Shown: piece by piece, positions 1 through 24,000 of the stretch
Numbering within the stretch: position 1 is the stretch's first letter
Layout: each line of letters begins with the position of its first letter
Assembly (NCBI GenBank): GCA_024654565.1
Contig: JANLHM010000005.1
Location: 223,647-247,646, forward strand
Direction: 5' to 3'
DNA from: Nanobdellota archaeon
GTDB taxonomy: Archaea; Nanobdellota; Nanobdellia; Pacearchaeales; GW2011-AR1
Length of the DNA stretch: 24,000 bases
Notes under the pieces: model-generated
What the model was told of the DNA's origin: nothing
Databases searched by the model: none
The model's input: the letters and a program-made list of their open reading frames with translations, nothing else
Translations under genes and position numbers: made by a program

Positions 1-3000
1 ATAAAAAGCGATATAATTAGTAAAGTGGGGGATGGAGAGAAAATAAATTCTGAATTCAATTTCCTTTTTAATGGACTTTCTGTTGATGCCACTGACGCTG
101 AAGCTAAGGAAATTGAAAAAATCAGGGGAGTAAAAAAGGCATGGCCGAATATGAAAGTTGAAGCAATGTTAATGGATTCTGTTCCTTTGATTCAGGGAGG
201 AATTCCTGCGGGAAATTTGGATCTTAACGGAAATAACTGCTTGGTTTCTGGACTGACTTGTCTTACAGGAGAGGGAGTAAAAATTGCAATAATTGATACG
301 GGTGTTGATTACACTCATCAAGATTTAGGGGGTTGTTTTGGTCAAGGGTGTAAGGTTATTGGGGGTTATGATTTTGTGAATAATGATGCTGATCCAATGG
401 ATGACATGGGTCATGGAACACATGTTGCTGCTACTGCTACTGGAAGTGGTGTTTTGAATGGTGTTGCTCCGGGTGCAAATATCTTAGCTTACAAAGTTTT
501 GGACAGTGACGGTTCTGGTTATGAAAGCGATATAATTGAAGGGATTGAGAGGGCAATTAGCGATGGTGCAGATATTATTAGTATGAGTTTGGGAGGTTAT
601 TTATGGTATCAAAATAATGAGTGGGGGCAATGTTACAATGAGGCTGGTTCATATGCTGTGGACAATGCTGTGGATTTTGGTATTAATGTAGTTGTTGCTG
701 CAGGAAACTCAGGATTTGGAGGCTCGAGTGGGTTCATGCCGGGATACAAGACAATTAATTTTCCTGGCTGTGCTAAAAAAGTTATTACTGTGGGTGCTTC
801 AACTAAAGAAGATGGAATGGCTTATTTTAGTTCTAAAGGTCCTATTAATGATTTTAGAATAAAACCGGACATTGTTGCACCCGGTTATTACATTTGTGCT
901 GCACAGCATGATGGTTGGCTAAATGATTCTCCTTGCTTAGATAGTGAACACATAAATATCTCAGGAACTTCAATGGCAACACCACATGTTGCTGGGGCCA
1001 TTGCTTTGTTAAAACAAAAAAATTCAGGTTGGACTCCTGATGAAATTAAGATGGCCCTGAAAAATACTGCTATCGATTTAGGAGAAGACATTTTCACGCA
1101 GGGATATGGAAGGATTGATATACAAAATTTAATTCGATCCCCTGAACTCCCAGTTGCAAGTCTTAATATTTCTGGAGTGTTAAGTGGGGTAGCAAATATA
1201 AAAGGAGAAATTTCTTCAAATAATTTTCAAAAGTATCGTTTAGAATATAGTGAGGGAATTGATTCAAACGAATGGAATTTATTCTTTGAGGCTCAATCAA
1301 TTCCGGCAAATGGAATTTTATACCGGTTAAATACGAATCATTTGGATGACGGTCCTTACATGATTAAATTAACAGTTATAAATGAAAATGGTGTTGTGGG
1401 TTTTGACAAATCTTTTATAATAATTTCAAATAATCCAAATGAAAAAATTAACTTAAATTGTTCTTCTTGTGGGGAATGTACTTTAAACTCATTGGTTTCT
1501 AATTCTTTAATAGTGGCTAATGAAGATCTGGAAATCTTATCTGAAGACACCCAAGTTTGTTTCACTTCTTTGAGTGACGATGTTTTATTTGATTGCAACA
1601 ATCATAAAATAATTACTAATCAAACTCCGAATTATTATGAAGGCCCTTTTGGAGCGTTAATAACGAGGGGAAAAAATGTTTCTATTCAAAATTGTTTTAT
1701 TGATGAGGGTCCTATCTTACACAATGGTGCGGGAATAACCATATTCGAAAGTTTAAATGGGAAAATCAAAAATAACACCATTGGTGATTCTTTTCATGGA
1801 ATTGAATTATTTAGGTCCATAAATTTTGAAGTTACTGAAAATAGAATAAGAGACCCTCTGGGGGATGGATCAATTTCAGTTTATGCAATATGCAAGGAGT
1901 ATTATAATCATTCAATTATAAATAACACTGTTCAAGGTTTCCCCTTTTATTATTTTTTTAATAAATCTAATGAAGAGATTGCGTTAAATTTAGTTGGCAC
2001 AGTTTCACTTGCATGGAATTCCAATTTGACCATAAAAAATAGCGTAATTAAAGGGGGGATAAACTTACAAAATAATTATAATACTAAAATTTTAAGAAAT
2101 ATGGTTGAAACTTATGAAAATGGATGGAATGGAATAATTCTGGGTAGAGAGTCTGGAGGATCATTTAATTATTATTGGTATCCTGAATGCGATAATAGGC
2201 TCAAGAATGAAAATATTTCAATTTTAAATAATACTTTGATTAATCAAGGGATAAAGATAGTTGAATATCATTCTGGAGATTCATTTGATGGAAGTCTTAT
2301 CAAAATTCAGGGAAATTCAATTTTAAATGCTAAAAATGGAATTGGGGTGTATACTCGTGCTAGTTCTGTTGTCACAACTGAGAATGATATAATCTCAGAA
2401 AATGCTATGTATAATGGCATGGATTTTTTTAATCTAAAAAATATAAAAGTAAATGTAAGCAATAATACTATTGTGGGATATAATGCTGGACTCAATGCTT
2501 ATGAAAGTGATAATATCTATTTTGTCAGTAATAAAATAAAAAATACTGTATGGCCAATTCATTATTATAATTCTAATAATACTAGTATTTTTGTAATGAG
2601 TCAAAATTCAATTCCAAATACATTTGGGAATTATAAAATTGCTATCTTTTCCGAATTTCCTCTTGAAATTTCTGATAAATATCAAGGAAATTACTGGGGA
2701 AGAACATCTGCTCCTTATTTCTGTGAGTATGGAAATCAAAATGCTAGTTGTATTGATAACTGGGATTCAAATAGACTAGATGCTATTGACTCTTGTCCTT
2801 ATGATCAGCCATATCTTCCTGGAGAATGGCCGGCATCTCCGGTTTGTCCAGATGGTACGGGGTCAAAAATCATAAACAACCAAAACGTATCAATAAATGG
2901 ACAACTTTCTATTTCTATTCAAAAAAAGGTTGGGTTGAATTGGACTTTTTATGAAAATGTTGTGAAGAATGAAAGTGTTGAACTTCCTCCTCGAGGGTTT

Positions 3001-3198
3001 TTTGATGTTCGTGGAGTATTTAATTCTCAAAATGTTTCAATAAATCAATCGGGAACTTACAGAGTTTATGGAGTTTTTGAGTATCGTTCCCTGAATTCAA
3101 ATGAGAATTTAGAGGGAATTATTCCTGCGCCAAAGACTGTTATTGCTTTTGAAGAATTCAATGTTGGATTTCAACAACCTATTTTCACTGATGAATAA
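1..3198 (+). CDS. Subtilisin-like (peptidase S8) serine protease, 5'-partial; I9-type propeptide, S8 catalytic domain and long C-terminal parallel beta-helix repeat region
   Basis: The frame of tracked ORF 25..3198 (GTG start) stays open back to nt 1, so the N-terminus lies off-window. Catalytic motifs: IAIIDTGVD (Asp), HGTHVAATA (His), AAGNSG (oxyanion Asn), GTSMATPHVAG (Ser). An I9-like propeptide (FNGLSVDATDAEAKEIEKIRGVKKAWPN) precedes them. About 600 aa downstream carry iterated Asn/Gly/Ile-rich repeats (NNTIGDSFHGIELF, NSILNAKNGIGVY, NNTIVGYNAGLNAY) typical of right-handed beta-helix (NosD/PbH1-like) repeats. Confidence 0.85.
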   Translation: MKSDIISKVGDGEKINSEFNFLFNGLSVDATDAEAKEIEKIRGVKKAWPNMKVEAMLMDSVPLIQGGIPAGNLDLNGNNCLVSGLTCLTGEGVKIAIIDTGVDYTHQDLGGCFGQGCKVIGGYDFVNNDADPMDDMGHGTHVAATATGSGVLNGVAPGANILAYKVLDSDGSGYESDIIEGIERAISDGADIISMSLGGYLWYQNNEWGQCYNEAGSYAVDNAVDFGINVVVAAGNSGFGGSSGFMPGYKTINFPGCAKKVITVGASTKEDGMAYFSSKGPINDFRIKPDIVAPGYYICAAQHDGWLNDSPCLDSEHINISGTSMATPHVAGAIALLKQKNSGWTPDEIKMALKNTAIDLGEDIFTQGYGRIDIQNLIRSPELPVASLNISGVLSGVANIKGEISSNNFQKYRLEYSEGIDSNEWNLFFEAQSIPANGILYRLNTNHLDDGPYMIKLTVINENGVVGFDKSFIIISNNPNEKINLNCSSCGECTLNSLVSNSLIVANEDLEILSEDTQVCFTSLSDDVLFDCNNHKIITNQTPNYYEGPFGALITRGKNVSIQNCFIDEGPILHNGAGITIFESLNGKIKNNTIGDSFHGIELFRSINFEVTENRIRDPLGDGSISVYAICKEYYNHSIINNTVQGFPFYYFFNKSNEEIALNLVGTVSLAWNSNLTIKNSVIKGGINLQNNYNTKILRNMVETYENGWNGIILGRESGGSFNYYWYPECDNRLKNENISILNNTLINQGIKIVEYHSGDSFDGSLIKIQGNSILNAKNGIGVYTRASSVVTTENDIISENAMYNGMDFFNLKNIKVNVSNNTIVGYNAGLNAYESDNIYFVSNKIKNTVWPIHYYNSNNTSIFVMSQNSIPNTFGNYKIAIFSEFPLEISDKYQGNYWGRTSAPYFCEYGNQNASCIDNWDSNRLDAIDSCPYDQPYLPGEWPASPVCPDGTGSKIINNQNVSINGQLSISIQKKVGLNWTFYENVVKNESVELPPRGFFDVRGVFNSQNVSINQSGTYRVYGVFEYRSLNSNENLEGIIPAPKTVIAFEEFNVGFQQPIFTDE

Positions 3199-3201
3199 CT
3201 T

Positions 3202-3846
3202 TTAAGGGAATCTTTTTGGGAGCCAGGTATTTTTTTCATTAATTTTAGGAGCTTCTTTATTTTCTTTTTGAGATATTTCTTCTTTTTTTATTTCAGTTTT
3301 CATATTTATTATTTTTTCTTTTGTTCTTTCAAGTTCTTCAGGGGTTGATTTTTTTCTTTGTGAGTCAAGACTTTCATTTGTATAGACAGGGAGGACATTA
3401 ATTGCCTCATGCCCCATTATATTTGAATAAACAGTTTCTATTGTTTTTGGGTTAAACGCCCCTTCAATCTTTTCTTTTACTTCATCTGCAAGTTTTTTGA
3501 CTTCATCTGTAATTTTTTCTTTCGAAGTAATATGACTTTTTGGAATAATGAGAGTATGTCCTTCTGAAGCAGGATTGATGTCAAGTATCGCTATTGCTTC
3601 ATTATTTTCTCCTATTTTTGTTGAAGGGATGTCCCCAAACACAATTGAGCAGAAAATACATTGGTTTTTTTCAGAAGACCCTTCTTTTACTAATCCCTGC
3701 TCTTTTAAGAATTCAATAAATTCCTTGTCATCCATCTCATTTATGTTTTTAATGAGTTCTTCAGACTTTTCTTTATCATAGTTTTTTAAAATGTGTTCAA
3801 TTAATTTTGACTTTATATTTTCAAGATCTTCTTTTGTTTGTTCCAT
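3202..3846 (-). CDS. HIT-superfamily protein with degenerate histidine triad, flanked by Lys/Glu-rich N- and C-terminal extensions
   Basis: The core CIFCSIVFGDIPSTKIGENNEAIAILDINPASEGHTLIIPKSH matches the Hint/HIT N-terminal half (CxxC, DI.P...GH.L.IPK.H). At the HxHxHxx position the sequence is HEAINVLP, which retains only the first His. Confidence 0.7.
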   Translation of the reverse strand: MEQTKEDLENIKSKLIEHILKNYDKEKSEELIKNINEMDDKEFIEFLKEQGLVKEGSSEKNQCIFCSIVFGDIPSTKIGENNEAIAILDINPASEGHTLIIPKSHITSKEKITDEVKKLADEVKEKIEGAFNPKTIETVYSNIMGHEAINVLPVYTNESLDSQRKKSTPEELERTKEKIINMKTEIKKEEISQKENKEAPKINEKNTWLPKRFP

Positions 3847-3878
3847 TTTTTAAAAAAGTTGGAAGGTTATATAAGTAT

Positions 3879-4151
3879 TTATGCAATTTTTCTCATGTCC
3901 ATTAATTGTGCGGAAGCAACTTCTTCAATCTTTTCAAATTCCTTCTCAAGTCCCTCAGTATTCTTGTCATCTGGATAGAAGAAAAAAACTACTAACGCTT
4001 TAAGTCCAAATGCAATTGGTTCAATAGAATACTCTTTATTTGTTCCTCCAAAGGATTCAACAATCTTTTTAGCTTCAACTTCAAGTTTTTCCATATCGAC
4101 TTCAGGAGAAGTTGGCATTAATTTATATTTTGCACCGTTTATTCCAGCCAT
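3879..4151 (-). CDS. ef1b: Archaeal translation elongation factor aEF-1 beta
   Basis: The 90-aa protein MAGINGAKYKLMPTSPEVDMEKLE...EPIAFGLKALVV...EVASAQLMDMRKI has the length and motifs of archaeal EF-1beta (MP.SPE.D, IAFGLKAL). Confidence 0.85.
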   Translation of the reverse strand: MAGINGAKYKLMPTSPEVDMEKLEVEAKKIVESFGGTNKEYSIEPIAFGLKALVVFFFYPDDKNTEGLEKEFEKIEEVASAQLMDMRKIA

Positions 4152-4310
4152 ATTTTAAAATAATTAAGGGGGTTTATAAAAGTTTCCCGGTTTAGACAAT
4201 TTCTCTAAACGTTATTTTGAAATTTACAAAATACTTAAAAAGAGAAGTAGTTTTTTTATAATATGAAAATAAAGTTTTTTTTGGTTTTAAGGGGGGAGGA
4301 ATTTTTGTAA

Positions 4311-5234
4311 ATGGACGGCAATTATGAAAAAATACTTTCAAAGTTATCGAATCTTTCTGGTGTAGAAGAGGGTGAAATAAACAGGCGTGTTGAAGCAAAG
4401 CGCTCTAAACTGTCAGGTCTTATCAGTAGGGAAGGGGCTTTACAAGTTATTGCAGCGGAGCTCGGGATTTCTTTTGAAAACGAAAAACTAAAAATTGAAG
4501 AACTCCTTCAAGGTATGAGAAAAGTTCACTTTACTGGGAAAGTTCTTTCAATTTCTCCCATAAGAACATTCACCACAAAAACTGGCGAAGAGGGAAAAGT
4601 GGTAAACATTGTTGTTGCAGATGAAACTTCAAATGTAAAACTCGTTTTATGGGATACTAATCACATAAAATTGATTGAAGATGGAGAAGTTGAAGAAGGA
4701 GTTTCAATTGAAGTTAAATCAGGGAATATGAGACAAGGAGAGGTTCATTTAGGAAGTTTTTCAGAGTTTAAGGTAAGCACTGAACTTTTTCCAGAAGTTA
4801 AAACAGAAAAGCCAATAAAAACAAAAGAGATAAGTGAATTTAATGTGGGCGAAAGGGTTAATGCAAGGGCGTATGTAGTCCAGGCATTCGTTCCTCGGTT
4901 TTTCAATGCAAATCTGGAGACAGGTAGAAAAGTAACTGACGAAGAAATTGCTTCAGGAGTACTTTTTGAAAAAAGGTCAGTTTTTAATATTGTAATTGAT
5001 GACGGAACAGAAAACACTCGAGCAGTTTTATTCCATGAAAATGTGAAAAAGTTAGGAATTACTGCTTATGAAGACGAGGTACTCCTCACAAAACAAAAAG
5101 ACGAACTCCTTGGAAAAGAATTTTTCTTTGAAGGAAATGTCCGAATGAATTCTTTTTCAAACACTCCAGAATTAATTGTTGACAAGGTTGCTGAAATTAA
5201 CCTTGGAAAGCTTATTGAGGAACTTGAGAGATAA
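4311..5234 (+). CDS. rpa: RPA-like single-stranded DNA-binding protein (two OB folds)
   Basis: The N-terminal helical domain ends in GLISREGALQVIAAELGI. OB fold 1 is GKVLSISPIRTFTTKTGEEGKVVNIVVADETSNVKLVLWD. OB fold 2 is VNARAYVVQAF...FNIVIDDGTENTRAVLF. A GGAGG Shine-Dalgarno-like sequence lies about 10 nt upstream. Confidence 0.7.
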   Translation: MDGNYEKILSKLSNLSGVEEGEINRRVEAKRSKLSGLISREGALQVIAAELGISFENEKLKIEELLQGMRKVHFTGKVLSISPIRTFTTKTGEEGKVVNIVVADETSNVKLVLWDTNHIKLIEDGEVEEGVSIEVKSGNMRQGEVHLGSFSEFKVSTELFPEVKTEKPIKTKEISEFNVGERVNARAYVVQAFVPRFFNANLETGRKVTDEEIASGVLFEKRSVFNIVIDDGTENTRAVLFHENVKKLGITAYEDEVLLTKQKDELLGKEFFFEGNVRMNSFSNTPELIVDKVAEINLGKLIEELER

Positions 5235-5264
5235 ATATTTAAATATTTTTTTTCTTAAGTTGAT

Positions 5265-8135
5265 ATGAATTTAAAAAGAGAGGTGTTTCTTCTTTTGATT
5301 ATTTTGATTATCCCTCTTAGTTATGCAGGGTCTCTTTCGCCGGACTACAATTCTTTATTAGAAAAGCATATTGCCGAAAAATCAACCTATGATTTAATCT
5401 ATGGGAAAGGTGAAGTTTATCGCGTTAAGAATGTAACACTTTCTTTTATGGAGGACAAAACTTCTTTATTTTTATATAAAAATGAATTTATTTATGAGGG
5501 GGGAATTCCCGCTGTTTACACAAATGAACATGAATTTGGGGTGGAAATAGGAGTTTATGGAAAAACCGCAATTTCAGTTGAAAAAATAAAAGTTGTTCCT
5601 TTAACTTCTGAAACTTCTTACAGCTTTTCTTCTTTTAAGGGAGAACTTGATTTTTTGGAAGTTCTTTCAGGGGAAGTACAAGTTTTTTCTAATGGAAAAG
5701 ATCTTTTTAAATTGTCAAAAGAAAAATTAAAAATAAATAAAGAAAATTTTAAACTGTTTAAGTTTTCTGATGTGAAACTTGCTGTTTATGAGGGAGAGAG
5801 TTATGTCGGCATTGGAAACTCTCCTGGACTGTTTTTTATTGATGAAATGGATAAATTGTCCGAATTCTATGACGGAGGAACCTCTTTTTTAATAGACCAA
5901 CTGAATGCGGGGTATTTTTTAAAAAAAGGTGAATATAGTTCTGCAGTTAAAAATTATGAGGCAATAATAAAAAAGTATCCAAAAGAAAATTTGAGAGAAG
6001 TTTTAATTAAAAATTCTGAATCAAAAATAAAAAAGGAATTTTTTGAATCTGAAAAGTTAACTTCTGAAGGAAAATATTCCGAAGCCGTACAAAAATATAA
6101 ATCTCTTTTAATTTTGGCAAATGATCCTGAAATAAAATCTTTAGCAAACTTTTACATCGGATACAATTATATTTTAGATGAAGACCTTAACCAGGCTTTA
6201 ATTCACTTTAATAAGGTAGACAAAGAAAGCAGTGTTTTTTTGTCTTTTAACAGCATCCTTGACGAAGAATATTATCGCCTTATTAAAGAAGAAGGAGAAA
6301 GAATTGAAAAGATTTGTAATTTACTAAAGGACCGGAGAAGTAGCGTTGGTTTTTTAACCTCGATAAAAAACATTTGGGACAATTTGTTTGATCAGGAATT
6401 TTCAAAGCAAATTAAAAGGTTTGAAGACCAGCAGTGTTATGGAAGAGTAAAAGGACTAGAGCTTCTTTCAGAGAGAGTAGAAAGTTATGGCACTTTTGAG
6501 GAAGCGGTATTGAGTTTGCCTGAAGAGGGCTACCTCAAATCTTTTACAAAATCAAATCCCCTTGTTTTTTCTCTTTTGAAAATTGAAGAACTTGGGGGTT
6601 CTTTGACTGAAGAAGACATTTTCAAAATAAATGAAGAAGTGGCAAAGAAGTACGAACTTCAGGGGGATTATGAAGGGGCATATAAAGTTTATTCTCAAAT
6701 AGTTGAAGATTATAAAAGGGTGGAAACTTCATATGGATCATATTACTTTCTTCCCGACGGAAGTTTTTCTCTTTACCAATATATTGGAGATGAGGTTTAT
6801 TCAAAAGAGAATATTCCTGCTCCTTATGGGGTTACTGACATAAAATCTTTAGAGAAAGACCCCCTTTACAAATTGTTTTTACAAAAATCTGAGGAGAGAA
6901 TAAGACTTTCAAAAATAGATGGAGTAAATCCTTACTACTCTTATTACTCTTCTGCAAATCTTGGACTTTTAAAATCTGGAATAAAAGACTTTGGGAAGGA
7001 GGCGTTTAATTTTATTAATGACGAACTTGTAAGTGTGAAAGGAATCGCTGAACAGTTTCTTTTTATAAAAGTTCTTTCTGGAGGAAAACTTGGTTACAAT
7101 TCTTTTAAGAGGTTTTCACAGGACACCGGGGGAATGATAGTTGAATCAAGAACTGGTTTTGCAAAAGTTGGGGAGGCAGAACTTTTAGCGAATAAAAACT
7201 TTGGCGTTTCCCCTCCTGCGGGGATCTTTTCAAGTTCCTCTGATTTTTCAAAATCATGGGGTGATTTTAAAATTGGAGACTATGTTAAAATTAAGCGTTC
7301 AAATCCTGGGGATAATGATGTGGGGAAAATTGTTTCTTTCTCTGACGATTCTAAGGGTTTTAGGCAATTTAGAATACAAGTTTCTGATAACCAGGGAATT
7401 CCTGTGGGCCATAAAATGTTTTCAGAAAGGTCTTTAGTAGAGTTAAATAAATTTGTTGGAAAAATAACCTCGACAAGAGCTTCTTTTTCTTTTGAAAAAC
7501 TTAGAAAAAGACATGAATTTTCTTTTTCAAATTTTTTCAATTCGTTGATGAAAAAAAAGTCTTTAGTTACGGAGTATCAATATAGTTATGGGAATCGAAA
7601 GTTTGTTTTTGTTGAGGACAAAATAAATGACCAGGTTTACGCAGATTTGTTACGAGAATTTGATGAAATTTACCTCTCCAAAGGACACTCTGTAAAAACA
7701 ATTGATGCTTTTGCAAGAGGTATCTCAAAAAGAATGGGGGGATCAGACGATGCAGCAACTGATTGTTGGGAGCATTGGAGTAGTATCATTGGAAAACAAG
7801 AAAAAACATTAACTTATATATATTTTGGAGAGTTACTTGAGGGGGGAATAGGAGTTTGTAGACACAGGTCTGTGATTTTTGATGCAGTCTTAAAGAATTA
7901 TGGTTTTGAATCAAGATGGGTTGGAGGGTATATCTCTCGCGGAGATTCTGTGGGTCATGCATGGGTGGAAATTAAAATTGGAAATAAGTGGTTTGTAGTC
8001 GAACCTGCAGAGCGTATTTATCACTTAGATAAGAGGTTTTATCCAGATAGTTATATTTCTGGAGAAGGTCTATGGGAGCACAAAATCCTTTCAAAATATC
8101 TCCTGTCTTTAATTTTTGGAAAGTTTCTAAAATAA
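5265..8135 (+). CDS. Large secreted/anchored protein with TPR-like repeats and a C-terminal transglutaminase-like cysteine protease core
   Basis: N-terminal signal/anchor MNLKREVFLLLIILIIPLSYAGS. TPR-like helices include GEYSSAVKNYEAIIKKYP, GKYSEAVQKYKSLLILAN and GDYEGAYKVYSQIVEDY. The C-terminal core GVCRHRSVIFDAVLKNYGFESRWVGGY...GHAWVEIKIGNKWFVVEP fits the Cys/His/acidic transglutaminase-like pattern. Confidence 0.7.
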   Translation: MNLKREVFLLLIILIIPLSYAGSLSPDYNSLLEKHIAEKSTYDLIYGKGEVYRVKNVTLSFMEDKTSLFLYKNEFIYEGGIPAVYTNEHEFGVEIGVYGKTAISVEKIKVVPLTSETSYSFSSFKGELDFLEVLSGEVQVFSNGKDLFKLSKEKLKINKENFKLFKFSDVKLAVYEGESYVGIGNSPGLFFIDEMDKLSEFYDGGTSFLIDQLNAGYFLKKGEYSSAVKNYEAIIKKYPKENLREVLIKNSESKIKKEFFESEKLTSEGKYSEAVQKYKSLLILANDPEIKSLANFYIGYNYILDEDLNQALIHFNKVDKESSVFLSFNSILDEEYYRLIKEEGERIEKICNLLKDRRSSVGFLTSIKNIWDNLFDQEFSKQIKRFEDQQCYGRVKGLELLSERVESYGTFEEAVLSLPEEGYLKSFTKSNPLVFSLLKIEELGGSLTEEDIFKINEEVAKKYELQGDYEGAYKVYSQIVEDYKRVETSYGSYYFLPDGSFSLYQYIGDEVYSKENIPAPYGVTDIKSLEKDPLYKLFLQKSEERIRLSKIDGVNPYYSYYSSANLGLLKSGIKDFGKEAFNFINDELVSVKGIAEQFLFIKVLSGGKLGYNSFKRFSQDTGGMIVESRTGFAKVGEAELLANKNFGVSPPAGIFSSSSDFSKSWGDFKIGDYVKIKRSNPGDNDVGKIVSFSDDSKGFRQFRIQVSDNQGIPVGHKMFSERSLVELNKFVGKITSTRASFSFEKLRKRHEFSFSNFFNSLMKKKSLVTEYQYSYGNRKFVFVEDKINDQVYADLLREFDEIYLSKGHSVKTIDAFARGISKRMGGSDDAATDCWEHWSSIIGKQEKTLTYIYFGELLEGGIGVCRHRSVIFDAVLKNYGFESRWVGGYISRGDSVGHAWVEIKIGNKWFVVEPAERIYHLDKRFYPDSYISGEGLWEHKILSKYLLSLIFGKFLK

Positions 8136-8173
8136 AAGTTTGTTTTAGGAACTATATTCTAAATTGTTATAAA

Positions 8174-8186
8174 GCTTATAAATAAA
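8174..8186 (+). promoter_or_regulatory. TATA-like box for radA
   Basis: GCTTATAAATAAA is centred about 24 nt upstream of ATG 8204. No SD-like sequence lies between, consistent with a leaderless mRNA. Confidence 0.4.
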
Positions 8187-8203
8187 ACTCTTTTCTCTTT
8201 TTT

Positions 8204-10720
8204 ATGGCATCTAAAAAAGAAGTTGAAGAGATTAAAGAAGCGGTTTTAGATGAAGAAGATAAGTTGTCCAAAAAGAAAAAAAGTGAAAAAATTCTGGGGT
8301 TAGAAGATTTACCTGGAATCGGTCCTGCTGCTGCCACTAAACTTGAAAGTGCGGGAGTTTTTGATTTAATGGGGCTTGCAGTTATGAGTCCTAGTTCATT
8401 GTCTGACGCTGCTGGAATTTCAAGTGCTGTTGCAAGGAAAGCAATACAGGCAGCAAGAAATATGCTTGAACTTGGATTTAGTGATGGAATTGAATTTGCA
8501 AAAAAAAGGTCAAATGTTCTTTATATTACAACTGGAAGTAAAAACTTTGATGAACTTCTGGGTGGGAGAGGGGTTGAATCAAGAGCGATAACGGAGGCAT
8601 TTGGAGCATATGGGTCTGGGAAAACGCAATTAGGATTGTCTTTAGCAGTGAATGTGCAACTTCCTATTGAACAAGGAGGAGCAGGGGGAAAAGCAGTGTA
8701 CATTGACACGGAAGGAACATTTAGGCCTCAGAGAATAAGGCAAATTGCAGAAGGAATTGGGGCTAACCCAGAGATGGTTCTAAAAAACATTCTTGTTGCT
8801 AGAGCTTTTAACTCGGACCACCAAATACTTCTTTTAGAAAAAGTTTCTGAATTAATAAAATCAGGGGAGCCAATAAAAGTTGTTGTAATTGATTCCTTAA
8901 CTGCTCACTTTAGGGCAGAGTTTGCAGGAAGAGGTCAACTTGCAGACAGACAACAAAAACTTAATCGGTATATGCATGAATTGATGAAGTTAGCAGAGAG
9001 TCATAACCTTGTAGTTTATGTAACAAATCAGGTTATGGCAAATCCCGCGCAGATGTTTGGAGACCCAACAACTGCAATTGGTGGAAATATTGTTGGACAT
9101 GCATGTTTAACGGGGGACAGTTTAATTCAATTGAATGACGGGAGAATTAAGGAAATTAGAGATATGAAAAAGGAAAAAGTTTTCTCTGGAGATCTATCAA
9201 CTTTAAAATTTGAGGTTGCAAATTCTGATAAAGTTTTTATTAATCCTAGTGTAAAAGAAGTCCATACAATTCAAACGACAAACGTTATAGAATGTTCTGA
9301 ACTTCATAAATTTTTTAGTGTTAGAGGTTTTTCTTTAATTGAAAAAGAGGCAAAAGATTTGAGAGAAGGAGATTTTATTGCTCATGCAGGGAAAGTTGAA
9401 ATTCATGGGGAAAGTCAAAGACTACCTTTGGTTAACGTCAAAAGGATTGGGAAAATTTCTGAGGAAGAAGGAAAATTGGTTTCAAATGAATTAAAAAAAG
9501 AGAATGTTACAAGAAAAGAAATTTGTGAAAAGGTGGGAATCACTCAGAGGCAATTTAGAAGGGTTCTTAATCAGGCTTACCCTGCAAATATGGAAGTATT
9601 TAACAAACTTGGTGAACACTTCTCTCAAAAGATGCAACTGCAAGTGCTACCATTTTACACTTATAAACACAAAAGTTTGATTATGCCTGAAGTAATGAGT
9701 TCGGAACTCTCTCAAATTTGTGGTTATTTCATTGGAGATGGCAATTTTGAGGAAAGAGGTTTGAGGTTTAGGGATGCAAGAGAAGAAGTTTTGCAAGTAT
9801 ACAAAAATTTATTCAAGAATATTTTTGGCGTCGAAGGGAGTATAAAGAAGATGAAAACCAAAAATTGTTTCACTTTAAACATAAATTCAAAGGAGATAAA
9901 AGATTTATTCACCCTCCTCTTACCGGATATTTTAGACATTATTGCAAAGTCAAAGAAGGATGTTGTTGGAAAATTTATTAAAGGGTTTGTCGATGCAGAA
10001 GGTCACATTGACCAAAGAAGACCGAAAATAAATATCTCTCAAAAAGAAAAACAGATTTTGAAATATTTACAGCTGTTTTTACTCAGATTTGGGATAAGAA
10101 GTTTTATTAGGTTTAATGTCGGAAATAAAAAGATCTCAAACATCTCTATAAGGGATCGTGATGTTAAAGATTACCTTCAGATTGGATTTAGTGCAAATGA
10201 TAAACAGAAAAAATTGGTAAATTGGTCAGAATATTGTCAAAAAACTTATGATAAAGAGATGATGCCTCTTGAAAGAAAAGAAATTTGGAACTTGTTAAAA
10301 GTTGCAGGCATAAAACCTTCTTGCGTTATTAAATCAAGACCTTCAGGTTACAAATGGATTAATAGGAGAGATTTGGAAAAAGCCCATTTCACCCTCATGA
10401 ATACTGAAATTAAAGACAGACAAATTAAACAGAAAGTTGAATTCATTTTTAAATTGCTCAACTCTGACTTGAGGTTTGAGAAAATTCAAAAAATAAAAGT
10501 GGCGGGAAATAAAAATAAGTCTTTACTTTATGACTTCTCTGTCCCAAAAAATGAAAATTATGTGGCGAATGGTTTTGTGGTTCATAACTCAACCTATAGA
10601 CTTTACTTAAGACGGGCAAAACAAGGTTCGAGAGTTGCAAAATTAATTGACAGCCCAAGTTTACCTGATGGAGAGGCAATTTATTACGTCACAAATCACG
10701 GAATAAAAGATAAAGAGTAA
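8204..10720 (+). CDS. radA: RadA recombinase (archaeal Rad51/RecA homologue) interrupted by an intein
   Basis: HhH LEDLPGIGPAAATKLESAGV, Walker A GAYGSGKTQ, Walker B KVVVIDS, GGNIVGHA | intein | STYRLYLRRAKQGSRVAKLIDSPSLPDGEA. The joined exteins total 343 aa, a normal RadA length. Confidence 0.95.
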   Translation: MASKKEVEEIKEAVLDEEDKLSKKKKSEKILGLEDLPGIGPAAATKLESAGVFDLMGLAVMSPSSLSDAAGISSAVARKAIQAARNMLELGFSDGIEFAKKRSNVLYITTGSKNFDELLGGRGVESRAITEAFGAYGSGKTQLGLSLAVNVQLPIEQGGAGGKAVYIDTEGTFRPQRIRQIAEGIGANPEMVLKNILVARAFNSDHQILLLEKVSELIKSGEPIKVVVIDSLTAHFRAEFAGRGQLADRQQKLNRYMHELMKLAESHNLVVYVTNQVMANPAQMFGDPTTAIGGNIVGHACLTGDSLIQLNDGRIKEIRDMKKEKVFSGDLSTLKFEVANSDKVFINPSVKEVHTIQTTNVIECSELHKFFSVRGFSLIEKEAKDLREGDFIAHAGKVEIHGESQRLPLVNVKRIGKISEEEGKLVSNELKKENVTRKEICEKVGITQRQFRRVLNQAYPANMEVFNKLGEHFSQKMQLQVLPFYTYKHKSLIMPEVMSSELSQICGYFIGDGNFEERGLRFRDAREEVLQVYKNLFKNIFGVEGSIKKMKTKNCFTLNINSKEIKDLFTLLLPDILDIIAKSKKDVVGKFIKGFVDAEGHIDQRRPKINISQKEKQILKYLQLFLLRFGIRSFIRFNVGNKKISNISIRDRDVKDYLQIGFSANDKQKKLVNWSEYCQKTYDKEMMPLERKEIWNLLKVAGIKPSCVIKSRPSGYKWINRRDLEKAHFTLMNTEIKDRQIKQKVEFIFKLLNSDLRFEKIQKIKVAGNKNKSLLYDFSVPKNENYVANGFVVHNSTYRLYLRRAKQGSRVAKLIDSPSLPDGEAIYYVTNHGIKDKE
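9104..10588 (+). mobile_element. Intein (495 aa) with LAGLIDADG homing-endonuclease domain inside radA
   Basis: The intein starts with Cys (CLTGDSLIQL, block A; tgt at 9104-9106) and ends VVHN followed by +1 Ser (aac 10586-10588, tca 10589-10591). Two LAGLIDADG motifs are present: ICGYFIGDGNF and KGFVDAEGHI. Block B is SELH. An HTH-like insert reads TRKEICEKVGITQRQFRRVL. Confidence 0.9.
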
Positions 10721-10722
10721 AA

Positions 10723-11001
10723 ATGGAATTGAATCAAAAGAGTTATATTTATCTTGTTGGAAAGTTTTATGATACGAGTTTTGAGTCAGAACCTAACCCT
10801 GAAAGTAATTATGATCTCATTATTTATGACCTTCCTCAAGAAAAGGAATCGCGAGCAATTTCATCCCTTGAAGGAATTTTTGTTACTGAGAAGGAATTTT
10901 TAGGATTTTTTCTGAAAGGTAAAGGAAATCCTGTTTGCAGGAGAAATCAAGTAAAAGAATTTGAAGAGCGGTACTCAGGAAAATTTTATTTTAATCAATA
11001 A
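10723..11001 (+). CDS. Hypothetical protein (92 aa), starts 2 nt after the radA stop
   Basis: This is an ATG ORF on the same strand immediately after radA, with coding-like composition. I recognise no motif. Confidence 0.4.
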   Translation: MELNQKSYIYLVGKFYDTSFESEPNPESNYDLIIYDLPQEKESRAISSLEGIFVTEKEFLGFFLKGKGNPVCRRNQVKEFEERYSGKFYFNQ

Positions 11002-11012
11002 AGATAATAAAA

Positions 11013-11084
11013 CATCCCCCCGAGGAATTGAACCCCGACCTCTTCGACCGCAACGAAGTGTTCTGTCCGTTGAACTAGGGAGAT
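11013..11084 (-). tRNA. tRNA-Arg (anticodon GCG)
   Basis: Reverse complement folds as a 72-nt cloverleaf: ATCTCCC TA GTTC AACGGACA GAAC A CTTCG TTGCGGT CGAAG AGGT CGGGG TTCAATT CCTCG GGGGGAT G. U8, GG in the D loop, TTCAA T loop and G53:C61 are present. No CCA is encoded. The 1:72 pair is A:U. Confidence 0.9.
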
Positions 11085-11133
11085 AAATTTAGATTTTTTA
11101 TGTAAATCAAGTTTTTTATTTTTATTGAAAATT

Positions 11134-11649
11134 TTATTTTCTCAAAGAAATTAAGTCATGAATGTTTTGGTAAGAATGCAATTCTTCAGGTTTAAACCAA
11201 ACAGGAATTTCAATTTTGGCATCTTCTTCGTTTCCTGAAGCATGCACAAGATTTCTTACCATTATTTCGTTTGCATTTGCGTACTCTTTTGAGATGTGGG
11301 CAAAGTCTCCCCTTATTGTTCCTGCTGGGGACTCTTCAGGGTAAGTCAAACCAACAATTTTTCTTACAATTTTTATTGCTCCTATTCCCTCTAAACAAAT
11401 TGCCATGACTGGTCCTTCCTTTAAATATTGGACAAGTTCTTCCCTTACATTTTTTCCATATTTTATCAAGACGTCTTTGTATTTTATTTCAAGGTCCTCT
11501 CTATAGTGTTTTCTTGCAAAAATTTCATCTGCCCAGACCATTTTTATTCCAACAATTTTTAATCCTACATTTTCAAATCTTTTTATTATTTCTCCTGAAA
11601 GAGATCTTTGCACTCCATCAGGTTTTATTAAAATAAGTGTTCTTTCCAT
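11134..11649 (-). CDS. ndk: Nucleoside diphosphate kinase
   Basis: MERTLILIKPDGVQRSLSGEIIKRFENVGLKIVGIKM, GTIRGDFA, and NLVHASG containing the catalytic His. Confidence 0.9.
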   Translation of the reverse strand: MERTLILIKPDGVQRSLSGEIIKRFENVGLKIVGIKMVWADEIFARKHYREDLEIKYKDVLIKYGKNVREELVQYLKEGPVMAICLEGIGAIKIVRKIVGLTYPEESPAGTIRGDFAHISKEYANANEIMVRNLVHASGNEEDAKIEIPVWFKPEELHSYQNIHDLISLRK

Positions 11650-11665
11650 CCTTTTGCGAAACAGA

Positions 11666-11678
11666 ATTTATTTAAAAA
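11666..11678 (+). promoter_or_regulatory. TATA-like box for udg
   Basis: ATTTATTTAAAAA is centred about 26 nt upstream of ATG 11698. Confidence 0.4.
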
Positions 11679-11697
11679 GATTTGTTTTCTTTTGTAG

Positions 11698-12279
11698 ATG
11701 GTTGAACCAGAGTATATACGTCTTGTTAAGGAAACCGAAATATGCAAAAATTGCACAAATATTGTTGTTGGAAAGGGAAATCTAAATGCAGATATTCTTT
11801 TTGTTGGTGAAGCTCCTGGAAAGAATGAGGACTTGGAGGGGCTACCTTTTGTTGGAATTGCCGGAAAAAATTTGGATAAACTTCTTCAAAATGTGGGATT
11901 GAGTCTAAAAGAGGTTTACATTGCGAATATCTTAAAGTGTAGACCTCCCTTGAACCGAAATCCTTTACCGGATGAGATAAAAGCTCATACTCCTTGGTTA
12001 GTCGAGCAAATAAAAAAGATAAAACCAAAAGTCATTTGTTCACTTGGGAACTATGCCACCAAATTTTTTTTTGCTGAGGGAAAAGTTGAAGATATGGATA
12101 AACAGCCAGGAATCACGACTATTCATGGAAAAGTAAAGATGATGGAATTTCAAGGCCTCAAAATCAAACTTATCCCCTTGTTTCATCCTGCTGCAATTAT
12201 TTACAAAAGAGGTTTGATTCCTCTATGGGAAAAGGATATGGAAGTTGTGAAAAAAGAGATTTTTGAAAGTAATATGTAG
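11698..12279 (+). CDS. udg: Uracil-DNA glycosylase, family 4 (Fe-S type)
   Basis: CKNCTN ... ADILFVGEAPGKNEDLEGLPFVGIAGKNLDKLL (GEAPG motif) ... LKCRPP ... ICSLG ... HPAAIIY. The four Cys are spaced as in family-4 UDGs. Confidence 0.85.
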   Translation: MVEPEYIRLVKETEICKNCTNIVVGKGNLNADILFVGEAPGKNEDLEGLPFVGIAGKNLDKLLQNVGLSLKEVYIANILKCRPPLNRNPLPDEIKAHTPWLVEQIKKIKPKVICSLGNYATKFFFAEGKVEDMDKQPGITTIHGKVKMMEFQGLKIKLIPLFHPAAIIYKRGLIPLWEKDMEVVKKEIFESNM

Positions 12280-12296
12280 AAAAAATGATTTTTATT

Positions 12297-14150
12297 TTAA
12301 TCAAACCATACTTTCATAACACCTTTAATTTTTTTTATCCTTTTTATCGCTTCTTTTAATTCTTCTTTTGTGTTTACCAAGACAGTAAAATAACATTCGG
12401 CAAAATTGTTTCCTGATAGCTTTGCATTTGTTTCTTTAACTTTGAAGTTTTTCCTCAAGAGAGTGTTTATTATATCTGCAAGAATTCCTGACCTGTCAGA
12501 AGTTTGAACAAATATTTTGATTGGGTTTGAAAAGACTTCTTTCCATTCCGCTTTAACTTCATTTATTCTTTTTCCACTTATTCTGTTGCAGTCTTTTTTG
12601 TGTATTAATGCCTTTCTGTAAGACTTAACAATTCCAATAATTTCTTCGTCAGGTAGGGGGTTACAGCACCTTGCAAAATTTAAAAGGTGTTTTGGAAAGT
12701 CTTTTATTTCTGCTGGAGATTCTTCCCTTTCATTTAATTCTTTTTTTAGAAAGGAATCCTTTGGAACCGGAATATTCTCAAATTTTTGAACTTCTTTAGA
12801 TATAATCTTTTTTGCATATTTTGTTTTTACAAATTTTAACCAATCTCTTCTTGGTCTTTGGAATTTGTTAGTGATTATCTCAATTGTGTCCCCATTTTTC
12901 AATTCTGTTTTTAATGGGACAAACTTTCCATTAACTTTTGCTCCAATTGAGTGATTTCCCACTTCTGCATGAATTCTATAGGCAAAGTCCAGAGTCGAGG
13001 AACCAGTTGCAAGAGAAATAGATTTCCCTTTTGGGGTGTAACAATAAATTTTATCCTTAAATAAATTTAACTTAATCTCCCCAAAAAAAGAGCTTTTCTT
13101 TTCTTTTAATTTCAAAACTTCTTTTAGCCATGCAGTTTTTTTCTCAAATTTTTCATTACTTTTTATTTTCTTATATGCCCAGTGTGCAGCCCCTCCACCA
13201 TCGGCAATGTAATCCATTTCTTTTGTTCTTATTTGAATTTCAACTGTTTTAGTTCCATATTTTATACAGAAGTGAAGAGATTGATATCCATTTTCTTTTG
13301 GATTTTTGATGTAATCTTTTACCGTTCCATCCACAAGAGGATATGCACCGTTTAAAATTTCAAAAATAAGGTAGCAATCTCCTTCACTGTGAGTGATTAT
13401 CCTTACTCCAAATTGATCTCTTTGTTTGTTAAGGGGAATTTTTCTTTTTGTTATTTTTTCATATATACTGTATATTTGTTTTTCCCTTCCCTTAATTTTT
13501 ACATTTTTAATTTTTGGTTTTATCTTCTTCTCTATTTCCAAAATTATCCTTTTTATGTATCTCTCCCTCTCTCTTCTTGACATTTTTAAGAAATTAGAGA
13601 TCTCAAGATATTTCTTTGGGTTTAATGTTTTAAATGCTTCATCAGCAAGATCTTTTTTTAAATTTTTAAGTCCGAGTTTTTCGGCAAGAAACACTTCCCC
13701 CTCCATAACACTTTTTGCTTCGTCTTTATCTTTTTTGTTTTCTAATTCAACAAGTTTTGAAACTAAATGAAGGATTATTGCTTCAACATTTTCTATTGAT
13801 GAAATTATTGCCTCTTCTGGAAGTTTATCTTTTTCAAGTTTTGAGATTATAAGGATTTCTTCTAACTTTTTTTTGTTTTCTAAAATTGAAAAAATTTCTT
13901 CTCCAAATTCTTTTTTTAAAAAAGGGAAATCTCCTTTTTGAGTATCCAAAAATAAAAGTCCTGAGATAATGAGGTTTTTCTTAAATTTTTTTTTGTGTAA
14001 GTATTCTGATATCCTTATGATTTCTTTAACATTTTTACTTTTTTTCTTTTGAAGAAAATCAAGGGCTTTATTTATTAAATTTTTTTGTTCATTTGCAAAC
14101 TCTTTTTTTTCAAAAAACGACAAGAGACTTTTTTCTTCTTCTTGTTCCAT
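12297..14150 (-). CDS. Long RelA/SpoT homologue: pseudo-HD domain, (p)ppGpp synthetase domain, TGS, CC/zinc-finger and ACT/RRM domains
   Basis: Synthetase motifs GREKQIYSIYEKI, DQFGVRIIT, DYIKNPKENGYQSLH, EIQIRTKEMD, GGAAHWAYKK. TGS: IYCYTPKGKSISLATGSSTLDFAYRIHAEVGNHSIGAKVNGKFVPL...GDTIEIIT. CC motif: RCCNPLPDEEIIGIV...IHKKDCNRI. ACT: SDRSGILADIINTLLRKNFKVKE. At the HD position (AALLHDV.ED) the N-terminal region reads SGLLFLDTQKGD. Confidence 0.85.
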   Translation of the reverse strand: MEQEEEKSLLSFFEKKEFANEQKNLINKALDFLQKKKSKNVKEIIRISEYLHKKKFKKNLIISGLLFLDTQKGDFPFLKKEFGEEIFSILENKKKLEEILIISKLEKDKLPEEAIISSIENVEAIILHLVSKLVELENKKDKDEAKSVMEGEVFLAEKLGLKNLKKDLADEAFKTLNPKKYLEISNFLKMSRRERERYIKRIILEIEKKIKPKIKNVKIKGREKQIYSIYEKITKRKIPLNKQRDQFGVRIITHSEGDCYLIFEILNGAYPLVDGTVKDYIKNPKENGYQSLHFCIKYGTKTVEIQIRTKEMDYIADGGGAAHWAYKKIKSNEKFEKKTAWLKEVLKLKEKKSSFFGEIKLNLFKDKIYCYTPKGKSISLATGSSTLDFAYRIHAEVGNHSIGAKVNGKFVPLKTELKNGDTIEIITNKFQRPRRDWLKFVKTKYAKKIISKEVQKFENIPVPKDSFLKKELNEREESPAEIKDFPKHLLNFARCCNPLPDEEIIGIVKSYRKALIHKKDCNRISGKRINEVKAEWKEVFSNPIKIFVQTSDRSGILADIINTLLRKNFKVKETNAKLSGNNFAECYFTVLVNTKEELKEAIKRIKKIKGVMKVWFD

Positions 14151-14165
14151 GATAAAATTAAAATT

Positions 14166-14309
14166 CTAATTTATATATTCTTTTGTTTTTTTGCCTTTTC
14201 CTGAAAAATTCAAGAATTTATAGTGTGCGTCCTTTGTATCAAGATTACACCTTTTACACTTTTCTAAGAAAGTATATTTTTTGCATTTTTCACAAATTTT
14301 GAGTTTCAT
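14166..14309 (-). CDS. nop10: H/ACA RNP protein Nop10 (47 aa; below ORF-track size cutoff)
   Basis: My own translation of the minus strand gives MKLKICEKCKKYTFLEKCKRCNLDTKDAHYKFLNFSGKGKKTKEYIN. This matches the archaeal Nop10 zinc ribbon pattern KC.KC..YT....C..C...TK.AH...F. The position downstream of aIF2-alpha recalls the conserved archaeal aIF2a/nop10 neighbourhood. Confidence 0.75.
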   Translation of the reverse strand: MKLKICEKCKKYTFLEKCKRCNLDTKDAHYKFLNFSGKGKKTKEYIN

Positions 14310-14320
14310 ATGTTTAAAGT

Positions 14321-14713
14321 CTACTCAAGTCCAAGAATAAATTCCCTTAGTCTTGTTGGAAATTTAACGTTGAGTTTCTCTTCAGCTTCAGAGGGTTTTA
14401 TCCACTGCAGTTCCTTTACTTCTTTTCCTCTTTTTTCTTCTCCTTCAGTTGCCTCACAAAGAAAGTATAATTTTAATTTTTCTTTGTCTTCAAGATAATT
14501 TTCTGCATATATTGAACCCAAATTATGGACAATATATCCTGTTTTTTCCTTTGTTATTTTTTTTAACTCATTATCAAGTTCTTCTTCTTGACTCAAAGCC
14601 CCTTCTAGGAAGGAATACACTTTATCTTCTTTGCTTTTTCCAACTAAAATTTTCCTTGTTTTTGGGTCAAAAATTATTCCCACAATCTTGACTTTGAACA
14701 TATTTTTTTCCAT
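14321..14713 (-). CDS. Nudix-fold protein with degenerate Nudix box
   Basis: IVGIIFDPKTRKILVGK...YSFLEGALSQEEELDNELKKITKEKTGY aligns to GX5EX7REUXEEXGU. The G, first E, one E of the EE pair and the GU are kept, but RE is KI and the last E is K. There are 11 nt between its stop and the nop10 start. Confidence 0.55.
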   Translation of the reverse strand: MEKNMFKVKIVGIIFDPKTRKILVGKSKEDKVYSFLEGALSQEEELDNELKKITKEKTGYIVHNLGSIYAENYLEDKEKLKLYFLCEATEGEEKRGKEVKELQWIKPSEAEEKLNVKFPTRLREFILGLE

Positions 14714-14773
14714 ATTTTTTTAGAGATGTTTGGTATTTAAGGATTTCTAATCTTTTTTGAGTGATTTAAAAAT

Positions 14774-15472
14774 TTAATTATATGAAAATTCTACATTTTC
14801 TTTTTTTGTGGCCAATTCAATACTCTCAATTATCTCTTTCATTTTTTGGGTTGCTTTTTTGATGTCATTCCCGTCAATTTGAAGAGAGTAATTTCCTGCT
14901 GCAAGGTATCTTATATCCTCCCCTTTTTTCATGAGTATCTTTTTTATTAATTTTAATCCATCTGGGTCATTTGAAGTAAGTTTTATCTGTTTTTTTACCT
15001 GGATATTCTTGCTTTTGTGTTTTTTTAAGATCTCTATTATTTTAATTGCATCTTCTTCTCCTGTGAATTTTTTAAGTTCAGAAGAGTTTGATTTTGACAT
15101 TTCGAGAAATTCGGAAAGTTGGTGTTCTTTTTTTATTTTATTGATTATTCCTTCGCTTTTGTCCTTTAAAATAGATTTTAAAATTCCCCCATAACTTTTC
15201 TCTGTTTTACTCTTTTCCAGAATTTCTTTTTTTTCTTTTTCTTTTACTCTTCTAAGTGAAAGTTCTATGTAATCTTTCATGACTCTCAAGACTTTGCATA
15301 CTATCGTTTTTTTTGGGACAACATAATCTCTTAGATTTCTTATTCTTCCAGCAGAAATTTCACTTAAAATTATTGTTCCTTTTTTTTCAGTCCCATCTAT
15401 ATCTACAAAGACAGTTGTTCCAACTATTTTGTCAACGGTGCATATAAGTATATCTCCTTGTTCAATTTCCAT
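14774..15472 (-). CDS. eif2a: Translation initiation factor aIF2 alpha subunit
   Basis: S1 domain GDILICTVDKIVGTTVFVDI...ILSEISAGRIRNLRDYVVPKKTIVCKVLRV...IELSLRRV, and a C-terminal alpha/beta domain with IRYLAAGNYSLQIDG. The nop10 neighbourhood supports the call. Confidence 0.85.
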   Translation of the reverse strand: MEIEQGDILICTVDKIVGTTVFVDIDGTEKKGTIILSEISAGRIRNLRDYVVPKKTIVCKVLRVMKDYIELSLRRVKEKEKKEILEKSKTEKSYGGILKSILKDKSEGIINKIKKEHQLSEFLEMSKSNSSELKKFTGEEDAIKIIEILKKHKSKNIQVKKQIKLTSNDPDGLKLIKKILMKKGEDIRYLAAGNYSLQIDGNDIKKATQKMKEIIESIELATKKENVEFSYN

Positions 15473-15535
15473 ATCTTTTGAAGAAAAAGATAAGTTTTAA
15501 AGCTTATGTTTCTTTTTATCCTAGAGGGGTTTTTA

Positions 15536-16057
15536 ATGAAGAATAAAAAAGGGATAAGTGCAATTGTAGGCTATGTTCTTTTAATAACATTTGGAATAAT
15601 TTTAAGTGTTATTGTTTTTAATTACCTTAGGACGTATGTCCCTACAGACTCCCTTGATTGCCCTGATGGGGTTTCACTTTTCATAAAGAATTATACTTAT
15701 GACTGTTCTTCAGGAGAACTCATTTTGAATATAAAAAATAATGGGAAGTTCAATGTTGAGGGGTATTATGCTCATGGGGTGAACAATCCCTCTGTTGAAC
15801 TTGCAACTGTAGACTTATCGAGAAATTTTGACATGGATCTAAGTGAAGACGGAATTAATTTTACGGGAATCGTTTATTTTAAAAAGCAAGCTGGGTCCAA
15901 TCTAAAAAATAATGAAGAGATAGAACATGGTTTTGTTTTGGATGAGATGATTTATTCTCTTCAGATAATTCCAGTGAGATTTCAATTAGATGGAAATGTC
16001 CAAAGAGTTGTTAGCTGTGGAAATGCTAGACTTGTTCAGGAATTGGTCTGTACCTGA
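15536..16057 (+). CDS. Archaeal type IV pilin-like protein (class III signal peptide)
   Basis: MKNKKGISAIVGYVLLITFGIILSVIVFNYL is a short basic leader ending in Gly followed by a hydrophobic helix, as in archaeal pilin N-terminal domains. I prefer the internal ATG at 15536 (GAGGGG 7-14 nt upstream) to the tracked start at 15506. Confidence 0.6.
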   Translation: MKNKKGISAIVGYVLLITFGIILSVIVFNYLRTYVPTDSLDCPDGVSLFIKNYTYDCSSGELILNIKNNGKFNVEGYYAHGVNNPSVELATVDLSRNFDMDLSEDGINFTGIVYFKKQAGSNLKNNEEIEHGFVLDEMIYSLQIIPVRFQLDGNVQRVVSCGNARLVQELVCT

Positions 16058-16072
16058 AATCTCTGAAGAAAA

Positions 16073-17428
16073 TTAATTCGAAGAAAGATTGGCAATTTTT
16101 ATTACTTCAAGTTCGAACTGATTTTTTACTTTTTCAATGAATTCTTCTTCATCTTCCAATCCAATCATGCATCCTGCAGCGGAATGGTGCCCCCCCACTT
16201 CCCCTTCAAAAGACTCCATCACATTAGAAAGCATTTCTCTTAAGTTTCTTCCCGTTTTTCCTACGTTTCTTCCCGAGACTTTTATTTTATTTTGCCCATC
16301 ATAACTCATTCCAATTATTGCGGTTCCATTTTCATAAGTTTTTGAATTTGCCAGAATGCTTGAAATTGTTCCAATCATCGTGTCTTTTACTTTGTCTTTT
16401 GTGTTTATTATTACATATCCTTTTCCAACAACTTTCTTTTGTTCATTTACACGTTTTATTCCCAAAACGAGTTCTTGCCGATATTTAGTGTGTATTGATT
16501 CAGCTTTCTTTTTTGAGTTAAAATTTTCAAGACAGAATCCCAAAGCAATTTCAGGTTTTCCTTCCCTTGAACAAGCGTTTATTTTAGCAGAAATTTCTCT
16601 TGCATCTTCAAGCTTTCCAAAAAAATTAACTAAAAAAAGGTCTCCAATCAGGTCTTTATCTTTTTTTCCAGGGGTTTTAAGAACAATTGAAGTCACAAGG
16701 TTTTTCATTTCCTCTTCTGTTAAATCTATGAGGTTTTTGTATTTTCCCTTTTCTGGAGCAATTCCTGACTCTCTTAGAAGATCTATTACTCCCTCCATAT
16801 TTCCTGTTACTCCTGGGATAAAAGGGTTTGAAGAAAATTCAAGTACTCTATTTAATGGTCTTGTTGAGGGGTAAATCAAGAGACCCCTTTTTCTTAATAT
16901 GTTTCCGTCATCAAGAATTGAGTTATTTAATCGATCGATTTCTTTTTCAAGGGTGTCTCCCACCATTCCCAAAATTGCAAGTTTTGCAGAATCTTTATTT
17001 CTTTCATCTATTTTTTTACAAAAAAGGTATGTTAATCCCGCTGAAGAAATTTTCTCTTTTTTTGTTAGTTCGGGGTTTATTATTTCAACATTTTCAGGGA
17101 TGTTTTCTGAATCTATCTCATGGTGGTCAATTATAAAGACTTTTTTTATTCCTGATTTTTTTATTTCCTTAAGGCTTCCCGAGGCAAGGTCCATGAATAA
17201 CACCACTTTCTTTTTGTCTAAAGATTCAATTATTTCTTTGTTTAAACTTTTTACGATTCTTAGTGAAAATTTTTTATCAAGTCTTTTTAATGCCCTGGTC
17301 ATTATTGCAGCGGAAGTTATGCCGTCAGTATCAAAGTGACTCACTACCTCTAAATTATTTCCAGTCAGACTCCCAAGAAAAGAATCCGCGACTTTTTCCA
17401 ATACCTCTTCTAATTTATAGTTTTTCAT
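16073..17428 (-). CDS. DHH-family phosphoesterase, archaeal RecJ/GAN-like
   Basis: DHH motifs HFDTDGITSAA (I), LFMDLASG (II), FIIDHHE (III), MVGDT (IV) and DHHA1 motif GGHHSAAG. Confidence 0.8.
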   Translation of the reverse strand: MKNYKLEEVLEKVADSFLGSLTGNNLEVVSHFDTDGITSAAIMTRALKRLDKKFSLRIVKSLNKEIIESLDKKKVVLFMDLASGSLKEIKKSGIKKVFIIDHHEIDSENIPENVEIINPELTKKEKISSAGLTYLFCKKIDERNKDSAKLAILGMVGDTLEKEIDRLNNSILDDGNILRKRGLLIYPSTRPLNRVLEFSSNPFIPGVTGNMEGVIDLLRESGIAPEKGKYKNLIDLTEEEMKNLVTSIVLKTPGKKDKDLIGDLFLVNFFGKLEDAREISAKINACSREGKPEIALGFCLENFNSKKKAESIHTKYRQELVLGIKRVNEQKKVVGKGYVIINTKDKVKDTMIGTISSILANSKTYENGTAIIGMSYDGQNKIKVSGRNVGKTGRNLREMLSNVMESFEGEVGGHHSAAGCMIGLEDEEEFIEKVKNQFELEVIKIANLSSN

Positions 17429-17456
17429 TTTCTACAGATAAAACAGGAAACTTTTA

Positions 17457-17810
17457 TTATCTTCCTTCAATTCCAAAATACTTTTTCAGTTTTCTTAACT
17501 GTGAAAAAACTCTGTCTTTTTCCCTCTTTGCTCTCTTATCCTGCTTATTTTTTTCATAATGCTTTTGAATTTTTTTGAGTTTTTCACCTACATTTTTCAT
17601 ATCGGGGTTTTCATATGAGTCTCCAAGAATATTTGAAATCTTTCCTGAATATTCTTTTGGATGAATCCCTTCTTTTCTTAGTTTTTGACCAATCTTTTCA
17701 GAAGTTAATCCTTCTTTTCCTAATTTTTTAACTCTTTCTTCAAACTCTTTTTGAGTTAATTTTTCTTTTTCCTTCGATTTTTCCTTTTCCTTCGGGTTCT
17801 TTTTTGCCAT
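17457..17810 (-). CDS. rps15: Ribosomal protein uS15 (archaeal S15P/S13e type)
   Basis: LGKEGLTSEKIGQKLRKEGIHP...KISNIL...PDMKNVGEKLKKIQKHYEKNKQDKRAKREKDRVFSQLRKLKKYF matches the archaeal S15P pattern (L.K.G.S.S.IG..LR...GI, H...N.KD..S.R.L...ESKI.RL..Y). Confidence 0.8.
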   Translation of the reverse strand: MAKKNPKEKEKSKEKEKLTQKEFEERVKKLGKEGLTSEKIGQKLRKEGIHPKEYSGKISNILGDSYENPDMKNVGEKLKKIQKHYEKNKQDKRAKREKDRVFSQLRKLKKYFGIEGR

Positions 17811-17934
17811 GATAATTATCTGTCAAGTTCTTTTTTAAAGCTTTGGGGCTTTTTTAAGTTTTATTTTTTGGGTTTTGGACTGACAATAATCTTTAAATAG
17901 ATTTTTTTGGTGTCTTTTTTACACCTTTCAATAT

Positions 17935-18006
17935 GCGGAGGTGGCACAATGGTACTGCGTTCGCCTGCAGAGCGAATTTTCGTGGGTTCGATTCCCACCC
18001 TCCGCT
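17935..18006 (+). tRNA. tRNA-Cys (anticodon GCA)
   Basis: GCGGAGG TG GCAC AATGGTA CTGC G TTCGC CTGCAGA GCGAA TTTTC GTGGG TTCGATT CCCAC CCTCCGC T. The discriminator is U73 and the 13:22 pair is non-Watson-Crick, both typical of tRNA-Cys. No CCA is encoded. Confidence 0.9.
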
Positions 18007-18069
18007 TTATGTCACTTGCTAGTGATAATTAACCAAACATTTAAATATTCTTTTTTTTCATCTATATTT

Positions 18070-19101
18070 ATGAATAATAAACTTGAAATTGAACTTTTTA
18101 ATAAAGTTCAAGATTTAGACGACCTTGGAAAGGACTTTTCTTTAGAGGACTCTTTGTTAATTGTTTCAGGGGTTGACTCAGTAAAAAAATTGAAAAGATG
18201 CAAGAAAAAAATCGGGAAACTCCATTCTTTGTATAAGAATTATTCTGGAGAAGGAACAGATTTCGAGAGAGCAAAATTACTTTTCAAATTTCTTTGGAAA
18301 GGAAAGTATGACCTCTATCTTGAAGGGAATCATCCTGATGATTTTAATGTTAGAAGATTAGATAGGGCTGTTGAAAAAGCAATTTTAAGAAAAGACAATT
18401 CTATTGGAAATTGCGTCGGATTGACTAATCTTGGAGCGATTTTGGGTTTAAGAGAAGGATTAAAGTTTTGTTCTTTGATTTTTCCAGATCATGTCGCTTT
18501 ATCTTTAAGGAATAAAAGAAAACGTATTAATCTTGATTTGACTAGTGAAGATGAAGGGTTTAATTTTAAATATTCAAATAAGGATAAAAAGAATATGTCA
18601 GAAAAAAGAATTGAATATCTTTTGCCAATTTTAATTGGTGAAAAATCAAATTCAAAAGCATTTTTTGGAGATTATAAAAATTCTTTTAAGTATGCACAGA
18701 AAGCATTTGAAATTACGGATGATAAGGATTTTTTTAGTTTACTTGGTTGGCTGAGCCTTAATACAAAAAATTTTGTCAAATCCAGAGAGTATAATGAAAA
18801 ATCAATAAACTTCAATAAAAGAGATCCTATCCCTTATTTAAACAATTCCGTTGCCTTGATGAAAGTGGAGAAATACAAAAAGGCATTAAAAAATATTAAC
18901 ATTGGAATTAATATTGATCCGAAAGACTCTGTTTCTTATCTTTATAGGGCAGATTTGCATTTCAGGATGTCAAATTATGAAAAATCTTTGAAAGATTATC
19001 AAAAGGCATTGTCTATCAAAGATGAAGAATTTGGAAAAGGAGATTTAGAATTTGCAAAAAGAAGGATTAAGAGGATAAAGAGAAAATTAAATAGGGACTA
19101 A
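18070..19101 (+). CDS. Transglutaminase-like/TPR repeat protein (SirB1/YchA-like architecture)
   Basis: IGNCVGLTNLGAILGLREGLKFCSLIFPDHVALSL resembles the G.C..L..L...L...LGL......P.H core of transglutaminase-like + TPR proteins. C-terminal TPR-like helices include KYKKALKNINIGINIDPKD and NYEKSLKDYQKALSI. The start is trimmed from tracked 17941, which overlaps tRNA-Cys, to the ATG at 18070, which has a TATA-like box about 26 nt upstream. Confidence 0.6.
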   Translation: MNNKLEIELFNKVQDLDDLGKDFSLEDSLLIVSGVDSVKKLKRCKKKIGKLHSLYKNYSGEGTDFERAKLLFKFLWKGKYDLYLEGNHPDDFNVRRLDRAVEKAILRKDNSIGNCVGLTNLGAILGLREGLKFCSLIFPDHVALSLRNKRKRINLDLTSEDEGFNFKYSNKDKKNMSEKRIEYLLPILIGEKSNSKAFFGDYKNSFKYAQKAFEITDDKDFFSLLGWLSLNTKNFVKSREYNEKSINFNKRDPIPYLNNSVALMKVEKYKKALKNINIGINIDPKDSVSYLYRADLHFRMSNYEKSLKDYQKALSIKDEEFGKGDLEFAKRRIKRIKRKLNRD

Positions 19102-19170
19102 ACCGAGCAGTTTAGCACACCCCTTGCTCCCCGCTTAATTTATTTTGAAATTTTTGTTTTTTAGGAATAA

Positions 19171-19542
19171 TCTTTTATATTTCACAAATTTAATTTAATT
19201 AGGGGACTTGGTGATTTTAATTGGGAAGAAGGAGTTTTTATGCAAGACCAAATTCGGAATTTTTCCTAAGAAGGGGACATTCAAGTCTGCATTGTTTTTA
19301 GCATTCCTAAAGAAAGTATGAGGATTTCTCTTGAAAGTGGGGAATACGAAATTTAGAAGGTGAAAGACAAGGGGCATAATATAAATGTTGAAGAGGAGTA
19401 TTTTAATCAACCAATAATCTTTTATAGGAAAGTTAAGGCAGAATAGTATTCACAGTCATTTCAAGATTGTAGAAGTGGCAGGTCGGTTCCGAATCACGGC
19501 GGGACCGATCACCTTTCAAAACCCAGGATTGAAAAAACAAAA
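19171..19542 (+). pseudogene. Decayed coding frame (three in-frame stops) directly upstream of and in frame with the yjbQ-like gene
   Basis: A single frame (phase of nt 19201) reads SFIFHKFNLIRGLGDFNWEEGVFMQDQIRNFS*EGDIQVCIVFSIPKESMRISLESGEYEI*KVKDKGHNINVEEEYFNQPIIFYRKVKAE*YSQSFQDCRSGRSVPNHGGTDHLSKPRIEKTK, then ATG 19543. The stops are TAA 19267, TAG 19354 and TAG 19444. The four stop-free runs of about 28-32 codons are long for this AT-rich DNA. The plus strand is purine-rich like true coding strands here. Confidence 0.35.
19481..19510 (+). other. GC-rich 10-bp hairpin in the yjbQ upstream region
   Basis: GGTCGGTTCC gaatcacggc GGGACCGATC forms 10 pairs (two are G:U) with a 10-nt loop. It lies 33 nt upstream of the yjbQ ATG and is much more GC-rich than its surroundings. 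Confidence 0.3.
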
Positions 19543-19956
19543 ATGACAGTTTATTCAAAAAAAATAACAATTCACACTAAGGAAAGAATACAGTTTGTAA
19601 AAGTCACAGATTTAATCCGTCAGTCAGTAAAGGAATCAGGAGTTCAAGATGGAATTGTTTTAATTAACTCCATGCACATCACTTCTTCAATTTTTATTAA
19701 TGACGATGAAAAAGGTCTTATTCGGGATTTTGAAATTTGGCTTGAAAGGCTTGCCCCAAAAGATTTCCCTTACAACCATAATAAAACTGGGGAAGACAAT
19801 GGATATTCGCACCTTTGGAGAACTATCATGGGTCGTGAGGCGGTTGTTTCTGTTCAAAATTTTGAACTTGAACTTGGAAAATGGGAAGAAATTTTTTATG
19901 GAGAATTTGATGGTCAAAGAGAAAAAAAGATTTTAATAAAAGTTTTAGGGGAATAA
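19543..19956 (+). CDS. yjbQ: YjbQ/UPF0047 family protein (secondary thiamine-phosphate synthase family)
   Basis: INSMHITSSIFINDDEKGLIRDFEIWLERLAP...YNHNKTGEDNGYSHLWRTIMGREAVVSV...LELGKWEEIFYGEFDGQREKKILIKVLG matches the UPF0047 signature (H.T.S...NE, Y.H, N..AH, LG.WQ.I...E.DG.R.R). Confidence 0.85.
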   Translation: MTVYSKKITIHTKERIQFVKVTDLIRQSVKESGVQDGIVLINSMHITSSIFINDDEKGLIRDFEIWLERLAPKDFPYNHNKTGEDNGYSHLWRTIMGREAVVSVQNFELELGKWEEIFYGEFDGQREKKILIKVLGE

Positions 19957-20139
19957 CCTTTCATTTTATTTTTGTCTTTTTATAATTAATAAAACTTATT
20001 ACTCTCCGTCGATAAATCTGAATATTTTTTCATATGACGATTTTAAACTTTTCAAAAAATAAAAGAATATATAAACAAAAAACTCATCTTTTTTTTGCCG
20101 TAATAAAATTAAGCATAGCTTAATGGCATAAATTAAACT

Positions 20140-20147
20140 GAGGTGAT
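20140..20147 (+). promoter_or_regulatory. Shine-Dalgarno-like sequence for the 29-aa ORF
   Basis: GAGGTGAT is complementary to the conserved ...AUCACCUC... 3' end of 16S rRNA. The ATG is at 20150. Confidence 0.45.
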
Positions 20148-20149
20148 AA

Positions 20150-20239
20150 ATGGTTAAAAAAAAGACTCCGACAAAGACTGTTCGTAAGACTGCCCCTAAG
20201 AAGGCTCCTAGGAAGTCCCCTACGAAAAAATCTAAATAA
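20150..20239 (+). CDS. Very small lysine/proline-rich basic peptide (29 aa) with SPKK-like repeats
   Basis: My own translation gives MVKKKTPTKTVRKTAPKKAPRKSPTKKSK, ending at TAA. It is preceded by GAGGTGAT (20140-20147), an 8-nt match to the anti-SD of archaeal 16S rRNA, 2 nt before the ATG. The coding DNA holds a 12-nt tandem repeat, cctaagaaggct/cctaggaagtcc/cctacgaaaaaa. Confidence 0.45.
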   Translation: MVKKKTPTKTVRKTAPKKAPRKSPTKKSK

Positions 20240-20392
20240 TTTTTAGGTTAATTCTTTAAGTCTGTTAGTTGGAGAATTCGATTTTTTATTTTTTTATTTT
20301 TTTTCACTTTTATAGTTTTTTGTTTCAATGGGATGTTTTAACAATCCTTTTAAAGTACTATTTTTTCATATTTTTGTAATCTAAGTTTATAT

Positions 20393-20465
20393 GGCTCTGT
20401 AGCTCAGTGTTTAGAGCGCTGCTCTCATGAGGCAGAGGTCGGGAGTTAAATTCTCCCCAGAGCCA
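20393..20465 (+). tRNA. tRNA with CAT anticodon (elongator Met or Ile2), atypical D and T loops
   Basis: GGCTCTG TA GCTC AGTGTTTA GAGC G CTGCT CTCATGA GGCAG AGGTC GGGAG TTAAATT CTCCC CAGAGCC A. It is not initiator-like: no A1:U72 and no triple G:C in the anticodon stem. The T loop is TTAAATT rather than TTCRANT, and the D loop lacks GG. A T5 run follows. Confidence 0.85.
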
Positions 20466-20470
20466 TTTTT
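20466..20470 (+). terminator. Oligo-T terminator after tRNA-CAT
   Basis: TTTTT immediately follows the discriminator base. Archaeal RNA polymerase terminates at oligo-T tracts. Confidence 0.4.
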
Positions 20471-20548
20471 ATTAGTTGTTTAATTTTTAAAAAAAGAGTA
20501 TAAGAATTTTGCAGATTTTTTATTTTTAAAACCCTAATAATGAAATTT

Positions 20549-20755
20549 TTATTTAACTTCAAGCTTTTTTGCGTCTTTTTCTTTCTGGTTTATGAATCTT
20601 GAAAGGTATCCAGCCATTTTATTTCTCATTTTTTTTGAGGGCATTTCTTGTCCGAGGATGGATTTATTTCTTTCAAAGTCATCATGAAATTCTATTCCAT
20701 TTTCCATAAGCTCTTGTGAAGCTCTTTTGACTTGTTTTGATTTTATCTTTCCCAT
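20549..20755 (-). CDS. rps17e: Ribosomal protein eS17
   Basis: MGKIKSKQVKRASQELMENGIEFHDDFERNKSILGQEMPSKKMRNKMAGYLSR matches the eS17 pattern MG.(I/V)(K/R).K.VKR.A..L......F..DFE.NK........SKK.RN..AGY. Confidence 0.9.
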   Translation of the reverse strand: MGKIKSKQVKRASQELMENGIEFHDDFERNKSILGQEMPSKKMRNKMAGYLSRFINQKEKDAKKLEVK

Positions 20756-20811
20756 CCAAATCAGTATAAAAGGTCTTTTTTAAATCTTATGTCTCTTAAG
20801 ACTAATCCAAA

Positions 20812-20821
20812 AGTTTATAAC
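20812..20821 (+). promoter_or_regulatory. TATA-like box for RNase P RNA
   Basis: AGTTTATAAC is centred about 26 nt upstream of the predicted P1 5' strand at about 20843. Confidence 0.45.
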
Positions 20822-20842
20822 TTCTTAATTCTCCACACTTTA

Positions 20843-21166
20843 GTAAGTCGGGGAGCTGACTTTCGGGACTTTAGTGTTAAATCACAAAGAAATGAATTAT
20901 GATTTCTAAGTTCTGAGGAAGGTCCGCCCATCACTAAAAACCACTTTCCGAAAGGGAAGTTCCTGTGAAGGAAAGCTCTTGCTACAGAAACGCCACAGCC
21001 GTTTTTGAGTTATGACTCGTGAGATGAACTAGGAAGAAACGGATTTGATGAAACGAGCACCTTGGTTGATGCAAAGGTAACTTAAGTGTATGCCTGCTTA
21101 GTCGAATGTCAGCATGTTTGGTCTGATTAACAGCAAACAACAGAAGGTGGCCTACCCTGACTTACG
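20843..21166 (+). ncRNA. rnpB: RNase P RNA (archaeal type)
   Basis: CR-I is GAGGAAGGUCCGCCC (about 20914-20928). The ACAGAAA motif occurs at CUACAGAAACGCC (about 20982-20994). AGAUGAAC is also present. CR-V is AACAGAAGGUGGCCUAC (about 21139-21155). P4 forms between AGG(U)CCGCC and GGUGGCCU with the classic bulged U. P1 forms between GUAAGUCGGGG (20843-20853) and CCCUGACUUAC (21155-21165). The region is a GC-rich island in AT-rich DNA. Confidence 0.85.
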
Positions 21167-21310
21167 TTTTCCACCTCAAACAAGTTTGATGCTCGTCGAC
21201 GCAGTCACTTCGCATAAAGGTGGCCTACCCTGACTTACGTTTTCCACCTCAAACAAGTTTGATGCTCGTCGATGCAGTCACTTCGCATAAAGGTGGCCTA
21301 CCCTGACTTA
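21144..21310 (+). repeat. 73-nt tandem repeat (2 full units plus a 21-nt partial) seeded by the 3'-terminal 21 nt of RNase P RNA
   Basis: AAGGTGGCCTACCCTGACTTA occurs at 21144-21164, 21217-21237 and 21290-21310. Unit 1 (21144-21216) and unit 2 (21217-21289) differ at one position, C21200 versus T21273. Only copy 1 is preceded by the CR-V ACAG. Only copy 3 is followed by T7. Confidence 0.9.
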
Positions 21311-21532
21311 TTTTTTTAAAATTGTTTTAAGGTCCACAATGAGTCGTGTGAGACTTTTTTTCTCTCTTTCTTCAAATTCAGAAAATTCGAATTTGTTTAT
21401 TGAGTCCCTGTGAATTCTTATATCATCTACCACATCAAGTATATTTTTCCCAAGTACTTCTTCAGAAGGGTTGTCACTTCTTTTTACTTTATATCCCCCG
21501 TATTCTCTATTGTAAAAATAAATTACATCCAC
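21308..21532 (-). CDS. Hypothetical 74-aa protein, GTG start, no in-frame ATG
   Basis: The ORF is VDVIYFYNREYGGYKVKRSDNPSEEVLGKNILDVVDDIRIHRDSINKFEFSEFEEREKKSLTRLIVDLKTILKK. The start codon is GTG (cac at 21530-21532) and the frame closes 5 codons upstream. A TATA-like TTTATAAAAA (minus strand, about 21552-21566) is centred about 26 nt upstream. I recognise no family. Confidence 0.35.
   Translation of the reverse strand: MDVIYFYNREYGGYKVKRSDNPSEEVLGKNILDVVDDIRIHRDSINKFEFSEFEEREKKSLTRLIVDLKTILKK
21311..21317 (+). terminator. Oligo-T (T7) tract after the third copy of the RNase P RNA 3' end
   Basis: TTTTTTT directly follows ...CCCTGACTTA at 21310. Copies 1 and 2 are followed only by CGTTTTCC. 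Confidence 0.4.
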
Positions 21533-21575
21533 GATTAATATAGGAATTTAGTTTTTATAAATATTTATCTTATTT

Positions 21576-21621
21576 TAAAATAACTTTTTCTAAAATAACC
21601 TTTTCTAAAAATACCTTTTCC
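21576..21621. repeat. Three tandem ~15-nt repeats
   Basis: taaaataactttttc (21576-21590), taaaataaccttttc (21591-21605), taaaaataccttttcc (21606-21621). They run directly into the tRNA-Phe 3'-end duplicate, which begins ctaaaag. Confidence 0.8.
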
Positions 21622-21645
21622 TAAAAGTGGGAATGGGGGGAGTCG
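21621..21645 (-). repeat. 25-nt exact duplicate of the tRNA-Phe 3' end plus flank (att-like direct repeat)
   Basis: ctaaaagtgggaatggggggagtcg at 21621-21645 is identical to 21719-21743. That second copy comprises the last 18 nt of tRNA-Phe plus 7 nt of 3' flank. The copies are 98 nt apart in direct orientation. Confidence 0.85.
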
Positions 21646-21725
21646 GTTTCGGAAAGCAAGTTCCTCACAACATTTTCTTTAGAAAGAAAACATAAACCCC
21701 GAGAGGTTCGACTAATCTCTAAAAG

Positions 21726-21797
21726 TGGGAATGGGGGGAGTCGAACCCCCCACACCATGATCTTCAGTCATGTGCTCTCCCGCTGAGCTACACTCCC
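21726..21797 (-). tRNA. tRNA-Phe (anticodon GAA)
   Basis: Reverse complement folds as GGGAGTG TA GCTC AGCGGGA GAGC A CATGA CTGAAGA TCATG GTGTG GGGGG TTCGACT CCCCC CATTCCC A, a 72-nt canonical cloverleaf. No CCA is encoded. Confidence 0.9.
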
Positions 21798-21893
21798 TTA
21801 CTAAATTTAAAGCGCGGGTTCTTTTTTAAAGTTTATTGAATCCTGTTTTATCAGAACTTTTATAAATAACCAGTTCTTTTGTAAATAAAGAAG

Positions 21894-22193
21894 ATGGTGG
21901 TAAAAAAAGTTTCTAAAATGGATCTCTCAAGAAAAAAGGAATCGGATTTACCTTATGGATTAATTTCTTATATTTTGGGAATTGTTGCGATTGTTGAAGC
22001 AATCTTTTCACCTTTTATCGGGATAATTTTTGCAATAATTGGTCTTACCCTCTCAAGAAAAGAAATTTCTTCATTGGCGTTGAAAGCAAAAAAATTGAAC
22101 ACAATTGCATTGATTGTGGGAATAGTCGTTTTAATAATTTATTTAATTTTTTTGGTGGTGTTTGACGCAAATCAGATAATGGGAGGACTTTAA
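21894..22193 (+). CDS. Small integral membrane protein (DUF4190-like, 2-3 TM helices)
   Basis: Hydrophobic segments are GLISYILGIVAIVEAIFSPFIGIIFAIIGLTL and LNTIALIVGIVVLIIYLIFLVVF. A TATA-like CTTTTATAAATAA lies about 30 nt upstream. Confidence 0.55.
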   Translation: MVVKKVSKMDLSRKKESDLPYGLISYILGIVAIVEAIFSPFIGIIFAIIGLTLSRKEISSLALKAKKLNTIALIVGIVVLIIYLIFLVVFDANQIMGGL

Positions 22194-22196
22194 AAA

Positions 22197-22760
22197 ATGA
22201 AAAAGATAAATTCTAAGGGTGCGATGGAAATGTCTGTTGGGACTATTGTCACAATTGTTTTACTTATGAGTGTTTTAGTTCTTGGACTCTTCTTTGTTCA
22301 GAGGATTTTTCAATCAGGTGAAAATGCATTGGAATCAATTGACAGTCAGGTTCAAAATGAGATAAACCAGTTGTTTTCAGATGACAGTAAAAGGGTTGTG
22401 ATTTTTCCAACCTCAAGAGAAGTTGTAATAAAGAAGGGAGGGTCAACTTCTAAAGGTTTTGCATTTTCAGTTTATAATAATGACAATTCTCAGGCTTCAT
22501 TTACCTATACTATTAAAGCTGGAGAAATTGGAAACTCTTGTGGCGAAAGCATGACTCTTCAAAAAGCAGATTCATACCTTGAGATTGGTTCAGAAGGAAG
22601 CTTTAGCCTTGGACCTTCAAGTTCACTTGAAAGTGCACGTATTGTTAAGTTCATAATTCCAGAAAGTGCGCCTTCTTGCATTATTTCTTATGAGTTAGAA
22701 GTTATGAGGAATACCCAAGTTTATGACAGTGTACAAGTTCCCTTGGAGATTATTGGATAA
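22197..22760 (+). CDS. Secreted/anchored hypothetical protein with pilin-like N-terminus
   Basis: MKKINSKGAMEMSVGTIVTIVLLMSVLVLGLFFV is a basic leader ending in Gly followed by a hydrophobic helix. It starts 3 nt after the upstream membrane-protein gene, with GGGAGG upstream. The C-terminal 140 aa are Ser/Gly-rich with beta-strand character. Confidence 0.45.
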   Translation: MKKINSKGAMEMSVGTIVTIVLLMSVLVLGLFFVQRIFQSGENALESIDSQVQNEINQLFSDDSKRVVIFPTSREVVIKKGGSTSKGFAFSVYNNDNSQASFTYTIKAGEIGNSCGESMTLQKADSYLEIGSEGSFSLGPSSSLESARIVKFIIPESAPSCIISYELEVMRNTQVYDSVQVPLEIIG

Positions 22761-22770
22761 GTTTACTCCT

Positions 22771-22783
22771 AAATTTTTTTAAA
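22771..22783 (+). promoter_or_regulatory. TATA-like box for cysS
   Basis: AAATTTTTTTAAA is centred about 28 nt upstream of ATG 22805, which implies a leaderless or very short-leader mRNA. Confidence 0.4.
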
Positions 22784-22804
22784 CCACTTGCACCTATCAA
22801 TAGG

Positions 22805-24000
22805 ATGCCCCTCAAAATTTATAGCACTCTCTCAAGGAAGAAGGAAACTTTTAAACCGTTAAAAGGAAAAAAGGTGAATTTATTTGTTTGTGGACCCACA
22901 GTTTATGACTATTCTCATTTGGGGCATGCAAAAACTTATGTTCAATTTGATATGATTGCAAAATCTTTAAAATTTTTAGGTTATGGTGTTTTTTACCTTC
23001 AAAATATTACAGACATTGACGACAAAATTATAAGAAGGTCAAATGAACAGGAAGTTCCATGGAAGGAGCTTTCTAGAAAGTATAGAGATTACTATTTTGA
23101 AGATATGGCTTCCTTAGGTGTTGACTCAATTTCAAAATATGCAAATGCAACAGACTACATAAATGAAATTGTTTCCCAGGTGAAAAGACTTTTTGAAAAG
23201 GGTTATGCCTACAAGATTTCTGACGGATATTATTTTGATTTGAAGAAGGACAAAGACTATGGAAAGCTTGCAAGGAGAACCGCTCTAGGGAATGATGATT
23301 CAATTTCAAGAGTTGATGAAAATGATGAAAAGAGAAATTCCGGAGACTTTTGTTTGTGGAAGTTTAAGAAAGAGAATGAACCTTCTTGGAAAACCCAAAT
23401 TGGTGAAGGAAGACCAGGGTGGCACATAGAAGACACTGCAATAACTGAAAAAGAGTTTGGACCCCAGTATGACATTCATGGAGGGGCAACTGATTTGATC
23501 TTTCCCCATCATGAAGCTGAAATTGCACAAATGGAATCTCTTTCAGGAAAGGTGCCACTTGTGAAATATTGGATGCATACCGGTTTTTTGAAAATAAATA
23601 AAGAAAAAATGTCAAAGTCTCTTGGAAATTTTTCAACAATAAGAGATATTCTTAAGAGTTATCCCTCAGGAGTTTTGAGGTACCTTTTTGCATCGGGCCA
23701 TTATAGGAAGCCCTTAGACTTTTCAAAGAAATCTCTGGACAACGCCAAGAATTCTTTTGAAAGGCTTCAAAATATTTGTGAAAACCTTAAGGATGACGGA
23801 AAAGAAAATAAAAATTATCTTAAAGAGTTTGAAGAATCAATTAATAATGACATAAACCTCCCTGAAGCTCTTCAGGTCATGTGGAAGCTTTTGAGGGATG
23901 AAAGGGCGCAAGGAAAATATCAAACTATTAAAAAAATAGATGAAGTTTTTGGGCTCAAAATTCTTGAAAAAGAAAAGATTAAAATTTCATCTGAGGTTAA
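22805..24000 (+). CDS. cysS: Cysteinyl-tRNA synthetase, 3'-partial (runs off window; absent from ORF track)
   Basis: My own translation gives MPLKIYSTLSRKKETFKPLKGKKVNLFVCGPTVYDYSHLGHAKTYV (HIGH-type HLGH) ... GRPGWHIEDTA ... DIHGGATDLIFPHHEAEIAQ ... KMSKSLGN (KMSKS). There is no stop before nt 24000. The minus-strand ORFs at 23073-23639 are antisense shadows. Confidence 0.9.
   Translation, partial: MPLKIYSTLSRKKETFKPLKGKKVNLFVCGPTVYDYSHLGHAKTYVQFDMIAKSLKFLGYGVFYLQNITDIDDKIIRRSNEQEVPWKELSRKYRDYYFEDMASLGVDSISKYANATDYINEIVSQVKRLFEKGYAYKISDGYYFDLKKDKDYGKLARRTALGNDDSISRVDENDEKRNSGDFCLWKFKKENEPSWKTQIGEGRPGWHIEDTAITEKEFGPQYDIHGGATDLIFPHHEAEIAQMESLSGKVPLVKYWMHTGFLKINKEKMSKSLGNFSTIRDILKSYPSGVLRYLFASGHYRKPLDFSKKSLDNAKNSFERLQNICENLKDDGKENKNYLKEFEESINNDINLPEALQVMWKLLRDERAQGKYQTIKKIDEVFGLKILEKEKIKISSEV

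What the first reader, a model, noticed from the sequence alone, without database searches (positions are those of the whole stretch)
12297..14713. Full-length bacterial-type long RelA/SpoT homologue with a dead hydrolase domain, embedded in an archaeal translation-gene cluster
The 617-aa protein has the complete long-RSH architecture: pseudo-HD, synthetase, TGS, CC/zinc-finger motif RCCNPLPDEEIIG...HKKDC, and ACT/RRM. The synthetase motifs look intact (RxKxxxSxxxK as GREKQIYSIYEK, DQFGVRI, NGYQSLH, EIQIRT, AAHWAYK). The hydrolase HD dyad and the downstream hydrolase-domain DR..H region are replaced (LLFLDTQKGD). This is the RelA-like, synthetase-only configuration. Long RSH enzymes are regarded as bacterial/plastid proteins and are rare or absent in archaea, yet every neighbouring gene here is archaeal. 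The RSH also shares the local Lys-rich, AT-rich composition, so it does not look like a contaminating contig fragment. It sits 15 nt downstream of nop10, which sits 11 nt downstream of a Nudix-fold gene. All three lie on the same strand behind aIF2-alpha, which suggests co-transcription with translation factors. A possible alarmone system in a reduced archaeon, wired to translation genes, would be new biology.
Basis: partly seen in the sequence, partly recalled or inferred. Interest (0 to 1): 0.7.

Follow-up and report, generated by a model that had tools for sequence, protein, structure and literature searches.

The report
Hydrolase-dead RelA-like alarmone synthetase in DPANN archaea
A tiny archaeon carries an intact copy of the bacterial "stringent response" enzyme that makes the starvation signal ppGpp but cannot destroy it; it is one member of a large, vertically inherited archaeal clade, whose presence in DPANN archaea one genomics paper mentions, while recent reviews still say archaea lack this system.

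Summary
ORF 12297-14150 (-) encodes a 617-aa long RelA/SpoT homologue (GenBank MCR4327372.1, Nanoarchaeota MAG). Its synthetase, TGS, zinc-finger and ACT/RRM regions are intact. All hydrolase metal ligands and the catalytic Glu-Asp pair are gone. The contig is archaeal and not chimeric: five independent assemblies share the gene order.

The interpretation needs correcting on three points.
- The gene is not an isolated transfer. It belongs to a monophyletic archaeal clade (100% bootstrap, at least 133 sequences at 37-100% identity) in which every member examined lacks the hydrolase site and keeps invariant synthetase residues.
- A second archaeal clade keeps a complete hydrolase site. It is the likely sister (73%, neighbour-joining only). 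This resembles the RelA/SpoT split.
- The link to translation genes is positional. The aIF2alpha-Nudix-nop10 module exists unchanged in relatives without the RSH. Distant clade members sit in other contexts. The Nudix protein lacks two catalytic glutamates family-wide, so it is a poor candidate for the missing hydrolase.

RelA/SpoT in DPANN archaea was reported in one sentence in 2021 (PMC8407392). Reviews from 2023-2026 still call the system absent from archaea. I found no report of the clade-wide dead hydrolase. Activity, trigger, targets and the degrading enzyme remain inferred.

The parts
12297..14150 (-). Long RelA/SpoT homologue gene, 617 aa (GenBank MCR4327372.1)
   Evidence: ORF. Pfam. 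PDB alignments. Identical NCBI protein. AF2 and Foldseek.
13623..14150 (-). Pseudo-hydrolase (degenerate HD) domain, about aa 1-176, all-helical
   Evidence: No Pfam HD_4 hit. H53E, H77F, D78L and D144S, with E81/D82 and R44/K45 lost. The fold is retained: helices H3-H210 in the AF2 model and Foldseek to the T. thermophilus Rel N-terminal region 6s2u at TMt 0.73, rmsd 3.3. TIGR00691 aligns from residue 47.
13101..13622 (-). (p)ppGpp synthetase domain, about aa 177-350 (Pfam core aa 221-328 = 13167-13490)
   Evidence: RelA_SpoT at 109 bits. The catalytic and substrate residues GRxK..S...K, D245, K278-D279, K285, N287, Y289, S291, H293, E304, Q306 and R308 are present and invariant in the clade.
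12870..13049 (-). TGS domain, aa 368-427
   Evidence: Pfam TGS 3.1e-21. H394, the equivalent of E. coli RelA H432 in the alignment, is invariant in 68 clade members.
12687..12863 (-). Alpha-helical / ribosome-intersubunit linker region, aa 430-488
   Evidence: Aligned to B. subtilis Rel up to residue 474. Precomputed Pfam PF28438 RelA_RIS on this protein. Low pLDDT at 465-474.
12561..12686 (-). Zinc-finger (CC) domain, aa 489-530, RCCNPLP...HKKDC
   Evidence: Aligned to E. coli RelA 606-647. C495, C496, H517 and C521 are invariant.
12309..12521 (-). ACT/RRM domain, aa 544-614
   Evidence: Pfam ACT_4 3e-13. Beta-alpha-beta-beta-alpha-beta in the AF2 model.
14166..14309 (-). Short nop10 (47 aa), upstream neighbour. 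Context only, not part of the system.
   Evidence: NCBIfam Nop10 1e-6, residues 1-29 only. Pfam Nop10p on orthologues. Present next to Nudix in genomes without the RSH.
14321..14713 (-). Nudix-fold gene (130 aa) with a non-canonical Nudix box. Context only.
   Evidence: Pfam NUDIX 4e-6. The MutT E53 and E57 equivalents are I and K here, and V/I/T and K in 118/120 homologues. The family occurs with aIF2alpha and nop10 without the RSH.
14774..15472 (-). aIF2 alpha subunit. Context only.
   Evidence: Pfam EIF_2_alpha and NCBIfam PRK03987.

Best explanation
The gene encodes a functional, synthetase-only long RSH. It is an archaeal analogue of RelA, not a descendant of it.

Shown. All five long-RSH domains are present and fold confidently. 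Every catalytic residue of the pyrophosphokinase site and every residue that contacts the guanine nucleotide is kept and is invariant across a large archaeal clade. The hydrolase metal and catalytic residues are lost in the whole clade and are most eroded in the window's subclade. The gene is vertically inherited in Nanoarchaeota-type DPANN archaea (MAGs labelled Nanoarchaeota, Woesearchaeota and Pacearchaeota).

Inferred. The enzyme transfers pyrophosphate from ATP to the 3'-OH of GDP/GTP to make (p)ppGpp. Like RelA, it is switched on when its C-terminal half docks on a ribosome that holds deacylated tRNA in the A site. The relevant elements are the TGS domain with the invariant CCA-sensing His394, the helical linker, the CCHC zinc finger and the ACT/RRM domain. 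The alarmone is removed by a separate enzyme. That could be the second archaeal long-RSH type with an intact hydrolase site, or an unidentified hydrolase.

Its position behind aIF2alpha-Nudix-nop10 probably gives co-transcription in this family. It is not a conserved functional module.
For: Domain hits are.

Hydrolase and synthetase survey. All ~60 bacterial controls read R.HHDEDDRHNT at the hydrolase positions. All 120 closest homologues plus archaeal loci L001-L012 and L050 lack D78 (with 4 exceptions that still lack the rest), E81/D82, D144, R145 and H147. The synthetase positions are invariant.

Invariant columns include D245, Y289, H293, E304, Q306, H394, C495, C496, H517 and C521. The AF2 model has pLDDT 84.2, and Foldseek gives 5iqr at E 1e-34, 7qpr at TMq 0.52 and 6s2u at TMt 0.73.

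The pseudo-HD clade is monophyletic in 100/100, 99/100 and 100/100 bootstraps. Synteny is conserved in independent assemblies from Logan, NCBI, ENA and JGI at 69, 60, 55 and 48% identity. A different conserved synteny (RSH ... RsmB/F) holds in 10 deeper loci.

The intact-HD archaeal type lies on contigs with TFB, aRF1 and L10P (L035) or LonB, Kae1, aIF6 and SRP54 (L049).
Against: No biochemical or in vivo data exist for any archaeal long RSH. (p)ppGpp was not detected in the archaea tested so far, although those species lack this gene (PMC10249747, PMC8646023).

No hydrolase partner was found in the 24-kb window. No genome was shown to carry both RSH types. In bacteria a synthetase without a hydrolase is toxic.

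Whether an archaeal ribosome can dock and activate a RelA-type C-terminal half is untested. The protein scores below NCBIfam's trusted cutoff for TIGR00691 (386 against 499 bits). The window subclade has TxKD where bifunctional enzymes have RxKD.
Confidence: 0.7

Rival explanations
1. The RSH forms a functional module with its upstream neighbours. It is co-regulated with translation initiation (aIF2alpha) and rRNA modification (nop10), and the adjacent Nudix protein acts as the alarmone-degrading partner that replaces the dead hydrolase domain.
For: The genes share a strand with 60-, 11- and 15-nt spacers. The aIF2alpha-Nudix-nop10-RSH order is conserved in five assemblies down to 48% RSH identity. 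Nudix enzymes that degrade ppGpp are known in bacteria; Atkinson et al. mention the Thermus case.
Against: GAN-aIF2alpha-Nudix-nop10 is intact in three related genomes with no RSH there; an MJ0043_C-domain gene fills the slot. RSH clade members at 37-44% identity have none of these neighbours. The Nudix family is much more conserved than the RSH (at least 120 clusters at 57-78% identity). Its Nudix box lacks the equivalents of MutT E53 (V/I/T, never E) and E57 (K in 118/120).
Confidence: 0.1
2. The synthetase makes a different product, for example (pp)pApp, or it pyrophosphorylates another acceptor such as the tRNA 3' end, as some small RSH toxins do. It would then not be a (p)ppGpp system.
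For: RSH synthetase domains are known to have diversified in product (established knowledge of the Tas1 and FaRel2-type enzymes). No ppGpp has been detected in any archaeon. The RxKD motif is altered to TxKD in the window subclade.
Against: All residues that line the GDP/GTP site in long RSHs (K304, N306, Y308, S310 and H312 in Rel numbering, the NGYQSLH loop) are invariant across the clade and identical to bacterial Rel. The closest sequences and folds are (p)ppGpp-making long RSHs, not toxSAS enzymes.
Confidence: 0.12
3. The protein is an enzymatically decaying relic or a purely structural ribosome-binding factor. After losing the hydrolase, the synthetase is also non-functional in vivo.
For: The N-terminal domain is strongly eroded: an 8-aa deletion and no Pfam HD_4 hit. 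DPANN genomes undergo reductive evolution (PMC8407392). The score is below the TIGR00691 cutoff.
Against: The full-length ORF is intact. Forty-eight columns, including every synthetase catalytic residue, are invariant in 68 sequences that are only 38-69% identical to the window protein. That is strong purifying selection on the active site.
Confidence: 0.06
4. Assembly or binning artefact: a bacterial fragment was joined to an archaeal contig.
For: Long RSHs are typical of bacteria. The source is a MAG.
Against: The same gene order flanked by archaeal genes appears in independent assemblies from four sources. There is no GC break. The closest 133 sequences are all from archaeal-labelled or archaeal-context contigs, and the best bacterial hits are at most about 30-36% identical. 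The contig is 253 kb.
Confidence: 0.01

Closest known systems
E. coli RelA (gamma/beta-proteobacterial long RSH, [hS])
   Same: Same five-region architecture. The hydrolase domain is inactive but its fold is kept. The synthetase is intact. The TGS His (RelA H432 = H394 here) and the CC...H...C zinc finger are present. It is the best Foldseek hit (5iqr, E 1e-34). RelA also has Phe at the H77 position.
   Different: Independent origin. Sister to EcRelA in only 19/100 bootstraps, against 73/100 with the archaeal intact-HD clade. Mean distance to RelA (1.62) is larger than to other Rel proteins (1.36-1.41). The motif is TxKD/RxKD, not RelA's ExDD. It is 617 aa against 744 aa. The host is an archaeon with an archaeal ribosome.
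Bifunctional Rel (B. subtilis 6yxa, S. equisimilis 1vj7, T. thermophilus 6s2u)
   Same: Comparable sequence similarity (1.3e-75 to 6yxa). Identical synthetase and G-nucleotide residues. The deeper clade members keep RxKD. The N-terminal fold matches at TMt 0.73.
   Different: The Mn2+ ligands H53, H77, D78 and D144 and the E81/D82 pair are all lost, so it cannot be bifunctional. NCBI names for relatives ('bifunctional (p)ppGpp synthetase/...pyrophosphohydrolase') overstate the function.
Second DPANN long-RSH clade with intact hydrolase site (L035, L048, L049, L059)
   Same: Archaeal contigs (TFB, aRF1, L10P, LonB, Kae1, aIF6). Same domain architecture. Likely sister clade (53-73% bootstrap).
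   Different: It has the complete R.HHDEDDRHNT hydrolase signature, with Pfam HD_4 at 151 bits and an HD hit. It is only 31-36% identical to the window protein.
RelA/SpoT reported in DPANN genomes (PMC8407392, mSystems 2021)
   Same: It is the same gene family in the same lineages: 69% of Diapherotrites, 41.7% of Woesearchaeota, 21.3% of Pacearchaeota and 19% of Nanoarchaeota, judged to be of bacterial origin.
   Different: That paper gives one sentence and a supplementary tree. The passage retrieved from it does not mention domain architecture, catalytic-site status, two clades or gene context.
Archaeal small RSHs (divRel SAS of Methanosarcina acetivorans, Mesh1-L and pbcSpo SAHs; Atkinson 2011, PMC3153485)
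   Same: They are RSH-superfamily members found in archaea and attributed to transfer from bacteria.
   Different: Those are single-domain, sporadic and lack ribosome-sensing regions. The 2011 survey found no long RSH in archaea.

Membership tests
Long RSH (Rel/RelA/SpoT-type RelA/SpoT homologue) | RelA_SpoT synthetase domain above the Pfam gathering score | tested here: met
   PF04607 at 109.2 bits against a cutoff of 27, residues 221-328
Long RSH (Rel/RelA/SpoT-type RelA/SpoT homologue) | Synthetase catalytic and substrate residues (Rel numbering R241, K243, K251, D264, K297-D298, K304, N306, Y308, H312; E324/Q326) | tested here: met
   All present. Invariant in 120 homologues plus 13 archaeal loci and in alignments A1 and A2.
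Long RSH (Rel/RelA/SpoT-type RelA/SpoT homologue) | N-terminal HD-fold domain preceding the synthetase | tested here: met
   No Pfam HD_4 hit on this protein. Even so, TIGR00691 aligns from residue 47 and T. thermophilus Rel aligns from residue 45. Most clade members hit PF13328. The AF2 model superposes on the Rel N-terminal region 6s2u at TMt 0.73.
Long RSH (Rel/RelA/SpoT-type RelA/SpoT homologue) | C-terminal regulatory half: TGS, helical/RIS region, zinc-finger (CC) and ACT/RRM | tested here: met
   TGS at 75.6 bits and ACT_4 at 50.7 bits. Residues 489-570 align to RelA 606-693. PF28438 RelA_RIS is precomputed for this protein. CCHC is invariant.
Long RSH (Rel/RelA/SpoT-type RelA/SpoT homologue) | NCBIfam TIGR00691 spoT_relA whole-protein trusted cutoff | tested here: not met
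   386.1 bits against a cutoff of 499.2. This explains the PGAP name 'TGS domain-containing protein'. It reflects divergence and the eroded N-terminus, not a missing domain.
Long RSH (Rel/RelA/SpoT-type RelA/SpoT homologue) | (p)ppGpp synthesis activity, ribosome- and deacyl-tRNA-dependent | not testable with these tools
   Needs enzyme assays. Only residue conservation supports it.
Bifunctional Rel/SpoT [HS] (the name NCBI gives to relatives) | Hydrolase Mn2+ ligands H53, H77, D78, D144 and catalytic E81-D82 | tested here: not met
   Window protein: E, F, L, S, with E81/D82 absent. The whole clade lacks D78/E81/D82/D144, while about 60 bacterial controls and 4 other archaeal loci have all of them.
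Proteobacterial RelA subfamily [hS] | Inactive hydrolase with intact synthetase | tested here: met
Proteobacterial RelA subfamily [hS] | ExDD motif in place of RxKD | tested here: not met
   E. coli RelA has EFDD. The window protein has TVKD, and deeper clade members have RxKD.
Proteobacterial RelA subfamily [hS] | Phylogenetic placement with RelA | tested here: not met
   With full-length E. coli RelA and SpoT, sister to RelA in 19/100 and sister to the archaeal intact-HD clade in 73/100. A partial-length analysis gave 55/100 with RelA, probably long-branch attraction. These are NJ trees with a single RelA, so the result is provisional.
Nudix hydrolase (neighbouring gene 14321-14713) | Nudix box GX5EX7REUXEEXGU with catalytic glutamates | tested here: not met
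   G38, E44, K/R52 and E56 are kept. The E53 equivalent is I (V/I/T in the family, never E). The E57 equivalent is K in 118/120. The Pfam NUDIX hit is weak (27.3 bits). There is no PDB sequence match.

The most novel reading that the evidence does not exclude
Nanoarchaeota-type DPANN archaea may run a genuine, lineage-native stringent response on archaeal ribosomes. One ancient acquisition of a bacterial Rel would have been followed by duplication inside the archaea into a synthetase-only sensor (this clade) and a hydrolase-competent enzyme (the L035/L048/L049 clade). That would parallel the RelA/SpoT split of Proteobacteria. It would be the first alarmone-based growth-control system in Archaea. 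It would also mean that the RelA C-terminal sensor can read deacylated tRNA on a non-bacterial ribosome.
Probability: 0.3. Interest if true: 0.75.

Novelty: new member of a known kind. Interest (0 to 1): 0.5.

Why it matters
Current reviews and primary papers still say that RSH enzymes and (p)ppGpp signalling are absent from Archaea (PMC10249747 from 2023, PMC11646218 from 2024, PMC12934967 from 2026). The data here show the opposite for one archaeal lineage. A large, selectively maintained archaeal clade of ribosome-sensor-type alarmone synthetases exists, and a second clade keeps the hydrolase.

That gives concrete proteins for testing whether an archaeon makes ppGpp. It also allows tests of what activates a RelA-type sensor on an archaeal ribosome, and of what the alarmone targets in cells that lack the bacterial RNA polymerase and DksA.

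It also corrects database annotation. Relatives are labelled 'bifunctional synthetase/hydrolase' although none of those examined has a hydrolase active site. For symbiotic, genome-reduced DPANN cells, a starvation alarm coupled to tRNA charging could be central to dependence on the host.

Tried and rejected
1. Chimeric contig. Rejected on synteny in independent assemblies and the absence of a GC break.

2. Nudix as the missing hydrolase, or an aIF2alpha/nop10 functional module. Rejected as the main reading: the module exists without the RSH, the RSH exists without the module, and the Nudix box is degenerate.

3. Descent from proteobacterial RelA. A partial RelA fragment grouped with the clade at 55%. 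Full-length RelA and SpoT with a better alignment dropped this to 19%.

4. Midpoint rooting placed the root inside the fast-evolving archaeal clade. I replaced it with outgroup rooting and bootstraps.

5. Bacterial donor. The nearest bacterial sequences (Acidobacteriota, Hydrogenedentota, Nitrospirota-like and others) are all about equally distant at 25-36% identity. No donor can be named.

6. Prior classification. I looked for this clade in the supplements of Jimmy et al. 2019/2020 held as text and found no archaeal entries.

7. Structural information for the Nudix. A PDB sequence search gave no hit. BLAST to MutT aligned only the C-terminal half, but that confirmed the register.

8. L048 flanks (ADK, Fic, HATPase) were uninformative about domain of origin. 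L035 and L049 flanks settled the archaeal origin of the intact-HD type.

9. Both RSH types in one genome. None of the 17 archaeal genomes recovered shows both. The pattern-based scan (two peptide patterns, best 80 of at least 599) cannot exclude it.

10. The window holds no HD-domain or other obvious alarmone hydrolase candidate.


Full report
WHAT IS THERE

The ORF at 12297-14150 on the minus strand is 617 aa. Pfam finds RelA_SpoT at residues 221-328 (109 bits), TGS at 368-427 and ACT_4 at 544-614. There is no HD_4 hit. phmmer against PDB sequences aligns residues 113-439 and 489-570 to ribosome-bound E. coli RelA (5iqr, 8.9e-76). It aligns residues 75-474 to B. subtilis Rel (6yxa, 1.3e-75). 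The second RelA segment covers the RCCNPLP...HKKDC zinc-finger motif.

An AlphaFold2 model built on 68 clade members is confident (pLDDT 84.2, pTM 0.78). Its best Foldseek matches are RelA on the 70S ribosome (E 1e-34), full-length SpoT (TMq 0.52) and Rel N-terminal fragments. The match to T. thermophilus Rel 6s2u (TMt 0.73, rmsd 3.3 A) shows that the degenerate N-terminus still has the HD fold.

The protein is identical to GenBank MCR4327372.1, 'MAG: TGS domain-containing protein [Nanoarchaeota archaeon]', on a 253-kb contig. aIF2alpha (14774-15472) lies 60 nt further upstream.

The window is archaeal. It carries an archaeal RNase P RNA (146 bits), RadA with an intein, RPA, aEF-1beta and a GAN-type DHH protein. 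There is no compositional break at the gene.

ACTIVE SITES

I recovered the B. subtilis Rel sequence with its numbering from the PDB alignment. I aligned it with the 120 closest database homologues and with RSH proteins translated from 80 genome loci.

- Controls. All roughly 60 bacterial proteins show the full hydrolase signature R44, H53, H77, D78, E81, D82, D144, R145, H147, N148, T151.
- Window protein. It has H53E, H77F, D78L, D144S, R145K, H147V and N148E. It has no E81/D82 equivalents, and an 8-residue deletion removes R44/K45.
- Synthetase. The residues G240, R241, K243, S247, K251, D264, R269, K297, D298, K304, N306, Y308, S310 and H312 are all present.
- Clade conservation. In alignments of 21 and 68 clade members, the window positions D245, K285, Y289, S291, H293, E304, Q306, R308 and T309 are invariant. 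So are H394 and C495, C496, H517, C521. H394 is the equivalent of RelA H432, the TGS histidine that reads the deacylated CCA end (role from established RelA/Rel work).

IT IS A CLADE PROPERTY, NOT A ONE-OFF

The hydrolase loss is not specific to this gene. All 120 closest homologues (37-100% identity, 606-666 aa) lack the site, as do archaeal loci L001-L012 and L050. Specifically they lack D78 (four exceptions keep Asp but lack the rest), E81/D82, D144, R145 and H147. This holds even though most still score as Pfam HD_4. H53 and H77 survive in deeper members. The window's subclade (P0001-P0017) has lost these too and no longer hits HD_4. The picture is one of ancestral inactivation followed by continuing erosion.

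Neighbour-joining trees with 100 bootstraps give the following:
- The pseudo-HD clade is monophyletic in 100, 99 and 100 replicates.
- The window subclade is supported at 98%.

Names attached to members include Nanoarchaeota, Candidatus Woesearchaeota, Candidatus Pacearchaeota, Candidatus Nanoarchaeia and unclassified 'archaeon'. Flanking genes in distant members are archaeal: MCM, TBP, aIF2beta and ATP-dependent DNA ligase.

A SECOND ARCHAEAL TYPE

Four archaeal-labelled loci (L035, L048, L049, L059) are 31-36% identical to the window protein. They carry the complete hydrolase signature and have strong HD_4 and HD Pfam hits. L035 is flanked by TFB, aRF1 and L10P/P0. L049 is flanked by archaeal LonB, Kae1, aIF6 and SRP54/FtsY. 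These contigs are archaeal.

This trio is monophyletic (100%). It is the sister of the pseudo-HD clade in the point-estimate trees, with 53% support and 73% once full-length E. coli RelA and SpoT are added under a more careful alignment.

E. coli RelA is sister to the archaeal clade in only 19% of replicates with full-length data. A partial fragment gave 55%, which I attribute to long-branch attraction. The mean distance from the clade to RelA (1.62) exceeds that to other Rel proteins (1.36-1.41). The clade also has RxKD or TxKD where RelA has ExDD.

The hydrolase was therefore lost independently of proteobacterial RelA. The data are compatible with, but do not prove, one acquisition followed by a RelA/SpoT-like duplication within DPANN archaea. 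No bacterial donor can be named, because the nearest bacterial sequences are all about equally distant.

GENE CONTEXT

The order aIF2alpha-Nudix-nop10-RSH is conserved in relatives at several identity levels, as shown below. All of these except the JGI/NCBI contig (48% identity) also carry UDG on the opposite strand, then NDK and RadA, after the RSH.

| RSH identity to window | Source |
|---|---|
| 69% | two Logan assemblies |
| 60% | NCBI GCA_027343665.1 |
| 55% | ENA |
| 48% | JGI/NCBI |

In two of these the short nop10 was not called, but it is present. This rules out a chimera and shows vertical descent.

The association is not functional linkage, for four reasons.
1. Three related genomes have GAN-aIF2alpha-Nudix-nop10 followed by an MJ0043_C-domain gene and no RSH; two of the three then have NDK.
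2. Clade members at 37-44% identity lack all these neighbours. They sit next to MCM/TBP or a SLFN_AlbA_2 gene. In 10 loci they sit upstream of an RsmB/F-type methyltransferase.
3. The Nudix protein belongs to a family far more conserved than the RSH, with at least 120 clusters at 57-78% identity.
4. Its Nudix box is in exact register with E. coli MutT. It keeps G38, E44, R/K52 and E56. It has V/I/T at E53 (never Glu) and Lys at E57 in 118 of 120 sequences.

It is therefore unlikely to be a canonical pyrophosphatase and is a weak candidate for the missing alarmone hydrolase. Co-transcription of the RSH with nop10 in this family remains plausible from the 15-nt spacer, but it is untested.

HOW IT MOST LIKELY WORKS

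Shown: the fold, the domain set, and invariant synthetase, G-nucleotide, TGS-His and zinc-finger residues under purifying selection. The hydrolase site is destroyed.

Inferred from the RelA/Rel mechanism: the enzyme makes (p)ppGpp from ATP and GDP/GTP. It is activated when the C-terminal half binds a ribosome with deacylated tRNA in the A site. A separate enzyme must degrade the product. No candidate lies in the window, and I could not test whether the same genome carries the intact-HD type.

Downstream targets in an archaeon are unknown.

WHAT IS KNOWN

- The 2011 RSH survey found only sporadic small RSHs in archaea and stated that archaea lack long RSHs (PMC3153485).
- A 2021 DPANN comparative-genomics paper reports RelA/SpoT in 69% of Diapherotrites, 41.7% of Woesearchaeota, 21.3% of Pacearchaeota and 19% of Nanoarchaeota. 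It judges the gene to be bacterial in origin, in one sentence (PMC8407392).
- The 2023 review of archaeal second messengers and papers from 2024 and 2026 still describe the system as rare or absent in archaea.
- I found no report of the clade-wide dead hydrolase, the two archaeal types or the context analysis. My literature access is limited to the held library.

VERDICT

It is not a singular transfer event and is not wired to translation genes. It is one member of a sizeable, vertically inherited DPANN clade of RelA-like synthetase-only long RSHs whose presence, though not its character, is already published.

I rate it a new member of a known kind, with moderate interest (0.5). The higher-interest reading is a native two-enzyme stringent response on archaeal ribosomes. 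It remains open at roughly 0.3 probability.

Limits: the trees are NJ only, there was no whole-genome search for a hydrolase, and there is no experimental evidence.

Noticed in passing
window 14321-14713 (-); L089-L091: The 130-aa Nudix-fold protein belongs to a very conserved DPANN family (at least 120 clusters at 57-78% identity). It sits between aIF2alpha and nop10 whether or not an RSH follows. Its Nudix box lacks the MutT E53 and E57 equivalents family-wide (V/I/T, and K in 118/120). Its role next to aIF2alpha is unknown.
   Followed up: yes
window 14166-14309 (-): nop10 is only 47 aa, and the NCBIfam model matches only its first 29 residues (the zinc ribbon). Orthologues are 37-57 aa, and gene callers miss them in some assemblies.
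   Followed up: partly
L086 7059-8072 (+) (GCA_018221285.1): In one distant clade member, a 337-aa protein with only a RelA_SpoT synthetase-like domain (Pfam 4e-8) lies immediately downstream of the long RSH. This may be a small alarmone synthetase-like paralogue.
   Followed up: partly
L002, L003, L006-L011, L087, L088: In the deeper part of the clade, an RsmB/F (NOL1/NOP2/Sun)-type RNA methyltransferase lies 0.04-5.5 kb downstream of the RSH on the same strand in 10 loci. E. coli relA is likewise adjacent to an rRNA methyltransferase gene (rlmD). This may be coincidence.
   Followed up: partly
window 8204-10720 (+): RadA carries an intein with a LAGLIDADG homing-endonuclease domain, giving 838 aa. 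RadA in the syntenic relatives is 342-343 aa and has no intein.
   Followed up: no
P0011, P0027, P0030, P0057, P0071 and others: NCBI and JGI label many clade members 'bifunctional (p)ppGpp synthetase/guanosine-3',5'-bis(diphosphate) 3'-pyrophosphohydrolase'. None of the members examined has the hydrolase catalytic residues. This is probably systematic over-annotation.
   Followed up: yes
L001, L004, L005, L008, L012: Five loci are titled 'uncultured Methanosarcinales archaeon' (TPA assemblies). Their RSHs fall in the same clade as those of Woesearchaeota/Nanoarchaeota MAGs. L008 shares the RSH...RsmB/F synteny. The taxonomic label looks doubtful.
   Followed up: no
window 17935-18006 (+) and 17941-19101 (+): The predicted tRNA-Cys overlaps the mechanical GTG start of the 386-aa TPR-containing ORF. 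The real start of that ORF must lie further downstream.
   Followed up: no
window 20843-21165 (+): Archaeal RNase P RNA (Rfam RF00373, 146 bits). Four tRNA genes are also present in the window.
   Followed up: no
window 25-3198 (+) and 5265-8135 (+): Two large proteins are a 1057-aa S8 subtilase and a 956-aa TPR plus transglutaminase-like protein. The syntenic relatives examined do not have them at the corresponding positions.
   Followed up: no

Follow-up and report, generated by a model that had tools for sequence, protein, structure and literature searches.

In archaea, the attachment sites of integrated elements measure 8-69 bp, and both the tandem re-use of a site and targets among RNA genes other than tRNAs, e.g., ffs, have been documented (PMC9897764, PMC6563490, PMC12540744). 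A further described route is that of the casposase, a Cas1 homologue, which integrates at the 3' end of tRNA-Pro in Aciduliprofundum boonei and can insert short duplexes (PMC5137440). The casposon itself encodes Cas1 and PolB, carries terminal inverted repeats and generates a fixed 15 bp duplication located mostly beyond the tRNA. MITEs have inverted termini, make duplications of 2-10 bp and are scattered genome-wide, and CIMEs are of kilobase scale. To our knowledge, RNase P RNA has not been described as the target of an insertion with 3'-end duplication, and a literature search likewise returned no report of it as such a target. The locus considered here lies in a stretch of 24,000 nt from a Pacearchaeota genome (the whole stretch is hereafter called the window), and it concerns an array directly downstream of the RNase P RNA gene (rnpB). 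This array is one example of a recurrent habit of this DPANN lineage, apparently undescribed, in which short modules come to lie where genes for tRNAs and RNase P RNA end.

The rnpB array and its empty site in relatives

A comparison with Rfam recovers a full-length archaeal RNase P RNA at 20843-21165 (RF00373, model positions 1-288; 146.4 bits as against a gathering score of 84, E=1e-41), with both P4 and P1 inside the covariance match. The preliminary description of this DNA had read the repeated block as the 3' end of the RNase P RNA, and the span of the model upholds that reading: in the RF00373 alignment, the 21-mer AAGGTGGCCTACCCTGACTTA appears as ACAG followed by AAGGnGGcUUAc and the closing strand of P1. 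Further, the distance of an upstream TTTATAA from the rnpB 5' end is one that we take to suit an archaeal promoter, a sigma-70 scan not being applicable to it. The features of the locus, in window coordinates, are as follows.

20814..20820, plus strand: TATA-box-like TTTATAA, ~26 nt 5' of the rnpB start, read from the sequence; likely the rnpB promoter
20843..21165, plus strand: rnpB, intact archaeal RNase P RNA gene (RF00373 full-length match), with orthologues in the same synteny in the relatives L001, L006, L013 and L043
21144..21164, plus strand: repeat copy 1, the last 21 nt of rnpB (P4 3' strand and P1 3' strand), from the exact 21-mer and the RF00373 alignment
21165..21216, plus strand: spacer 1, a 52-nt foreign module of 48% GC in a genome of ~32% GC; absent from L001 and L006
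21217..21237, plus strand: repeat copy 2, an exact 21-mer match
21238..21289, plus strand: spacer 2, equal to spacer 1 save for T at 21273 (C at 21200)
21290..21310, plus strand: repeat copy 3, adjoining the native downstream flank, which aligns with the flank of the single copy in L001
21311..21317, plus strand: T7 tract, read from the sequence; the sole strong archaeal terminator-like signal 3' of rnpB
21308..21532, minus strand: conserved small ORF of 74 aa, 38-47% identical to the syntenic ORFs of L001 and L006, without a Pfam family

Exactly three instances of the 21-mer are present in the window, at 21144, 21217 and 21290, each 73 nt from the next, and allowing up to three mismatches adds no further match (shuffle expectation 0). 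Tandem Repeats Finder delimits the array as 21144-21310, with a period of 73, 2.3 copies and 98% matches. The two full 73-nt units differ at one base, C at 21200 versus T at 21273, with 21144-21199 and 21201-21237 as exact blocks. The three copies, their period and the single C/T difference thus stand as originally described, and the insert, then given as 53 nt, is a spacer of 52 nt (73 minus 21). As the C/T difference lets a short-read assembler separate the units, the two units are best read as a lower bound on the copy number.

Copy 1 alone is preceded by ACAG, and copies 2 and 3 are preceded by GCATA; the RF00373 alignment bears out the earlier proposal that only copy 1 stands in the context of the catalytic core. 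Being the sole copy preceded by ACAG, copy 1 is the functional 3' end of rnpB. A strong oligo-T tract (T7) follows copy 3 only, as had also been noted, and copies 1 and 2 are followed, as read from the sequence, by a run of only four T's. The rnpB spacers begin CGTTTT-CCACCT, and the complementarity of CCACCT to AGGTGG to which the preliminary description drew attention is real; taken alone, however, its 6 nt do not reach significance (p about 0.15), and it becomes meaningful only within a junction pattern shared across the class (see below). The final 3 nt of copy 3 also constitute the stop codon (TAA, minus strand) of the convergent small ORF.

The gene order S17e, rnpB, small ORF, tRNA-Phe is kept in L001 and L006, where S17e is 90% and 85% identical, respectively. 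In both relatives, the rnpB 3' end occurs once, the 52-nt spacer is missing, and the 3' flank can be aligned with the DNA that follows copy 3, so that the array is, on this alignment, a lineage-specific 146-bp insertion between an intact rnpB and its native flank. The comparison of rnpB 3' flanks in related genomes, proposed earlier as a check, hence returns an empty site with the native flank after the last copy, and the small ORF is a native neighbour outside the insertion. A direct repeat combined with an empty site, as left by integrase-mediated integration (attL/attR), is therefore present at rnpB. A plain tandem duplication of native sequence does not describe the array, the spacer of its unit being absent from L001 and L006; for the same reason, replication slippage explains the step from one unit to two and not the first unit. 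No second rnpB with such an array was found among four distinct relatives examined.

The rnpB spacer has no relatives in anything searched, phage and plasmid records included. An Rfam scan of 21160-21725 at E<=10 gave nothing relevant and no match for the spacer, whose predicted fold is weaker than that of shuffled sequences (MFE z=+1.2; z=-0.1 for the whole unit); a function is thus not visible from family matches or folding. In exact-pattern scans, the 21-mer was absent from genome, viral and metagenome contigs, and a 22-mer of the spacer, the 3' cores of tRNA-Phe and tRNA-Met, and a degenerate pattern for the F1 module described below were not found in viral contigs. Likewise, no attP-bearing element with the 21-mer, the spacer or the tRNA cores was matched in exact-pattern scans of viral, metagenome and genome contigs. 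BLAST of both arrays against phage records, and of the rnpB array against plasmid records, gave chance-level matches only, and the viral and plasmid search once suggested for the spacer accordingly supplies no source. The proteins of the 24-kb window include no recombinase, Cas1, transposase or reverse transcriptase. The spacer is not a significant patchwork of the adjacent gene (p=0.13-0.24), and no local templating of the spacers was found within +-3 kb.

Other identities were considered for the array and rejected. It is not a CRISPR array, its two spacers being identical bar 1 nt and cas genes not being found in the window. The sole CRISPR-DR match, at E=3, falls in the tRNA-Phe spacer. A box C/D sRNA formed of spacer and repeat, judged by C (RUGAUGA) and D (CUGA) boxes, k-turn geometry, and family or covariance support, offers UGAUGC and CUGA with degenerate C'/D' boxes and no Rfam match at E<=10, and the motif is absent from the tRNA-linked cases.

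Insertions at tRNA 3' ends of the same lineage

A parallel duplication, missing from the preliminary description, lies 400 nt from rnpB, where two 25-nt copies of the 3' end of the convergent tRNA-Phe (100% identity) enclose a spacer of 73 nt. Both the duplication and this spacer are absent from L001 and L006. The components are the following.

21725..21797, minus strand: intact tRNA-Phe(GAA), by ARAGORN and Rfam; its 3' end, from the T55/C56 boundary on, is the proximal repeat copy
21646..21718, minus strand: F1 module, 73 nt, inserted after tRNA-Phe; L139, L140 and L147 have a homologue of it as the tRNA-proximal spacer of tRNA-Leu(aag)
21621..21645, minus strand: distal partial tRNA-Phe 3' end (C56 to N73 plus CTTTTAG), a perfect 25-nt direct repeat of 21719-21743, adjoining the native flank

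Local alignment of F1 at tRNA-Phe with the tRNA-Leu module of L139 gives z=14.4 and ~80% identity over ~66 nt, with an nhmmer E of about 1e-18 for both. In both insertions, the repeat starts exactly at the T55/C56 boundary and the module ends in ...AAAC, and the repeats are each host tRNA's own sequence, i.e., that of tRNA-Phe and of tRNA-Leu, respectively. Since F1 is homologous at different tRNAs and its repeats are host-matched, the comparison marks the module as the mobile part and the repeat as copied from the target; module mobility is drawn mainly from this one strong family and a weaker one (F2, z=4.8).

Such architecture is recurrent. In 17 of the 125 distinct tRNA loci in relatives (~14%), an exact 15-nt copy of the 3' end is found within 400 nt downstream, and four control combinations of probe and side (3' probe upstream; 5' probe downstream/upstream; middle probe either side) yield zero. 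An unbiased repeat scan places nearly all non-coding short-range repeats at tRNA 3' ends. [quoted passage not shown] Two assemblies of one species (L138, L139) have a common distal module and a degenerate distal copy, and their proximal modules differ, a comparison that places turnover at the position adjoining the tRNA. At tRNA-Arg of the L138 group, the module is ~90% conserved and the distal repeat has decayed to 13/20 matches; from these alignments, the repeat emerges as a by-product of which old distal copies decay. An 80-nt tRNA-Met array is present as 1, 2 or at least 3 units across assemblies of one species, and such arrays often contain scaffold gaps; their copy number is labile. Deliberate masking does not account for the N-runs in related loci, which are 100-N scaffold gaps present also in coding tandem repeats.

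The tRNA-Met and tRNA-Arg modules are conserved across genera to about the same degree as coding DNA, which hints at selection on some modules as opposed to a pure passenger status. In the tRNA-Met module family, the best-sampled one, RNAalifold shows hairpin 1 and the T-arm to be conserved with essentially no compensatory change. No kb-scale element flanked by tRNA 3' ends was found within +-10 kb in 27 longer loci (11 distinct tRNAs). The junctions have a pattern of their own: spacers start with a reverse complement of the sequence that spans the repeat's left edge, and the longest matches sum to 108 as against 67 +- 3.6 in shuffles and 69 in a control window. In many cases a short direct copy of that region comes next, the signature of a snap-back or loop-out. 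In two loci (L075, L077), long stretches of flank are duplicated around filler. A BHB-intron extending from repeat to repeat was rejected, as no bulge-helix-bulge can be drawn and splicing would be without effect on identical copies; so was a split or permuted tRNA, the upstream tRNAs being intact and the modules without an acceptor 5' strand.

Origin of the array

We favor, with a probability of roughly 0.5, a miniature insertion that duplicated its target; tandem amplification would have come later, and as regards RNase P function the array would be a passenger. Among the recent ancestors of this Pacearchaeota genome, a 52-bp non-coding module would have been inserted at the extreme 3' terminus of rnpB, duplicating the last 21 bp of the gene to give the order gene end, module, gene-end copy, native flank. 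The repeat would have been copied from the target as in target-site duplication by staggered breaks, with a geometry like that of casposase or CRISPR-adaptation integration beside a TpsiC-loop 'leader'. The doubling of the 73-bp unit may have followed through replication slippage, through recombination of unequally paired 21-bp repeats, or because the same module inserted a second time. The spacers, together with copies 2 and 3, would then be downstream DNA, at most transcribed as a 3' trailer as far as the T7 tract and subsequently trimmed. Copy 1 is contiguous with the catalytic-core ACAG and closes P4 and P1, and hence the ribozyme would be unchanged; the array is probably harmless for RNase P. 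Comparison of the loci establishes insertion, target duplication and recurrence at the level of sequence, along with the mobility of modules, their turnover beside the tRNA and the decay of old distal copies. It is by analogy that the rnpB event would have used the same process as the tRNA insertions, and the mobility of the rnpB module is likewise suggested only by analogy because its spacer has no relatives anywhere searched. Additionally, the modules have no terminal inverted repeats, and their variable repeat length is unlike the fixed duplications of known transposases; both count against the favored reading.

The preliminary description had left several origins open, of which the tandemly amplified miniature element is favored by the occurrence of F1 at a different tRNA in another genome, and the classic attL/attR event with an integrase fares less well, no integrase, cargo or attP having been found. 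In the form of a scar, the latter would begin with a kb-scale element whose attP equals the rnpB 3' end, integrated by a tyrosine recombinase, with its interior lost down to 52 bp and the remnant duplicated. The partial 3'-end duplication of a stable-RNA gene is indeed the textbook att footprint, the tRNA repeats begin in the T-stem/T-loop as in the classical T-loop sublocation, the empty site and the foreign, GC-richer spacer fit, and a proximal module that differs between strains fits accretion at a regenerated attL. We nonetheless consider it unlikely, though a possible origin, given that an integrase and cargo are absent here and in roughly 20 independent cases, with inserts all of 43-105 bp, that kb-scale repeats of tRNA 3' ends are not seen within +-3 to 10 kb, that exact-pattern scans of viral, metagenome and genome collections found no attP-bearing contig, and that F1 stands at tRNA-Phe and tRNA-Leu with each repeat matched to its host. 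Further, an integrase would leave an element-derived proximal copy and hence a chimeric host tRNA, save where gene conversion had come after. The above-mentioned junction pattern (108 versus 67 +- 3.6), with the short direct copies that often follow it, the flank duplications of L075 and L077 and the labile copy number might instead speak for a repair or replication error without a mobile element, wherein the 3' end, structured and highly transcribed as it is, suffered a break or a stalled fork whose repair by template switching or synthesis-dependent end joining over-copied the gene end and added filler, slippage then amplifying the product. This appears improbable, as most of each spacer is not templated by the gene or the local +-3 kb, homologous modules occur at different tRNAs and genomes and are kept across genera, which random filler would not be, and the junction complement at rnpB itself is only 6 nt (p about 0.15).

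A functional RNA has somewhat less to recommend it and is regarded as quite improbable. The array could on this account provide alternative 3' ends, a regulatory 3' extension with hairpins competing with P4 or P1, or a small RNA from the spacer and next repeat, e.g., one that is box C/D-like. Each of the three copies can form P1, with energies that hardly differ (-127.4, -125.7 and -128.2 kcal/mol), CCACCU can pair with AGGUGG, the sole strong oligo-T stands behind copy 3, the UGAUGC of the spacer is ~37 nt from the CUGA of the repeat, a plausible C/D spacing, and the tRNA-Met and tRNA-Arg modules are conserved about as coding DNA. However, the closest relatives do without the array, which RNase P therefore does not require; the spacer is unmatched in Rfam at E<=10 and has a z of +1.2 (whole unit z=-0.1), which also tells against the alternative 3' ends or precursor structures raised at the outset; the C/D motifs are not seen again at the tRNA loci; and old distal repeats decay, with little covariation by RNAalifold. 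An artefact, with short-read metagenome assembly creating the tandem copies or mis-setting their number, can hardly be credited at all: identical tandem units in relatives are assembled as 1, 2 or at least 3 copies with scaffold gaps, making copy number unreliable, but assembly cannot invent a 52-nt sequence between exact gene-end copies, the C/T difference separates the units, and the same architecture is found in many independent assemblies from different projects.

A bolder and decidedly tentative proposal, which we regard as unlikely to hold, is that Pacearchaeota have a polarised and so far undescribed process of insertion. Short non-coding modules would be placed directly after stable-RNA genes (those of tRNAs and RNase P RNA), with the T-loop/3'-terminal region as a leader-like site and the last 18-25 bp duplicated, the newest module lying next to the gene and pushing older, decaying ones outward. 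This might amount to a casposase- or CRISPR-adaptation-like record without recognisable Cas1 context, or to miniature elements of a new class, mobilised in trans and confined to RNA-gene ends.

Implications and relation to known systems

If one enzyme system is responsible, the insertions would represent a new way for mobile DNA to exploit stable-RNA gene ends in tiny genomes, and the modules could be used as natural markers of strains or as a record of chronology. In practical terms, partial copies confuse the annotation of tRNAs and non-coding RNAs, the arrays break short-read assemblies, with scaffold gaps falling exactly inside them, and they could be mistaken for CRISPR-like arrays. The rnpB array is also a natural test of the tolerance of a ribozyme to competing 3' strands in its own transcript.

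Tyrosine-integrase elements that leave attL/attR in genes for tRNA, tmRNA and other stable RNAs, such as archaeal iMGEs and phage phiEf11 in ffs, share with the present loci the 3'-end direct repeat, an intact gene on one side, the empty site, the T-loop start in tRNAs and tandem re-use (PMC9897764, PMC6563490, PMC12540744). In contrast to them, the inserts here are of 43-105 bp and have neither genes nor an integrase, F1 occurs at two tRNAs with host-matched repeats, and the targets include RNase P RNA; neither the 52-nt spacer nor any of the related cases, all devoid of cargo, points to an element bearing an integrase or other mobile genes. Replication slippage shares with the array the head-to-tail, near-identical 73-nt units and, in related arrays, a copy number that varies with the assembly. 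MITEs and CIMEs resemble the modules in being short, non-coding, hairpin-rich, presumably trans-mobilised and flanked by target direct repeats; unlike the MITEs, however, the modules were seen only at stable-RNA 3' ends, in one orientation and with long duplications. As compared with the casposon, the duplication here starts within the T-arm and covers 11 to about 39 bp, inverted termini are absent and Cas1 is not seen in the 24-kb window, so that neither a fixed duplication (14-15 bp or repeat length) nor the terminal inverted repeats of casposon or CRISPR integration are matched; as compared with CRISPR spacers, the units within arrays are identical and not different. The target-derived duplication, TpsiC-loop leader and proximal polarity of staggered integration are nevertheless found together in the tRNA cases, and at rnpB by analogy only. 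[quoted passage not shown]

The rnpB array and its genomic setting

The archaeal RNase P RNA gene (rnpB) is recognized by a full-length match to Rfam model RF00373 (146.4 bits, E=1e-41) at 20843-21165 on the plus strand, with a TATA-like TTTATAA approximately 26 nt upstream of its 5' end. In the RF00373 alignment, the conserved ACAG precedes AAGGUGGCCUAC, the 3' strand of P4; next comes CCCUGACUUAC, which pairs with the 5' end GUAAGUCGGGG to close P1. There are exactly three occurrences of the 21-mer AAGGTGGCCTACCCTGACTTA in the window, at 21144, 21217 and 21290 (copies 1, 2 and 3), against a chance expectation of 0, and Tandem Repeats Finder returns a period of 73 nt with 2.3 copies at 98% identity. 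The two full units differ solely at 21200 (C) versus 21273 (T), ACAG precedes copy 1 only, and an oligo-T tract (T7, 21311-21317) directly follows copy 3 only. These observations bear out the preliminary description, which had reported the threefold 3'-terminal block at 73-nt spacing, the single C/T difference, and the restriction of the catalytic-core context to copy 1 and of the strong oligo-T to copy 3; the Rfam match, which ends at 21165, defines an RNA 3' end that includes copy 1. The inserts, however, are 52 rather than 53 nt long.

The window has a GC content of about 32% and its proteins form an ordinary archaeal housekeeping set; no integrase, Cas1, transposase or reverse transcriptase is found among its genes.

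Features of the window
8204-10720: RadA/Rad51 recombinase gene, split by an intein that carries a LAGLIDADG homing-endonuclease domain
12297-14150, minus strand: full-length RelA/SpoT-like protein with RelA_SpoT, TGS and ACT domains
Directly adjoining rnpB: S17e
21308-21532, minus strand: small ORF of 74 aa, without a Pfam family, convergent to rnpB, 38-47% identical in relatives L001 and L006
21725-21797, minus strand: tRNA-Phe, convergent with rnpB, 400 nt from the array
Right-hand end: CysRS
Window protein: YjbQ
Window protein: DHH/Cdc45-like protein
Window protein: eIF2-alpha
Window protein: NDK
Window protein: UDG

S17e matches a protein from a 'Nanoarchaeota archaeon' MAG at 100% identity, with Pacearchaeota next nearest. 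The L131 homologue of the RelA/SpoT-like protein additionally possesses an HD domain; (p)ppGpp enzymes of this type, present here in a member of the DPANN, are uncommon in archaea. tRNA-Cys, S17e and tRNA-Phe are each preceded by a shared 17-nt motif, G(T/G)TCTTTTTTAAA(G/T)(C/T)TT (17827-17843, 20772-20788 and 21818-21834), which is probably a common promoter (BRE/TATA) element.

The closest relatives by S17e, L001-L005 (90% identical) and L006-L011 (85%), share with the window the gene order S17e, rnpB, small ORF, tRNA-Phe, two conserved ORFs and CysRS. In a three-way alignment the relatives' rnpB 3' end is single, the 52-nt spacer is wholly absent, and the downstream sequence aligns with that following copy 3, such that the window carries a 146-bp insertion (2 x 73) between an intact rnpB and its native flank. 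Among four distinct relatives with a findable rnpB, the array is present in the window only. The small ORF, being conserved in relatives, is a native gene; the final 3 nt of copy 3 provide its TAA stop, and at the C-terminus it departs from its counterparts in the relatives.

Were transcription to reach T7, the precursor would contain three candidate P1/P4 3' strands. Folds in which P1 is forced with copy 1, 2 or 3 are nearly equal in energy (-127.4, -125.7 and -128.2 kcal/mol), so the native fold would not be protected by thermodynamics and would have to be safeguarded by co-transcriptional order, with copy 1 emerging first, together with 3' trimming. Further, in such a transcript the CCACCU of each spacer can pair with a neighbouring AGGUGG, which, depending on the partner, could act as a competitor of P4 or tie up the additional copies.

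Direct repeats at tRNA 3' ends

The tRNA-Phe 3' end is likewise duplicated, a case additional to the preliminary description: a perfect 25-nt repeat, extending from T-loop C56 to the discriminator base plus CTTTTAG, recurs 98 nt downstream past a 73-nt spacer (whole region 21621-21797, minus strand), and is single in the aligned L001 and L006. A 15-nt tandem repeat, TAAAATAACTTTTTC (3.3 copies, 21576-21626), abuts the distal copy; its units end on the tRNA strand in TTTTAG or TTTTAA, resembling the tRNA trailer; L001 lacks this tandem repeat, and the region looks slippage-prone. Alignment with L001 and L006 also reveals a G5-U68 wobble in the acceptor stem (21726-21797), whose 5' strand is of the L001 type (GGGAGTG) and 3' strand of the L006/L013 type (CATTCCC), a mixture that could represent ordinary compensatory drift or the trace of a 3'-end replacement. 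Upstream of tRNA-Phe in the relative L013 (1040-1200), the tRNA 5' part (GGGAATGTAGCTCAG to the D-arm) is repeated twice in 72-nt units, each also holding the complement of this fragment, a single instance of a 5'-end counterpart.

Across 147 loci anchored on S17e and drawn from related genomes and metagenomes (approximately 0.93 Mb including the window), 17 of 125 distinct tRNA loci with full flanks have an exact 15-nt copy of their 3' end within 400 nt downstream (Met, Arg(tct), Arg(tcg), Phe and Leu), as against 0 for each control: 3' probe upstream, 5' probe downstream, 5' probe upstream and mid-gene probe on either side. An unbiased scan for every exact direct repeat 18 nt or longer, with copies 30-600 nt apart, placed almost all of them at tRNA 3' ends, excepting low-GC tandem repeats in Lys-rich coding regions, and was the sole source of a tRNA-Cys case (L076/L077, 113-nt spacing). 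In this class the repeats begin within the T-stem or T-loop (tRNA positions ~45-62) and extend to 0-8 nt beyond the discriminator base, spacers measure 43-105 nt, and arrays with 2-3 units exist. As 100-N scaffold gaps are frequent inside arrays and one species is assembled variously with 1, 2 or at least 3 units, copy number is labile, unreliable, or both.

The tRNA-Met(CAT) beside S17e (20392-20466) lies in the window and L001 on the strand opposite to that in many relatives (L016, L048 and L131-L137 were compared), indicating inversion of the gene between lineages; in some relatives it has an anticodon-loop intron and 80-110-nt arrays come after the gene. A gene downstream of it contains in many relatives long low-GC tandem repeats (L020:3930-4190, L025:1635-1745, L057:3695-3840 and others), which probably encode Lys-rich peptide repeats and likewise interrupt assemblies with 100-N gaps. 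At a contig end approximately 150 nt downstream of a tRNA-Leu, L130 has a Y1 (IS200/IS605-type) transposase gene (14915-15379) that is absent from this position in sister assemblies.

Modules, turnover and junctions

The tRNA-Phe spacer is homologous to one adjacent to tRNA-Leu(aag) in another Pacearchaeota species (L139, L140, L147), with ~80% identity over ~66 nt (local alignment z=14.4; nhmmer E ~1e-18 for both). In both cases the T55|C56 boundary is the exact starting point of the duplicated block, which reproduces the 3' end of its own host tRNA, and the module ends in ...AAAC. Such host-matched repeats around a shared module look like target-site duplication and are hard to square with an attP-carrying element; the spacer is the mobile part and the repeat a copy of the target. 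This pair aside, modules compared across different targets are unrelated. At tRNA-Leu, L138 and L139, strains of a single species, have the distal module in common, along with a degenerate distal repeat, but their modules beside the tRNA differ, so turnover takes place at the gene-proximal position. The tRNA-Arg(tct) module of the L138 group is ~90% identical to that of L045, but its distal repeat has decayed to 13/20 matches, implying that the repeat itself is not under selection.

Spacers additionally tend to open with the reverse complement of sequence spanning the repeat's left edge: the longest complementary matches sum to 108 over 16 cases, compared with 67 +- 3.6 for shuffled spacers and 69 for a control window placed at a more upstream position in the gene. 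Behind the complement there is often a short stretch that directly repeats the T-stem 5' region. This junction complement, which could be a module recognition element or a footprint of snap-back synthesis at insertion, measures 9 nt at the window's tRNA-Phe (p=0.001). At rnpB, the complementarity of CCACCT to AGGTGG pointed out in the preliminary description does exist, but spans 6 nt only (p ~0.15).

Within the 0.93 Mb of related loci the rnpB spacer is without relatives, and Rfam gives no match to it even at E<=10. Searches for a viral or plasmid source found none: an exact-pattern scan of viral contigs with a 22-mer of the spacer gave no match, and BLAST of the array against phage and plasmid records gave no meaningful one; AAGGTGGCCTACCCTGACTTA was likewise without an exact match in public viral, metagenome and genome contigs. 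The spacer folds worse than shuffled sequence (z=+1.2; full unit z=-0.1), and its templating from rnpB is not significant. On paper, UGAUGC ... CUGA would allow a box C/D-like reading, which is unsupported.

Origin of the insertions

The finding is real and more than an oddity of one gene. It is established that a foreign short module was inserted and the target duplicated, that the process specifically targets stable-RNA genes at their 3' ends, that at least one module family is mobile, and that turnover is proximal with arrays amplifying in tandem. The rnpB array is one instance of this recurrent insertion class, the sole one at rnpB so far, and its link to the class lies in architecture and proximity, not in spacer homology.

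We favour, with a probability of about 0.5, miniature insertion with target-derived duplication followed by tandem amplification: a short foreign module would enter at the 3' end of a stable-RNA gene, duplicating the target's own 3' end such that repeats flank it, and the repeat-plus-module unit would later be amplified. An att scar left by a classical integrase (PMC9897764, PMC6563490) accounts for the location and the T-loop boundary, yet is an unlikely source given the uniformly tiny inserts, the lack of any integrase and the host-matched repeats flanking a shared module. Less probable still are the remaining readings, among them pure repair error, which explains the junction complement but fails on homologous modules at different genes.

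The nearest described geometry to that favoured miniature insertion is that of casposase, which integrates at the tRNA-Pro gene of A. boonei; there, the target comprises an 18-bp TpsiC-loop 'leader' and a 15-bp segment that is duplicated and overlaps the tRNA end, and integration is directional, can be tandem and accepts short duplexes (PMC5137440). In contrast, the Pacearchaeota repeats are longer and of variable length, the modules are without inverted termini, and no Cas1 gene is apparent. Duplication of the 3' end of a stable-RNA gene through foreign DNA insertion is already known; the class, apparently hitherto undescribed in Pacearchaeota, is new in form, with its tiny non-coding modules, long target-derived repeats and RNase P RNA as a target.
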